Shown here piece after piece: positions 1-45,856 of a DNA stretch of 45,856 nucleotides. The notes under the pieces are model-generated. The model worked only from the letters and a program-made list of their open reading frames with translations, made no database searches and had not been told where the DNA came from. The stretch is from Candidatus Hydrogenedentota bacterium (GTDB taxonomy: Bacteria > Hydrogenedentota > Hydrogenedentia > Hydrogenedentales > SLHB01). A program made the position numbers and the translations under genes. The stretch lies in NCBI GenBank assembly GCA_034408725.1, contig JAWXCN010000015.1, positions 1 to 45,856 of the forward strand, written 5' to 3'. The number at the start of each line of letters is the position of its first letter. Within the stretch, counting starts at the first letter, position 1.

Positions 1-88
1 GATCATTACAGACCACACGGGGGAGTAAGAGAATTCGATTACGAGCGCGAATGCGTCGTTCGGAGCGTCGTTTGTAGAGAAGGGGGTC

Positions 89-267
89 AAAAAGAGGAGC
101 CAGGGGTCCGCGCCGGGGGTGGCGGCGCGGACCCTGCTGTAAAACGAGGGGGAAGAGGGTAGTGGGGGAATCTCGTTTTTTGGCGCGGATGGGCTGTGTT
201 GGGGAAGAGGGGGGACCTTCCGCGCCGTGTCACTTGGGGTGATTCAACTCTTGGGGAGTCTGGCTCC
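89..267 (-). ncRNA. Candidate sRNA: 8-bp closing stem around five hairpins with C-rich loops, followed by a U-tract
   Basis: Inverted repeats at 96-103/260-267, 104-115/123-134, 141-148/172-179, 182-189/219-226, 230-233/239-242 and 247-250/256-259. Minus-strand loops: CCCAA twice, CCCUCUUCCCC twice. A5 at 89-93 gives U5 at the 3' end. Confidence 0.55.
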
Positions 268-379
268 GTTGTATATAGAACGACTCTTATGCGCATCTTA
301 TTTCAATTATTTTCGGGTTAGCGCAGAATTTTTCCTCGAACAGATATAAACCAAAAAACAGCAATGTTTTAGAACGAAT

Positions 380-417
380 AAAAAAATTGCCACGCCCCCG
401 GTGCATGGGGCGCAGCA
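380..417 (-). terminator. Intrinsic terminator of the DUF2946-DUF1559 unit
   Basis: Minus strand UGCUGCGCCCC...GGGGCGUGGCA stem, then one A and U7, 40 nt past the stop at 458. Confidence 0.8.
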
Positions 418-457
418 TAAGAGATTAACCTACAACACCGTAGGACGCGCACTTACA

Positions 458-1345
458 TCAGTGCTCATGTCCATGCGAGGCTTCGTGCAAAATCAACCCG
501 CCTTCGTTCACCGGAAACGGCGCGCCCATCGCGCCGCCGTATTTCAGGAACTCGACGTGACCATCCATGTACAACACGTTGCAGCCGCCCGGCGCATGAT
601 TGAAATGGCTCGTTTCATCGCTGATCTCATCCCAGAAAATTGGTAAGGATGATTGTGACGAAGAACTCCGCGTGGGGTCGTTTATGTCCGTGATGAAGAA
701 CCGTTCAATCCCTTCCCGGAGCCGCGGAAAGCTGGTGCGCCCTCCGACCGGCACAGGTAACTCCCAATCTTCGTTCACGAGCGCGGCGTCGCCTGCTTCG
801 ATCCCTTCAATGAGACTTTCGAGTCCCGCCTCGAAGTTCGCAAGGTCACCAGCACTCGCAAATTCGGAGTCGAGCACGCCGGGCGAAATGGCCCAAGCCA
901 TATAGACATAGGGATGTTCGCATAGCTCGCAAGGTTCAACTACGCCGTTGTTCGAGAATCCTGGGGTTTCTTCCCAATTGAATGACGGCGTGTTTCCCTC
1001 GTCCCAGAGCTCGAGGGCCGAGCTTCCCGCGACGGAACTCGGGCACACCAGCACGTCCAGGTCCGTAAGATATTCGGGGTACAAGTAACTCGCCTCGAAT
1101 ATCTGGTTCCAATACTGGATTTCGCCGGCGCAGTTCATCACCTTTTGCGCGGGCAACAATCCTCCTTTGCTTTCCGAAGAGTACATTTTGAATACGAGTC
1201 CGAGCTGTTTCAGATTGTTCTGGCAACTCGCGCGGCGGGCCGCTTCGCGGGCCCGGGCTAGCGCGGGCAACAGGATCGCCGCCAGAATTCCAATAATCGC
1301 AATTACAACCAATAACTCGATAAGGGTAAATCCACGATATTTCAT
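458..1345 (-). CDS. Prepilin-type N-terminal cleavage/methylation protein, DUF1559 / H-X9-DG family
   Basis: RG^[57 protein letters not shown]-terminal tail HEASHGHEH. Confidence 0.92.
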
Positions 1346-1354
1346 GGCTTAATC

Positions 1355-1455
1355 CGCTCCATAATTCGCAGTGAACAATTGAAAGATCGTCCGCATAAAC
1401 GCACAAGCGCCACCGGACACAACGGGGGACTGGAATCTAATCGCGAATTAGAGCG
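1355..1455 (-). promoter_or_regulatory. Anti-SD helix: leader-ORF stop region pairs with the SD of the DUF1559 gene
   Basis: mRNA CGCUC-UAAUUCGC (1455-1443) is complementary to GCGAAUUA-UG-GAGCG (1369-1355), which contains the GGAG SD; 13 bp with a 2-nt bulge. Confidence 0.65.
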
Positions 1456-1798
1456 ATGGAGGGCCGCGACGCAAGTGCGTGAAACAGGACGTGTCCCGCA
1501 CCGGAGGCGAAAGCTGAAGCGCAAGATGATAGCGGTGTTCATCCGCGGGGGGAGCGGGGACGTAATGGTGCGCCGTGACCAGGGCAGGTGTGCCGGCCAG
1601 CACGCACAATGCGCATTCGTGGTTGGTTTCATGCGACTGGTGGGATTCGGCGTCCGCGTGCGCCGCGGCGTGATGCGGGCCCAGCAGTGCTTCATGGCCT
1701 TCGGCGGCGGCGAGAAACGCCACCGCAGCCCATGCCACGGCGCGCAGCACCCGCCGCTGGAAAAGCAACGAAAACCAATGTGGGGTATATCGCGTCAC
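1448..1798 (-). CDS. DUF2946-like (CruR/CutF-type) leader, putative arrest peptide
   Basis: GTG start, hydrophobic N-region, His-rich segment, HECALC (CxxC), Pro-rich linker, C-terminal RRGPPSL*. Confidence 0.8.
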   Translation of the reverse strand: MTRYTPHWFSLLFQRRVLRAVAWAAVAFLAAAEGHEALLGPHHAAAHADAESHQSHETNHECALCVLAGTPALVTAHHYVPAPPADEHRYHLALQLSPPVRDTSCFTHLRRGPPSL

Positions 1799-1838
1799 GG
1801 GATCAGCCTTTGGCGCACAGGAACTCGAACAAGGAACA

Positions 1839-1867
1839 AGAATACGTTAGCCGGGGTTATTCGTCAA
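1839..1867 (-). promoter_or_regulatory. Sigma70-type promoter for the leader ORF
   Basis: TTGACG-17 nt-TATTCT on the minus strand. Confidence 0.6.
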
Positions 1868-1883
1868 TAGGTTGCGCGCTACG

Positions 1884-1913
1884 TTGCCGTTAGGCCAAAG
1901 CGCTGCCTATACT
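1884..1913 (+). promoter_or_regulatory. Sigma70-type promoter for hsp20-lon
   Basis: TTGCCG-18 nt-TATACT. Confidence 0.45.
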
Positions 1914-1951
1914 GTCCATTGACCCGGCTGCGGCAGCTACAAGGTGCATAT

Positions 1952-2344
1952 ATGCATGATTTGACGAACTTACTGGCGCAAATGCATTCCATGATGAACG
2001 ATTTGCACGGACAAGCCCCATTCGATCAACTTCGGGGGGCAACTTGGCAACCCCCCGTTGACATCTATGAAACGGAGGAACGCATCACCATCGTGGCGGA
2101 ACTTCCCGGTGTCGAGAAGCAGAACATCGACGTCGAAGTAGTAGAAGGCATCCTGCGCATTAGCGGTGTAAAACATCGGACCATACCCGAATTGACCAGC
2201 CACGTGTATCAGATGGAAGTGCCATACGGGCCGTTCGCGCGCTTTGTGAGGTTGCCCTGCGCGGTGGACGTCGAACATATCGACGCCGAATACCGCGACG
2301 GATACCTGACCGTGTGTGTACCGCGAGGCAAACGCAATGGCTAA
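1952..2344 (+). CDS. Hsp20/alpha-crystallin small heat-shock protein
   Basis: WQPPVDIYET, ELPGVEKQNIDV, YGPFARFVRLP, AEYRDGYL; AAGGTG SD before ATG 1952; overlaps the lon start. Confidence 0.92.
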   Translation: MHDLTNLLAQMHSMMNDLHGQAPFDQLRGATWQPPVDIYETEERITIVAELPGVEKQNIDVEVVEGILRISGVKHRTIPELTSHVYQMEVPYGPFARFVRLPCAVDVEHIDAEYRDGYLTVCVPRGKRNG

Positions 2345-4793
2345 CGGAAAGAAAGCAGCGGCTAACGGAAAAAAAGTAGCAGCTAATGGAAAGAAAGCAG
2401 CGGCCGAGCAGGGCATCAGCCTGCCGGATACTCCCGCCACCCTGCCGTTGCTCATCAGCAACATGGTGCTGTTCCCCATGTCCGTCGTGCCGCTCCGGAT
2501 TACCGATTCCGCGGACGTGAAACTTATCGACCACGCGGTGATGGGGTCGAAAATGCTGGCCTTTATCGCGCGAAAGCCGACGACCGACGCCACCGGCGTT
2601 GACGCGGCATTCAACGTTGGATGCGTGGGCCGTATCATGCAATTGCAGCGGTTGCCCGATGGCTCGCTGAACGTCGTGTTGCAGGCGTTGCGCCGGTTCC
2701 GCATCGGAGGCGTTGTACAGCGCGAACCGTTTCCCGTCGTGAAAGTCACGCTGCTGGAAGAACGCAAGTACGATAAGAAAAAAATCGGGCCGCTTGTCGC
2801 CACCGTGAAAATGCAAATGGCGCGGTTGATCACCTTGTCTCCGGACATCCCCGACGCCGCTTCGGGCGTGTTGGACAATATTGACGACCCGGGTTTTCTG
2901 GCCGATCTCATCGCAAGCAATCTGAGCATTTCGATTGAGGAAAAGCAGCAGTTGCTGGATACGATAGACCGCACCAAACGGCTGGACCGGTTGACGTTTT
3001 TGCTGGCGCGCGAAGTTGAGATGATGGAGTTGTCGGACAAAATCCGCAATGACGTGCGCAGCTCCATCGACAAGACCCAGCGCGAATATTTCCTGCGACA
3101 GCAAATGAAGGCCATTCAAGATGAACTTGGGGAAGGCGAAGGCGACCGAACAGAAGCATCCGAGTTCCGTAAAAAAATCACCGCATTGGAGCTAAACGCC
3201 GACGTAAAAAAAGAAATCATGCGCGAACTTGACCGGTTCGAGAGCATGAATCCCGCTGGCGCCGAGTATCACGTGCTCGCAACGTATCTGGACTGGGTCG
3301 TTGAACTGCCGTGGAACGCCGTCGCCTATGGCGAAATCGATATTGCGCGCGCGGAACGCATCCTGAACCAGGACCATTACGGCCTTGACCGGGTGAAGCG
3401 CCGCATCCTTGAACATCTCGCCGTGCGAAAACTCAAACCCGACGCGTCAGGCGCGATCATTTGTTTCGTTGGCCCGCCGGGCGTCGGCAAGACTTCGCTC
3501 GGACAGTCCATCGCCCGCGCGCTGGACCGGAAATTTGTGCGGATGTCGCTCGGCGGAATGCGTGACGAAGCGGAAATCCGGGGCCATCGCAAAACGTACA
3601 TCGGCGCAATGCCGGGCCGCATCATCCAACTGATTCGCAAGGCAGGCACGCGAAGCCCCGTGTTCATGCTGGACGAAATCGACAAACTTGGGAATGATTT
3701 CCGCGGCGATCCGTCGTCAGCATTACTCGAGGTGCTCGATCCCGCGCAAAACAGCACGTTTTCGGATTTATATTTGAACGTTCCCTTTGATCTGTCGGAT
3801 GTCATGTTCGTGGCGACCGCGAACATGCTGGACACCATCCCGTGGGCGTTGCGTGATCGCATGGAAGTCATCGAGATTCCCGGCTATACCGTCGAGGAAA
3901 AACTGAATATCGCGCGGAAATACCTCGTGCCGCGCCAACTCGAGGCCCACGGGATTCCGAAGGGCAAGCTGATGTTTTCCGCGCCGATACTTCGCTACAT
4001 CATCACGCGGTACACGCGCGAAGCAGGGGTGCGTAATCTCGACCGCGAGATCGCGAACGTGTGCCGCGGGTGCGCGCGCTCATTCGCGGAAGGCCGTCGA
4101 AAACCGATCACGATCTCGCTCGCGGACATCTCGACGTATCTTGGCAATCCGAGGGTGCGGCCGGAAACCGCTGAACGCACCCGCATCCCCGGCGTGTCAA
4201 CGGGTCTCGCCTGGACGGCGGTAGGCGGAGACATCCTGTTCGTCGAGGCAACGCGCATGCCGGGCAAGGGGAACCTTGTCCTAACTGGCCAGCTTGGCGA
4301 CGTGATGAAAGAATCGGCGCAGGCAGTGTTGAGCTATGTGCGCGCAAACTCACATGCGTTGGGCATCGAAGATTCGTTGTTCACCTCGTCGGACATTCAC
4401 ATCCACGTACCCGCGGGCGCGGTCCCGAAAGACGGACCCAGCGCCGGCGTCACGATTCTCACCGCGGTGGCGTCGCTCCTGACGGGCAAACGCGTGAAGG
4501 ACAGCCTTGCCATGACAGGCGAGATTACGTTGCGCGGGCTCGTGTTGCCCGTCGGTGGCGTCAAGGAGAAGGTGCTCGCTGCCGCGCGCGCGGGCATTCG
4601 CGAAATCGTCTTGCCGGCCGCGTGCGAACCCGATCTGATCGACGTTCCGGCATCCGCGCGCGACAAACTTACGTTTCACTTCGTGAACCGAATGGAGGAG
4701 GTGCTGGCTATCGCGCTGGGGCTTCAACCCATCGTCAGCACCAATGGCCGCAAGAAAGCGCACGCGAAAAGCGCGGCGGTGAGCGCGCGGTAA
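2337..4793 (+). CDS. lon: ATP-dependent protease La
   Basis: Walker A GPPGVGKTS, RKTYIGAMPG, catalytic PKDGPSAG, GGVKEK. Confidence 0.97.
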   Translation: MANGKKAAANGKKVAANGKKAAAEQGISLPDTPATLPLLISNMVLFPMSVVPLRITDSADVKLIDHAVMGSKMLAFIARKPTTDATGVDAAFNVGCVGRIMQLQRLPDGSLNVVLQALRRFRIGGVVQREPFPVVKVTLLEERKYDKKKIGPLVATVKMQMARLITLSPDIPDAASGVLDNIDDPGFLADLIASNLSISIEEKQQLLDTIDRTKRLDRLTFLLAREVEMMELSDKIRNDVRSSIDKTQREYFLRQQMKAIQDELGEGEGDRTEASEFRKKITALELNADVKKEIMRELDRFESMNPAGAEYHVLATYLDWVVELPWNAVAYGEIDIARAERILNQDHYGLDRVKRRILEHLAVRKLKPDASGAIICFVGPPGVGKTSLGQSIARALDRKFVRMSLGGMRDEAEIRGHRKTYIGAMPGRIIQLIRKAGTRSPVFMLDEIDKLGNDFRGDPSSALLEVLDPAQNSTFSDLYLNVPFDLSDVMFVATANMLDTIPWALRDRMEVIEIPGYTVEEKLNIARKYLVPRQLEAHGIPKGKLMFSAPILRYIITRYTREAGVRNLDREIANVCRGCARSFAEGRRKPITISLADISTYLGNPRVRPETAERTRIPGVSTGLAWTAVGGDILFVEATRMPGKGNLVLTGQLGDVMKESAQAVLSYVRANSHALGIEDSLFTSSDIHIHVPAGAVPKDGPSAGVTILTAVASLLTGKRVKDSLAMTGEITLRGLVLPVGGVKEKVLAAARAGIREIVLPAACEPDLIDVPASARDKLTFHFVNRMEEVLAIALGLQPIVSTNGRKKAHAKSAAVSAR
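2340..2402 (+). repeat. 3 x 21-bp coding tandem repeat (ANGKK[A/V]A) at the Lon N-terminus
   Basis: gctaacggaaagaaagcagcg / gctaacggaaaaaaagtagca / gctaatggaaagaaagcagcg. Confidence 0.9.
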
Positions 4794-4831
4794 AGCGAGC
4801 GGTCTTTCGGGGTTTGGCTGCGGTGACTGAG

Positions 4832-6181
4832 CTACTCGCGGTCCCACTTTAACAGCCACGGGTCGTTCGTCTTCTCCTGCATTGCGCGAATCCGGTGCTT
4901 CAAATCCGCGAGCAGGGTCGCAAGCTGGGGATTCTCCGCGAGATTCTGAATTTCGTGTGGATCGGCCTCGAGGTCGTACAACTCAAATTCCGGACGCCGT
5001 TCGTACGCTTCCACCGTGCGTTTTCCATAAGCCGTCAGGCCCCGTGCGCGCACGCCCTGCCACGTCTTCGATTGCCACAGGTCGCTCGCGAACGGAAACG
5101 GAAGGCCGTGCGCGATGTTCCAGATCAGCTTGTGCCGCCGGGTTCGCACGGCGCGCATCGGGTAATACATTGTCACTTCGTGAAACGTGTGCGAATGATA
5201 TACCTCGTCCCATTCAGCCGCGGTTTCCGCGCGCGCCGCGTCCAGAAACGATCTGCCGTGGCAGGTGTTCGCCGTCGCGCCGCAATACTCAAGGATTGAC
5301 GGCATGATGTCGATCCACGAAACCATCGCGTTCGATGTGTAGCCTTGCCTCGGATTCCGCGGATCGCGCACGACGCACGGCAGGTGCACACCCGGTTCGT
5401 ATAACGTCGTCTTTGCGCCCGGCCACGGCATGCCGTTGTCCGTCGCAAACACAATCAAAGTGTCTTCCCAATGACCGGTTTCGCGCAGCATGTTCATCAA
5501 CAAAACCAGTCCACTGTCCGCACGTTGAATCGAGGCGTAATACTCCGCGAGTTCTTGCCGGCATTCGGGAATGTCCGGGAGGTGTGGCGGAACGGTGATT
5601 TTCGTGGCATCAATTACGTCTGATCCTTCGCGCCGGAATGGGCGATGCGGCTCGGTGGGACAGAAATAAAGAAAAAAAGGAGTGGGGTCTTTCGACTCAA
5701 GGAGCGGACGGCACTTTTCCGCCATGTCCACCGGCGCGGCGCCCGGAATATACTCCTGAAAATGGTATGCGGCTTCCGGCAGTACGTGCACTTTACCCGC
5801 GCACAACGTGCGATACCCCGCTTCGCCCAGCACGACGGGCAGGCTTTTAACATCGGCGAATGAATTGAAATGATGTTTTGCGTGTGCCAATCCGTACTGG
5901 CCGTTCGCGTGGTTGTGCATGCCCGTCAGGATAACGGACCGGCTCGGACTGCAGCTTGGCGTCGTGCAGAACGCGTGCGTGAACCGTACGCCCTCGCGCG
6001 CAAGCGCGTCGAGGCCAGGTGTCTTTACATGGGGATTGCCGTAACACCCCGCGTCGTTCATTCCGTGATCATCCGTGATATACAAGATCACGTTGCGCGC
6101 CGGAGCGATGGCCGCGCCGGCCTGGATGGTCGTCCCCGCAACCAGGGTGCCCGCGGTTTGTAAAAATGTCCGACGCTTCAT
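4832..6181 (-). CDS. Tat-exported sulfatase (N-sulfoglucosamine sulfohydrolase-like)
   Basis: MKRRTFL twin-arginine signal, formylglycine motif CSPSR, GKVH, TDNG. Confidence 0.9.
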   Translation of the reverse strand: MKRRTFLQTAGTLVAGTTIQAGAAIAPARNVILYITDDHGMNDAGCYGNPHVKTPGLDALAREGVRFTHAFCTTPSCSPSRSVILTGMHNHANGQYGLAHAKHHFNSFADVKSLPVVLGEAGYRTLCAGKVHVLPEAAYHFQEYIPGAAPVDMAEKCRPLLESKDPTPFFLYFCPTEPHRPFRREGSDVIDATKITVPPHLPDIPECRQELAEYYASIQRADSGLVLLMNMLRETGHWEDTLIVFATDNGMPWPGAKTTLYEPGVHLPCVVRDPRNPRQGYTSNAMVSWIDIMPSILEYCGATANTCHGRSFLDAARAETAAEWDEVYHSHTFHEVTMYYPMRAVRTRRHKLIWNIAHGLPFPFASDLWQSKTWQGVRARGLTAYGKRTVEAYERRPEFELYDLEADPHEIQNLAENPQLATLLADLKHRIRAMQEKTNDPWLLKWDRE

Positions 6182-6209
6182 GCGCTTCTCCTTTAACGCC
6201 CACGCACTA

Positions 6210-7667
6210 CTACACGGTTTCCGGCGATTTCAGCAATTCATCTTTTAGCGCGCCAATGCGCTCCGAGAGGATTACGCGATAGATTTCGGGATTCCGCAAC
6301 CGCTTGTACTCTTCGGGCAACGTGGATGACTGCACGAGATAGCGCGCGCGAATATCCTTTATCGGCGATTGCGCATTGATGCGCTTTCCATTTTCAAACA
6401 CGGTTTCCAGCAAAGGTTCCGCGCGCGTTGCATGCCGCAGCCGGACGCCGCGATGCGGTTGGATTGCGTCGCGTCCGCGCGCCACGCCGTCTCGCGCATA
6501 CGGCTCGTCGATGTCGTACAGGACGTCGCCCAACGGCGTGTTGTCTTCGCCATAGTAGCGCACCACCTGCTTGCGCCCGGGATTGGTTGCCTTGGTGAGG
6601 TTGGACGAAATCTTGATGCGCGGCTGCCACGTTCCGTCCTGTTCGAGTGCGACAAGCTTGTACACGCCGCTCAGAGCGGGACAATCGCTGGACGTAATCA
6701 AGTGTGTGCCCACGCCCCATGCATTTATTTTTGCGCCCTGCCGTTTCAGGTCGGCGATCAGGTCTTCATCCAGATCGTTTGAGCCAACGATCAGCGGATC
6801 GTCGAATCCCGCGTCCCGCATCATGTGATAAGCAATTTTGCTGAGTTTCGCCAAATCGCCCGAATCGAGCCGGATCGCCGGGCGCGTATTCAGACCCCGC
6901 GCGTGCATTTCCTTGAACGTCTGTATCGCGTTTGGAACGCCGCTGGCGATGGTGTCGTAGGTGTCGGCCAATAGCACGCAGCGGTCGGGATAGTGGCGCG
7001 CAAACGCGCGGAATGCTTCGAGCTCATCCGCGAAACTCATCACCCAACTGTGCGCGTGCGTGCCGGACACGGGAATGTCATAGATTTTTCCCGCGAGCAC
7101 GTTGGACGTCGAAGTACACCCGCCAATGTACGCGGCGCGCGATCCGCTCAACCCGCCGTCGGGCCCGTGTGCGCGGCGCAGACCAAATTCCATGACCGGG
7201 TCGCCGTCCGCCGCGAGACACACGCGCGCGGCCTTGGTCGCGATCAGCGTTTGAAAGTTCAGCATGTTCAACAGCGCGGTCTCGATGAATTGCGCTTCAA
7301 ACATGGCGCCTTCGATTTGTACGATCGGCTCGTGCGGAAAAACAAGCGTGCCTTCGGCGATTGCCCGTACGGTGCACGTTGGCGAGAACCCGCGCAGATA
7401 CGCGAAAAAATCTTCGTCGAATACATCGAGCGACCTGAGATAAGCGATATCGTCGTCCGTAAATCGCAGATGCTCAAGATAGTCGAGGAACGGATTCAGA
7501 CCCGCAGCGACCGCGAATCCCGCGTGCGGCGGCAGGTGCCGGAAAAAGTACTCGAAGCAAACGCGCAGGTCCGCGCGGTCCTCCTTCAGATAGCCCGCCA
7601 TCATCGTGAGCTCGTAAAAATCGGTCAGCAGCGCAAGGCCGTCGCGCGTGCGCCAGAGCGTACTCAT
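6210..7667 (-). CDS. pncB: Nicotinate phosphoribosyltransferase
   Basis: LLTDFYELTM, EFGLRRAHG, GTHAHSWV, IRLDSGDL; ATGA overlap with the pncA stop. Confidence 0.95.
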   Translation of the reverse strand: MSTLWRTRDGLALLTDFYELTMMAGYLKEDRADLRVCFEYFFRHLPPHAGFAVAAGLNPFLDYLEHLRFTDDDIAYLRSLDVFDEDFFAYLRGFSPTCTVRAIAEGTLVFPHEPIVQIEGAMFEAQFIETALLNMLNFQTLIATKAARVCLAADGDPVMEFGLRRAHGPDGGLSGSRAAYIGGCTSTSNVLAGKIYDIPVSGTHAHSWVMSFADELEAFRAFARHYPDRCVLLADTYDTIASGVPNAIQTFKEMHARGLNTRPAIRLDSGDLAKLSKIAYHMMRDAGFDDPLIVGSNDLDEDLIADLKRQGAKINAWGVGTHLITSSDCPALSGVYKLVALEQDGTWQPRIKISSNLTKATNPGRKQVVRYYGEDNTPLGDVLYDIDEPYARDGVARGRDAIQPHRGVRLRHATRAEPLLETVFENGKRINAQSPIKDIRARYLVQSSTLPEEYKRLRNPEIYRVILSERIGALKDELLKSPETV

Positions 7668-8251
7668 GCGTAGTTGGCCATCGTGCGAATACTGACACCC
7701 GCGGACTTCATTTTCGCGATTGCGGCGCCGGCGGCGCCCGGAGGATTGTCCACGCCACGGCATAGGTCTTCAATCAGAATGGTCTCGAACCCGTTTTTCA
7801 CGGCATCCAGCGCCGTCGCCTTCACGCAATAATCCGTCGCGAGACCGCACACAAACACGCGGCGCACGCCGCGCGCGTGCAAGGTCTCGGCCAGCGTCGT
7901 CCCGTCGAACCCGCTGTACGCCTCGCGGGCGGGATCGCTTCCCTTGCTTACAATTAGCGCGTCACCTGGAATTTCGAGCGCGGGATGAAAATCGGCTCCG
8001 GCCGTTTTCGCGACACAATGCGGCGGCCAACTCTTGTCCACGAACTTCGGCGCGGCGCTAAAGCTGCTATGGTTGGCGGGATGCCAGTCGCGCGTGAACA
8101 CCGTCTGCGTAAAGCGCGGCGTAATGGCATTAATGCCGGCGATGATTGTGTCGCCTTCGTTCACCGCAAGCGCGCCACCGGGGCAAAAATCCTGTTGCAG
8201 ATCGACGACGACCAAAGCGTCCGAAGCGTCAATTTCCAAAGTATGTTCCAT
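7664..8251 (-). CDS. pncA: Nicotinamidase/pyrazinamidase
   Basis: VVDLQQDFCPGGALAV, TRDWHP, WPPHCV, GLATDYCV. Confidence 0.95.
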   Translation of the reverse strand: MEHTLEIDASDALVVVDLQQDFCPGGALAVNEGDTIIAGINAITPRFTQTVFTRDWHPANHSSFSAAPKFVDKSWPPHCVAKTAGADFHPALEIPGDALIVSKGSDPAREAYSGFDGTTLAETLHARGVRRVFVCGLATDYCVKATALDAVKNGFETILIEDLCRGVDNPPGAAGAAIAKMKSAGVSIRTMANYA

Positions 8252-8259
8252 TTTCACGT

Positions 8260-8814
8260 TTACTTTTGCCCTGTCGTCAAAAAGCGTTCCGCGTTTTTCC
8301 ACAAACAATCCAGTTGATCTTCCGTATAGTGTTCCGGCATTGCTACCAATTGCGCGCCGGGGTTCGCAAAATGTGTCGCAAGCCGTTGCACCGCGACCCG
8401 CATGACTTTCGCATGATCAAACGCCAGCGGCGGCAATTTATTTACGGGCATCCATTCCGCGTGCCGCGCGTCGTCGCCGGGACGCAATGGATGTTCCTTG
8501 AAGTCTATCACCGCGATGTAGACCACCGTCACGCACCAACCTCGCGGATCGCGCCCCGGATCGCCAATTGCGAAAACCTGCCGCAATGAAACGTTCTGAA
8601 GCCCTGTTTCCTCGAACAACTCCCGCGCCCCTGCTTTGTCGACCGGCTCATCCTCGTCCACCCACCCCCCGGGCAACGCCCAATCACCCTCGAATGGTCC
8701 GTGGCCTCGTTCGATCAGCAGCACGTGCAGCGCACCGTCGCGCAGGGTAAACACGGCGGAATCCGCCGCGAGAATCGGCCGCGGATAGGGATAGGTGTAG
8801 TGTCGTTCACTCAT
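8260..8814 (-). CDS. NUDIX hydrolase (ADP-ribose pyrophosphatase / NrtR-like N-domain)
   Basis: Intact Nudix box GWVDEDEPVDKAGARELFEETGL, RDPRG, LAFDH; first gene of the pncA-pncB unit. Confidence 0.9.
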   Translation of the reverse strand: MSERHYTYPYPRPILAADSAVFTLRDGALHVLLIERGHGPFEGDWALPGGWVDEDEPVDKAGARELFEETGLQNVSLRQVFAIGDPGRDPRGWCVTVVYIAVIDFKEHPLRPGDDARHAEWMPVNKLPPLAFDHAKVMRVAVQRLATHFANPGAQLVAMPEHYTEDQLDCLWKNAERFLTTGQK

Positions 8815-8915
8815 GGCTCCATCATAGCCGAATTAGTGCATATGTCATCGGTCATTGCGCGTCGGAAATAAAAATGGTGCGATAGAGTCCCCGGTGCAAC
8901 ATTATATGATGGGGC

Positions 8916-9061
8916 CTATTTGGACTGCGGCGGCCCCCAAGGCGCCGCTTTGGCTGTTTATCACAGTTGGTCTACCCTTGCCATGCGCGCACAAAGCCGT
9001 TGCCCCTAAACAGCCAAAGCGGTGTCTACGCTACCCGCTTTCGCCACCGCAGTCCAAATAG
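8916..9061. repeat. REPIN/MITE-like element, family A copy 1
   Basis: 15-bp terminal IR CTATTTGGACTGCGG and 16-bp inner IR CCGCTTTGGCTGTTTA; inverted copy at 26955-27102. Confidence 0.85.
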
Positions 9062-9078
9062 CGCACTTTGCAAAGGCG

Positions 9079-9198
9079 TTGGAGTGCGACAGCGGTAGCT
9101 GCCGCTTTGCATTCGGAGACTTCCAGCACTTCGTATCACCCGCATAGGGCAAGGCTAACAACCGCCCCATAGCGGTAGCTACCGCTACCGCACTCCAA
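9079..9198. repeat. REP pair, family B (TTGGAGTGCG...CGCACTCCAA)
   Basis: 10-bp terminal IR; each arm carries an AGCGGTAGCT(G/A)CCGCT hairpin. Confidence 0.75.
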
Positions 9199-9262
9199 GG
9201 CTTCGCGCGGACTCAACGTAGTTTGCTTTGCCTGGCGCGGGTTGCGGTGATACGCTCCGGGG

Positions 9263-10957
9263 ATGGGAGAAATTAATCACCGCGTGCGGCTTGCGTTGCT
9301 GTTGGCGGTCCCATTTGTCGCGTTAATGCTGCTCGTGCCGCCGCGCGGCGATTTCCCGCTGAACGACGACTGGGTCTACGCGAAAATGGTGCAGGCGCTG
9401 GCCGAGGATGGGCACATCGGGTTCTCGCCGTTGAGCAATGCTTTCGCAATCACGCAAACGCTGTATGCAGCGCCCTTGGTCAAACTCTTCGGTTTCAGTT
9501 TTACACTGCTTCGGCTCACCACGATTTTCATGGCATGGGTCACCGTCTGCACCGTCGCGTTTACGGCGCGTGAACTTGGCCTGCCCAATCGCAGCGCGTT
9601 GCTCGCGGGGCTGACGGTGCTCGTCAATCCGTTGTTCATCAACCTGTCGTACACGTTCATGACCGATGTGCCGTTCTGCGCGTTTGCTTCGATCAGCACG
9701 TATTATTTTGTGAAGGCGCTGCGCACGCCGCTAACGCGATATTTGCTGCTTGGGACATTGTTTTCGATAGCGGCGTTTTACAATCGGCAGTTGGGGGTGT
9801 TGATTCCGTTTGCATTTGTGGCGGTCGCGCTAATGAATTGGTCGAAATCCCGTTCGTACTTCGCTATTCAATATTTTGGGGTACTCCTGGTCCCTTGGAT
9901 TTTGGCATTTGGAACTATTTTTCTTTTAAACGTGCCGGAATCCGAACAAATCGTCCCTAAATTACGTGGTGGACGTTTTTCGGGTCTGGAGCTTGTCATT
10001 TCATTTTTATTGGGTGCCGCAGCTACTTTTTTCTATATTGGAACCATGGTTGCGCCGCTTGGCTACGCAGCGAATGCAAGATTGCTTGCATTGCCGAATC
10101 GCGAGCCACGAATTTACCTAACAAAAGTGGTTTTCGCGTCATTACTACTGTCAGTTTTTGCACTGGCGTGGCTGATCGTCAGGGATTTTCAACTGGTTGT
10201 TCCAATTCTTCGGTTAAATGAGGACGTCGGCGTTGGCGTTGTTGCATTTTCTTTTTTGCGCCCCAGCGATCCACTTACGTGGCTTCCGGTACAAGTCACG
10301 TTTCGCTTGCCTCGATTGGTCCTTTTTGTCTTGTGTTTTTTGGTTTGTACACCATCTGTAATTGTCGTCACTGCAATTTTCGGGCGATTACGCTCAGGGA
10401 TTTCCATCCGCGCGATGCAGCGACAGTTTCTACTTGCTCAGAGCGGTTTGCTCATCCTACTCCCCGCATTCGCAATGACGGGGCCGTATTTTGATCGGTA
10501 TTTTTTAGGAACAATCCATGTGCTGGCCTTACTAGCCGTTACAATACTCGGATATCGGCCGCAGTCAATTCATTTGCGCGCAGCGTCATTTGTCTCGGCC
10601 ATGCTATTCGTTTTCTCGGTGGCTGGCGTTCAAGACTATATGGCTTGGAACACTGCACGATGGCAGGGAATCAAAATTCTGCGGACAAAATATGGCGCTC
10701 ACGATTATCAAATCGATGCCGGATACGAGTTCAACGGCATGTACACAAGCCAAGAGTTCATTCGTCTGTCGCGGACAGAACCATATAAGGTTGAGTACCA
10801 GAAGTGGTGGGTTGTTAACGATACCTATCGCGTTTCGCCAATACGATTGCGACCTAGACTAAACGACGAGATACTTAAGGAAGTCCCCTACTTCTCGTGG
10901 ATGGGCTTTACGACTCGTTATGTCTACCTGTACGGACCGAAGGCGGCTGAGTCCTGA
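9263..10957 (+). CDS. GT-C membrane glycosyltransferase (ArnT/PMT, GT39-like)
   Basis: DFPLNDDWVY, SYTFMTDVPF, RQ motif, FDRY, IDAGYEFNG; many TM segments. Confidence 0.85.
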   Translation: MGEINHRVRLALLLAVPFVALMLLVPPRGDFPLNDDWVYAKMVQALAEDGHIGFSPLSNAFAITQTLYAAPLVKLFGFSFTLLRLTTIFMAWVTVCTVAFTARELGLPNRSALLAGLTVLVNPLFINLSYTFMTDVPFCAFASISTYYFVKALRTPLTRYLLLGTLFSIAAFYNRQLGVLIPFAFVAVALMNWSKSRSYFAIQYFGVLLVPWILAFGTIFLLNVPESEQIVPKLRGGRFSGLELVISFLLGAAATFFYIGTMVAPLGYAANARLLALPNREPRIYLTKVVFASLLLSVFALAWLIVRDFQLVVPILRLNEDVGVGVVAFSFLRPSDPLTWLPVQVTFRLPRLVLFVLCFLVCTPSVIVVTAIFGRLRSGISIRAMQRQFLLAQSGLLILLPAFAMTGPYFDRYFLGTIHVLALLAVTILGYRPQSIHLRAASFVSAMLFVFSVAGVQDYMAWNTARWQGIKILRTKYGAHDYQIDAGYEFNGMYTSQEFIRLSRTEPYKVEYQKWWVVNDTYRVSPIRLRPRLNDEILKEVPYFSWMGFTTRYVYLYGPKAAES

Positions 10958-11040
10958 CCTAACTTCGCGCCGCAATCCAGGGCGCTTCGAGAGATAGTAG
11001 GATTTCCGCTTGAAAAAAAGAGGGCGGGGCGCCCTGCGAC

Positions 11041-11084
11041 AAACAGCCAAAGAGGCGCCTTGGGGACCGCCGCAGTCCAAATAG
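11041..11084. repeat. Half copy of family A element
   Basis: AAACAGCCAAAGAGGCGCCTTGGGGACCGCCGCAGTCCAAATAG is near-identical to the reverse complement of 8916-8959. Confidence 0.8.
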
Positions 11085-11112
11085 GCTTTTTCTCTAGATG
11101 CCGCGCCGATGA

Positions 11113-12270
<1,158 letters not shown>

Positions 12271-12303
12271 GCGCTTTCTTTTGTCTTTTACGAGGTAAGT
12301 CTA

Positions 12304-12708
12304 GTGGCATTCGAGCATATCGCAGGGTTGACGATGGATATTTTGTTGGCGGGGGCGGAATCGACCACGACCACAACGACCGCGCCGGCCGCCGCGCCGG
12401 GGGGTCAACCCGCGGCCAAGCCCTCCGACCCTTTCAGTATTATTTATATCATGATCCCGATGATTGCGGTCATGTGGTATTTCATGATCCGGCCCAACCA
12501 GAAACGCGAACGCGAACGCCAGGACATGCTCTCGAAGCTGGCCAAAGGTGACCGCGTAATTACGTCAAGCGGAATTGTGGGAAGCATAGTTGGGCTATCC
12601 GAAAAATCGGTTGTTCTGCGGGTGAGCGACGACCCGCCCGTAAAATTGGAATTTATGCGCGCGGCCGTGTCTCGCGTCGCAGCGCGCGAAGAAAACGAAT
12701 CGAAGTAG
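12304..12708 (+). CDS. yajC: Preprotein translocase subunit YajC
   Basis: WYFMIRPNQKR, LAKGDRVITSSGIVG; conserved tgt-yajC-secDF order; GAGGT SD before GTG. Confidence 0.93.
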   Translation: MAFEHIAGLTMDILLAGAESTTTTTTAPAAAPGGQPAAKPSDPFSIIYIMIPMIAVMWYFMIRPNQKRERERQDMLSKLAKGDRVITSSGIVGSIVGLSEKSVVLRVSDDPPVKLEFMRAAVSRVAAREENESK

Positions 12709-12754
12709 CCCGGATGGCCCGGCCGGGCCGCCCGCGGCGTGAGTGGAGTGAGGA

Positions 12755-15469
12755 ATGCGAAAGAACCTGTACCGCACGTTGATAATCTATCTGGTGCTCC
12801 TGATCTCGATTATCTACGTGTATCCGACGATTGGCTGGGCGACGCTTTCGCCCGAACAGCGTGAAGCGCGGCTTGCCCAGTGGGACAAGGAAGATGCGTC
12901 AACCGAAGAGCTGGGCTTTTTTGGTGAGACCAGTCGCACGGTAAAGCGGTGGATTGCGTTCGACCGCGAGTGGGTCATCAACCTTGGGCTCGACCTCCAG
13001 GGCGGCGTGGAAATGATCGTCGGTATCGACTACCCGAACATGGATCCGGCGTCCAAGCAGCGTTACTTCGACCTCGGCCACAACGACGAATCACTGCTCG
13101 CGGAATTGCAGCAGCAGGTCAAGCAGCGCATCGAGCGGCGCGCGAACGAATTCGGCACGAAAGAGCCGATCATCCAGACGATGGGCACGCGACAGATACA
13201 GATTCAGCTTCCCGGCGAAAAAGACGTGCAGCGCGCGAAGAAACTTATCATTTCGACGGCTTATCTTTCGTTTCACATTGTCGCCGGGGAGGATGACACG
13301 ATCGAGGTGATACGGAAGATCGACGCGCACTTCAAGAACGATTTTCTTCCGCGCCTTCAACGGCCCGCGCCCGGACAAGGTTGGCTGATCGAGGTGCCGG
13401 TCGAACAGTTTGAACAAGTCAACCGGATGGCGAAGGAGGCCGAAAGCGTTCCCGGCCTCATTCTCGAAGACCGCATGCTTGCGTTCAGCCGGAAGCCGCG
13501 CCCGAAAGACCGCCAAGTGTATACCTTGTACCTGCTGAAGAAAGAATCCGTCATGACGGGCGATGGCCTCACCACGGCGGTGGCGCGGCCGGATAGCCGG
13601 AGCGGCGGCGGACAATGGGAAATCGCATTTGGTCTTGACGCGGAAAGTGGGCGCCTGTTTGGAGAGCGCACCGAGCAAAACATTGATCAGGCCATGGCGA
13701 TCGTCGTAGATGGCGTTGTTGAAGCCGCGCCCAACATCCAGAGCCGGATCACCACGAGTGGATCCATAACCGGACGCTTCGACCAGGACGAAGCGCGCGA
13801 TCTCGCGATCGCGTTGAACTCGGGGTCTTTGCCCGTGCCCGTGAAAGAAGAACTGACGGGGTACGTTGGCGCGCGTTTGGGCGAAGACTCGATCCGGAAG
13901 GGCGTGTTTTCGTGCATCATCGGCATCATCATTGTTTTCATTGGCATGACCATTTACTACCATGCGCTTGGGTTCATTGCGTGTACTGCGCTGCTGTTTA
14001 ACGGACTTCTGATCCTCGCGGCGATGGCGTACATGGGCGCAACGCTTACACTACCCGGTATCGCGGGCCTGATTCTGACTTTGGGCATGGCGGTGGACGC
14101 GAACGTGCTTATTTACGAGCGCATGCGCGAAGAATTGCGGCTCGGTAAAACACTGACCGCGGTCATCGCGGGCGGCTATTCGCACGCCTTTCCCGCAATC
14201 CTTGATGGACACGTCACCACGCTGATTTCCGGCATCGTGCTGCTGCAATATGGTTCCGGTCCGATCCAGGGATTTGCCGTCACTTTGACTATCGGTATCG
14301 CGGCGAGCCTGTTCACCTCGCTTACGGTTACGCGCGCGATCACCGAATTCTTGATGGCAAAGAAGCTGCTCACCAAGATCACGATGTTGCACCTGATCCC
14401 CTCGGGCACAAAGATTCCATTTCTTGCGCAACGCACCTGGCTAACGCCGCTGACAGTGGTGTTGATGCTGATTGGGCTCGTCTATTTTGGCTATCGCGGC
14501 AACGACAACTTCGGCGTGGAATTCACGACGGGCACGAATGTGGTGCTCAACGTAAACTCGGAAACCGAAGTCGGTGACGGCGCGGTGCGCTCGCAGATTG
14601 AAGGCATGGGATTCGAAGACCCCACGGTCACGGCGTATGAACAGACGGGCGATACGTCGCGCAACCGATTCATGGTCCACGTCGGCGACGCGGAAAAGGA
14701 ATCGACGACAGGAACGGACGAGCAGCAAACAGAAGACATTTCGGTGCGGATGCAGAACGCGCTGGCCAGTTTGGCGGGCGGCGACTCATCGAAGGTGGTC
14801 ATAGAAAAAGTCGACATGGTAGGACCGGCGGTCGGGGAGGAGTTGAAGTGGGACGCGGCGTTGGCGGTGTTCTGGGCGACCATTTTCATCATGGCGTACC
14901 TATGGTTCCGCTTCGAGCTGAAATTCTCGATCGGGGCCATCGCATCGATGATGCACGACGTCGGTATCACCATCGGACTCTTGGCCATTTCGGGGCGCGA
15001 AATCTCGCTTGGCGTTGTGGCCGCGGTGCTGACGGTCATCGGTTATTCGCTCAACGACACCATCGTCGTGTTCGACCGTTTGCGCGAAGACCTCAAGTTG
15101 ACGCGCGGCCGCGGCATGAGTCTTCTCGAGATTATGGATCGCGCCATCAACGCGACCTTGAGCCGTACGCTGCTTACGAGCCCGCTCACGTTGTGCGTAG
15201 TGCTCGTGCTGTTTCTGTTTGGCGGCGCGGTGATCAACGATTTCGCGTTTGTGCTGGCGGTCGGGATCATCGTGGGCACCTATTCGTCGATCTACGTCGC
15301 GAGCCCCATCGTGTACTGGTGGCAAAAATATTTTGCGCGCAAACCGTTCACGCAGGATGGCGGCGGCGGAGACTCTGGTTCAGCCGCGCCGCGCCGGTAT
15401 CGCCGCGCGCGTAGCGCGGATTCCGCCGGTAAAGACCCGGAATCCACCGAGCGGGGCGTGACGGCCTAA
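12755..15469 (+). CDS. secDF: Fused protein translocase SecDF
   Basis: LGLDLQGG, GMAVDANVLIYERMREE (SecD part); GVEFTTG, GYSLNDTIVVFDRLRE (SecF part). Confidence 0.95.
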   Translation: MRKNLYRTLIIYLVLLISIIYVYPTIGWATLSPEQREARLAQWDKEDASTEELGFFGETSRTVKRWIAFDREWVINLGLDLQGGVEMIVGIDYPNMDPASKQRYFDLGHNDESLLAELQQQVKQRIERRANEFGTKEPIIQTMGTRQIQIQLPGEKDVQRAKKLIISTAYLSFHIVAGEDDTIEVIRKIDAHFKNDFLPRLQRPAPGQGWLIEVPVEQFEQVNRMAKEAESVPGLILEDRMLAFSRKPRPKDRQVYTLYLLKKESVMTGDGLTTAVARPDSRSGGGQWEIAFGLDAESGRLFGERTEQNIDQAMAIVVDGVVEAAPNIQSRITTSGSITGRFDQDEARDLAIALNSGSLPVPVKEELTGYVGARLGEDSIRKGVFSCIIGIIIVFIGMTIYYHALGFIACTALLFNGLLILAAMAYMGATLTLPGIAGLILTLGMAVDANVLIYERMREELRLGKTLTAVIAGGYSHAFPAILDGHVTTLISGIVLLQYGSGPIQGFAVTLTIGIAASLFTSLTVTRAITEFLMAKKLLTKITMLHLIPSGTKIPFLAQRTWLTPLTVVLMLIGLVYFGYRGNDNFGVEFTTGTNVVLNVNSETEVGDGAVRSQIEGMGFEDPTVTAYEQTGDTSRNRFMVHVGDAEKESTTGTDEQQTEDISVRMQNALASLAGGDSSKVVIEKVDMVGPAVGEELKWDAALAVFWATIFIMAYLWFRFELKFSIGAIASMMHDVGITIGLLAISGREISLGVVAAVLTVIGYSLNDTIVVFDRLREDLKLTRGRGMSLLEIMDRAINATLSRTLLTSPLTLCVVLVLFLFGGAVINDFAFVLAVGIIVGTYSSIYVASPIVYWWQKYFARKPFTQDGGGGDSGSAAPRRYRRARSADSAGKDPESTERGVTA

Positions 15470-15499
15470 GACGGCATTTTGTGGCGTCAGTAAGTATGC

Positions 15500-15532
15500 A
15501 GGGCGGCCCCGAAGTGGCCGCCCTTCGCTTTT
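15500..15532 (+). terminator. Probable terminator after secDF
   Basis: AGGGCGGCC-CCGAAGT-GGCCGCCCT followed by TCGCTTTT. Confidence 0.55.
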
Positions 15533-15604
15533 AATTGCGCGTGCGCCGCCGAATCCCATAGAGTGCGCATACACGAACGACTACGGTAAGGGAGTTTGCG
15601 GCCG

Positions 15605-16396
15605 ATGGACCGCTTGTGGCAAACGATACGCGAAGAAGTACAGGAGGACGCCAAGGAGGAATCGCTCCTTGCTAATTTTCTGTACGGGGCCGTGCTGAAT
15701 CACAAGAGTCTCGAAGACGCGATGACGTTCATGCTCGCAACGAAACTCGAGAGCACGACGATTCCGGCGATCTCGATGCGCGATCTGCTTGAGGAAGCCT
15801 TTGACAATGATCCCGGAATCGGCAAAGCCATTCGCACGGACATTCGCGCGGTGAAAGATCGGGATCCGGCATGCCGGGGATATTCAACACCCTTGCTGTA
15901 TTTCAAGGGGTTCCATGCGTTGCAGGCGTACCGCGCCGCGCATTATTTCTGGAGCCGCGAACGGTTTCACCTTGCGATGTTCTTGCAGAGCCGCGCCTCG
16001 CAGACCTTTGGCGTCGATATTCACCCCGCAGCTCGCGTGGGCTGCGGCATATTCATGGACCACGCCACCGGCATTGTGATCGGTGAAACCGCGGTTGTGG
16101 AAGACAATGTTTCGATGTTGCACGGCGTAACGCTGGGCGGCACGGGCAAGGAACGCGGCGACCGCCATCCCAAGGTGCGGCGCGGTGTGTTGATAGGCGC
16201 AAACGCGACGATTCTCGGCAACATCGACATCGGCGTCGGCGCGAAAATTGGCGCGGGTAGTCTCGTGTTGCAGGCGGTGCCGCCGCATTGCACCGCGGTG
16301 GGCGTGCCGGCCGAAATCGTCAAGGGCATTCGCACCGGACAAGCCGGCCTTGAGATGGACCACAACATCGAAATCTTTCACGGCGACGGGATTTGA
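15605..16396 (+). CDS. cysE: Serine O-acetyltransferase
   Basis: RDPAC, FKGFHALQAYR, GVDIHPAA, DHATG, GDRHPK. Confidence 0.95.
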   Translation: MDRLWQTIREEVQEDAKEESLLANFLYGAVLNHKSLEDAMTFMLATKLESTTIPAISMRDLLEEAFDNDPGIGKAIRTDIRAVKDRDPACRGYSTPLLYFKGFHALQAYRAAHYFWSRERFHLAMFLQSRASQTFGVDIHPAARVGCGIFMDHATGIVIGETAVVEDNVSMLHGVTLGGTGKERGDRHPKVRRGVLIGANATILGNIDIGVGAKIGAGSLVLQAVPPHCTAVGVPAEIVKGIRTGQAGLEMDHNIEIFHGDGI

Positions 16397-16421
16397 AAGT
16401 TTTGTTGGTTGTGACGAATAG

Positions 16422-16454
16422 AAAGCGGTAGCTGGCCGCTACCGCACTCCAAGG
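16422..16454. repeat. Single family B REP
   Basis: AAAGCGGTAGCTGGCCGCTACCGCACTCCAAGG closely matches 9171-9200. Confidence 0.75.
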
Positions 16455-16526
16455 CGAAGTTGCGCAACGCCCCGTCACACCGTATCCTATCGCAATCCAC
16501 TGTTGAGCTGACCAAGGAGCATGACT

Positions 16527-17576
16527 ATGCCGAAGTCGAGGGGCAAGTACCGTTTTTCATTTGGGCCGTGGAACATTTCGGAAGGCGCAGATCCGTTCGG
16601 GCCCGAAGTGCGCACGCACGTTTCGTTGGCAAAGAAAATGCGCATCGCCAAGGAACTCGGCTTTGACGGCATGCAGTTTCACGATGACGACGCCGTGCCG
16701 GACCTCGATTCCAAGGTTGCCTCGCAGATTGCGCGCGAAGCCAAGCGCGTAAAAAAGATGCTGGACGACGAAGGGTTGGTCGCGGAGTTCGTTGCGCCGC
16801 GGCTTTGGTTTGCGCCGGAAACCATAGACGGCGGGTACACGAATAACTCCGCGAAACTGCGCCAATACGCGATTGATCGCACGAAGACCGCGATTGAAAT
16901 TGCCAATTACTTGGACACGAATTCGATGGTAATTTGGCTGGCTCGCGAGGGCACGTACATCCGCGAAAGCAAGGTTGCGCGGAAGCAGGTGCTTCAAATT
17001 CGCGATGCGCTGAACGAATTCCTGAACTACGATTCGCGGTTGCGCATTCTCATCGAGCCAAAACCAAACGAACCAGTTGACAGCGCGATCATTTCTACCA
17101 TCGGCCACGCGGTCGGCATGAGCTATATGACTGACGACCCGGCGCGCGTCGGAGTGCTCCTCGAAACCGCGCATTCGCTGCTGGCGGGCCTCGACCCGTC
17201 GGATGACATGGGCTACGCGCTTGCGCATGACAAGTTGTGGAGCGTTCATCTCAACGATCAGGGCGGGCTTAAGTTCGATCAGGACAAATCGTTTGGTTCG
17301 AACAATCTTCGTGTCGCGTTTAACCAGATTCGGGTGCTCGAGGAATACGCATTCGGGCAAAGCGGCGAATGGATCGGGCTGGATGTGAAAGCGATGCGCA
17401 CGCAAAAACAGGAACGCGCGACGAAACACCTGTCCAATAGTTTGCAGACGTTCAAGTTTCTGCTCGACAAGGTTGTAAATATGGACCAGAAAGTTGTCAA
17501 TCAATGTATTGCCCAGCGCGACTACGATGAACTGGATCGATACATCCTCTGCCATCTGATGGGCAAACGGTATTAG
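16527..17576 (+). CDS. xylA: Xylose isomerase-like TIM-barrel protein
   Basis: FSFGPW, FHDDD, EPKPNEP, ETAH, HLNDQ, FDQD metal motifs; TTGCGC-17-TATCCT promoter at 16460-16488; AAGGAG SD. Confidence 0.8.
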   Translation: MPKSRGKYRFSFGPWNISEGADPFGPEVRTHVSLAKKMRIAKELGFDGMQFHDDDAVPDLDSKVASQIAREAKRVKKMLDDEGLVAEFVAPRLWFAPETIDGGYTNNSAKLRQYAIDRTKTAIEIANYLDTNSMVIWLAREGTYIRESKVARKQVLQIRDALNEFLNYDSRLRILIEPKPNEPVDSAIISTIGHAVGMSYMTDDPARVGVLLETAHSLLAGLDPSDDMGYALAHDKLWSVHLNDQGGLKFDQDKSFGSNNLRVAFNQIRVLEEYAFGQSGEWIGLDVKAMRTQKQERATKHLSNSLQTFKFLLDKVVNMDQKVVNQCIAQRDYDELDRYILCHLMGKRY

Positions 17577-17579
17577 CGC

Positions 17580-17647
17580 GGAGGGCGGGTTTTCCAACCT
17601 GCCATTTATAAAGACAAAACAATGGCGGGTTGGAAAACCCGCCCTCC
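17580..17647. repeat. REPIN, family C copy 1
   Basis: GGAGGGCGGGTTTTCCAACCTGCCATT ... AATGGCGGGTTGGAAAACCCGCCCTCC, 27-bp IR with one mismatch. Confidence 0.85.
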
Positions 17648-17657
17648 GGAATCGATT

Positions 17658-18749
17658 ATGATCGGCGTTTACATACATATTCCGTACTGCCGCACGATCT
17701 GTCCGTACTGCGATTTTGTGAAGCGGCCTACGAAAGGCGCGGCGCCTGCTGAATTTATCGCCGCGCTTACTCGCGAAATCAGTGCGTATAAAGGCGCACG
17801 CGATGCCGATGCGATATTTTTCGGCGGCGGCACACCCAGCCTCATTGACCCTGCATCGCTCGCGACTATTCTGTCCGTTGTGCGCAGATCGTTTGCCGTT
17901 CATGCCGAAGCTGAATTGACGCTCGAAGCCAATCCGGACGATATTACCTCGGAGCTATTGGATGCCTGGATCGATTTGGGTGTAAACCGTGTGAGCCTCG
18001 GCGTCCAAAGTTTCAACGATGCCGCGCTCCAATATCTTGGCCGCCGTCACGACGCGAATGCCGCGCGAAAGGCGTGCGAACTGGTTGCAGCGCGATTCGA
18101 AAATTGGAATGTCGACCTCATGTTCGGCGTGCCGCCGAATGATGCTTGGCGCGATTCCCTGGCGGAATGCAAGCGCATGGGTTCTCCGCACGTGTCCGCC
18201 TATGGCCTCACCTATGAAGCGGGCACGCCATTCGGGAAACGCAGCAATGAAGCAATCGACGAGGATACGTATCTTGCGCAGTACAACGATGCGCTTGAGC
18301 TGCTTACGGGCATAGAGCGGTACGAAGTTTCCAATTACGCCCGCCGCGGTTTCGAGTGCCTACACAACCTGCATTATTGGCGAAACGAGGAGTATGCAGG
18401 CTTCGGCCCCGGCGCGTATTCATTTCTCGACGGCGTTCGCGCGCGGAACCATGCAAAGCTTGAGGACTATCTTGAAACGCCGGGCGGAAAAATGGAATCG
18501 CTGGCCCTATCCGGCGACGAAGTTCGAATTGAGACAATCATCCAACACTTGCGGTTGCGCGACGGTCTTTCACGTCAGACGTACTTTCAACGATTTCAAC
18601 GTCATCTCGACGATGAGTTTGGAGAACCGCTACGCATGCTGCGCGAACGTGGTCTTGTCGTTGATGACGGAGTGGTTATTCGCCCGTCGGAGCAGGGGTT
18701 TGAACTGAACAACGAAATCGGATTGGCCCTAGTGCGCGTGCCTGCATAA
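17658..18749 (+). CDS. hemW: Radical SAM heme chaperone HemW
   Basis: GVYIHIPYCRTICPYCDF, FFGGGTPS, EANP, YEVSNYA, HNLHYW. Confidence 0.9.
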   Translation: MIGVYIHIPYCRTICPYCDFVKRPTKGAAPAEFIAALTREISAYKGARDADAIFFGGGTPSLIDPASLATILSVVRRSFAVHAEAELTLEANPDDITSELLDAWIDLGVNRVSLGVQSFNDAALQYLGRRHDANAARKACELVAARFENWNVDLMFGVPPNDAWRDSLAECKRMGSPHVSAYGLTYEAGTPFGKRSNEAIDEDTYLAQYNDALELLTGIERYEVSNYARRGFECLHNLHYWRNEEYAGFGPGAYSFLDGVRARNHAKLEDYLETPGGKMESLALSGDEVRIETIIQHLRLRDGLSRQTYFQRFQRHLDDEFGEPLRMLRERGLVVDDGVVIRPSEQGFELNNEIGLALVRVPA

Positions 18750-18767
18750 AGCGATCTCCGAGGCCAT

Positions 18768-19223
18768 TCACAATTCTTTCGTCATGAAGACGCTGTTTGG
18801 GTCTTCCCGATAGTTTGCGAAGGGCGCACACGTCATAAACCCAAATTTGAGATAGAGGCATCGGGCCGGTTCGAAGTATTCCATCGAGCCGGTTTCCAGG
18901 CTCATCCTGCGGTAGCCACGGTTTGTTGCTTCTGAGATGAGATGTTGCAAGAGCAACTCCCCGACCCCCTTTCTGAGGTGTGCGCTGGCGGTCCGCATGG
19001 ATTTGATCTCGGCGTGCGCCGCATCCAATTCCTTGAGCGCGCCACAGCCGACAAGTTCCTGCCCCTGCCACACGCTCCACAAGGTAATCTGGGGTTGGCG
19101 CAGTCCGTCGAGGTCCAACGCGTGGCAACTTTCCGGAGGGGAGACCTCCGCCAAGCTTTGAAGATGTTCCGTCAACAATGCGGCGATCTCGGGTCCGCTT
19201 AAATCATCGACTCTGATATCCAT
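18768..19223 (-). CDS. GNAT N-acetyltransferase
   Basis: SPPESCHALD, GCGALK, EIKSMRT, HLRKGVG, LETGS, LYLKFGF. Confidence 0.9.
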   Translation of the reverse strand: MDIRVDDLSGPEIAALLTEHLQSLAEVSPPESCHALDLDGLRQPQITLWSVWQGQELVGCGALKELDAAHAEIKSMRTASAHLRKGVGELLLQHLISEATNRGYRRMSLETGSMEYFEPARCLYLKFGFMTCAPFANYREDPNSVFMTKEL

Positions 19224-19277
19224 TGTTCCCGGGCCAACGTCTCGCATTACCGCTGACAGGCGAAATTGTTGTACGAC

Positions 19278-20417
19278 TTACTTCACCTTGCCCAAGTTCT
19301 TGAACAAATAGAGCCCCTGCTTTCCTGGCGCGACGATGTCTTTCCAACCGTTCTTGTCGATGTCTTCGGCCCAGAGGTAGATGCCGCTGCCGGCGTGGTC
19401 TTTGTAATCGCCGTAGTCGAGTGTGTGGCGGATGAAATCGCCGCCGTTGATTTCGTAATAATACAAACCGATGGGGTCGCGCGCGCCGGGATCGTTCCAG
19501 CCATGCGCGCGGAACCGTTTGCCCGTGACCAGTTCCAGTTCGCCGTCATTGTCGATATCCACGAGCTGTATTTCGTGGAACTGCGAACGGTTGGGCTCGA
19601 TCTCATGCCGTTCCCACGAGCGCGCGCCGTTTGCATCGGCTTTTTGTTCCCACCATTGCAGACCGTAGTCGTGGCCCATGCCGACTAGGATGTCGTTCTT
19701 GCCGTCCTTGTTGACGTCGTGCGTGAGGATCGGGCAACTCGCCATGCCGAACGCGAATTCCTTGCGCAATTCCCAATGCCCCGCATACGGGTCCGCGGGC
19801 GCCTCAAGCCAGCCGTGGCTGAGGATGATGTCCGCGCGCCCGTCGCCGTTCAGGTCACCGTAGCCGATGCCGTGGCCAGCGCCTTCTTCTAGGATTTGCG
19901 TCTCGCGAAATTGGCCGGTGCCCTTGCCGTTCGCGTCGCGGATGAGTTTGAAAATCCACACGCCGCGCGTGTTCGGGATAATTTCGACGTCGCCATCGCC
20001 GTCGATGTCATAGAAGCACGGGCGTTCGACGTTGCCGGTCTTTTTGATCTCGTGCGTGGTCCATTCAGTTGGCTGGCCCTTTGGGTTTTCGCGCCAGGCC
20101 AAGGTCTCGCCAAACCACCCGCCGGTGATGATGTCCATGTACCCGTCGCCGTTCACGTCCATCGGATAGTTCGAGAAGTCGTCGTAGTAATCGTCTTCCC
20201 GGCGGATGGAGCACACCTTGTTCTTCTTGGTGAAGCCCGGCCCTTCCCACCAATACTCGCCGCAGAAAATGTCGATGTTGCCGTCGTTATTGACGTCAAA
20301 GGCCGACGCCGCCTCGTAGATCGATTCGGCGGAAATCAGCGTGCGCTCGAACGCCAACGCTGCGTCGCCTTCTTGCGCCGCCGCGATCAGGGCGAGCCCG
20401 ATTAGTCCATGTAGCAT
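19278..20417 (-). CDS. Secreted FG-GAP/VCBS repeat protein
   Basis: Signal peptide; repeated DxNxDG..D motifs. Confidence 0.88.
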   Translation of the reverse strand: MLHGLIGLALIAAAQEGDAALAFERTLISAESIYEAASAFDVNNDGNIDIFCGEYWWEGPGFTKKNKVCSIRREDDYYDDFSNYPMDVNGDGYMDIITGGWFGETLAWRENPKGQPTEWTTHEIKKTGNVERPCFYDIDGDGDVEIIPNTRGVWIFKLIRDANGKGTGQFRETQILEEGAGHGIGYGDLNGDGRADIILSHGWLEAPADPYAGHWELRKEFAFGMASCPILTHDVNKDGKNDILVGMGHDYGLQWWEQKADANGARSWERHEIEPNRSQFHEIQLVDIDNDGELELVTGKRFRAHGWNDPGARDPIGLYYYEINGGDFIRHTLDYGDYKDHAGSGIYLWAEDIDKNGWKDIVAPGKQGLYLFKNLGKVK

Positions 20418-20544
20418 GATTTAATCTCCGGAATTCGCATATTGATCTTACAGCCCGAAGCTATCGTAACGCATTTCTACATCCAGGCGCGAATCCACGA
20501 AACTGTGTAACTCTTTCTTGTGGCGTGGTGTCTAAATTCATGCA

Positions 20545-20647
20545 TTTCACCACGAAGACACGAAGATCACGAAGTGGGAGGCGAATTTAAGGTGGTTTTA
20601 TAGAATGGTCCGCTTTTTTTCGTGTTCTTCGTGTCTGCGTGGTGGAA
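20545..20647. repeat. Inverted pair of CACGAAGA tandem repeats, family D
   Basis: CACCACGAAGACACGAAGATCACGAA ... TTCGTGTTCTTCGTGTCTGCGTGGTG, two mismatches; lies just downstream of the decarboxylase stop. Confidence 0.8.
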
Positions 20648-20655
20648 ATTCTTAA

Positions 20656-22095
20656 TCAATGTACTCCGTGGACTATGGCGTTCATTCGAGGGACAAATGC
20701 CCTGATGCAATCTAAAAGTGCGGCAAGATGCGCTTCTTTAGTCAACGGATTCAGCAACGTTACGCGCAGGAATAACCCCCTCGGCAGGCGCGCTTGAACG
20801 ATGTAGAACGCGCCGGATTGTACGATGTGCTTGCGGATGGCCGCATTGAGCGCTTCGAGATCGGCTGTTCCCTTGGGTGCATAACGGAAACAAACAATAT
20901 TGGTATCAGGCTCAATGGCGAGGTCGAAATCTGGCGTATCGCGAACCATCTGGGCAAATGTCCGCGAGAGATCGTACTGTCTTGTTACGTAATCGGCGAA
21001 GAATTTCGTTCCATAACACATGAGCGCCGCGTACACCTTGAGGCACATCATGCGTTTGGTGCATTCCATGGTTCGATGCCCGAGGTTATACCATTCTTCC
21101 TGTGGGTTGCTGCCCAGGAGATACGACGCGCGATCGTCGAACGCGCAGAACGAATGCTCGCTGTTACGGAAAATGACGCCGGTGACGAGCGCCGGCATGA
21201 GCATCATCTTGTGCGCGTCGAACACAACGGAATCGGCGCGCCCGCAACCCTCAAGCAGGTGGCGGTACTTGTCGCTCAACCCCGCTGGACCGCCGTGCGC
21301 GGCATCCACATGCAGCCAGAGTTCGTGCTTTTCGCAGAAATCGGCGATAGGCGCAATTCGATCGTGCGTGCCCGTCGCGGTGGTACACGCACTGGCAACG
21401 ACGCAAAGCGCTTTCCGTCCGTCCGCTTCCGCGCGATTCATTGCGTCCGGCAAGGCGTCTGGCCGCATCCGGAATTCATCGTCGCTGGGCACGCTCACCG
21501 CGGCTTCCTCTCCCCAGCCCATAATTTTCACGGCACGTTTGACTGAATAGTGCGCTTGATCCGAGACGAGGATCGCGGGTTTTACATCGCCGAATTTTTC
21601 CAGCATGACGCGCCGCATGGCGAGCATGGCGGTCATGTTTCCGATAGAGCCACCAGAGGTAAGCACTCCGTCGCAATCGGGGCCAAGCCCAACGACGCCA
21701 CCCATCCATTTAATCAGCGCGCGCTCCATCGCGACGCCTTGCATGCCCATTTCGTAAACGGCCATGCCGTTGTTCAGGAATGAGGCGACCAAGTCGCAGA
21801 GCGCGGCCATTGGGAGCGGACCGGGCACCTGGTGGCCCATGTAGCGCGGATGATGCAGGTGGGTGGCATGTTCGACGGCGCGCGACAAGAGGTTGTTTAG
21901 GTCTTCCGCGGGAAGATCGGGAAAAGTCTGCGGCCACCGCTTGAGCATTGCATCGGTTTCGGTCCAGGGCAACACCGGCATGTCAGCGCCGTTCGTGGCG
22001 CGCGCAAGGTAATCCGCCAGCATATCGACGACGGCGTGCGCCTGCGCGCGAAACAGCTCAGCATCGAACGCGCCGTCTATCGGATCGTTACTCAT
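20656..22095 (-). CDS. Group II PLP-dependent decarboxylase (DABA/aromatic/Glu decarboxylase family)
   Basis: HHPRYMGHQ, TSGGSIGN, HYSV, WLHVDAAHGG, DAHK. Confidence 0.9.
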   Translation of the reverse strand: MSNDPIDGAFDAELFRAQAHAVVDMLADYLARATNGADMPVLPWTETDAMLKRWPQTFPDLPAEDLNNLLSRAVEHATHLHHPRYMGHQVPGPLPMAALCDLVASFLNNGMAVYEMGMQGVAMERALIKWMGGVVGLGPDCDGVLTSGGSIGNMTAMLAMRRVMLEKFGDVKPAILVSDQAHYSVKRAVKIMGWGEEAAVSVPSDDEFRMRPDALPDAMNRAEADGRKALCVVASACTTATGTHDRIAPIADFCEKHELWLHVDAAHGGPAGLSDKYRHLLEGCGRADSVVFDAHKMMLMPALVTGVIFRNSEHSFCAFDDRASYLLGSNPQEEWYNLGHRTMECTKRMMCLKVYAALMCYGTKFFADYVTRQYDLSRTFAQMVRDTPDFDLAIEPDTNIVCFRYAPKGTADLEALNAAIRKHIVQSGAFYIVQARLPRGLFLRVTLLNPLTKEAHLAALLDCIRAFVPRMNAIVHGVH

Positions 22096-22124
22096 AGCCT
22101 ATTACCGATTTGTGATTCTTGGGT

Positions 22125-22205
22125 GGGCGGGTTTTCCAACCCGCCATTTTATTTGTAAACATGAAGCGCGATTGGCATACGAATGGCGGGTTGGAAAACC
22201 CGCCC
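22125..22205. repeat. REPIN, family C copy 2
   Basis: Perfect 24-bp IR GGGCGGGTTTTCCAACCCGCCATT with a 33-nt spacer. Confidence 0.85.
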
Positions 22206-22233
22206 TTCGCAGAATTACAACTTTGCCTGGTGC

Positions 22234-23571
22234 TTATCCGTTCGGTTGAGCCCGGCGCTGGAGCAGCAGTTCGAACTGCTTGATGCGCAGATCGAAAAAG
22301 CTAAACAGTTTTTCGTAGAGTTCTTTGCTTGACGCAGCGATTATCGAGCGGTGATTTGCAACGCTGCTGTCTAGCAGCATGACGTCGTCCAGCGTGTTTC
22401 CGTACGCATCCGTAACATAACAACCGGCTTCGCGCGCAATCAGGAGCGATGCAGCGATATCGTACGGCGCGATGCCCAGCACTGCGCCACGTCCCGCGTT
22501 GATAAAATGGTCCTGCACTATATTCGGAATGTCTCGCAGGAAACGGTTCGCGAAATCGATGCAAGCGTCATACTGACAAGTGAGCAAGCGTGTCAGGCTG
22601 TACGACGTGCTGTTGCAAGCGAAGAACCCGCCTTTCAGACTGGTCAGATCGATCAGTTTTGCCGCCGTCGGGAAAATCAGTTCGGCGGGGCGCGCCGGCA
22701 CGGTCATCGCCCACGACACGGTTTCGAGGTTCGTGTTGCGCGAAAGCTTCGGCTTTTTGACGGCGCCGTCGGCATAGATGCGGGCGCCCTTGCCCCGCTC
22801 GGCGTAGAACGTGCGCGGATGCAGGATTTCCATGACGCACCCGTTGTCGATATCAATGATCCGCGGACGCTCGATGACGCGCGTGCTGGCCACTGAGATG
22901 ACGCAGCCTTCGAAACCGCTTTTGGCCGCGCGCGATCCATCAATGGGGTCTACAACGAGCAAATGTTGGGGTTGACCGGTCGTGAATGTTGCGTATCCCG
23001 CATCTTCGGAATAATAAGCGACGGGCATTTTCGCTTCGCGCAAAAACGTCAGCAGCGCCTTTTCCGCAATTTTGTCGAGCTGGAAAGTCGTATCCCCGCT
23101 CTGCGCAAGCCCGACAACTTCGCGGCCCTTCGCTTGCCGGACGAGCGGTTCCACCGCGATTCGGACCGCGTTCGCCACCTCGAACAAAAATTCGCGCGGC
23201 AGAATTTTCGCGCGCGGATTCGCAGGCCGGCCCGGCGTCACGAGCGATGGCCGGGAAATAGCTGTTGCGGCGCGCGACCGTTCCCGTAACGCATCCGATT
23301 TCGCCATGGCAGAACCGTTTCCGGAAATCGGCGCTGGCTTGGGAGCGGGTGTGGCGGGTTTCGCAGCTTTAACCGGTTTTTGTCGCACCGCGCTCTTCGC
23401 CGGCTTGGACGCTTTTGGCGCTACTTTCTTCGGGGCGGACTTGACGCTCTTTTTTGGCATACTGCGTTTGGGGTTCTTTACTTTTTTGGCGGGGGCCGGT
23501 CTTTTCCTGGGGGAAGCTGTCTTGCGCGCGGCCGGTTTCGCAGCCTTCTTTTTGCTTGTCTTTGTTGCCAT
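22234..23571 (-). CDS. Inositol monophosphatase/FBPase-family protein with a K/A/P-rich N-terminal extension
   Basis: DKIAE, SED, VVDPIDGS, PYDIAAS; first ~80 aa are KKAAKPAA-like. Confidence 0.85.
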   Translation of the reverse strand: MATKTSKKKAAKPAARKTASPRKRPAPAKKVKNPKRSMPKKSVKSAPKKVAPKASKPAKSAVRQKPVKAAKPATPAPKPAPISGNGSAMAKSDALRERSRAATAISRPSLVTPGRPANPRAKILPREFLFEVANAVRIAVEPLVRQAKGREVVGLAQSGDTTFQLDKIAEKALLTFLREAKMPVAYYSEDAGYATFTTGQPQHLLVVDPIDGSRAAKSGFEGCVISVASTRVIERPRIIDIDNGCVMEILHPRTFYAERGKGARIYADGAVKKPKLSRNTNLETVSWAMTVPARPAELIFPTAAKLIDLTSLKGGFFACNSTSYSLTRLLTCQYDACIDFANRFLRDIPNIVQDHFINAGRGAVLGIAPYDIAASLLIAREAGCYVTDAYGNTLDDVMLLDSSVANHRSIIAASSKELYEKLFSFFDLRIKQFELLLQRRAQPNG

Positions 23572-24258
23572 GGTCTCCCTGCGGGCTCCCTGGTTAGCGT
23601 TCGTGGACTGATGTCGTTCCCCGGTGCGGTAGCATCCGGGAATCGTGTCTTCACACAGTCCTTAAGCGCGTCACCTCAATGGACATACAGCCGAATACCA
23701 TAGAATCGTGCTCCCCCGAAGGCGGACTCATATCGCCCCGCACGCCTGCGTCCGGCCGGTTATAACTCCATTCAAAACAATGCCTTGGCCATGAAAGGCC
23801 AAATGGTCCCTTTTTTGGGACGGTACGGGGGACAGTCGGAAACGAATTCCGCGAACTTCCCCTAAGTATTGGGATATCAAGAATTTCTGACAGTAACACT
23901 TCTTGCTTCGCGATAAATCGAAACAGGAAGCCAGTCGCATATCATGTTGTAACTGTTATAGTTGTGATAAATTTGGCTCAGCCGTGGGGTACTACAACGA
24001 CAATCACGCGTTGTGAGGCGGGCAACCGAAGCCTCCCTGGTAGCGGATCACTGCTGTCAAGTCACCTAGACTCGACCTAGTTTAGCAGTTTTGTTGAAGG
24101 TTGTCTACTCTGCTCCATCGCAGGGCTTCGTTGCGTATCCGCCGACCGGCAAACGTAATCGATTCCTTCTCTTGAACTTGCGTACATCCACCACCTTGTT
24201 TGCACTTTGGTCTCGAATCGTTTACACCTCCCGCAGAGAAGGAAAATGATTTCCCATC

Positions 24259-25437
24259 ATGTCACTCTTTCAAACCGATTCGCTTTCACGCCGTCTCGAC
24301 ACGCCGAACTTTCCGTTCATTTTTGCGGCGGTAGTTTATTTTCTGTTCGTGTTGGTCCGGCTCGCCGTCCATGACTGGGATGTGTCCTACTTTGTAACTG
24401 CGGGCGATGCGTTCACTGACGCCACGGAAGCGCCGGCGGGTCTCCAAGTGTTTCGCGATCAGCAAGGGCATGATGGCCAATTTTACTACCGGCTGGCGTT
24501 GGACCCTTTTACGGATCGCGTCACGGACTATGGCATCACGCTCGATCTTCCGGCATATCGTCATCAACGGTTGTTGTATCCGTTGCTAGCGCACGTTTTA
24601 GCATTCGGGGATGCAGGTTATATCCCCCTCTGCATGCTGATGATTAATTATTTTGGGGTCTGCGCCATCGCATGGAGTGGAAGCCGGCTGATGCAACTGT
24701 ACGGCCTGCATGCTGGTTGGGGGCTTGCGCTTGCCTGTTATCCCGGTTTCGTCCTTGCATTGGCGCGCGACTTCAACGAAATTCTTGCCGCGGCGCTTGT
24801 GATTTATGCGTTGTGTTTGGTCTACAGACAACAGCACTGGGGTGCCGCGGGGATATTTTCACTTGGCGTGCTCACGCGGGAAACGAGTGTGCTCGTGCCG
24901 GTGGCGATTGGAATAACGGGAATCTTCGCGCGCGTCCGAGGCGGACCCCGGCAGGCCATAGCACCCTACATACTTCCCGTCGCCACCGGTGTTGCCTGGC
25001 AACTGTATCTCCGGTACAACTGGGGCCATTTCGCAGTGAGTGATACGGGCACCATGGGTCTTCCTTTCGTCAGCTTTGCGCAAAGTCTCTTTGCGAAGAC
25101 CGATTTCGCGAGCGGGCAGCAAATTGCTGGATTCGTTCAGATGCTTTTGGTTGCGGTTTTTGCGGTTGCGGCCGGAATGGCGTGGAGAAGCTCGTCTGCA
25201 CGGCCTTACGAAAAGGCCGCATGGTTGGTGTACGTGGGTCTCGCATGCATTGTAAGCGGCAATGTCTGGTCGGAAGACTGGTCCTTTCTGCGGAACCTGT
25301 GGGAACTCTACGCTTTTGGGGCTATCATACTGGCGACATCGAAGTCGCGCGTCCGCACGCTTATGTTCGCATGCTGGGGCGCGCTGTGGGTGTTTGAAAT
25401 GGCGCTTCGCACTGACGCGCATAAAGTCTGGAGCTGA
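24259..25437 (+). CDS. Polytopic membrane protein, GT-C-like (resembles the AZOBR_p60025 glycopolymer family)
   Basis: GHDGQFYYRLALDPF, YRHQRLLYPLLA, LTRETS; many TM segments. Confidence 0.75.
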   Translation: MSLFQTDSLSRRLDTPNFPFIFAAVVYFLFVLVRLAVHDWDVSYFVTAGDAFTDATEAPAGLQVFRDQQGHDGQFYYRLALDPFTDRVTDYGITLDLPAYRHQRLLYPLLAHVLAFGDAGYIPLCMLMINYFGVCAIAWSGSRLMQLYGLHAGWGLALACYPGFVLALARDFNEILAAALVIYALCLVYRQQHWGAAGIFSLGVLTRETSVLVPVAIGITGIFARVRGGPRQAIAPYILPVATGVAWQLYLRYNWGHFAVSDTGTMGLPFVSFAQSLFAKTDFASGQQIAGFVQMLLVAVFAVAAGMAWRSSSARPYEKAAWLVYVGLACIVSGNVWSEDWSFLRNLWELYAFGAIILATSKSRVRTLMFACWGALWVFEMALRTDAHKVWS

Positions 25438-25441
25438 TCGC

Positions 25442-25867
25442 ATGCGCGCACTAGGAATCGTATTCGTCGTACTCGGCGTGTTGAACGCCGCGAACGGTGT
25501 ATGGATGATCGCCTCTGCGTCTACTTGGTACGAGACGCTTCCCGGACGCGTGCCCGATTTTGGGGCGTACAACGGTCATTTCATCCGGGATATTGGCCTG
25601 GTGTATCTAATTTCCGGCGCGGGGTTTGTTTGGAGCGCGTTTAATCTGCGAACGTGCAGGCCCGTGATGATTGCGCAGGCGTTATGGGCCGGAGGGCATG
25701 CGCTGCTGCATGTCGCTGATCTTCTCACGGGAAGAATTGGGGCCGCCCATTGGTTACTGGATGCGCCAGGCGTGCTGTTGCCAGGGGTGGTGCTCGGGAT
25801 TTTGGCGCTGACGCCAGTTTGGCACGTTGTGAATCCGGCGGCGCGAGGGGCGCAAACACAGGAATAG
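25442..25867 (+). CDS. Small 4-TM membrane protein (DUF4345-like)
   Basis: NGVWM...WY, GAYNGHFIRDIG, HALLH. Confidence 0.75.
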   Translation: MRALGIVFVVLGVLNAANGVWMIASASTWYETLPGRVPDFGAYNGHFIRDIGLVYLISGAGFVWSAFNLRTCRPVMIAQALWAGGHALLHVADLLTGRIGAAHWLLDAPGVLLPGVVLGILALTPVWHVVNPAARGAQTQE

Positions 25868-25872
25868 TCTAC

Positions 25873-26241
25873 ATGCCACAACTGATTCCCAAGGCGGCGT
25901 GCATTCAGGCTGCCGGCAACAAGCCGAAACAAATTCACGAATACGTGGGACGCGTAAACTCCGCCACGTCCGACGTCAGCGTTGCGCACATGATCAGTCC
26001 AGGGGGATGGGTGGAACCCGGACAACGCCCCGAGTTTACCGAATACACGATTGTGCTGCGCGGGACGCTACGCGTGGAACATGAACTCGGCGATGCGATG
26101 GAGGTCCACGCCGGCCAGGGAATCATCACGATGCCGGGCGAATGGGTGCGCTACAGCACACCCGGCGACGATGGCGCGGAGTACATCGCGGTCTGCACGC
26201 CCGCATTCTCGGCGAATAGAGTGATTCGCGATAACGATTGA
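25873..26241 (+). CDS. Cupin domain protein
   Basis: NKPKQIHEYVGRVNS, WVEPGQRPEFTEY, GEWVRYSTP. Confidence 0.88.
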   Translation: MPQLIPKAACIQAAGNKPKQIHEYVGRVNSATSDVSVAHMISPGGWVEPGQRPEFTEYTIVLRGTLRVEHELGDAMEVHAGQGIITMPGEWVRYSTPGDDGAEYIAVCTPAFSANRVIRDND

Positions 26242-26327
26242 CATCGCGGGTGTTCGCGAAAATTGCTGAGCCGGAATTTAGCGCTATGCTGGCGCCCGGC
26301 TTCGACGGTCTGGCATACTTCGCGGTC

Positions 26328-26897
26328 ATGGGCGCATTTGAAGACCGTGTCGTCAGACTGTTCGCAGACATTCATCCGCTGGACAGGGTTGCCCGCGCCG
26401 GATACGTATTGCGCGGGGTCACCGATCCGGAATCCGTCGCCGCGCACAGCCATTTTGTGGCGGTGCTTGCGCTGCTCTTTGTAGATGAATATCCCGCGCT
26501 GTTTGATCGCGAACGTACGTTGACAATGGCCTTGCTGCATGATCTGCCGGAGGCCATGCTCATGGATATCCCGATGCCTGTGTGTGACGGCGAGTTCGGC
26601 GATGCCAAACGCAGCGTCGAGCACGCCATCTTCGAGCGCATGCTGCGCGACTTTCCGGCGCGCTATGGCGAATATCATCGCGATCTCTGCGATCCACAAT
26701 CGCCCGAAGCAAAGCTTGTGCGCGCGCTCGACAAGGCGCAAATGATGCTGAAAATCAGCATGTATGAAAAAGAAGGCCGCGGCAGGTTAAAGGAATTCTG
26801 GGCGAACCCCAAGAATTTTACGGATTACGGATGCAAGCCGGTTTCGGATCTGTTCGATGCCATTTGCGCCAACGCCGGACGTCCGCGGCCGCGATGA
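26328..26897 (+). CDS. HD-domain hydrolase (YfbR/HD_3-like)
   Basis: ESVAAHS, ALLHDLPEA, SPEAKLVRALDK; start chosen after an extended -10 TGGCATACT. Confidence 0.85.
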   Translation: MGAFEDRVVRLFADIHPLDRVARAGYVLRGVTDPESVAAHSHFVAVLALLFVDEYPALFDRERTLTMALLHDLPEAMLMDIPMPVCDGEFGDAKRSVEHAIFERMLRDFPARYGEYHRDLCDPQSPEAKLVRALDKAQMMLKISMYEKEGRGRLKEFWANPKNFTDYGCKPVSDLFDAICANAGRPRPR

Positions 26898-26954
26898 CAG
26901 GGCGGGGCCAACGACTATCCTGCTTCTTCCTAAAATATCGTTTTCGGTAGAGGA

Positions 26955-27102
26955 CTATTTGGACTGCGGTGGCGAAGCGGGTAGCGCAGACACCGCTTTG
27001 GCTGTTTACGGGAGAGGACTTCGTGCACGCACCGTAGCAAGCGTAGACCATCTGTGATGAACAGCCAAAGCGGCGCCTTTGGGGCCGCCGCAGTCCGAAT
27101 AG
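26955..27102. repeat. REPIN/MITE-like element, family A copy 2 (inverted relative to copy 1)
   Basis: Same terminal and inner IRs as 8916-9061, with a diverged spacer. Confidence 0.85.
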
Positions 27103-27107
27103 GCGCG

Positions 27108-27339
27108 CTAAAACTTGTTGTCGCCGCCGAGAATTCCGCCGAGCAGGTTCCCGCCAATTCCCACCACGCCTTTCGATTGCTCGCGGCGTCCGCCCGCGGC
27201 GGCCATAATGCGGTCTGCAAGACGCGAAAACGGAAGGCTTTGCAACACGACGGGGCCGGAGCCCGTGACGGTTGCCAGGAACAACTTCCACCAGTTGCAT
27301 ATCGTCACCGTGAATCTGTTAGTCAATTTCGTGCGCCAT
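27108..27339 (-). pseudogene. Collapsed TIGR00266/AIM24-family gene
   Basis: GAGG SD, then MAHEID*QIHGDDMQLVEV joined out of frame to LFLATVTGSGPVVLQSLPFSRLADRI...GGILGGDNKF*. Confidence 0.75.
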
Positions 27340-27362
27340 GAGAATCCTCGCGTGGACCTTTC

Positions 27363-28742
27363 CTATTTTCCGACTGCCGCTGCGAATTGAGGTTGCCGGC
27401 GGGTGACTATCATGCTCATGCCGTGCTTTGGCCGCAACGTGATCTGGGGATCGAAATCCATTGGATGCCCCGGCACCGTCCGCATTTGAAAGCGTTGCGC
27501 CAGCACGGCCAGCAGGAACACGCCTTCCATCCAGGCAAAGGGTTCACCGATGCACGTTCGCGGCCCGCCGCCAAACGGATAGTAGGCAAACTTGTGTCGT
27601 CCGGCTTGCACTTCAGGCGCGAAACGGTCCGGGTCAAATTTTTCCGGGTTTGGAAAATAGGTGGCATCGCGGTGAGTGATAAACGGACTGAGCAGAATCA
27701 TTGCCCCTTTGGGAATGATGTATTGATCGAGTTTGTAATCGTCGATCACGGTCCGTCCGATCAAGTACGCGGGGGGGAACAGGCGCATGACTTCCGCGAA
27801 GACGCGGCGCGTGTATTCGAGTTTGTGCAAGTCCGCCGGCGTAGGCAGGCGCCCTTCGAGCACGCTGTCAATCTCGGCGTGCATCTTCGCTTCCGCATCA
27901 GGGCTTTCTGACAACAAATGCCATCCGAAGGTCAGCGCGTTCGCAGTGGTTTCGTGGCCCGCGAGAAAGATGGTGACAACTTCATCGCGCACCTGCTTGT
28001 TGTTCATCGTGCCGCCGTCGTCTTCGTCCTGCGCTCTCAGCAGCATGGAGAGCAGGTCGCCGTGATCCTCGCCAGTTGCGCGGCGCTCGTTGATGATGCG
28101 TAGAATTGTTTTATCGATGCGGGCGCGCGCACGAAGAAATTTTATGTTGCGCGGCGTCGGCATCAAGGTCAGTAGCGCCGCCGCGGGATGTGTCACGCGC
28201 TCGAACAACCCGATGATGGTGGTCAGCGCCTCCCCGATTTCATACGCCTCCGATTCGACGTCCGCGTCAAACAACGTCTTCGCGACAATTGCCAGGGTGA
28301 GCCGCATCATCTCCTGCCACATGTCGATGGGATGGCCGTCGATGCCCGATTGTTCCCAGCGGTCCGCGTGGCGCGCGGCATATTCGATCATGATCTCGCC
28401 ATAGGTGTTGATTCGCTGCGAATGGAACGCGGGCTGAATCATGCGGCGCTGCCGCTTGTGGAGTTCGTCTTCGCTTGTCAGCAGCCCTTCGCCCAGAATA
28501 TATTTCGCGACTTCAAGGGCTTTGCTTTTGTGAAAATTCTTGTGGTTCGTGACCAGAATATCTTTCACGTGATCGGGCCGCGTGACCAAATAGATTTCCT
28601 GCCCCCACACCGTGAAACGCGACAGCTCGCCGTATTCGCGGTGAAGGTGCATGAGGAAATGGATGCGGTCTTTTGAAATACGATCCGCGGACCCGATCAA
28701 AAACTTCCCTTTTGGCCCCGCGGGAAGCAGTGTGGTGGACAT
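27363..28742 (-). CDS. Cytochrome P450
   Basis: AGHETT I-helix, EVMR (ExxR), PDRF, FGGGPRTCIG heme motif. Confidence 0.95.
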   Translation of the reverse strand: MSTTLLPAGPKGKFLIGSADRISKDRIHFLMHLHREYGELSRFTVWGQEIYLVTRPDHVKDILVTNHKNFHKSKALEVAKYILGEGLLTSEDELHKRQRRMIQPAFHSQRINTYGEIMIEYAARHADRWEQSGIDGHPIDMWQEMMRLTLAIVAKTLFDADVESEAYEIGEALTTIIGLFERVTHPAAALLTLMPTPRNIKFLRARARIDKTILRIINERRATGEDHGDLLSMLLRAQDEDDGGTMNNKQVRDEVVTIFLAGHETTANALTFGWHLLSESPDAEAKMHAEIDSVLEGRLPTPADLHKLEYTRRVFAEVMRLFPPAYLIGRTVIDDYKLDQYIIPKGAMILLSPFITHRDATYFPNPEKFDPDRFAPEVQAGRHKFAYYPFGGGPRTCIGEPFAWMEGVFLLAVLAQRFQMRTVPGHPMDFDPQITLRPKHGMSMIVTRRQPQFAAAVGK

Positions 28743-28883
28743 GCCCGAACGGTTTCCCTTCCCCGATGATTCCCCGTTTTTCAGCTATTCAGCAGTTTAA
28801 CACTGCCCGCGAAAAACCGCTACCCTCCAATTGAGCAGGCGCGCCGCGTTTGCTACGATGTCGTTTCCCCTGGGAATACTATC

Positions 28884-28997
28884 GTGCCACTAACATCCGA
28901 GCAGCGCATCCACTACGGCTGCGACATTCTCATCCCCAGTCCAGCCGGGTTCGTGGCGGGCGGCCAGCGCCGGCGCGCGCCTAAGCATGTTGATTGA
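28884..28997 (+). pseudogene. Possible remnant of a ThiF/MoeB N-terminus
   Basis: VPLTSEQRIHYGCDILIP...GGQRR resembles the LxxEQxxRYSRHILxPxxGxxGQxxL start of ThiF/MoeB; sits between a TTGAGC-17-TACGAT promoter (28831-28859) and thiG. Confidence 0.5.
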
Positions 28998-29002
28998 AGT
29001 CA

Positions 29003-29803
29003 ATGATTGCATCATCTGATCCCTCCGATCCGTTCATCATCGCGGGAAGAACATTCCGCTCGCGGATGATGGTGGGTACCGGCAAATTTCCGTCGCCGCA
29101 GGCATTGCGCGAATCACTCGAGGGATGCGACGCGGAGATCGTTACCGTGGCGTTGCGCCGCGCGGACTTGTCGAACCCGAATGCCGACAGCATTCTCTCG
29201 GTCATCGATCCCAAGCGCCATTTGCTGCTTCCGAATACTTCCGGCGCGCGGACCGCGGAGGAAGCGGTGCGGCTTGCGAAACTGGCGCGCGCGATGGGGT
29301 GCGAACCCTGGGTGAAACTCGAGCTCACGCCCGAACCGCGGTACTTACTGCCCGATCCGATCGAGACGCTACGCGCGGCCGAAATTTTGGTTAAGGAAGG
29401 GTTCGTTGTGCTGCCGTACATCCAGGCCGATCCCATCCTCGCAAAAAAACTCGAAGAGGTTGGCGCGGCGACGGTAATGCCGCTCGGCGCGCCGATTGGA
29501 AGCAACCGGGGATTGCGAACGCGGGACATGTTGCGGATTATTATCGAGCAGGCGACTGTGCCCGTAGTGGTTGATGCGGGGATCGGCGCCCCCTCGCATG
29601 CTGCGGAAGCAATGGAACTGGGCGCGGATGCCGTACTGGTGAACACCGCGCTCGCGGACGCGCGGGACCATCGCGCGATGGCGGAGGCGTTTGCAATCGC
29701 TACGCGCGCGGGCAGGATTGCGTATCACGCGGGTCTAGGTCCCGAACGCACGACGGCCGAGGCGTCTTCGCCGTTGACCGGTTTCCTGAATCAGGAATCC
29801 TAG
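29003..29803 (+). CDS. thiG: Thiazole synthase
   Basis: [48 protein letters not shown]. Confidence 0.96.
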
Positions 29804-29959
29804 TATCGAGTCTGGTAGCCGTCGCTACCGCTTTTGCTTCCGGCGGAGCCGGAGTGGTAATAGTCGCGGTGTTTCTAGCATGGCAATTGCGCTTGGTAAG
29901 TGATAGCGGCAGCGACTGCAGCCGCACGCCACATTGGTTTAAGGAGCGGTTCCCGGATC

Positions 29960-30937
29960 ATGCGAATTCAGGTGGTTGGAGCGGGTAGTTGGGGGTTGGC
30001 GCTTGCGCGGCTTGTCGCGCTGAATGGTCATGCGGTGCGCCTGTCCTGCCGCGAGGAAGATGGTCCGGACATGCTGCGCAACGAACGGCGCAGTCCGCAT
30101 TTTCTTCCCGGAATCAAAATTCCCGAATCGATCGAGATTGCGGCCAGCGTTGATCCCTTGAGCGAGTTGGCCGTTCTTGCCGTGCCGTCGCATGCGATGC
30201 GCGCGGTTGCGAGCAAACAACGATTTTCGCCGGAAACCATTCTTGTAAACGTCGCGAAGGGCATTGAAAACGACACGCTATTGTGCATGCACGAAGTGAT
30301 CGAGCAGGTGGCCGCGCCTTGTCCAGTCGTTACTCTGTCGGGCCCCAGCCATGCCGAGGAAGTCGCACGCGATTTGCCCGCATCGCTCGTTGTTGCGGGG
30401 CGCGACATGGCCGCGTGCGACCGCGCGCAGCAAGCATTTGGCGCGAACATGTTCCGCGTGTACACGAATCCGGATATTGTCGGCGTTGCGTTGGGCGGCG
30501 CGTTAAAAAACGTCATCGCGATTGCCGCGGGCGTATGCGATGGATTTGGTTTGGGCGACAACGCGAAGGCTGCTCTGATTACGCGGGGGCTAGCCGAAAT
30601 GGCGAGGCTCGGCGTAGCGCTCGGTGCTGACCCGTTGACCTTTTCGGGATTGAGCGGCATGGGCGATCTCATTGTCACATGCGAGAGCCGGCATTCGCGC
30701 AACCGCGCCGTCGGCGAGAACATTGCCTCGGGCAAAACGCTCGAAGAAATTCTCGGTTCGTCGCCCATGGTGGCGGAAGGTGTGCGCACTGCGCGCGCTG
30801 CATTGGCGTTGGCGCGCAAACACTGCGTCGACATGCCCATCACGGAACAAGTTTATAACGTGCTGTACGAAGGGGCGAACGCGCGCGATGCCGTTATTGC
30901 ATTGATGACGCGCGACGCAAAGCCGGAGCGGGACTAG
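29960..30937 (+). CDS. gpsA: NAD(P)H-dependent glycerol-3-phosphate dehydrogenase
   Basis: GAGSWG, KGIE, SGPSHAEEV, GALKNVIAIAAG, GMGDLIVTC..SRN. Confidence 0.96.
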   Translation: MRIQVVGAGSWGLALARLVALNGHAVRLSCREEDGPDMLRNERRSPHFLPGIKIPESIEIAASVDPLSELAVLAVPSHAMRAVASKQRFSPETILVNVAKGIENDTLLCMHEVIEQVAAPCPVVTLSGPSHAEEVARDLPASLVVAGRDMAACDRAQQAFGANMFRVYTNPDIVGVALGGALKNVIAIAAGVCDGFGLGDNAKAALITRGLAEMARLGVALGADPLTFSGLSGMGDLIVTCESRHSRNRAVGENIASGKTLEEILGSSPMVAEGVRTARAALALARKHCVDMPITEQVYNVLYEGANARDAVIALMTRDAKPERD

Positions 30938-32017
30938 CTATTTCCGGAACCGGAATGGCTTTCGCCTTGGATGCGGTACGGACGCAATCGCGTGCATCTC
31001 GGATTCGGTTGCTTCGATGTAGTGCGGATCTTCGTCCATGTCCAGCGATTCCATCACCGCGGCCAACGGTGTTGGCGCGCTGATCATTTCCGGGCCCGGC
31101 AAATGTTCGGGCACCGCCGCCCAAATGGGTGGGGCTTTCTTCTCTTCCTTTTTATTCGGCACCAGGCTGTAGCCGACGATGTCCGCGAGATCGAGCAAGA
31201 ACGCCAGCGCCAGAATCAGATATTCGAGCGGACCGGCGGTGCGGAAGTTAAACAATTTCTGGAACACCGCGAAAAACGGCGAATCCAGTTTTACCGCGGG
31301 TGGCATTGGCGTACCCGTCAGGGCAGCGAGGTCTTTGATCTGAACGCGTAGATCATCTTGCAGCTTTGTAACGTCCGCCAAAGTGGCAGCCGACGCCGTC
31401 ATCAGAATGGTGTCCGCCTCTTTTTTCTTTTCCAGCGCGGCGTTAATGTTCTGAAGTTCCACTTGCGCGGTTTTCGCGAGCAGGGTGAGTTCGTACTCTT
31501 CCTGGCGGGCTTCGGTTCCATAACCTGCCGGGCGTTCGCGCAATCCCTTGATTTCGGATTCGAGTTCGCCTTCCTGCCTGGCGACTTGCCGTTCCAGCTC
31601 CTGTTTGGTGGTGTTCATCTTTGTTTGCGCTGACGCTAGAAATTCCTCGTAGGCGGAACGGACTTTCGTTTCGGAGTAATTTAAAAAGAATTGCCGGTCC
31701 GCGGTCCGATATAGCACGTCCATGTTAAATGCGATGGAAATCGAAGCGACAATCGTTAAACCGAGCAGGCCCGCTACGTTCAGGCGCTTGTGTCCGTCCA
31801 TGATCGACAACTTTAGCGCGAACAGCATCAGCCCAATTGCGACCGACAACGCCAGCGCAAATACGGACAACTCGTGTACGCGGCCAGGCGAAATGGTGAT
31901 CGGGAACGTCGGATTGGGAAGTATCGAATCGCTCAGGCTCACATACGTCGTCCAGATGGACACGATGGTGAATAAAATCATCGCGACGAAAATGGCAAAC
32001 CGATTCGCACCCTTCAT
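30938..32017 (-). CDS. Membrane protein with a long coiled coil (DUF4407-like), function unknown
   Basis: Three N-terminal TM segments, E/K/Q-rich heptads, C-terminal TM; GAGGGGG SD before ATG 32017. Confidence 0.8.
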   Translation of the reverse strand: MKGANRFAIFVAMILFTIVSIWTTYVSLSDSILPNPTFPITISPGRVHELSVFALALSVAIGLMLFALKLSIMDGHKRLNVAGLLGLTIVASISIAFNMDVLYRTADRQFFLNYSETKVRSAYEEFLASAQTKMNTTKQELERQVARQEGELESEIKGLRERPAGYGTEARQEEYELTLLAKTAQVELQNINAALEKKKEADTILMTASAATLADVTKLQDDLRVQIKDLAALTGTPMPPAVKLDSPFFAVFQKLFNFRTAGPLEYLILALAFLLDLADIVGYSLVPNKKEEKKAPPIWAAVPEHLPGPEMISAPTPLAAVMESLDMDEDPHYIEATESEMHAIASVPHPRRKPFRFRK

Positions 32018-32130
32018 GGGAACCCCCTCACATAGTGATGTGCTGCATTCCAAAAAGGTGTCCGCTTCACCCCATCGAGTACGGCTATGTTATACACCGG
32101 ATTGCGATTAAGTTCCACGGAAGCGAGGGG

Positions 32131-32170
32131 AAGAGAGGAAGTCGGGAAGATGGGAAGGCAGGAAGACGGG
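32131..32170. repeat. Five tandem degenerate octamers AAGNNNGG
   Basis: aagagagg aagtcggg aagatggg aaggcagg aagacggg. Confidence 0.7.
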
Positions 32171-32287
32171 AAAGCTAGACAGAGGTACGATAGAGTCTAA
32201 CGTGGGGTTGAAATTCTGAGCAAGCGGGAAATTAGTGGGTTCGTCGGTGTCCGTCCATATTTGTATGCGGTATTCCCAATGTCGCGT

Positions 32288-32500
32288 TCATGCTACTCCT
32301 TCGAGTTGTTCCAATAATGTCTGCACGTGTGCCGCGGTGGCTCGGCTCGCTTGCGTACAAAATAATTCGATGTGGCATTCGTCCGCGCAGACGGGACAGT
32401 AGGTATGGGAAGCGCCGCCTTCCGGCCCATGACCATGAGGCGCATCGGCCCAGCCGGTTTCCCCGCGAACGCGCTTGCATTTGCAGCATTGTACCGTCAT
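32288..32500 (-). CDS. 70-aa Cys/His-rich putative zinc-binding protein
   Basis: Strong GGAGGAGG SD; CCKCKRVR...W...SHTYCPVC. Confidence 0.75.
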   Translation of the reverse strand: MTVQCCKCKRVRGETGWADAPHGHGPEGGASHTYCPVCADECHIELFCTQASRATAAHVQTLLEQLEGVA

Positions 32501-32575
32501 GCTCGAAATCCTCCTCCGCCGGAAATGGTTATCGGCAGGAGTCATCCAAACCTTGAGCCGCAAGGACTTGCACAC

Positions 32576-32989
32576 ATGACTTACCCGCACTGGAAACGCA
32601 CGCCCGAGAACGAGTTAGACTGGTTCGAGTCGCTTATCAACCTCGCCCGCTATCTCCGAGGCCCCGACGGTTGCCCCTGGGACCGCGAACAGACTGCACT
32701 CAGCTTCGCACAGTACGCCCGTAAGGAAAACGACGAGCTCGTCGAAGCCCTCGAAAATGCCGACAATGACAATGCCGAAGAAGAAATGGGCGACACTCTG
32801 TTCGTCCTGCTCGCGTCCGTAGCCGCTGCCGAAGCCGAAGGGCGCTTCTCGCTAAAGTCGGCACTCGAACGGGTTCACGAAAAAATGATCCGGCGGCATG
32901 ATCATGTTTTTGGCGAAAATAAGGCACGAACGCCGGAGGAGGCCATCGCGGCGTGGAATCGCGTTAAACGCGAGGAAGGGAGGAATTGA
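32576..32989 (+). CDS. Single-domain MazG-like NTP pyrophosphohydrolase
   Basis: LRGPDGCPWDREQT, EEEMGD, KMIRRHDHVFG, WNRVK. Confidence 0.9.
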   Translation: MTYPHWKRTPENELDWFESLINLARYLRGPDGCPWDREQTALSFAQYARKENDELVEALENADNDNAEEEMGDTLFVLLASVAAAEAEGRFSLKSALERVHEKMIRRHDHVFGENKARTPEEAIAAWNRVKREEGRN

Positions 32990-33025
32990 GCTGGCGAATT
33001 ATCATGTGGCCGTCGCGCGGTATTG

Positions 33026-33955
33026 CTACTCCACAACCACGTCACGCGTCCCGTTGGCGTGAATCCGCACCATCACATCCTGTCCTGACGCCTTGTGTCG
33101 CGTGATGTTCATCACGAGATGCGCGCCGCGCACGTTGTTGTCGGCGTAGTCGCGGGCGGCGGCTTCGTCGTTGAAGATATCGATGTTGACGTTGTCGTAG
33201 CCCTCGCAGGAATTGCGAATCGCTTTGCCGATGGTTTTCAATTCGTCGTCGCTGATGTCGGGCGAAACCGCGCAGATCATGCCTCGCAATGATGTCACGG
33301 CTGTGCCGGGTTTGCTCGCGGCAAGTTCGGCGGCCTGTTCTGGAGTGCGGCCCCACTCTTTAATGGAGATGTGGCCGGCTTCGCCGTAGTCAACGTGTTG
33401 TGTGGCTGGCGTCGCGTCAACCGGTTCGGGTTCAACCGGCGTTGAGACCTCGGTGGTGTCATCCATTTCTTCGGAACCAGAGTGATTGGTGTCCTCAAGG
33501 TCGGTGCGCAGTTTTTGGTTTTCGCGGCCAAGCTCACCCACGAGATACGCGAGCGCGGCGTCCACCGTTTCTTGTAACCGATCTACGTCTTGCCGCAAAT
33601 CAGCGATTTCCGTGCGCAAGGCTGTTACATCGTCACTCTGTTCGGGTTCCATCGGCAGCGGCGAAGCGCCTTTCGAGATTTCGACGGATGGCGCGGCCGA
33701 TTCAGCGCGCGCAATCTTCGTGTCGGCGAGTTCTTGCAACTGCGCTTTCAATTCCTCGACAGGCGACAGTTCGGTGGCTGGCGCAGGGTTATCGAGCAAT
33801 GGTCCGGGCGCTGGCGGAGCAACTATTTCCACCGCGGACGCAGATACTTCCGCGTGCGCAACGGCACCTTCACCAACCGGCGACGCGCCGCTTCCGCAGC
33901 CCGCGAACAAGCCGCACGCAATCATCAGCGCTATCCAAGGTGTAATTCGCAGCAT
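33026..33955 (-). CDS. Lipoprotein with coiled coil, function unknown
   Basis: Lipobox LFAG^C, Pro/Glu-rich linkers, LRTEIADLRQDVDRL heptads. Confidence 0.75.
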   Translation of the reverse strand: MLRITPWIALMIACGLFAGCGSGASPVGEGAVAHAEVSASAVEIVAPPAPGPLLDNPAPATELSPVEELKAQLQELADTKIARAESAAPSVEISKGASPLPMEPEQSDDVTALRTEIADLRQDVDRLQETVDAALAYLVGELGRENQKLRTDLEDTNHSGSEEMDDTTEVSTPVEPEPVDATPATQHVDYGEAGHISIKEWGRTPEQAAELAASKPGTAVTSLRGMICAVSPDISDDELKTIGKAIRNSCEGYDNVNIDIFNDEAAARDYADNNVRGAHLVMNITRHKASGQDVMVRIHANGTRDVVVE

Positions 33956-34069
33956 GAATCTAACACTATAGCATGCAATTGGCCCCACGACACCAGTCTT
34001 GTTGTCAAGCCTAACGATGGCGCACCGCGCCGGGTTGACCACGTCAAAGCGACGCGCCGAATTTTCAAT

Positions 34070-34105
34070 CCGTCCGTGGTGTCCGTGCCCGTCCGTGTTC
34101 GTCCA
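34070..34105. repeat. Short GTCCGTG tandem repeats
   Basis: ccgtccgtggtgtccgtgcccgtccgtgttcgtcc. Confidence 0.55.
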
Positions 34106-34194
34106 CCAGGTTGATTCCCACTGCCTGCTCCTGCAAGATCACCCGGCGCTGCCTACCCATGATCGGCTGCACCAGCGCCATAAGGAGTCAATTC

Positions 34195-35127
34195 ATGAAG
34201 ACCGGCATTTCCAGGAGAATGTTTATGCAAACCACAGGGGCCGCCGCGACGGCAGCGGCGTTGGGCGCGGGAACGGCGCACGCCGCGCGGAATTACAAAA
34301 TCTCGCTTGCGGCGTGGTCGCTGCACCGCACCATCGGTGAAGGCGAAGGCAAGACGCCGATGCTCGACATGCCGAAAATGTCGCGGCAGGAATGGGACAT
34401 CGAAGCCATCGAGCTGGTGAACCGCATGCTCGCCGAGCACGAGAAATCGTTTCCGGATATGAAGCCTTATCTCGACACGCTGGCAAAAAACGCCGCCGAT
34501 CACAAGGTCAAGATTCTCCTGATCATGGTCGATGGCGAAGGCAACATCGGTGGCGAAGAAAAAGACGGGCGCGAGGACGCGGTGAAGCGCCACTCGAAGT
34601 GGGTGGACATCGCGGAGTATCTCGGCTGCCATTCAATTCGCATGAATTGGGCCGGCGGCGCGCAAGGCGTCGAAAAAGACCCCGCCGCGCTGGATAGTTT
34701 CGTGAAACGTTCCGTGCCGCACTTCCACAAGCTCTGCGAGTACGCCGACACGAAAAACATCAATGTCATCATCGAAAACCACGGCGGCGCGTCGTCCGAT
34801 CCCGCGGCGATGGAAAAGCTCGTGCCCGCGGTCGATCACCCACGCTTCGGCACCCTGCCGGACTTCGGCAATTTCCCGAAAGGCGTGGACATCTACGACG
34901 GCATCGACCGGCTCATGAAATTTGCGAAAGCCGTCAGCGCAAAATGCCACGATTTCGACGACACCACCGGCGAGGAAACGACGAAGGATTACGAGCGTCT
35001 GATCGAGATCGTCGTTGATAAACACAAGTACAACGGCTTCATCGGCATCGAATACGAGGGAGAGCGGCTGTCCGAACCGGAGGGGATCAAACGCTGCAAG
35101 GCGCTGCTGGAGAAGTTGAAGGGGTAA
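34195..35127 (+). CDS. Tat-exported sugar phosphate isomerase/epimerase (AP endonuclease 2 TIM barrel)
   Basis: SRRMFM signal, ISLAAWSLHR, IENHGG, LPDFGNF, GIEYEG; AAGGAG SD. Confidence 0.88.
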   Translation: MKTGISRRMFMQTTGAAATAAALGAGTAHAARNYKISLAAWSLHRTIGEGEGKTPMLDMPKMSRQEWDIEAIELVNRMLAEHEKSFPDMKPYLDTLAKNAADHKVKILLIMVDGEGNIGGEEKDGREDAVKRHSKWVDIAEYLGCHSIRMNWAGGAQGVEKDPAALDSFVKRSVPHFHKLCEYADTKNINVIIENHGGASSDPAAMEKLVPAVDHPRFGTLPDFGNFPKGVDIYDGIDRLMKFAKAVSAKCHDFDDTTGEETTKDYERLIEIVVDKHKYNGFIGIEYEGERLSEPEGIKRCKALLEKLKG

Positions 35128-35137
35128 AGATTTATTG

Positions 35138-35201
35138 TCGCGTCTCTCGTTCCCAAGCTCCTCGCTTGGGAACGAGAGACGCGAAGCTCCAGCTTCGCGT
35201 C
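35138..35201. repeat. REP-like double palindrome between convergent genes, family E
   Basis: Perfect 21-bp IR 35138-35158/35164-35184 overlapping an 11-bp IR 35178-35188/35191-35201. Confidence 0.85.
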
Positions 35202-36338
35202 CTACAATGGAAAGCGCGCCAATAGTGGAATCGCGCGGCAAGCCAGTTAGAAGTATTTTTCGTCCCGTTCGATTCCAATGGATTGGTAGCCTACGGTATC
35301 CGCCGCGGCAAGTGTGGAACCAGAGCCTGCGAACGGATCAACGATAACCCCTTTGCCGAGCGGGAGCGCGCCACGAACGATTTCACGAAGAAATGCTTGC
35401 GGTTTCAGGCTCGGGTGCGGTGCAAGCGCACGTTCCTTGGCGTGAGCCGGCGCCGATTTAATGACGTCCCCGAACGGTTTGTCCTTTGATGGTCTCCGGA
35501 ATCCTCCGGCTTTCCACTTTCTCAGGTTGTCTTGAACCCGGCCCTCGATTGGCTTGCGAAATAAAATCCACGGCTCCCACATCGAACGCGGCATAACGCT
35601 CACGCCGGAGAACTCTTCATGCGCAGCTTTCGGCCTGTCGCCGCCGCGCATGGTCATCACGAGTCGGACAATTTCTCCCCGGCGTTCCAGGCCCGCTTTG
35701 TCCAGGGCATTTGAGACTACGAACGAAAGCAGCGGGTTTGCAGCAACAATTACATTTGCGCCCGGTACGAGTTTTTGCAAGAGCACCTTTCCCCACAAGA
35801 AAAAGTACGTTTCCAATTCCCGGAGTTGCGCGTCCGTTAGCGTAGTGAACCGTGGAAGAGGCGAACGTGTATGTCCGTCAAACGAAGGAGGAATTCGCCA
35901 TACACCTCCCTTGCCGTTTCTCAATTTGGATTGCTGATTCTCCGAATATTCGTGCAGTCCGTATGGCGGATCGGTGACGACTGCGTGAATGCTGCAATCT
36001 TTTTGACTTTCGAGCCACTCCATACAATCTGCATGAATCAACGTTGCGCGGCCATGGATGAACGGCGTGTGCTTCGCATCGATGCCGGGTATTTGGCGTT
36101 GCGCAATGGAAACGCCATTCTTGCGCACGCGATACACTCCGCGTTCTTCACGGACGAATAGCTCCGGGGTATTTAATCGCAAATAGGAACGAACAGAAGA
36201 CATTGGCGTGTCGCCAATTTTTTCGTTGATGAGCTGGCCGATTTGTTTTGGAGTCAGTGCGGTGGCGCTTTCTGAAAGCGCCTGCACAATTGCATCGCGC
36301 ACGCGGCCCGGTGCGAGCTTTTGCTGTTTTCTGCGCAT
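35202..36338 (-). pseudogene. Beta-class N6A/N4C DNA methyltransferase with N-terminal HTH-like domain, probably truncated by a nonsense codon at 35247-35249
   Basis: TDPPYG precedes HPSLKP and DPFAGSGST; reads GIERDEKYF*LACRAIPLLARFPL*, so the stop interrupts the expected final helix. Confidence 0.7.
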
Positions 36339-36343
36339 GCAAA

Positions 36344-36372
36344 AGGCTAGACGTCAGGACGTCTTTTGTCAA
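36344..36372 (-). promoter_or_regulatory. Leaderless sigma70 promoter of the MTase with a palindromic spacer
   Basis: TTGACA-17-TAGCCT, 5 nt before ATG; AGACGTC-AG-GACGTCT palindrome at 36349-36364. Confidence 0.75.
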
Positions 36373-36471
36373 GGTGCATGCTGCGCTATTGCCGAAGCGT
36401 ATAGGCAAGGATATGGAAGGTACTCTAATTCGCGTCGCCTCGGTCGCGGTCCGCGACGCGGAAGCCGAATA

Positions 36472-39192
36472 CTACCGTTTCTTAATTATCACCGCCCAGT
36501 CCTTGTCCGTGTCCGATGGTGGATTCCCGAGGGGTTGTGGCGCACCCCCGGTGATGTCGTTTCCATTGACGGGTTCGCCGCCCGAGCGCGGGTTGAACCA
36601 GCGCGCGCGGTAGTTTCCGTCCGGCAACGTTACGGTGAGACCCGTCGCGGGCAATGCGTAGATCGCGTAGGCTTCGCCGGGTTTTGCGAGGCACCACGCG
36701 TCACCGCCATTGACCACGTCATTCGCAACTTCCATCTGCGAGAACGGCAGTCGTTTGAAAAACTCGAGCGCGAACCGGGTTTGGTCCCACATCGCGTCCC
36801 GTGAACGCCAGTCTTCGCAGTCGATGTCGTCGTTCGGATGGCTTACGCCAAACAACCATTCCGCGCCCGAACCACCCGCCATCAAATTACCCCAGAGCGC
36901 GTGTTTGCGGACATCGTTGTGTTCGGGATCGACACTGTCCGGCACGACGCCTTCGCGCGCGGGCCCGATTTCGTCGTTGCACACAAACCATTGTTTGCCC
37001 GCGTCGCGCGATGCCGCGATCCATTTAATGGTGTCCGCATACGTTTCTTCCATGTGCCCAAACTGCATTGAAGGGCCGTCGATATTTTTGTCTCCGGCCA
37101 TCGCCGCATAGACTTCATCGCGCTGGCTGGGGAACGTGTGGATGACAATGGGATGGTCATAGGGATCGAGCGCGCGCGTGTGCGCGGCAAACGCGTGGCG
37201 CTGCTCGTTGGTGTTGGTGTTTTCCTCGCCAAGGTTCCACACGAGGGCGGGATGGTGCGCGAACCGCGCAATGAGTTCGCGATGGTAGAGCCGGCGTTCC
37301 GGACCGAGTTCGCCGCCATCGAGCAACTGATCATTCTCCTGTTCCTGCAACACGACGTGCATCATCAGGCCGAGACGGTCCATGTGCCGGAACACAATTT
37401 CCCACTGATCGAGTTTGCTGCAATCAAAGCGGAAGCGTTCCTCTTCGCCGGTCCAGGGCCATACGTCTTTGCCATCGCCCTTCACGTTCATTGTGAGGAA
37501 GTAGACCGCGTTCATTTTTTTGCCCGCGAGATAGTTCAGCGCGCCGATAAGATTTTTTCCTTTGCCGCCCTGCCAGGTGGGATCGCCGTTGCGAAAGTCC
37601 TGCGCATGCGGTTCGTACCGGTGGCGCGGCTTGGTCGCATCGAAGTCCGTGAATGCGAGCAGGTTCTCTGGGCTGTCCGCGCCGCCTTTGATGTACCACT
37701 TTTTTGTTTCCGCGAAGCGCAGGTAGCGTTTGCCAACGTATTGGAGCGCGCCGCTACGGTAAAACCCTTCGGCGAGCGGGTCCGCCGGGCCGACGCTAAA
37801 GGACGCCGACTTACCGTCGAAGGCAACTGCAGTGCCGGCATCCGATTTTTCATCGATTGCTACGCCCGCGCCCGTGCGGAACGATGCGGTGTGCGTCCAT
37901 TCGCCTTCGGCGTCCGGCATGAAGTGTACGCGCCACGCATTGCCGCTGTCGGCGCTGGATTCCGCGGAATTGCCATCCGCTGCGTAATACCCCGGCACGA
38001 TGTGCGTAACGTCGCCATTTTTGAAAGTGACGTCAAGCCGGAAGTCGGTAAAAGGATTCGGGCTTCCACTCTCACTGGACGCTGGCCCTTCAAATGTCAG
38101 CGTCACCGGCTGCCACTTTGCGTGCGCCGAGGCATCGCCGGCCGCGTAACCGCATGCGCGCGCGAGACTGCCGATAACATGGTTGAGTTTTGTGGAGCGG
38201 TCGCCGCCTTTCAGGTCTTCCCAGTCGCCTTGCGCGCACACCAGCACGACGTTCAGGCTTGGGATGACCACGCTCGAGTTGCCGCGCGCGCCAATCGACA
38301 TGAATGTGTCCGCGGGCGCGTCGGGCCACATGCGCGCGTCAGGATGCGAGCCTCCGGTTTCGTTGAACCACCAGTTGAACCCATAGACACCCGGGCCTTC
38401 GTTGCTGAAATGGTTCGAGCCGCCGCCGTAGCTGCCGATATTGAGGTAGTCATTCGTTTCCTTATCCGAAGATAACGCGAGATCTTTCGCGGCAAACGGT
38501 TTGCAGTAATCCTCGAAATAGTGTTTGGGTAAAATCTGCTTGCCGTTCCACGTTCCCTTGTTCAACCAGAACCACGAGATGCGCGCGAAATCGCGCGGCG
38601 AGGCCGACAACCGCGCACGATCGGTCCATTCAAGACCGTCCTGCAATTGCAGCGCGCCCAATCGGTTTGCATGCGCCGCGACAGACTGTGCGTCCGCCTT
38701 ATAGACTTTCTCGAACAGGGTCTTTTGATAGAGTTGAATTGCAAAATCGTTATACGCCCACGTCGCGCCGGGCGCTTCTGGCCGCGCGTAACCGCTGGTC
38801 ATCGCACCGAGATGCCGAAAGGTCATCGAGGCATCCTTCGGTTGCAGCTCCCACCCGAAGTCCGCAACGGGCTGGTCCACGCTTTTCACAAGACCTTCTT
38901 CAATCGCGAAGAACAGCAAAGTGCTCAAGACCGGTTTCGCGGACGACGCCCAGTCACCGATCTTCGCCTGATCGCCCCAGGTCTTTACGACAAAACCCTC
39001 CTTGACAATGCACCCGCGTCCACCGAGGTCTTCGGCGATGTTCTCGAGTGTTCGCGCGTTGACCCCGAGTGATGCCGGATCGCGTTGCTCCCATTCTGTT
39101 CCAGGATAGACATTCTCCGCGCTTGCCAGAGAGGCGAGAACAACTGTTGCGAGAAAGGCGAAGATGGTTCGGCGCGTTGTATGCTGATTCAC
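36472..39192 (-). CDS. Secreted fusion: beta-lactamase-like serine hydrolase + DUF5060/DUF4038-like glycoside-hydrolase module
   Basis: Signal peptide, SSAK (SxxK), YND, PGYYAADGN..W.VHF.P..EGEW, WNLGEEN, NDEIGP, WFNPRSG. Confidence 0.8.
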   Translation of the reverse strand: MNQHTTRRTIFAFLATVVLASLASAENVYPGTEWEQRDPASLGVNARTLENIAEDLGGRGCIVKEGFVVKTWGDQAKIGDWASSAKPVLSTLLFFAIEEGLVKSVDQPVADFGWELQPKDASMTFRHLGAMTSGYARPEAPGATWAYNDFAIQLYQKTLFEKVYKADAQSVAAHANRLGALQLQDGLEWTDRARLSASPRDFARISWFWLNKGTWNGKQILPKHYFEDYCKPFAAKDLALSSDKETNDYLNIGSYGGGSNHFSNEGPGVYGFNWWFNETGGSHPDARMWPDAPADTFMSIGARGNSSVVIPSLNVVLVCAQGDWEDLKGGDRSTKLNHVIGSLARACGYAAGDASAHAKWQPVTLTFEGPASSESGSPNPFTDFRLDVTFKNGDVTHIVPGYYAADGNSAESSADSGNAWRVHFMPDAEGEWTHTASFRTGAGVAIDEKSDAGTAVAFDGKSASFSVGPADPLAEGFYRSGALQYVGKRYLRFAETKKWYIKGGADSPENLLAFTDFDATKPRHRYEPHAQDFRNGDPTWQGGKGKNLIGALNYLAGKKMNAVYFLTMNVKGDGKDVWPWTGEEERFRFDCSKLDQWEIVFRHMDRLGLMMHVVLQEQENDQLLDGGELGPERRLYHRELIARFAHHPALVWNLGEENTNTNEQRHAFAAHTRALDPYDHPIVIHTFPSQRDEVYAAMAGDKNIDGPSMQFGHMEETYADTIKWIAASRDAGKQWFVCNDEIGPAREGVVPDSVDPEHNDVRKHALWGNLMAGGSGAEWLFGVSHPNDDIDCEDWRSRDAMWDQTRFALEFFKRLPFSQMEVANDVVNGGDAWCLAKPGEAYAIYALPATGLTVTLPDGNYRARWFNPRSGGEPVNGNDITGGAPQPLGNPPSDTDKDWAVIIKKR

Positions 39193-39282
39193 TAAAAATG
39201 TCCTCTAGTTTTTTATTGCGTCATTCGTAGAAGCGCGCGCATTTTTCATCCGCATGCCCATTTGGCAAGGGTTTCGCGCGGA

Positions 39283-40425
39283 TCAGACGTGCGTGAATGC
39301 GTGCTCCAGGTCTTCAATCAGATCGGCAATGTCTTCAATTCCAACCGATACGCGAATCAAATTGTGGGTGATTCCGGCTGCCGCGCGCGCGTCTTCCGGC
39401 ATGGACGAATGCGTCATGGTCCAAGGATGCTCGATGAGCGACTCGACGCCGCCGAGCGAGATCGCGAGCTGAAACAATTTCGTGTTGCTCACAAGCCGAA
39501 AGGCTTCGTCACGTCCGCCTTTGACCTTGAACGAGAACGTGCCGCCATAGCCTTTCATTTGTTTCTTCGCGAGCGCGTGTTGTGGATGACTTTCGAGTCC
39601 GGGGTGCAGCACAATTTCTACCTTCGGGTTTTTTTCGAGCCAATGCGCGATCTCCAGCGCGTTGGCATTGTGCTCTTCCATGCGCACCGCGAGGGTCTTG
39701 ATGCCGCGCAGCACGAGAAAACAGTCCATCGGCCCGGCGCAGGTGCCCATTGCGTTCAGCAAGAACGCGATTTGTTTGCCCAGATCGTCATCGTTGGTGA
39801 TGAGTGCGCCGCCGACGATATCCGAATGGCCATTCAAATATTTCGTCGTTGAATGCATCACGACGTCGATCCCGAAATCCAGCGGCCGCTGAAAATACGG
39901 AGAACAAAATGTGTTGTCGCACGCGGTAACGATCCCGTGCTGTTTGGCAATACGCGCGATTGATTCCAGGTCCAGCAGGTTCATCAGGGGATTCGTCGGC
40001 GTTTCCAGCCAGATACATTTCGTTTCTTTGCGAATCGTTTTGCGCAGCGCATCGAGATCGCGAAGGTTTACAAAATCCACCGCGACACCCTTTTGCCGGA
40101 TCACCTTGGTCAAAAGCCGATACGTACCGCCATACAGATCGTCATGCACAATAAGATGATCGCCGGGGCCGTACATCGCGAAGAACGTCGTTTCCGCGGC
40201 CATGCCCGTTCCGAATGCGAACCCGTACTTTCCGCCTTCCAGCGCCGCGATACAGTCTTCTAGCGCCTTGCGCGTCGGGTTTCCGCTCCGCGAATAATCA
40301 AACGGCGGCGGGTTGTCCGCGCCACGAAATGCAAACGTCGAAGTCTGATAGATCGGCGTAATCACTGCGCCGTACGTCGCATCGGGATGTTGGCCTGCAT
40401 GAATCGACAATGTCTTGAAACGCAT
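39283..40425 (-). CDS. Cystathionine gamma-synthase/lyase (Cys/Met metabolism PLP enzyme)
   Basis: PIYQTSTF, YSRSGNPT, ETPTNP, DNTF, HSTTKYLNGHSD, SLGGVESL. Confidence 0.93.
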   Translation of the reverse strand: MRFKTLSIHAGQHPDATYGAVITPIYQTSTFAFRGADNPPPFDYSRSGNPTRKALEDCIAALEGGKYGFAFGTGMAAETTFFAMYGPGDHLIVHDDLYGGTYRLLTKVIRQKGVAVDFVNLRDLDALRKTIRKETKCIWLETPTNPLMNLLDLESIARIAKQHGIVTACDNTFCSPYFQRPLDFGIDVVMHSTTKYLNGHSDIVGGALITNDDDLGKQIAFLLNAMGTCAGPMDCFLVLRGIKTLAVRMEEHNANALEIAHWLEKNPKVEIVLHPGLESHPQHALAKKQMKGYGGTFSFKVKGGRDEAFRLVSNTKLFQLAISLGGVESLIEHPWTMTHSSMPEDARAAAGITHNLIRVSVGIEDIADLIEDLEHAFTHV

Positions 40426-40616
40426 GAAACCCGCCTATTGTTGAATGAATGACTCTCGCTGCCCAGGTCATTATAGAGGCGATTTTATGCGCACCTCAAC
40501 GATTGCCACGGCGGAGCAACCTTTCCAGGATGAATGACATTAATACCTTGAAGTGGGGTACCATCTGAGAGCGCAACGTAGCCGGTCCGAAAACCGCGGT
40601 GAAAGGGGTTCAAGCC

Positions 40617-41351
40617 ATGCGTCGAAAACTTTCGCAATGCTTCATTGTGGTCTTTGCGGGTGTGTCCATCGCGCTTTTGGCCCTGTCCGGATGTGCGACG
40701 CGATCAATATCCAATTCCGGATATCCCGGAAATTATTATGATCGGAACGAGATGTACACGGGAGAGCTTTCTGAGTTCAGCGTGCTCGGTATCGACCCGG
40801 CCGTGGAAATTTCTGAGGAACGCATCGCGGAAGCGTTTAACAATGAACACCAGGTTTCAATGAAACCCGGCACGGCTTTGCTCCTGATCCAATCAGGAGC
40901 ACAGTTCCCGGATGAACCCATGCAGCGAGAACTTTCCAAACATTTTCGCATCGTTCCGTTTTCGGGCGCGGTGGACAAGGAATCCGCGAAGATTAACCTC
41001 TCGAAACCGTTGCGCCTCGCCGCTGCGCAAGGCCAATGCGATGTCATCGTCTGCTACTGGGGCGTGCTCGAAACCGCGCAGAAGGACCTTGCAACAAAGG
41101 CCGTGTCCTGGGTACCCGTCGTTGGGCGTGTAGTCCCCGACGAAACCCAACAAATGCGCATTCGCCTGAAGATGGTGCTCGTCGACGCCCGAACCGGCAA
41201 TTGGAAGATGATTGCTCCCGAGCCGTTCGTTGACATGGGCGCATCGGCAAAATTAAACAGGGAATCCTCCGACCAAAGCCAGGTGAACAAGTTGAAAGAA
41301 CAGGCGTACGTGGCCCTCGCAGAACAATTGCGACTGCGCGCCGCTTCCTGA
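40617..41351 (+). CDS. Lipoprotein, function unknown
   Basis: Lipobox LSG^C, RSISNSGY, QSGAQFPD, SWVPVVG. Confidence 0.8.
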   Translation: MRRKLSQCFIVVFAGVSIALLALSGCATRSISNSGYPGNYYDRNEMYTGELSEFSVLGIDPAVEISEERIAEAFNNEHQVSMKPGTALLLIQSGAQFPDEPMQRELSKHFRIVPFSGAVDKESAKINLSKPLRLAAAQGQCDVIVCYWGVLETAQKDLATKAVSWVPVVGRVVPDETQQMRIRLKMVLVDARTGNWKMIAPEPFVDMGASAKLNRESSDQSQVNKLKEQAYVALAEQLRLRAAS

Positions 41352-41352
41352 C

Positions 41353-43875
41353 TCACAATTCAGAATTGCGCAGCCGCAGCGCGTTGCCAATCACGGACAC
41401 GCTGCTCAGGCTCATCGCGGCAGCGGCGATCATCGGACTCAGCGTCAGCCCCGTGATTGGATACAGCACCCCCGCCGCGATCGGCACACAGGCCGCGTTG
41501 TAAGCGAAAGCAAGAAACAAATTCTGCCGGATATTCTGCATGACCGCCCGGCTCAATTTTCGCGCGCGCGCGATGGCGCGCAGATCGCCCTGCACCAGGG
41601 TAACGCCCGCCGACTCGATAGCTATGTCGGTGCCCGTGCCCATCGCAATGCCAACATGCGCCAACGCCAACGCCGGGGCGTCGTTCACACCGTCGCCGGC
41701 CATGGCAACGATGCGGCCCTCTTTCTGAAGCCGCTTCACGATCTCGCCCTTCGCCTCGGGCAACACGTCCGCCTCGACGTTTGCGATGCCCAAGGTCTTC
41801 GCAACGGCCTCCGCCGTGCGCCGGTTGTCGCCCGTCACCATCACAACGTGGACGCCGGCTGCTTCAAGTTCGGCGAGCGCCTGTTGCGTCGTGTTCTTGA
41901 TCGGGTCCGCGATGCCCAAGACGCCAGCGACCGAACCTCCCATTGATATGTAAACGACGGTCTGACCTTTGCCCCGCATTTCCGCGACGGCCCCGGCGAC
42001 CGGTTCCGGGTCGCTTTTCAATTCTGTCATGAGCAGGTCGTTTCCCAATCCAATGCGCTTGCCGCCGCACGCGCCGGCTACGCCTTGCCCCGGAATATAG
42101 GCAAAGTCTTCCACCGATTCTGCATCGACACCGCGGTCCTTGGCATACAGAATGACGGCCTGCGCAAGCGGATGCTCGCTCTGTTGCTCGAGCCCGGCCG
42201 CCGCCGCCAGCACCTCGCGCTCGTCGAATCCCTGTTGTATCCGCGCATCGACAACGCGCGGCTTTCCTTCGGTGAGCGTGCCGGTCTTGTCGACTACGAG
42301 CGTGTTCACCCGCTCCATTGTTTCGAGCGCTTCCGCGTTGCGGATCAACACCCCCGCCGTCGCCCCGCGCCCAACGCCAACCATGATCGACATCGGCGTT
42401 GCAAGCCCGAGCGCGCAGGGGCACGCAATGATCAACACCGACACCGCGCTCACAAGCGCGTAGGCCAGCCGCGGTTCCGGCCCAAGCAGCATCCACGCGA
42501 AAAACGCGATCACCGCAATCGCCATGACCACGGGAACAAAATATCCCGCGACCGTATCCGCCAGCCGCTGGATCGGCGCGCGGCTGCGTTGCGCTTCAGA
42601 CACCATCCGCACAATGTGCGCCAGCACCGTCTCACCGCCCACCTTTTCCGCGCGCATGATCAGACTGCCGACGCCGTTGACCGTTCCACCAGTGAGGGAA
42701 TCCCCCGCGCGCTTTGCGACCGGCATTGACTCGCCGGTGATCATCGATTCGTCAATCGCGCCCGAACCTTCGAGTACGACGCCGTCCACCGGCACGCGCT
42801 CGCCGGGCCGCACGCGCAACGTGTCGTTCACGCCAATTTGTTCCAGGGGCACGTCGGTTTCGTTTCCCTGCGCGTCAATCCTGCGCCCGGTCTTCGGGGT
42901 TAGTGACAACAGCGACCGTATCGCATTCGACGTTTTTGATCGCGCCCGCAGTTCGAGCACTTGACCAAGCAGCACCAGCGTAATGATCACCGCGGCGGCC
43001 TCGAAGTAGAGCGGCACGCCGTGACTGTCCCCGCGCATTCCGTGTGGAACAATTCCTGGAGCGAGCAGCGTCACCACACTGAACACATAGGCAACGCCGG
43101 TGCCGAGCGCGATCAACGTAAACATGTTCAGATGGCGAGAAACAACTGACGCCCACCCGCGCTGAATAAACGGCCATCCGCCCCACAACACAACCGGCGT
43201 CGCCAGCGCGAATTGCAGCCAACCCATCACGTTAGAAGGAATCGCGACAAGCGGCGCACCCGGCAACATCTCCCCCATGCTCAACACGAAGAGCGGAAGC
43301 GTAAGCACCGCGCTGATCCAGAACCGGCGTTGCATGTCATCCAGCTCGGGGTTTGCAGTGTCTTCCGCCGTAATTTCTTCCGGCTCAAGCGCCATGCCGC
43401 ATTTCGGGCAAGTTCCCGGCCCAGTTTGACGCACTTCCGGATGCATCGGACAAATGTAGACGCGCGTGTCGTTCGCGGTGGGTTGGGGCATTGCTTTTTT
43501 TGTCACTGTGCGCAGATACTCGTCCGGCGACGCGGCAAATTTCTTTTTGCACGACTCGGAACAAAAGTAGTAGGTCGTGCCATTGTGCGCATGCGAATGC
43601 TTCGCCGTCGCCGGATCAACCGTCATCCCGCAAACCGGGTCCTTCCCGGCCATTGAAGAAGTTTCGGGAAGGGTGGCCAACGGCGACAAATATGCCAGCG
43701 GCGATGCCATAAACTTCGTTTTGCACGAACCCGAGCAAAAGTAATAGGTCTTTCCATCGTGAACATGCGTATGCTTCGCAGTCGATGGATCAACCGCCAT
43801 TCCGCACACGGGATCGCGTTCCCGCATCCCTGCGGCAACCGCCTCCGTTTCGTTGGAATGATCGCGCGTAGTCAT
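41353..43875 (-). CDS. copA: P1B-type Cu(I)-translocating ATPase with two YHS domains and a CPMHP metal-binding domain
   Basis: DPVCGM twice, YICPMHP, TGES, ACPCALG, DKTGT, SEHP, GDGVND, YN...MSLSS. Confidence 0.93.
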   Translation of the reverse strand: MTTRDHSNETEAVAAGMRERDPVCGMAVDPSTAKHTHVHDGKTYYFCSGSCKTKFMASPLAYLSPLATLPETSSMAGKDPVCGMTVDPATAKHSHAHNGTTYYFCSESCKKKFAASPDEYLRTVTKKAMPQPTANDTRVYICPMHPEVRQTGPGTCPKCGMALEPEEITAEDTANPELDDMQRRFWISAVLTLPLFVLSMGEMLPGAPLVAIPSNVMGWLQFALATPVVLWGGWPFIQRGWASVVSRHLNMFTLIALGTGVAYVFSVVTLLAPGIVPHGMRGDSHGVPLYFEAAAVIITLVLLGQVLELRARSKTSNAIRSLLSLTPKTGRRIDAQGNETDVPLEQIGVNDTLRVRPGERVPVDGVVLEGSGAIDESMITGESMPVAKRAGDSLTGGTVNGVGSLIMRAEKVGGETVLAHIVRMVSEAQRSRAPIQRLADTVAGYFVPVVMAIAVIAFFAWMLLGPEPRLAYALVSAVSVLIIACPCALGLATPMSIMVGVGRGATAGVLIRNAEALETMERVNTLVVDKTGTLTEGKPRVVDARIQQGFDEREVLAAAAGLEQQSEHPLAQAVILYAKDRGVDAESVEDFAYIPGQGVAGACGGKRIGLGNDLLMTELKSDPEPVAGAVAEMRGKGQTVVYISMGGSVAGVLGIADPIKNTTQQALAELEAAGVHVVMVTGDNRRTAEAVAKTLGIANVEADVLPEAKGEIVKRLQKEGRIVAMAGDGVNDAPALALAHVGIAMGTGTDIAIESAGVTLVQGDLRAIARARKLSRAVMQNIRQNLFLAFAYNAACVPIAAGVLYPITGLTLSPMIAAAAMSLSSVSVIGNALRLRNSEL

Positions 43876-43986
43876 TGGGAAAGTATAACGAAACAGGATA
43901 TCTAGGTTTGTGTGCATCCATGAACCTCGATACCCCCGCCCATCAACCCGGGAACGGGTAGCGTGCGGCGTCACGGGGAAACGTGA

Positions 43987-44026
43987 TTGCATTCTTGTTA
44001 GAAATGATTTATACCTATCGGTAGGT
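43987..44026 (+). promoter_or_regulatory. Promoter with an overlapping palindromic operator upstream of the fadN-like gene
   Basis: TTGCAT-17-TATACC overlapped by ACCTA-TCGG-TAGGT (44013-44026). Confidence 0.45.
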
Positions 44027-44124
44027 CTGTGGAATTGGATCCGGGTGGGTGGAAGTTTTCTGTAGAATTGACGTTTACCAAAATTCGCGAGCGGTGCGGC
44101 ATGTCAACTTGTTGGAGGGAAGTC

Positions 44125-45856
44125 ATGAGAGACATTCGGCGTGTGGCGGTGTTGGGGTCGGGCGTGATGGGTGGGGCGATCGCCGCGCATCTTGCGAACT
44201 GCGGCATTCCGAGCATTATGATGGATATCGTGCCGCCGAATCTGGAGGGAAAGGACACAATAAAGAACATCCCCCCTTCCCCCCTTCAAAGGGGGACTAG
44301 CCCCAACGCATTTGCTGAAAGCAGCAAGGCGAATCTGCTTAAGGCGAAGCCGTCGCCCATCTATTCGAAGTCCGTGCTCGATTTGATCGAAACCGGCAAC
44401 TTTGAAGACGACATGCACCGGATCGCGGAGGTGGACTGGATCATCGAGGTGGTGAAGGAAGACCTGGCGATCAAGAAGAAAGTTTTTGAGCAGGTCAAGA
44501 AGCATCGCAAGCCGGGCACGATCACGACGACGAACACGAGCGGAATTCCCATTGCCTCGATGCTGGACGTGATGGATGATGATTTCAAAAAGCATTTCTT
44601 CGGCACGCACTTTTTCAATCCGCCGCGTTACCTCAAGCTGCTTGAAATCATTCCGCACCCCGGCACGGACGCGGGCGTGGTTTCGTTCATGGCGGATTTC
44701 ATGGAGAACGTCCTGGGCAAAGGCGTTGTGTATGCGAAGGACACGCCCAATTTTGTGGCGAACCGCATCCTCACTTTCGGCTCGCAGTTCATCATGCACG
44801 AGATGACGAAGGACGGATTATCAATTGAAGAAGTCGATGCGGTCACCGGTCCCGCGGTTGGCCATGCGTCATCGGCGACGTTCCGCACGTTTGATCTCGT
44901 CGGCCTCGACACCTATCTCAATGTGCTCGGCAACGTCGCGAACAATTGTCCGGACGACGAGCGGCTTGATGTCATGGTCGCGCCGGAATGGCTTAAGACA
45001 ATGGTCGAAAAGGGACTGCACGGCGCGAAAACCGGCAGCGGCTTCTACAAGGCCACAAAGGAAAAAGACGAGAAGGGTAAGCGGATCATCCTCGGTCTCG
45101 ATCTTGAGACCCTAGAATATCGCGCACCGATCAAGCCGCGCTTCAAGTGTACCGGCGCGGTGCGTAACGCGGAATCGATCGAAGAAAAAGTAAAAATCAT
45201 GCACACAGGCTCCGACAAGGGCTCTGTGTTTGCATGGAAATTGTTCGCGAACACGGCCATATACGCGGCAAACCGCATACCCGAAATCGCGAACGACATC
45301 GTGAACATCGACAACGCTGTCAAATGGGGTTTCGCGTGGGAGATCGGGATTTTCGAGACGTGGGACGCGCTCGGCTTCGACGAAGTCATCGCGCGCATGG
45401 AAAAGGAAGGACTAAAACTTCCGCCGATTGTCGCCGCGATGGAGTCGGCGGGAGCGAAGTCGTTCTACAAAGACGAAAAAGGCAAGCGCGTGTATTTCGA
45501 TCTTGGATCGAAGTCGTACAAGCCTGTAGCGAAGAATCCAAACGAGATTTCCGTCGCGAGCGTGAAAGCGTCTGGCGGTGTTGTGAAAGAGAACGAGAGC
45601 GCGACACTGCTCGATATCGGTGACGGAATTCTCTGCGTCGAGTTCCACACGAAGATGAATGCGATAGACACCGACCTCGGTCTGATGCTCCAGGAAGGGG
45701 TGAACCTGCTGAATGAAGGCAAGTTCGAGGGCATGGTCGTCGGCAACCAGGGCGCGCACTTCTGCGCGGGCGCGAACATATTTGTCGTGCTCGGCGAGGC
45801 GATGCAGGAAAACTGGAAAGTGATCGACGAAGCGATCAACGGATTCCAACAGATCA
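44125..45856 (+). CDS. 3-hydroxyacyl-CoA dehydrogenase/enoyl-CoA hydratase (FadN-like); partial, runs off the window
   Basis: GGAGG SD; VAVLGSGVMG, TNTSG, GTHFFNPPRYLKLLE, KDTPNFVANR, EFHTKMNA, FCAGAN; the first and last codons share one frame and the ORF track lists no stop. Confidence 0.93.
   Translation, partial: MRDIRRVAVLGSGVMGGAIAAHLANCGIPSIMMDIVPPNLEGKDTIKNIPPSPLQRGTSPNAFAESSKANLLKAKPSPIYSKSVLDLIETGNFEDDMHRIAEVDWIIEVVKEDLAIKKKVFEQVKKHRKPGTITTTNTSGIPIASMLDVMDDDFKKHFFGTHFFNPPRYLKLLEIIPHPGTDAGVVSFMADFMENVLGKGVVYAKDTPNFVANRILTFGSQFIMHEMTKDGLSIEEVDAVTGPAVGHASSATFRTFDLVGLDTYLNVLGNVANNCPDDERLDVMVAPEWLKTMVEKGLHGAKTGSGFYKATKEKDEKGKRIILGLDLETLEYRAPIKPRFKCTGAVRNAESIEEKVKIMHTGSDKGSVFAWKLFANTAIYAANRIPEIANDIVNIDNAVKWGFAWEIGIFETWDALGFDEVIARMEKEGLKLPPIVAAMESAGAKSFYKDEKGKRVYFDLGSKSYKPVAKNPNEISVASVKASGGVVKENESATLLDIGDGILCVEFHTKMNAIDTDLGLMLQEGVNLLNEGKFEGMVVGNQGAHFCAGANIFVVLGEAMQENWKVIDEAINGFQQI
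44269..44298 (+). repeat. C/G-run palindromic element inside the fadN-like CDS
   Basis: ATCCCCCCTTCCCCCCTTCAAAGGGGGACT encodes IPPSPLQRGT in frame. Confidence 0.6.

Follow-up and report, generated by a model that had tools for sequence, protein, structure and literature searches.

The locus and its predicted fold

The window, that is, the whole stretch of DNA analysed (45,856 nt), opens with a contig end that leaves no downstream gene to read at this locus. It then carries, on the minus strand, a compact folded element preceded by a promoter-like block and, further upstream, a DUF1559 gene (Table 1) whose product matches Pfam PF07596 (2.8e-13) and PF07963 (3.5e-09). The minus-strand elements of the original prediction (stems, five hairpins, tail, TGAAAT and CGTT) all lie where it had placed them. 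Contigs of four DNA sequencing runs show no variant letters, indels or joints over positions 1-600, and so provide neither natural covariation nor transcript ends.

Table 1. Coordinates of the RNA element, its promoter-like block and the neighbouring gene in the window.
Feature	Position	Strand	Remarks
DUF1559 / N-terminal methylation-motif protein, 295 aa	458-1345	minus	upstream neighbour, not part of the element
Terminator-like hairpin and T-run of the DUF1559 gene	378-417	minus	11-pair stem, then ATTTTTTTAT
-35-like TGAAAT	300-305	minus	TGA(A/C)A(T/C) in 11/11 family members
Palindrome ATGCGCAT in promoter spacer	289-296	minus	(A/G)TGCGCAT in 4/4 close homologues
-10-like CGTT	279-282	minus	17 nt after TGAAAT; only the last T invariant (8-sequence alignment)
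Closing stem P1, 5' strand	260-267	minus	GGAGCCAG, pairs with 103-96 in MFE and centroid
Hairpin 1	247-259	minus	ACUC-CCCAA-GAGU (RNAfold)
AGUUGAA, partly junction linker	243-249	minus	conserved in alignment A6
Hairpin 2	230-242	minus	UCAC-CCCAA-GUGA (RNAfold)
Hairpin 3	182-226	minus	8-bp stem GGCGCGGA/UCCGCGCC, loop ..CCCCCCUCUUCCCCAA..
Hairpin 4	141-179	minus	8-bp A/U-rich stem AAAACGAG/CUCGUUUU, loop AUUCCCCCACUACCCUCUUCCCC
Hairpin 5	104-134	minus	12-bp GC stem, loop CCACCCC
Closing stem P1, 3' strand	96-103	minus	CUGGCUCC; last conserved stretch
UCUUUUU tail	89-95	minus	directly 3' of the closing stem, 8 nt past hairpin 5

On the minus strand, RNAfold predicts for the sequence from 267 to 96 five hairpins enclosed by an 8-bp closing stem. 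This is the fold that had been proposed, and it is both the MFE and the centroid structure. Its MFE of -73.8 kcal/mol lies below the mean of 200 dinucleotide shuffles (-42.7, sd 4.0; z -7.72), none of which was as stable. The plus strand reaches a z-score of -3.70 only. This difference indirectly favours the minus strand, as does the conserved promoter-like block that lies 5' of the element on that strand. Furthermore, the wobble pairs of hairpin 5 would be A-C mismatches if the other strand were read.

The 78 bases left unpaired in the MFE structure comprise 44 C, 22 A, 10 U and 2 G. Nearly all G are thus buried in stems, so that the loops are G-free and C-rich. The exposed motifs are CCCCAA (three times), CCCUCUUCCCC (twice) and CCACCCC (once), with mean unpaired probabilities of 0.83-1.0. 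Within hairpin 3, an inner 3-bp stem accompanies a large loop bearing both CCCUCUUCCCC and CCCCAA (unpaired probability 0.99-1.0), and the loop of hairpin 4 spans 23 nt and contains CCCCCACUACCCUCUUCCCC.

A single-copy element below the Rfam gathering scores

The element had been described as unannotated and possibly a new family, and the search of Rfam models against the window bore this out, as no model matched at its gathering score. The best sub-threshold models were ar14 (22.1 bits for a cut-off of 58.8, E 0.056) and 6C (21.6 bits for a cut-off of 47, E 1.7). 6S RNA is usually present once per genome; here it is encoded elsewhere (G000:C106:714-896, 82.1 bits) and the window has no 6S match, which rules out that identity.

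BLAST, a covariance model and a regular expression for hairpin 5 each found one copy in the 5.17-Mb assembly. A dispersed repeat or mobile element, which the original prediction had named among the outcomes that would speak against it, is therefore ruled out. No second, type-B copy was found by the genome's own DUF255 gene. A coding function was also rejected, since the 69-codon ORF that spans the element (296-87) is interrupted by stops or frame shifts in its three closest homologues.

Conservation in the same genus

Three genomes of the same genus as that of the window (G000) carry homologues (G001, G002 and G003). Each of them, folded alone, adopts the same architecture, with z-scores of -8.79, -6.66 and -6.99. 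Close relatives thus keep the fold together with its loop sequences, as the original prediction would have it. The conserved block runs from TGAAAT to the final base of the closing stem, and both flanks diverge; sequence 3' of position 96 does so at once in all four close homologues.

Within the block, the 5' strand of the closing stem is invariant in 4/4 close homologues. Hairpin 1 is present in G000 and G003, whereas G001 and G002 lack this whole module cleanly, so that the hairpin count is four or five. Hairpin 2 is kept in all four, with a loop shorter by one C in G003. The outer seven pairs of hairpin 3 are invariant, and its inner stem varies yet still pairs. Hairpin 4 is misaligned by MAFFT, and it adopts the same fold in each of the four sequences folded singly. 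Indels fall in loops or linkers, or remove a whole hairpin.

The helices of the five-arm form are hardly tested by covariation, since the four close homologues show no variation in most stems. Indeed, 1/47 pairs shows a compensatory change and the covariation score was reached by 95/500 shuffles, a weakness that reflects the small number of sequences (four).

The 3' end deserves a separate comment. The tail at 95-89 is not conserved (UCUUUUU here, ACCCUCA in G003, ACUCUUA in G001 and AAUCUUC in G002), and the terminator scan did not call the UCUUUUU-tailed 3' end of the RNA as a terminator. Hairpin 5 is the probable terminator of the RNA.

A family limited to three genera

When 135 genomes of the phylum were searched with iterated covariance models, full-length relatives turned up in 11 of them, which belong to three genera of a single family. 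This count leaves out weak matches, namely those in G093 and G123 and second matches in G090 (L039) and G052 (22.8 bits). Other covariance-model matches were rejected. In G068, G077, G011 and G037, hairpin 5 alone was matched; in G062 and G090, the matches were GC hairpins directly after gap genes, similar to hairpin 5 and without U-tails. A pattern search for hairpin 5 with an upstream C/U-run recovered six loci in genome contigs, i.e. those of G002, G003, G004, G009 and G052 and one unrelated Thermoleophilia hairpin; in metagenome contigs it found one locus, which is the contig of G003. Since the pattern required a near-invariant hairpin 5, divergent members would escape it.

The 11 members have in common the promoter-like motif, C/U-rich runs that stay unpaired, and a GC hairpin at the 3' end that covaries. 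The latter, hairpin 5, is better conserved than any other element of the family: over the 11 members, 98.3% of its cells are paired, with two compensatory pairs and three wobble cells, and its covariation score was reached by none of 500 shuffles. The AGUUGAA stretch is invariant in 8/8 sequences of alignment A6 (genera g1 and g6) and was not seen in the two g9 members. Other parts are more plastic. In the MFE structure of G004, the closing stem is swapped for a different pairing stem, GGUCAAUCAG../..CUCGAUUGCC. The C-rich modules amount to one stretch in genera g6 and g9 versus five loops here, and the loop sequences vary by genus (CCCUCUUCCCC, CCCUCCCCUCCCC or a poly-C run).

The invariance of most stems among the close homologues and the restriction of the family to three genera would also suit a feature that is not a functional RNA, such as a DNA-level element or a lineage remnant that folds through G/C-skewed inverted repeats. 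We consider this highly improbable. In 4/4 close homologues the fold surpasses its shuffles in stability by a wide margin, indels spare the stems or delete a whole hairpin, and hairpin 5 covaries. Moreover, the sharply bounded block and its promoter-like motif outlast changes of the neighbourhood.

The promoter-like block

The RNA has, as had been claimed, a promoter-like block of its own (TGAAAT-17 nt-CGTT, 305-279), and this block is conserved. The 8-sequence alignment shows no change at the G, A, A and T of TGA(A/C)AT, the motif is also found in G051, G012 and G054, and the sequence 5' of it is unconserved. The spacer palindrome is absent in the more distant members; it is a possible operator.

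ECF promoters typically have a -35 element with AAC and a -10 element with CGT, at a spacing of 16-17 nt. The block had been likened to such a promoter, a reading that finds no support in the form proposed: its -35 element has no AAC, and CGTT is unique to this genome, the homologous position reading GATT in G003 and GAAT in the other nine members. Only G048 has an ECF sigma gene on the upstream side of the RNA. The -10-like element has no A at position 2, unlike what is expected of housekeeping promoters; the genome's own 6S RNA is preceded by TTGACG-N17-TAGAAT.

The form TGA(A/C)AT-N16/17-GAAT occurs 56 times in the genome compared with 14-24 times in five block shuffles, which preserved base composition only, and the matches are mostly within ORF-like sequence, so that we do not take this excess as a sign of a regulon.

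Genomic neighbourhood

The neighbours of the RNA differ between genomes. DUF1559 is found upstream in G000, G003 and G001 and not in G002, and the upstream gene varies. On the downstream side, the next gene points towards the RNA (convergent) in G001, G002, G003, G009, G048, G051 and G052. Since neighbours vary and are mostly convergent, we regard the RNA as a stand-alone gene. It thus combines, as far as sequence can tell, the features expected of a trans-acting sRNA gene: a promoter-like block, a terminal GC hairpin, an intergenic position and variable neighbours.

Some of these data could instead point to a cis-acting element. It would then act on a downstream gene as its attenuator or 5' leader, or else be a 3'-UTR, bidirectional terminator or stabiliser serving the DUF1559 gene and a convergent neighbour. 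The RNA lies 190 nt past the DUF1559 stop codon, and hairpin 5 resembles the hairpins found at the ends of gap genes in G062 and G090. Furthermore, a DUF255/Thioredox_DsbH gene lies directly downstream of the RNA on the same strand in G004 and G012, and one gene further on in G048, G051 and G052, so that 5/7 more distant members keep this neighbourhood. However, in the latter three genomes a convergent metallo-beta-lactamase-fold gene stands between the RNA and DUF255, and the next downstream gene is convergent in G001-G003. On the other side, the DUF1559 gene owns a terminator-like hairpin with a T-run (417-378), which sets the RNA off from it as originally described, and G002 has the RNA without DUF1559. 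A promoter-like block lies immediately 5' of the RNA everywhere, and 170 nt of conserved loops far exceed the needs of a terminator. A cis-acting role therefore appears very unlikely to us.

Two further observations concern the surroundings. At the position of the DUF1559 terminator, G003 carries a different hairpin and T-run. Genus g6 has a conserved upstream membrane protein (71% identity between G009 and G052); synteny with the upstream ORF of G002 was rejected, as this ORF is not homologous to it (E 0.27 and 0.44).

Proposed mode of action

We propose that the element encodes a trans-acting sRNA of the C-rich-loop kind, representing a new family and acting by base pairing with G-rich mRNA sites, a reading to which we give about an even chance (probability of roughly 0.5). 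We infer that it is transcribed, from which strand and between which exact ends, as well as its targets and their repression. The gene would be a stand-alone minus-strand sRNA gene of about 175 nt, driven by its own promoter-like block (305-279), with transcription starting a few bases before 267 and ending at 96 or just beyond. The 8-bp stem would clamp the 5' and 3' ends together, with five hairpins radiating from the junction. The exposed C-runs would then bind single-stranded, G-rich parts of mRNAs by Hfq-independent pairing. Their chief pairing sites would be Shine-Dalgarno or ribosome-binding regions, whose occupation would repress translation, and several loops would allow one molecule to engage several sites or several mRNAs. 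Base pairing, which was shown experimentally for other C-rich-loop sRNAs, is judged the most likely mechanism.

Two features of the genome fit this reading: its 16S tail is canonical (..CACCUCCUUUCU), and a search of the assembly, which is 92% complete, found no Hfq. Against it, the loops of the RNA carry CCUCU and lack the exact anti-SD core CCUCC. Across the genome, 79 sites are complementary to CCCUCUUCCCC over at least 9 nt, and 24/79 are near a start, defined as the start codon of an ORF of at least 100 codons within 30 nt, with crude ORF-called starts. These sites are not enriched before starts, since 6/60 composition-matched permutations did equally well or better. The exact 11-mer CCCUCUUCCCC itself occurs five times in both strands, two of them inside the RNA, which is about its chance frequency.

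That no target enrichment was seen would suit another way of using the same loops, in which they soak up a protein with affinity for C-rich single-stranded RNA, in the manner of the CsrB/RsmZ sponges. Candidate partners would be the transcription terminator Rho, a KH-domain protein or a cold-shock-type protein. Rho loading sites are C-rich and G-poor. Unpaired G make up just 2/78 of the exposed bases here, and the genome has a Rho gene; we know of no natural Rho-sponge RNA. The same short motif recurs on unrelated stems (C-CCCAA-G twice, and CCCCAA in loop 3), and the number of modules varies from one in g6 and g9 to five here, which is the evolutionary pattern of sponge RNAs. However, the genus-specific loop sequences suit relaxed base pairing at least equally well, and we regard such a protein sponge as unlikely. 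A sponge of CsrA itself is ruled out, although CsrA is encoded, because all three GGA (RNA positions 1, 47 and 159) are in stems. A broader version is quite unlikely: the RNA might be a multivalent decoy, either a sink for Rho or another C-rich-RNA binder or a free mimic of the 16S anti-SD tail that competes with ribosomes for many mRNAs at a time. Its capacity would be tuned by the passage from one to five modules in this genus, and the shared unusual promoter motif TGA(A/C)AT-N16/17-GAAT would make its whole family answer to one alternative sigma factor or stress signal.

Comparison with known RNAs

The base-pairing sRNA that we favour would join a small set of RNAs with C-rich loops. 6C RNAs are about 60-80 nt long, have two main C-loop hairpins and belong to Actinobacteria. 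6C (RF01066; B11 in mycobacteria) is, like the element described here, a small stand-alone RNA with C-runs in hairpin loops. In contrast, the present RNA is about 175 nt long, forms a closed five-way junction and occurs in Hydrogenedentota. In the sub-threshold match to 6C, only 136-92 (hairpin 5) aligns, and the two are not homologous by the tests run. In M. tuberculosis and M. smegmatis, the C-rich loops of 6C bind single-stranded, G-rich RBS regions on several mRNAs, and neither Hfq nor ProQ is needed for this (PMC6486639).

Cuckoo RNAs (ar14 RF02344, CcsR/RSs0680, NfeR1) share with the present RNA both modularity and C-rich loops. They are modular: stems and hairpin number vary, the C-rich, anti-SD-like loop motif is shared, and the module count changes between relatives (PMC4615179). 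They are described as having two to four adjacent hairpins, no multiloops and a motif, CCUCCUCCC, in each hairpin loop (PMC4615179). Here, an 8-bp stem closes a multiloop and the cuckoo motif is absent, as neither CCTCCTCCC nor CCTCC occurs in 267-96. The ar14 model stays far below its cut-off, and cuckoo RNAs occur in another phylum, in Alphaproteobacteria.

C-rich loop motifs are also common to RsaE/RoxS, UCCC-loop sRNAs and RNAIII of Firmicutes. These have no sequence or Rfam relation to the RNA studied here, and their architecture and phylum differ. According to the source cited for the cuckoo RNAs, RNAIII carries UCCC in three hairpin loops, C-rich motifs are proposed to seed RBS pairing, and such loop motifs are put forward as general signatures of RBS-pairing sRNAs (PMC4615179). 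The CsrB/RsmZ sponges are alike in their many hairpins, in one motif carried on unrelated stems and in their variable module number. Their motif is GGA, whereas that of the present RNA is C-rich and 3/3 of its GGA triplets are base-paired.

Hydrogenedentota are apparently represented by metagenome-assembled genomes only. A full-text literature search found no paper pairing Hydrogenedentes with sRNA, and among the listed papers on Planctomycetes, small RNA and C-rich motifs nothing relevant was found, as judged on titles and abstracts. The element would thus be the first candidate riboregulator of the phylum. It would also have a clear, testable design, in which a clamped five-way junction hides nearly all G and exposes C-rich loops alone. 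It would extend the pairing of C-rich loops with G-rich targets, seen in Actinobacteria, Alphaproteobacteria and Firmicutes, to a deep lineage apparently without Hfq. Its value is moderate, since the kind is already known and the distribution is narrow (three genera). The family may also illustrate the evolution of such RNAs, in which loop modules come and go while the promoter and the terminator hairpin are conserved.

A structured RNA of no described family

The element is real, conserved, non-coding and structured, and it belongs to no described family; very probably it represents a gene for a small RNA, and we give a functional RNA gene a probability of about 0.8. Reading of the minus strand, with motifs located by script, placed all proposed elements, among them five hairpins inside a closing stem, exactly where they had been proposed (Table), and the RNAfold MFE and centroid structures both give precisely this five-armed fold. 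The folding energy is -73.8 kcal/mol (z -7.72), whereas 200 dinucleotide shuffles average -42.7 +/- 4.0 and none of them reaches the stability of the RNA; the complementary strand has a z of -3.70. The 78 bases unpaired in the MFE structure comprise 44 C, 22 A, 10 U and 2 G: 34 of the 36 G residues are base-paired, which leaves the excess C exposed. Unpaired probabilities are 0.83-1.0 for the loop motifs CCCCAA, found three times, CCCUCUUCCCC, found twice, and CCACCCC.

Table. Coordinates of the RNA and adjacent signals in the window
Feature	Coordinates	Strand	
Terminator-like hairpin + T-run after the DUF1559 gene	417-378	minus	
TGAAAT-17 nt-CGTT	305-279	minus	
Closing stem, 5' strand GGAGCCAG	267-260	minus	
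Hairpin 1, ACUC-CCCAA-GAGU	259-247	minus	
Hairpin 2, UCAC-CCCAA-GUGA	242-230	minus	
Hairpin 3, 8-bp stem	226-182	minus	
Hairpin 4, 8-bp stem	179-141	minus	
Hairpin 5, 12-bp stem	134-104	minus	
Closing stem, 3' strand CUGGCUCC	103-96	minus	
UCUUUUU tail	95-89	minus	

The novelty suggested by the original prediction held: Rfam 15 gave no match at gathering score over the whole window, the best matches at relaxed thresholds being ar14 (22.1 bits, 58.8 required) and 6C (21.6 versus 47), whose model aligns to hairpin 5 only. The dispersed repeat that had been envisaged as an alternative is ruled out, since the 5.17-Mb assembly (92% complete) contains the RNA only once. Likewise rejected were a coding reading (the overlapping 69-codon ORF, 296-87, is interrupted in all three close homologues), 6S RNA (located elsewhere in this genome, at G000:C106:714-896, locus L037, 82.1 bits, above cut-off) and a CsrA-type sponge (all three GGA triplets lie inside stems, though the genome encodes CsrA). 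A 53-codon, 5'-open plus-strand frame (1-162), which reaches from the contig start into the RNA and overlaps hairpins 4 and 5 on the other strand, is probably spurious; one public contig reaches 114 nt past the window start. In kind, the RNA joins the regulators with C-rich loops; its architecture is new, combining a clamped five-way junction, G-free loops, and gain and loss of modules.

Conservation and distribution

A DNA search of 41 related genomes yielded long matches (87-88% identity) in G001, G002 and G003, which belong to the window's genus, and a short match only in a fourth genome, G004. Folded alone, the three RNAs form the same closed junction (z -8.79, -6.66 and -6.99, respectively), hairpin 1 being missing as a clean module in G001 and G002. 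Conservation starts abruptly at TGAAAT and stops with the final base of the closing stem; neither the intergenic DNA upstream nor the sequence downstream can be aligned. Within this block, loop motifs are kept as well as stems, as the original prediction required, and linkers vary. In the four-sequence alignment, 92.6% of cells are paired versus 37-46% with partners slid; the only one of 47 pairs with a compensatory change lies in hairpin 5, where C-G replaces U-A, and the covariation score is reached by 95/500 shuffles. The five-arm fold is supported by thermodynamics, module behaviour and conservation boundaries, and not yet by compensatory-change statistics.

A covariance model built from these four sequences (R1) detected a full-length member in G004 (39.8 bits) and weak matches in a second genus, g6. 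In the resulting eight-sequence alignment, which starts at the promoter-like block, the G, A, A and T of TGA(A/C)AT, the last T of the -10-like GAAT/GATT/CGTT 16-17 nt downstream, AGUUGAA and most of hairpin 5 are invariant. The models derived from this and the next alignment (R2 and R3) converged and found full-length members in 11 of 135 genomes sampled across the phylum, a count leaving out weak matches, among them hairpin-only ones. These members occur in all five genomes of the window's genus (its own included), four of six in g6 and two of three in g9, another genus of the same family. A pattern scan (hairpin 5 + C/U-run) of whole public collections returned nothing beyond the family except one unrelated hairpin. 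As far as sampled, the RNA is confined to three genera of one Hydrogenedentota family.

Across the 11 members, 98.3% of hairpin 5 cells are paired, with compensatory changes in two pairs (three cells) and three wobble cells; its covariation score is matched by 0/500 shuffles, on an alignment fitted to the model, which favours structure. Covariation among homologues, originally proposed as a check, was recovered for hairpin 5 and stayed weak for the five-arm form. Three observations favour the C-rich strand as the likely transcript: the wobble pairs, which become A-C mismatches when read on the opposite strand, the z-scores, and the promoter-like block, which lies 5' of the RNA.

In G004, another pairing sequence has taken the place of the closing stem, and in the MFE structure it too surrounds the entire molecule. 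The g6 body is a two-domain fold, in whose 3' domain a closing stem surrounds a single unpaired C/U-run (CCCUCCCCUCCCC) plus hairpin 5. All 11 members have unpaired C/U-rich runs, with only 2-10 unpaired G each; it follows that the window's genus has elaborated its five-loop form from a simpler ancestral design. Moreover, the genome G052 has a second, weak full-length match to the family model (C75:4677-4846, L042; 22.8 bits, E 0.005) that could be a divergent paralogue or noise.

Possible mode of action

The best-supported reading is that of a trans-acting sRNA whose exposed C-rich loops would base-pair with mRNAs where these are G-rich and single-stranded, mainly at ribosome-binding sites (RBS), although for this specific mechanism we see about even odds. 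It draws on the RNA anatomy, the canonical anti-SD tail of the genome's 16S, the apparent absence of Hfq (from a 92%-complete genome) and precedent. For instance, the C-rich loops of 6C are described as binding G-rich RBS regions without chaperones (PMC6486639). For cuckoo RNAs and RNAIII, variable stems bearing C-rich, anti-SD-like loop motifs are described (PMC4615179). The RNA of the window lacks CCUCC itself. This lack counts against pairing, as does a crude scan in which complementary sites showed no significant excess close to start codons. The chief alternative is that the RNA acts as a decoy for a protein such as Rho, which the genome encodes: recurring C-CCCAA-G loops and a module number that changes among relatives would both suit such a role.

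Promoter-like block

TGAAAT-17-CGTT, originally likened to an ECF-sigma promoter, is the local version of a family-wide TGA(A/C)A(T/C)-N16/17-GAAT. Its -35 part is similar to TTGACA, and the -10 variants (G[C/T]GAAT, TGAATT, GTGATT and GTCGTT) have no A at position 2. Since CGTT is unique to the window genome and the -35 part has no AAC, the ECF assignment is unsupported in its original form; a dedicated sigma factor or activator is possible. About 20 nt upstream of the 6S model match, TTGACG-N17-TAGAAT can be recognised by eye, which gives a useful benchmark for housekeeping promoters in this lineage. The spacer contains a perfect palindrome, ATGCGCAT (296-289, minus strand), kept as (A/G)TGCGCAT in four close homologues only and absent from more distant members, that may be a regulator binding site. 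Directly upstream of the G048 member, on the same strand, are an ECF-type sigma gene (Sigma70_r2 + r4_2; L029:2529-3209, minus) and, after it, a 306-aa ORF without Pfam match; no such sigma gene was seen beside the RNA at the other loci examined.

Genomic neighbourhood

Pfam annotation of neighbours placed DUF1559 upstream of the window-type RNA in its own genome, G003 and G001, and an unrelated 464-aa ORF in G002. The downstream gene is convergent in all three visible cases (sulfatase in G003, PAS/HisKA in G001, DUF2071 in G002); the window contig ends 95 nt past the RNA. Among seven distant members, a DUF255/Thioredox_DsbH gene directly follows the RNA on the same strand in G004 and G012, a convergent metallo-beta-lactamase-fold gene lies between the two in G048, G051 and G052, and G009 has a convergent aminotransferase beside the RNA. 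This neighbourhood suggests that the locus formerly adjoined DUF255 and probably moved in the window's genus.

A cis element, either leader or 3' UTR, fits less well than an independent transcription unit that would end at hairpin 5: the RNA persists wherever a convergent gene lies 3' of it, and the DUF1559 gene has its own terminator-like hairpin and T-run in the window, as predicted, and in G003. GC-rich hairpins resembling hairpin 5, without U-run, directly follow the stop codons of GAPDH-like gap genes in G062 (L016:1501-1597) and G090 (L035:1501-1588). They suggest that such hairpins terminate transcription in the phylum, where termination may usually rely on hairpins of this U-less kind.

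At 4832-6181 (minus), the window has a sulfatase-like ORF that is, by eye, much like the G003 sulfatase adjacent and convergent to the RNA (L002:2-1291); the likeness suggests that the two genomes differ by a local rearrangement. Furthermore, upstream of the DUF255 gene of the window's genome (G000:C13, about 21620-22020), a unit containing CCCCCTAAATCCCCCTTCAAAGGGGGA occurs twice in inverted orientation, the copies lying about 330 nt from each other on either side of two similar segments (..CATCGTGATT..CGACGTTG..), an arrangement that looks like a small mobile or repeat element.

Follow-up and report, generated by a model that had tools for sequence, protein, structure and literature searches.

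To our knowledge, no nascent-peptide sensors of metals are known other than the DUF2946 leaders (CruR, CutF), which have so far been linked with copper importers, oxidases and chaperones in Proteobacteria. The window analysed here, a stretch of 45,856 nucleotides from a member of the uncultured phylum Candidatus Hydrogenedentota, raises the question of whether a leader of this kind can also govern a pilin-like protein of the DUF1559 family. On the minus strand, positions 1867-388 form a two-gene cassette that consists of a promoter-like site, a leader ORF, a 102-nt spacer, a DUF1559 gene and a terminator-like hairpin, and each of these elements lies where the original prediction had placed it:

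1839..1867, minus strand: sigma-70-like promoter, TTGACG, 17 nt, TATTCT (9 of 12 matches)
1448..1798, minus strand: leader ORF of 116 aa with a GTG start, ending in LRRGPPSL before the stop codon at 1450-1448; a candidate arrest peptide and diverged, CruR/CutF-like DUF2946 relative (ORF and Pfam)
458..1345, minus strand: DUF1559/prepilin-type gene, 295 aa, ending in HEASHGHEH, with a predicted pilin-like fold (Pfam, NCBIfam, AF2 model)
378..417, minus strand: intrinsic-terminator-like hairpin (417-388; 11 pairs, 8 of them G-C) with a T run (hairpin scan)

The leader is the first gene of the operon, with the promoter-like site upstream and Hsp20/Lon genes diverging from the cassette. The region holds two promoter-like sites where shuffled sequences would yield 1.1, and the cassette site alone is thus not above chance; TTGAC, the 17-nt gap and a -10-like hexamer are, in addition, aligned in four of five loci from the same genus. 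An Rfam search returned no match at E ≤ 1 within positions 300-2000.

The leader itself combines four elements in a fixed order:

1706..1750, minus strand: putative export or anchor segment, hydrophobic, spanning residues 17-31 (VLRAVAWAAVAFLAA) and preceded by two Arg (Kyte-Doolittle 15-mer mean 2.01)
1619..1696, minus strand: His-rich stretch, residues 35-60, with 7 His between the hydrophobic segment and the CxxC motif (translation)
1604..1615, minus strand: CALC (CxxC), residues 62-65 (translation, orthologue alignment)
1457..1468, minus strand: RGPP arrest motif (CGC GGC CCT CCA), residues 111-114, 45 residues past CxxC (translation)

The RGPP motif sits two codons ahead of the stop codon, and its codons contain CCUCC, an anti-Shine-Dalgarno word. 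The window's own genome has 45,331 stop-to-stop frames of 60 aa or more, of which 43 terminate in R[AG]PP followed by 0-12 residues. A looser search for R[AGDSP]PP that also requires a correctly spaced Cys pair gives eight frames, only two of which look coding, both of them upstream of a His-tailed DUF1559 gene. Given the rarity of frames ending in the motif and the coding appearance of just these two, the possibility that the leader is a chance small ORF was rejected.

The family assignment suggested in the original prediction was examined by profile search. The leader matches PF11162 (DUF2946) weakly, with E = 0.0034 and 18.6 bits against a curated gathering cut-off of 23.7, over profile positions 40-117 of 117. 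Orthologous leaders reach E ≤ 0.01 in 21 of 27 cases (best 1.2e-6) and match no other family. A profile built from the 27 leaders retrieved 365 representative clusters at E ≤ 0.001; among the best 150 of these, the C, C, R, P and P positions and the CxxC motif are kept in all 150, and 71 match DUF2946 at E ≤ 0.001, with a best value of 5.7e-18. The window leader is thus, by profile linkage, a diverged DUF2946 relative that falls below Pfam's own threshold for membership.

CxxC and R.PP are invariant in all 27 leaders and separated by 45 residues in 12 of them, including that of the window, and by 44 in the remaining 15. This spacing can be set beside the 45-residue gap between CxxC and RAPP in CruR, described as conserved within 1-2 residues by Roy et al. 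2022 (PMC9426467). The motif variants are RGPP (18), RAPP (4), RDPP (4) and RPPP (1), followed by 1-8 residues after the second Pro. According to PMC12992588, RGPP is the strongest of the RAPP-like arrest motifs, and its arrest is intrinsically strong and resistant to EF-P; RAPP is strong and RDPP partially permissive. His35 is nearly invariant in the orthologue alignment, and a hydrophobic 15-mer (Kyte-Doolittle mean of at least 1.6) preceded by R/K was found in 26 of 27 leaders by a crude hydropathy test, a candidate for the export signal or N-in/C-out anchor of the DUF2946 family. Departures from the pattern comprise five relatives with C-x4-C-P-F in place of CxxC, and one tailed gene (L081) with HRIPP rather than R.PP, where the frame runs into the gene.

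The second gene encodes a protein that matches SBP_bac_10 (PF07596; 2.8e-13, 51 bits against a cut-off of 23.3), with the best stretch spanning only the N-terminal 31 profile positions, N_methyl (3.5e-9, 36.3 bits against 21.2) and the NCBIfam model H-X9-DG (TIGR04294; 28.6 bits against 19). Three parts of the protein bear on its assignment:

1268..1333, minus strand: prepilin cleavage/methylation motif and hydrophobic helix (Pfam/NCBIfam; invariant in 25 of 25 orthologues)
557..598, minus strand: H-X9-DG region, with H250, D261, G262 and H263 all invariant (TIGR04294 and orthologue alignment)
461..487, minus strand: C-terminal HEASHGHEH, i.e., HExxH and His tail (translation, orthologues)

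The AF2 model has a pLDDT of 81.2, and the top rows of VIA-align for this model are pilins and pseudopilins at Z values of only 3.4-5.0. With Foldseek against the PDB, the model gave nothing at E ≤ 0.001, the N-terminal helix alone being matched at E of at least 0.69, and matches in a PDB sequence search were likewise confined to the N-terminal pilin helix. The nearest clusters in the ESM Atlas are unnamed Hydrogenedentota proteins. The same genome encodes a prepilin peptidase and has 16 matches to T2SSE ATPases that exceed the cut-off. Cys41 and Cys139 are invariant and Cys72 nearly so among DUF1559 orthologues, and the leader-associated subfamily has His and Glu residues of its own, among them H144, H247, H287, E288, H291, E137, E140 and E143; in relatives, the His tails lengthen to runs such as HGHGHGHGH. 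HEASH (residues 287-291) falls within a helix predicted at the C-terminus. A zincin protease was rejected as an explanation of HExxH, there being no peptidase family among the Pfam and NCBIfam matches and none among the fold matches from Foldseek and VIA-align; we consider HEASH a putative metal-binding motif and not evidence of a protease.

DUF1559 proteins form a multi-paralogous family, with 17 Pfam matches in the window's own genome and 74 and 68 paralogues in two planctomycete species, and the leader is found with a single branch of it. Leader profile matches occur in 77 of the 135 genomes of the phylum. Of 30 places located in family genomes, 26 hold an intact leader followed, 87-319 nt on, by a DUF1559 gene with the prepilin motif GFTLIELL; loss of the leader upstream of orthologues, which the original prediction had named as an outcome that would count against it, is not what was found. 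An upstream ORF of at least 60 aa ending in R.PP accompanies 26 of 27 HExxH-tailed DUF1559 genes and 4 of 40 others (Fisher p = 2.5e-13, with relatives that are not independent), in a count that was seeded from the DUF1559 C-terminus and comprised 67 countable genes. The four exceptions end in HKATHSQHDH, HIASHYGHDHP, HRSNHMLNGTTMH and MGMGGHH. Only two of the 30 prepilin ORFs in the window's own genome are HExxH-tailed, and both have a leader. The survey proposed earlier, for CxxC-R[AG]PP ORFs and His tails, hence places the leader with the His-tailed DUF1559 subfamily as judged from these sequences, and not with DUF1559 at large.

Among 25 ORFs scanned from 19 loci (43 ORFs listed, 22 loci), there is no conserved neighbour with a role in the homeostasis of copper or another metal, and the genes that follow the cassette at the 22 loci bear no relation to one another, ExbB/ExbD being next in one of them. 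The literature search found no paper covering both DUF1559 and DUF2946, and neither PMC9426467 nor PMC12992588 mentions DUF1559 in its main text; in Ozturk et al. 2023, a figure legend names "PILIN" as a class of signal in downstream proteins. The switch type is a known one, and we know of no earlier description of a DUF1559 target for it.

How the leader might act on the second gene is suggested by the RNA between them, where folding points to three elements:

1443..1458, minus strand: 5' arm of a predicted RBS-occluding helix, made up of the last leader codons, the stop codon at 1450-1448 and 5 nt beyond (fold; pair probabilities 0.52-0.73)
1363..1437, minus strand: inner spacer stem-loops enclosed by the outer helix (fold)
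1343..1369, minus strand: 3' arm region with two alternative partners (1369-1355 and 1357-1343), holding the Shine-Dalgarno (SD) sequence GGAG at 1360-1357 and the ATG at 1345-1343 (fold)

The original prediction had proposed a 13-bp helix between 1455-1443 and 1369-1355. The complementarity is real, comprising 8 bp, a 2-nt bulge and 5 bp, with an energy of -17.2 kcal/mol as an isolated duplex, but the MFE fold takes another register and the folding energy of the sequence is unexceptional (z = -0.74; matched or bettered by 37 of 200 shuffles). In the MFE register, which arises because GCGAAUUA and GCGGAUUA flank the SD, 1458-1443 pairs with 1357-1343 and thereby takes up the final base of the SD together with the spacer and the AUG. 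The probability that the SD is paired with the leader end is 0.72 in the window.

Comparison across loci, dereplicated at 80% identity and drawn, like all the statistics given here, from genomes that are related to each other, is more informative. The SD pairs with the 42-nt leader end at a probability of 0.5 or more in 34 of 43 loci (mean 0.72), compared with 6 of 34 leaderless DUF1559 controls in which a segment at the same distance was used (mean 0.19); the helix is not universal, the value being below 0.5 in nine of the 43. Cognate duplexes average -16.6 kcal/mol and non-cognate ones -12.4, a cognate mean reached by none of 20000 permutations, whereas two within-locus controls are only moderately weaker than the cognate duplexes, at -13.9 and -14.3 (Wilcoxon p = 0.005 and 0.057). 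Duplexes at -15 kcal/mol or lower make up 27 of 44 cognate pairs compared with 16 of 44 and 19 of 44 in these controls. The paired arm sequences differ from locus to locus, and an inner G+C-rich hairpin recurs in the spacers of most relatives. The first Pro codon is CCT, which yields CCUCC, in 19 of 44 loci against a background of 18%. MAFFT and RNAalifold applied to 31 spacers gave no predicted pairs and no consensus structure, as the divergence between these sequences precludes their alignment. Of the anti-SD helices anticipated across DUF1559 loci, the enriched and locus-specific pairing is thus borne out, and a consensus structure is not obtained from the alignment. It is the comparative data, and not the window sequence alone, that place the predicted pairing of leader end and RBS above chance.

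The enrichment also bears on whether the leader might be a stable partner of the second protein, i.e., a small membrane or periplasmic chaperone or anchor that binds metal, with R.PP serving a structural purpose and the RNA pairing being incidental. The strict linkage of the two genes and the leader's own ligand-rich region would fit such a role; the sole invariant positions, however, are C, C, R, P and P at a fixed spacing by the C-terminus, a pattern that marks the arrest-peptide family, and the bias of the first Pro codon towards CCT and the enriched RBS pairing are not accounted for. CutF, moreover, has been reported by Ozturk et al. to be undetectable in vivo and to act only in cis. We regard a stable partner as very improbable.

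The reading put forward in the original prediction, a metal-sensing leader of the CruR/CutF kind, gains support from the DUF2946 match, the invariant spacing of CxxC and R.PP, the linkage to one subfamily and the enriched RBS pairing, from which we infer arrest and a metal response. Our analysis favours, as the probable arrangement, a metal-responsive translational switch in which an arrested ribosome frees the DUF1559 SD. The N-terminal hydrophobic segment would export the leader or anchor it in the membrane, and the His-rich stretch and CxxC would be followed, 45 residues on, by RGPP as an intrinsic ribosome-arrest motif. In free mRNA, the last codons of the leader would pair with the SD/AUG region of the DUF1559 gene and block initiation. 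In CruR, arrest is reported to place Pro3 of the motif in the P site and Pro4 in the A site (PMC12992588). If a ribosome stalls in the corresponding position here, with the codons of Pro113 and Pro114 in the P and A sites, and shields the usual stretch of about 15 nt on the 3' side of the P site, roughly 12 nt of the 16-nt 5' arm would be hidden; with the arm covered the helix could not form, and the His-tailed pilin-like protein would therefore be translated. How long the arrest lasts may be set by metal that binds the CxxC/His region of the nascent leader during its exit from the tunnel or its passage through the membrane.

With arrest at RGPP as the default, the DUF1559 gene would be ON at metal scarcity and OFF once metal releases the arrest. 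This polarity cannot be read from the sequence because CruR and CutF respond to copper in opposite directions, copper being reported to relieve the RAPP arrest in CruR (PMC9426467); we lean slightly towards the CruR-like direction, with expression when metal is scarce. The sensed metal would most likely be copper: CxxC suggests Cu(I), but the His-rich leaders and tails also fit Ni, Zn or Co. Leaders with His only have been linked to HupE/UreJ (Ozturk 2023).

Transcription attenuation of the CruR type offers another route from the same arrest. The stalled ribosome would block Rho loading on the 102-nt spacer, and after its release Rho would terminate transcription before the DUF1559 gene, the helix being secondary or absent in vivo. 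The leader has the defining features of CruR and not those of CutF (CxxC, 45-residue spacing, R[AG]PP), and the spacers, 70-319 nt in 44 loci and mostly 85-125 nt, are long, as is typical according to Roy et al. (PMC9426467). Pairing of the RBS with the leader end is, on the other hand, enriched over controls and specific to each locus, as in CutF. Attenuation as the main read-out seems unlikely to us, although it is compatible with the translational switch and both could act together.

The arrest might instead monitor export or disulfide formation, being released by the pulling force of translocation, as in SecM, ApdA and ApdP, or by oxidation of CxxC, such that defects in export or oxidative folding would induce the pilin-like protein. 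The hydrophobic segment that 26 of the 27 orthologous leaders share and the conserved Cys41, Cys139 and (nearly) Cys72 of the DUF1559 orthologues are in line with this, and small ORFs with RAPP/RGPP are reported to precede sec genes as well as DsbA/thioredoxin genes (PMC12992588). The gene that follows the leader, however, is DUF1559 and not sec or yidC, as would be expected of a Sec/YidC monitor, and its product is no Sec, YidC or Dsb component; the leader, furthermore, groups with the metal-linked DUF2946 leaders and co-occurs specifically with the His/Glu-rich signature of the target. Such a monitor is, in our judgement, improbable.

If the translational switch has CruR-like polarity, the His-tailed DUF1559 protein would be a pseudopilin for the capture or delivery of metal. 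The DUF1559 family is described as one with no assigned function (PMC2754498; PMC10632474). As a tentative proposal, His-tailed DUF1559 proteins could be metal-capturing pseudopilins, processed by prepilin peptidase, displayed by a T2SS/type IV pilus-like machine and made only when the leader reports scarcity, with the arrest motif and the RNA switch sharing nucleotides; the same nucleotides could encode both because the Pro-Pro codons read CCUCC, the anti-Shine-Dalgarno word. This would be the first function for any DUF1559 branch, and a compact natural case of an arrest motif that overlaps an anti-SD arm. The strict link between leader, His/Glu signature and His tail gives a testable metal-binding hypothesis for that branch, and a leader of the CruR/CutF kind is here fixed to one prepilin-type branch of DUF1559 in an uncultured phylum.

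The DUF1559 proteins of Planctomycetes (PF07596, TIGR04294) share with the window protein the N-terminal prepilin methylation motif, the DUF1559 N-terminal region and H-X9-DG, but the C-terminal HExxH/His-rich tail and the subfamily-specific His and Glu residues set the latter apart, and the leader is found only in this subfamily. ApdA, ApdP and SecM, small exported upstream ORFs in which arrest near the C-terminus controls the next gene, with R-A/G-P-P at the peptidyl-transferase centre, resemble what is predicted for the leader; they differ in that they monitor protein export, control sec/yidC genes and have no CxxC at a fixed distance.

Among the closest known systems is CruR (Bp2923)-bfrG of Bordetella pertussis, the DUF2946 prototype, with a small exported first gene, CxxC, a 45-residue gap and R-A/G-P-P 2-3 residues before the stop codon, as well as a long intergenic spacer and a next gene reported to show RAPP-dependent expression (PMC9426467). 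The CruR target is a TonB-dependent transporter and the one described here a His-tailed prepilin-type DUF1559 protein; the read-out is Rho-dependent termination in CruR and a predicted RBS-occluding helix in the window; and the window leader carries RGPP, lies under the Pfam DUF2946 cut-off and belongs to Ca. Hydrogenedentota, not Proteobacteria. With respect to the predicted helix over the RBS of the next gene, the cassette resembles CutF-cutO of Rhodobacter capsulatus, where a stalled ribosome is reported to open an mRNA stem-loop that masks this site and CutF to act in cis (bioRxiv 10.1101/2025.02.05.636593; Ozturk et al. 2021, 2023). CutF, however, has CxxxC and an EF-P-sensitive PPP motif in place of CxxC and RGPP, and its stall is induced by copper and controls a multicopper oxidase, whereas the polarity of the switch proposed here may be the opposite.

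All elements that the original prediction had placed at 458..1867 are found in the sequence, and the window begins at a contig end, on the terminator side of the cassette.

Features of the cassette and its divergent neighbours:
1867-1839, minus strand: sigma-70-like site, TTGACG-17-TATTCT
1798-1448, minus strand: leader ORF, GTG start, 116 aa, MTRYTPHWFSLLFQRRVLRAVAWAAVAFLAAAEGHEALLGPHH...NHECALCVLAG...CFTHLRRGPPSL, then stop
102 nt, minus strand: spacer from leader stop to DUF1559 ATG
1345 (ATG) to 458, minus strand: DUF1559 ORF, 295 aa, C-terminus HEASHGHEH
417-388, minus strand: terminator-like hairpin and T run
1919-2344, plus strand: Hsp20 gene, divergent, on the upstream side
2316-4793, plus strand: Lon protease gene, divergent

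Sigma-70-like sites are not above chance expectation in the region; TTGAC-17-(-10) can be aligned in four of five same-genus loci. Pfam assigns the DUF1559 protein to SBP_bac_10/DUF1559 (2.8e-13) and N_methyl (3.5e-9), and the NCBIfam prepilin and H-X9-DG models match it too. The Hsp20/Lon neighbourhood is likewise present in one relative (L005, genome G003), and three short tandem copies of ANGKK(A/V)A open the Lon N-terminus (about 2340-2400).

The leader had been likened to DUF2946 leaders, and an HMM search places it near this family (PF11162; E = 0.0034, profile positions 40-117 of 117) with a score of 18.6 bits, below the 23.7-bit cut-off; the motifs and their spacing do agree with that family. 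When orthologous leaders from related genomes were gathered and aligned (27 sequences), the sole invariant positions were C62, C65, R111, P113 and P114, with H35 and L67 nearly invariant. The gap between CxxC and R.PP is 44-45 residues in 27/27 leaders (45 in the window), a hydrophobic 15-mer follows R/K in 26 by a crude hydropathy test, and 21 match PF11162 at E ≤ 0.01, with no other family matched. The 27-leader profile retrieved 365 representative clusters among 1.84 billion proteins (E ≤ 0.001); in the best 150 of these, the C, C, R, P and P are kept in 150/150, and 71 reach E ≤ 0.001 against DUF2946, the best 5.7e-18. Roy et al. 2022 (PMC9426467) define DUF2946 by CXXC and RAPP, separated by 45 residues, constant within one or two, with RAPP three residues from the C-terminus. 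On sequence grounds the leader is concluded to be a diverged CruR/CutF relative, showing the defining motifs while falling short of the Pfam score threshold.

The leader profile is matched in 26 of the 54 genomes of the family, and a wider profile in 77 of the 135 genomes of the phylum (E ≤ 1e-4). The family-genome search gave 30 places for inspection: in 26 an intact leader has a prepilin DUF1559 gene (GFTLIELL) 87-319 nt further on, mostly at about 100 nt, in two the leader frame holds a stop with the DUF1559 gene still downstream, one ends at a contig edge, and one is without such a gene in the remaining 1,488 nt. An in-frame TAA in the leader frames of L038 (G071) and L039 (G034), where the downstream DUF1559 gene is intact, may reflect leader decay or an assembly error. 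The DUF1559 proteins at these places are closely orthologous (48-78% identity), with tails that carry HExxH and His-rich runs, the longest being HGHGHGHGH. Cassettes occur as a tandem pair in G001 (L017/L043, contig C2:39548-42117) and as a divergent pair in G002 (L006 and L018, contig C80:16875-17808).

A converse search with the DUF1559 C-terminus against public genomes yielded 384 stretches encoding a relative, from which 80 loci were kept, mostly from Candidatus Hydrogenedentota; 67 were countable after omission of nine without the gene N-terminus and four cut or short upstream. Within 450 nt upstream, 26/27 HExxH-tailed genes have an ORF of 60 aa or more that ends in R.PP, vs 4/40 others (Fisher p = 2.5e-13, the relatives not being independent), so that the anticipated occurrence of leader ORFs ahead of His-tailed DUF1559 genes is borne out. 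The four leader-bearing genes among the others end in HKATHSQHDH, HIASHYGHDHP, HRSNHMLNGTTMH and MGMGGHH. Under a stricter CxxC pattern six tailed genes seemed leaderless; five of them have C-x4-C-P-F replacing CxxC, and the sixth, L081, has HRIPP in a frame running into the DUF1559 gene. In the variant leaders (L098, L100, L104, L105, L113), HHH(H) precedes C-x4-C-P-F, and the R[AG]PP end lies 70-191 nt ahead of the His-tailed gene. A+T-rich relatives (L087, L092, L093, L094, L095) have about 25 strongly hydrophobic residues after CPIC, possibly a second membrane span.

The window's genome holds 17 DUF1559 matches and 30 prepilin-motif ORFs, only two of which have an HExxH end: the window gene and one on contig C113, which is part of a second cassette.

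About 8,670-10,051 of C113, minus strand: second cassette (L003), leader CAFC ... RDPP

The N-terminal part of this leader is rich in Cys (LVPGMCATL...SCCATQC), and its DUF1559 gene starts with GTG about 105 nt past the leader and ends in HELAHGDGHGH; leaders of the same type are seen in relatives (L046, L109 and a second ORF of L006). Genes downstream of the cassettes are unrelated between loci, and the unit is therefore the two genes alone. Among the downstream genes of 22 loci, the only metal-uptake-related neighbours seen are ExbB and ExbD, directly after the His-tailed gene of one relative (L104:3468-4636, plus strand).

In fold comparison, the top rows for the AF2 model of the DUF1559 protein (pLDDT 81.2) are all pilins or pseudopilins, with weak likeness (Z at most 5.0), and Foldseek matches the N-terminal helix alone; the window's genome has genes for a prepilin peptidase and for many T2SS/T4P-type ATPases. 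Comparison of 28 tailed genes with 39 untailed paralogues (residues at ≥85% in tailed and ≤35% in untailed) singles out K68, L99, L113, W114, D115, S121, V136, E137, E140, E143, H144, P145, L178, W194, H247, N280, G282, G283, H287, E288 and H291. The His/Glu signature suggests a structured putative metal site, which the C-terminal helix would close.

The complementarity proposed between the leader end and the RBS, 1455-1443 with 1369-1355, is present (-17.2 kcal/mol), but it is not the preferred register. Because the SD is flanked by the near-identical words GCGAAUUA (1369-1362) and GCGGAUUA (1357-1350) in the region 1343-1369, the MFE fold pairs 1458-1443 with 1357-1343 and covers the AUG; the leader's UAAUUCGC can pair in two registers, one over the SD and the other over the AUG, and the RBS is occluded in either predicted register. 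By itself the window sequence has an ordinary fold energy (z = -0.74). After dereplication at 80% identity, the leader-end/RBS duplexes of 44 loci average -16.6 kcal/mol for cognate vs -12.4 kcal/mol for non-cognate pairs, and the cognate mean is attained in 0 of 20000 permutations; within-locus control segments lie closer to cognate (-13.9 and -14.3 kcal/mol; p = 0.005 and 0.057). SD pairing with the 42-nt leader-end segment has a probability of at least 0.5 in 34/43 loci (mean 0.72; window 0.72), vs 6/34 leaderless DUF1559 genes with an equal-distance segment (mean 0.19). In L087 and L093 the predicted SD partner lies elsewhere than the leader end. The arms vary by locus, e.g., CUCCUUACACAC/GUGUGUAA..AAGGAG, CACACGUCC/GGACGUGUG plus CUCC/GGAG, and GCUCCUGCUUCCG/CGGAAGCA..GGAGC, and CCT is the first Pro codon of R.PP, giving CCUCC, in 19/44 loci vs a background of 18%. 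No consensus structure emerged when the spacers were aligned by sequence, so helix conservation is backed by energies and by comparison between loci and not by a formal count of covarying pairs; of the covarying anti-SD helices foreseen, it is the enriched, locus-specific pairing that is observed. With the leader upstream of nearly all His-tailed orthologues and the predicted helix in most loci, the switch interpretation finds support within the limits of computation.

A ribosome covers about 15 nt 3' of its P site. With the P site on CCT 1462-1460, mRNA to about 1447 would lie within the ribosome, and with it 12 nt of the 16-nt 5' arm (1458-1443). An arrested ribosome would in this way free the SD and AUG. 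The same logic, an arrested ribosome freeing the next RBS, is described for CutF-cutO and SecM-secA. RGPP and RAPP cause strong arrest across many sequence contexts, RDPP is partially permissive, and in CruR arrest RAPP codons three and four occupy the P and A sites (PMC12992588). CxxC, 46-49 residues behind the arrest point, would be just past the exit tunnel, as Roy et al. likewise argue for CruR. The copper responses of CruR and CutF are opposite in direction; since R[AG]PP arrests by default, the CruR polarity, i.e., target on when metal is scarce, is slightly favoured here. CutF uses an RBS-shielding stem-loop and CruR uses Rho termination, and by analogy with the latter a Rho-dependent component may be present.

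Our literature search found no paper naming both DUF2946 and DUF1559. Roy et al. note 'a few' planctomycete homologues and list as neighbours TonB-dependent transporters, PepSY_TM, ScoC, PCuAC, YcnI, CopC, MbnPH and AhpC (PMC9426467); the neighbours given by Ozturk et al. 2023 are of the efflux, TonB-like, PCuAC and HupE/UreJ kinds, and one figure legend there has a 'PILIN' signal class. The main text of a survey of genes downstream of RAPP/RGPP small ORFs (PMC12992588) contains neither 'DUF1559' nor 'pilin', and its figures and supplements may list the pairing. The DUF1559 target class is not discussed in the literature searched, and the cassette, judged by its motifs, belongs to the known CruR/CutF kind of switch.
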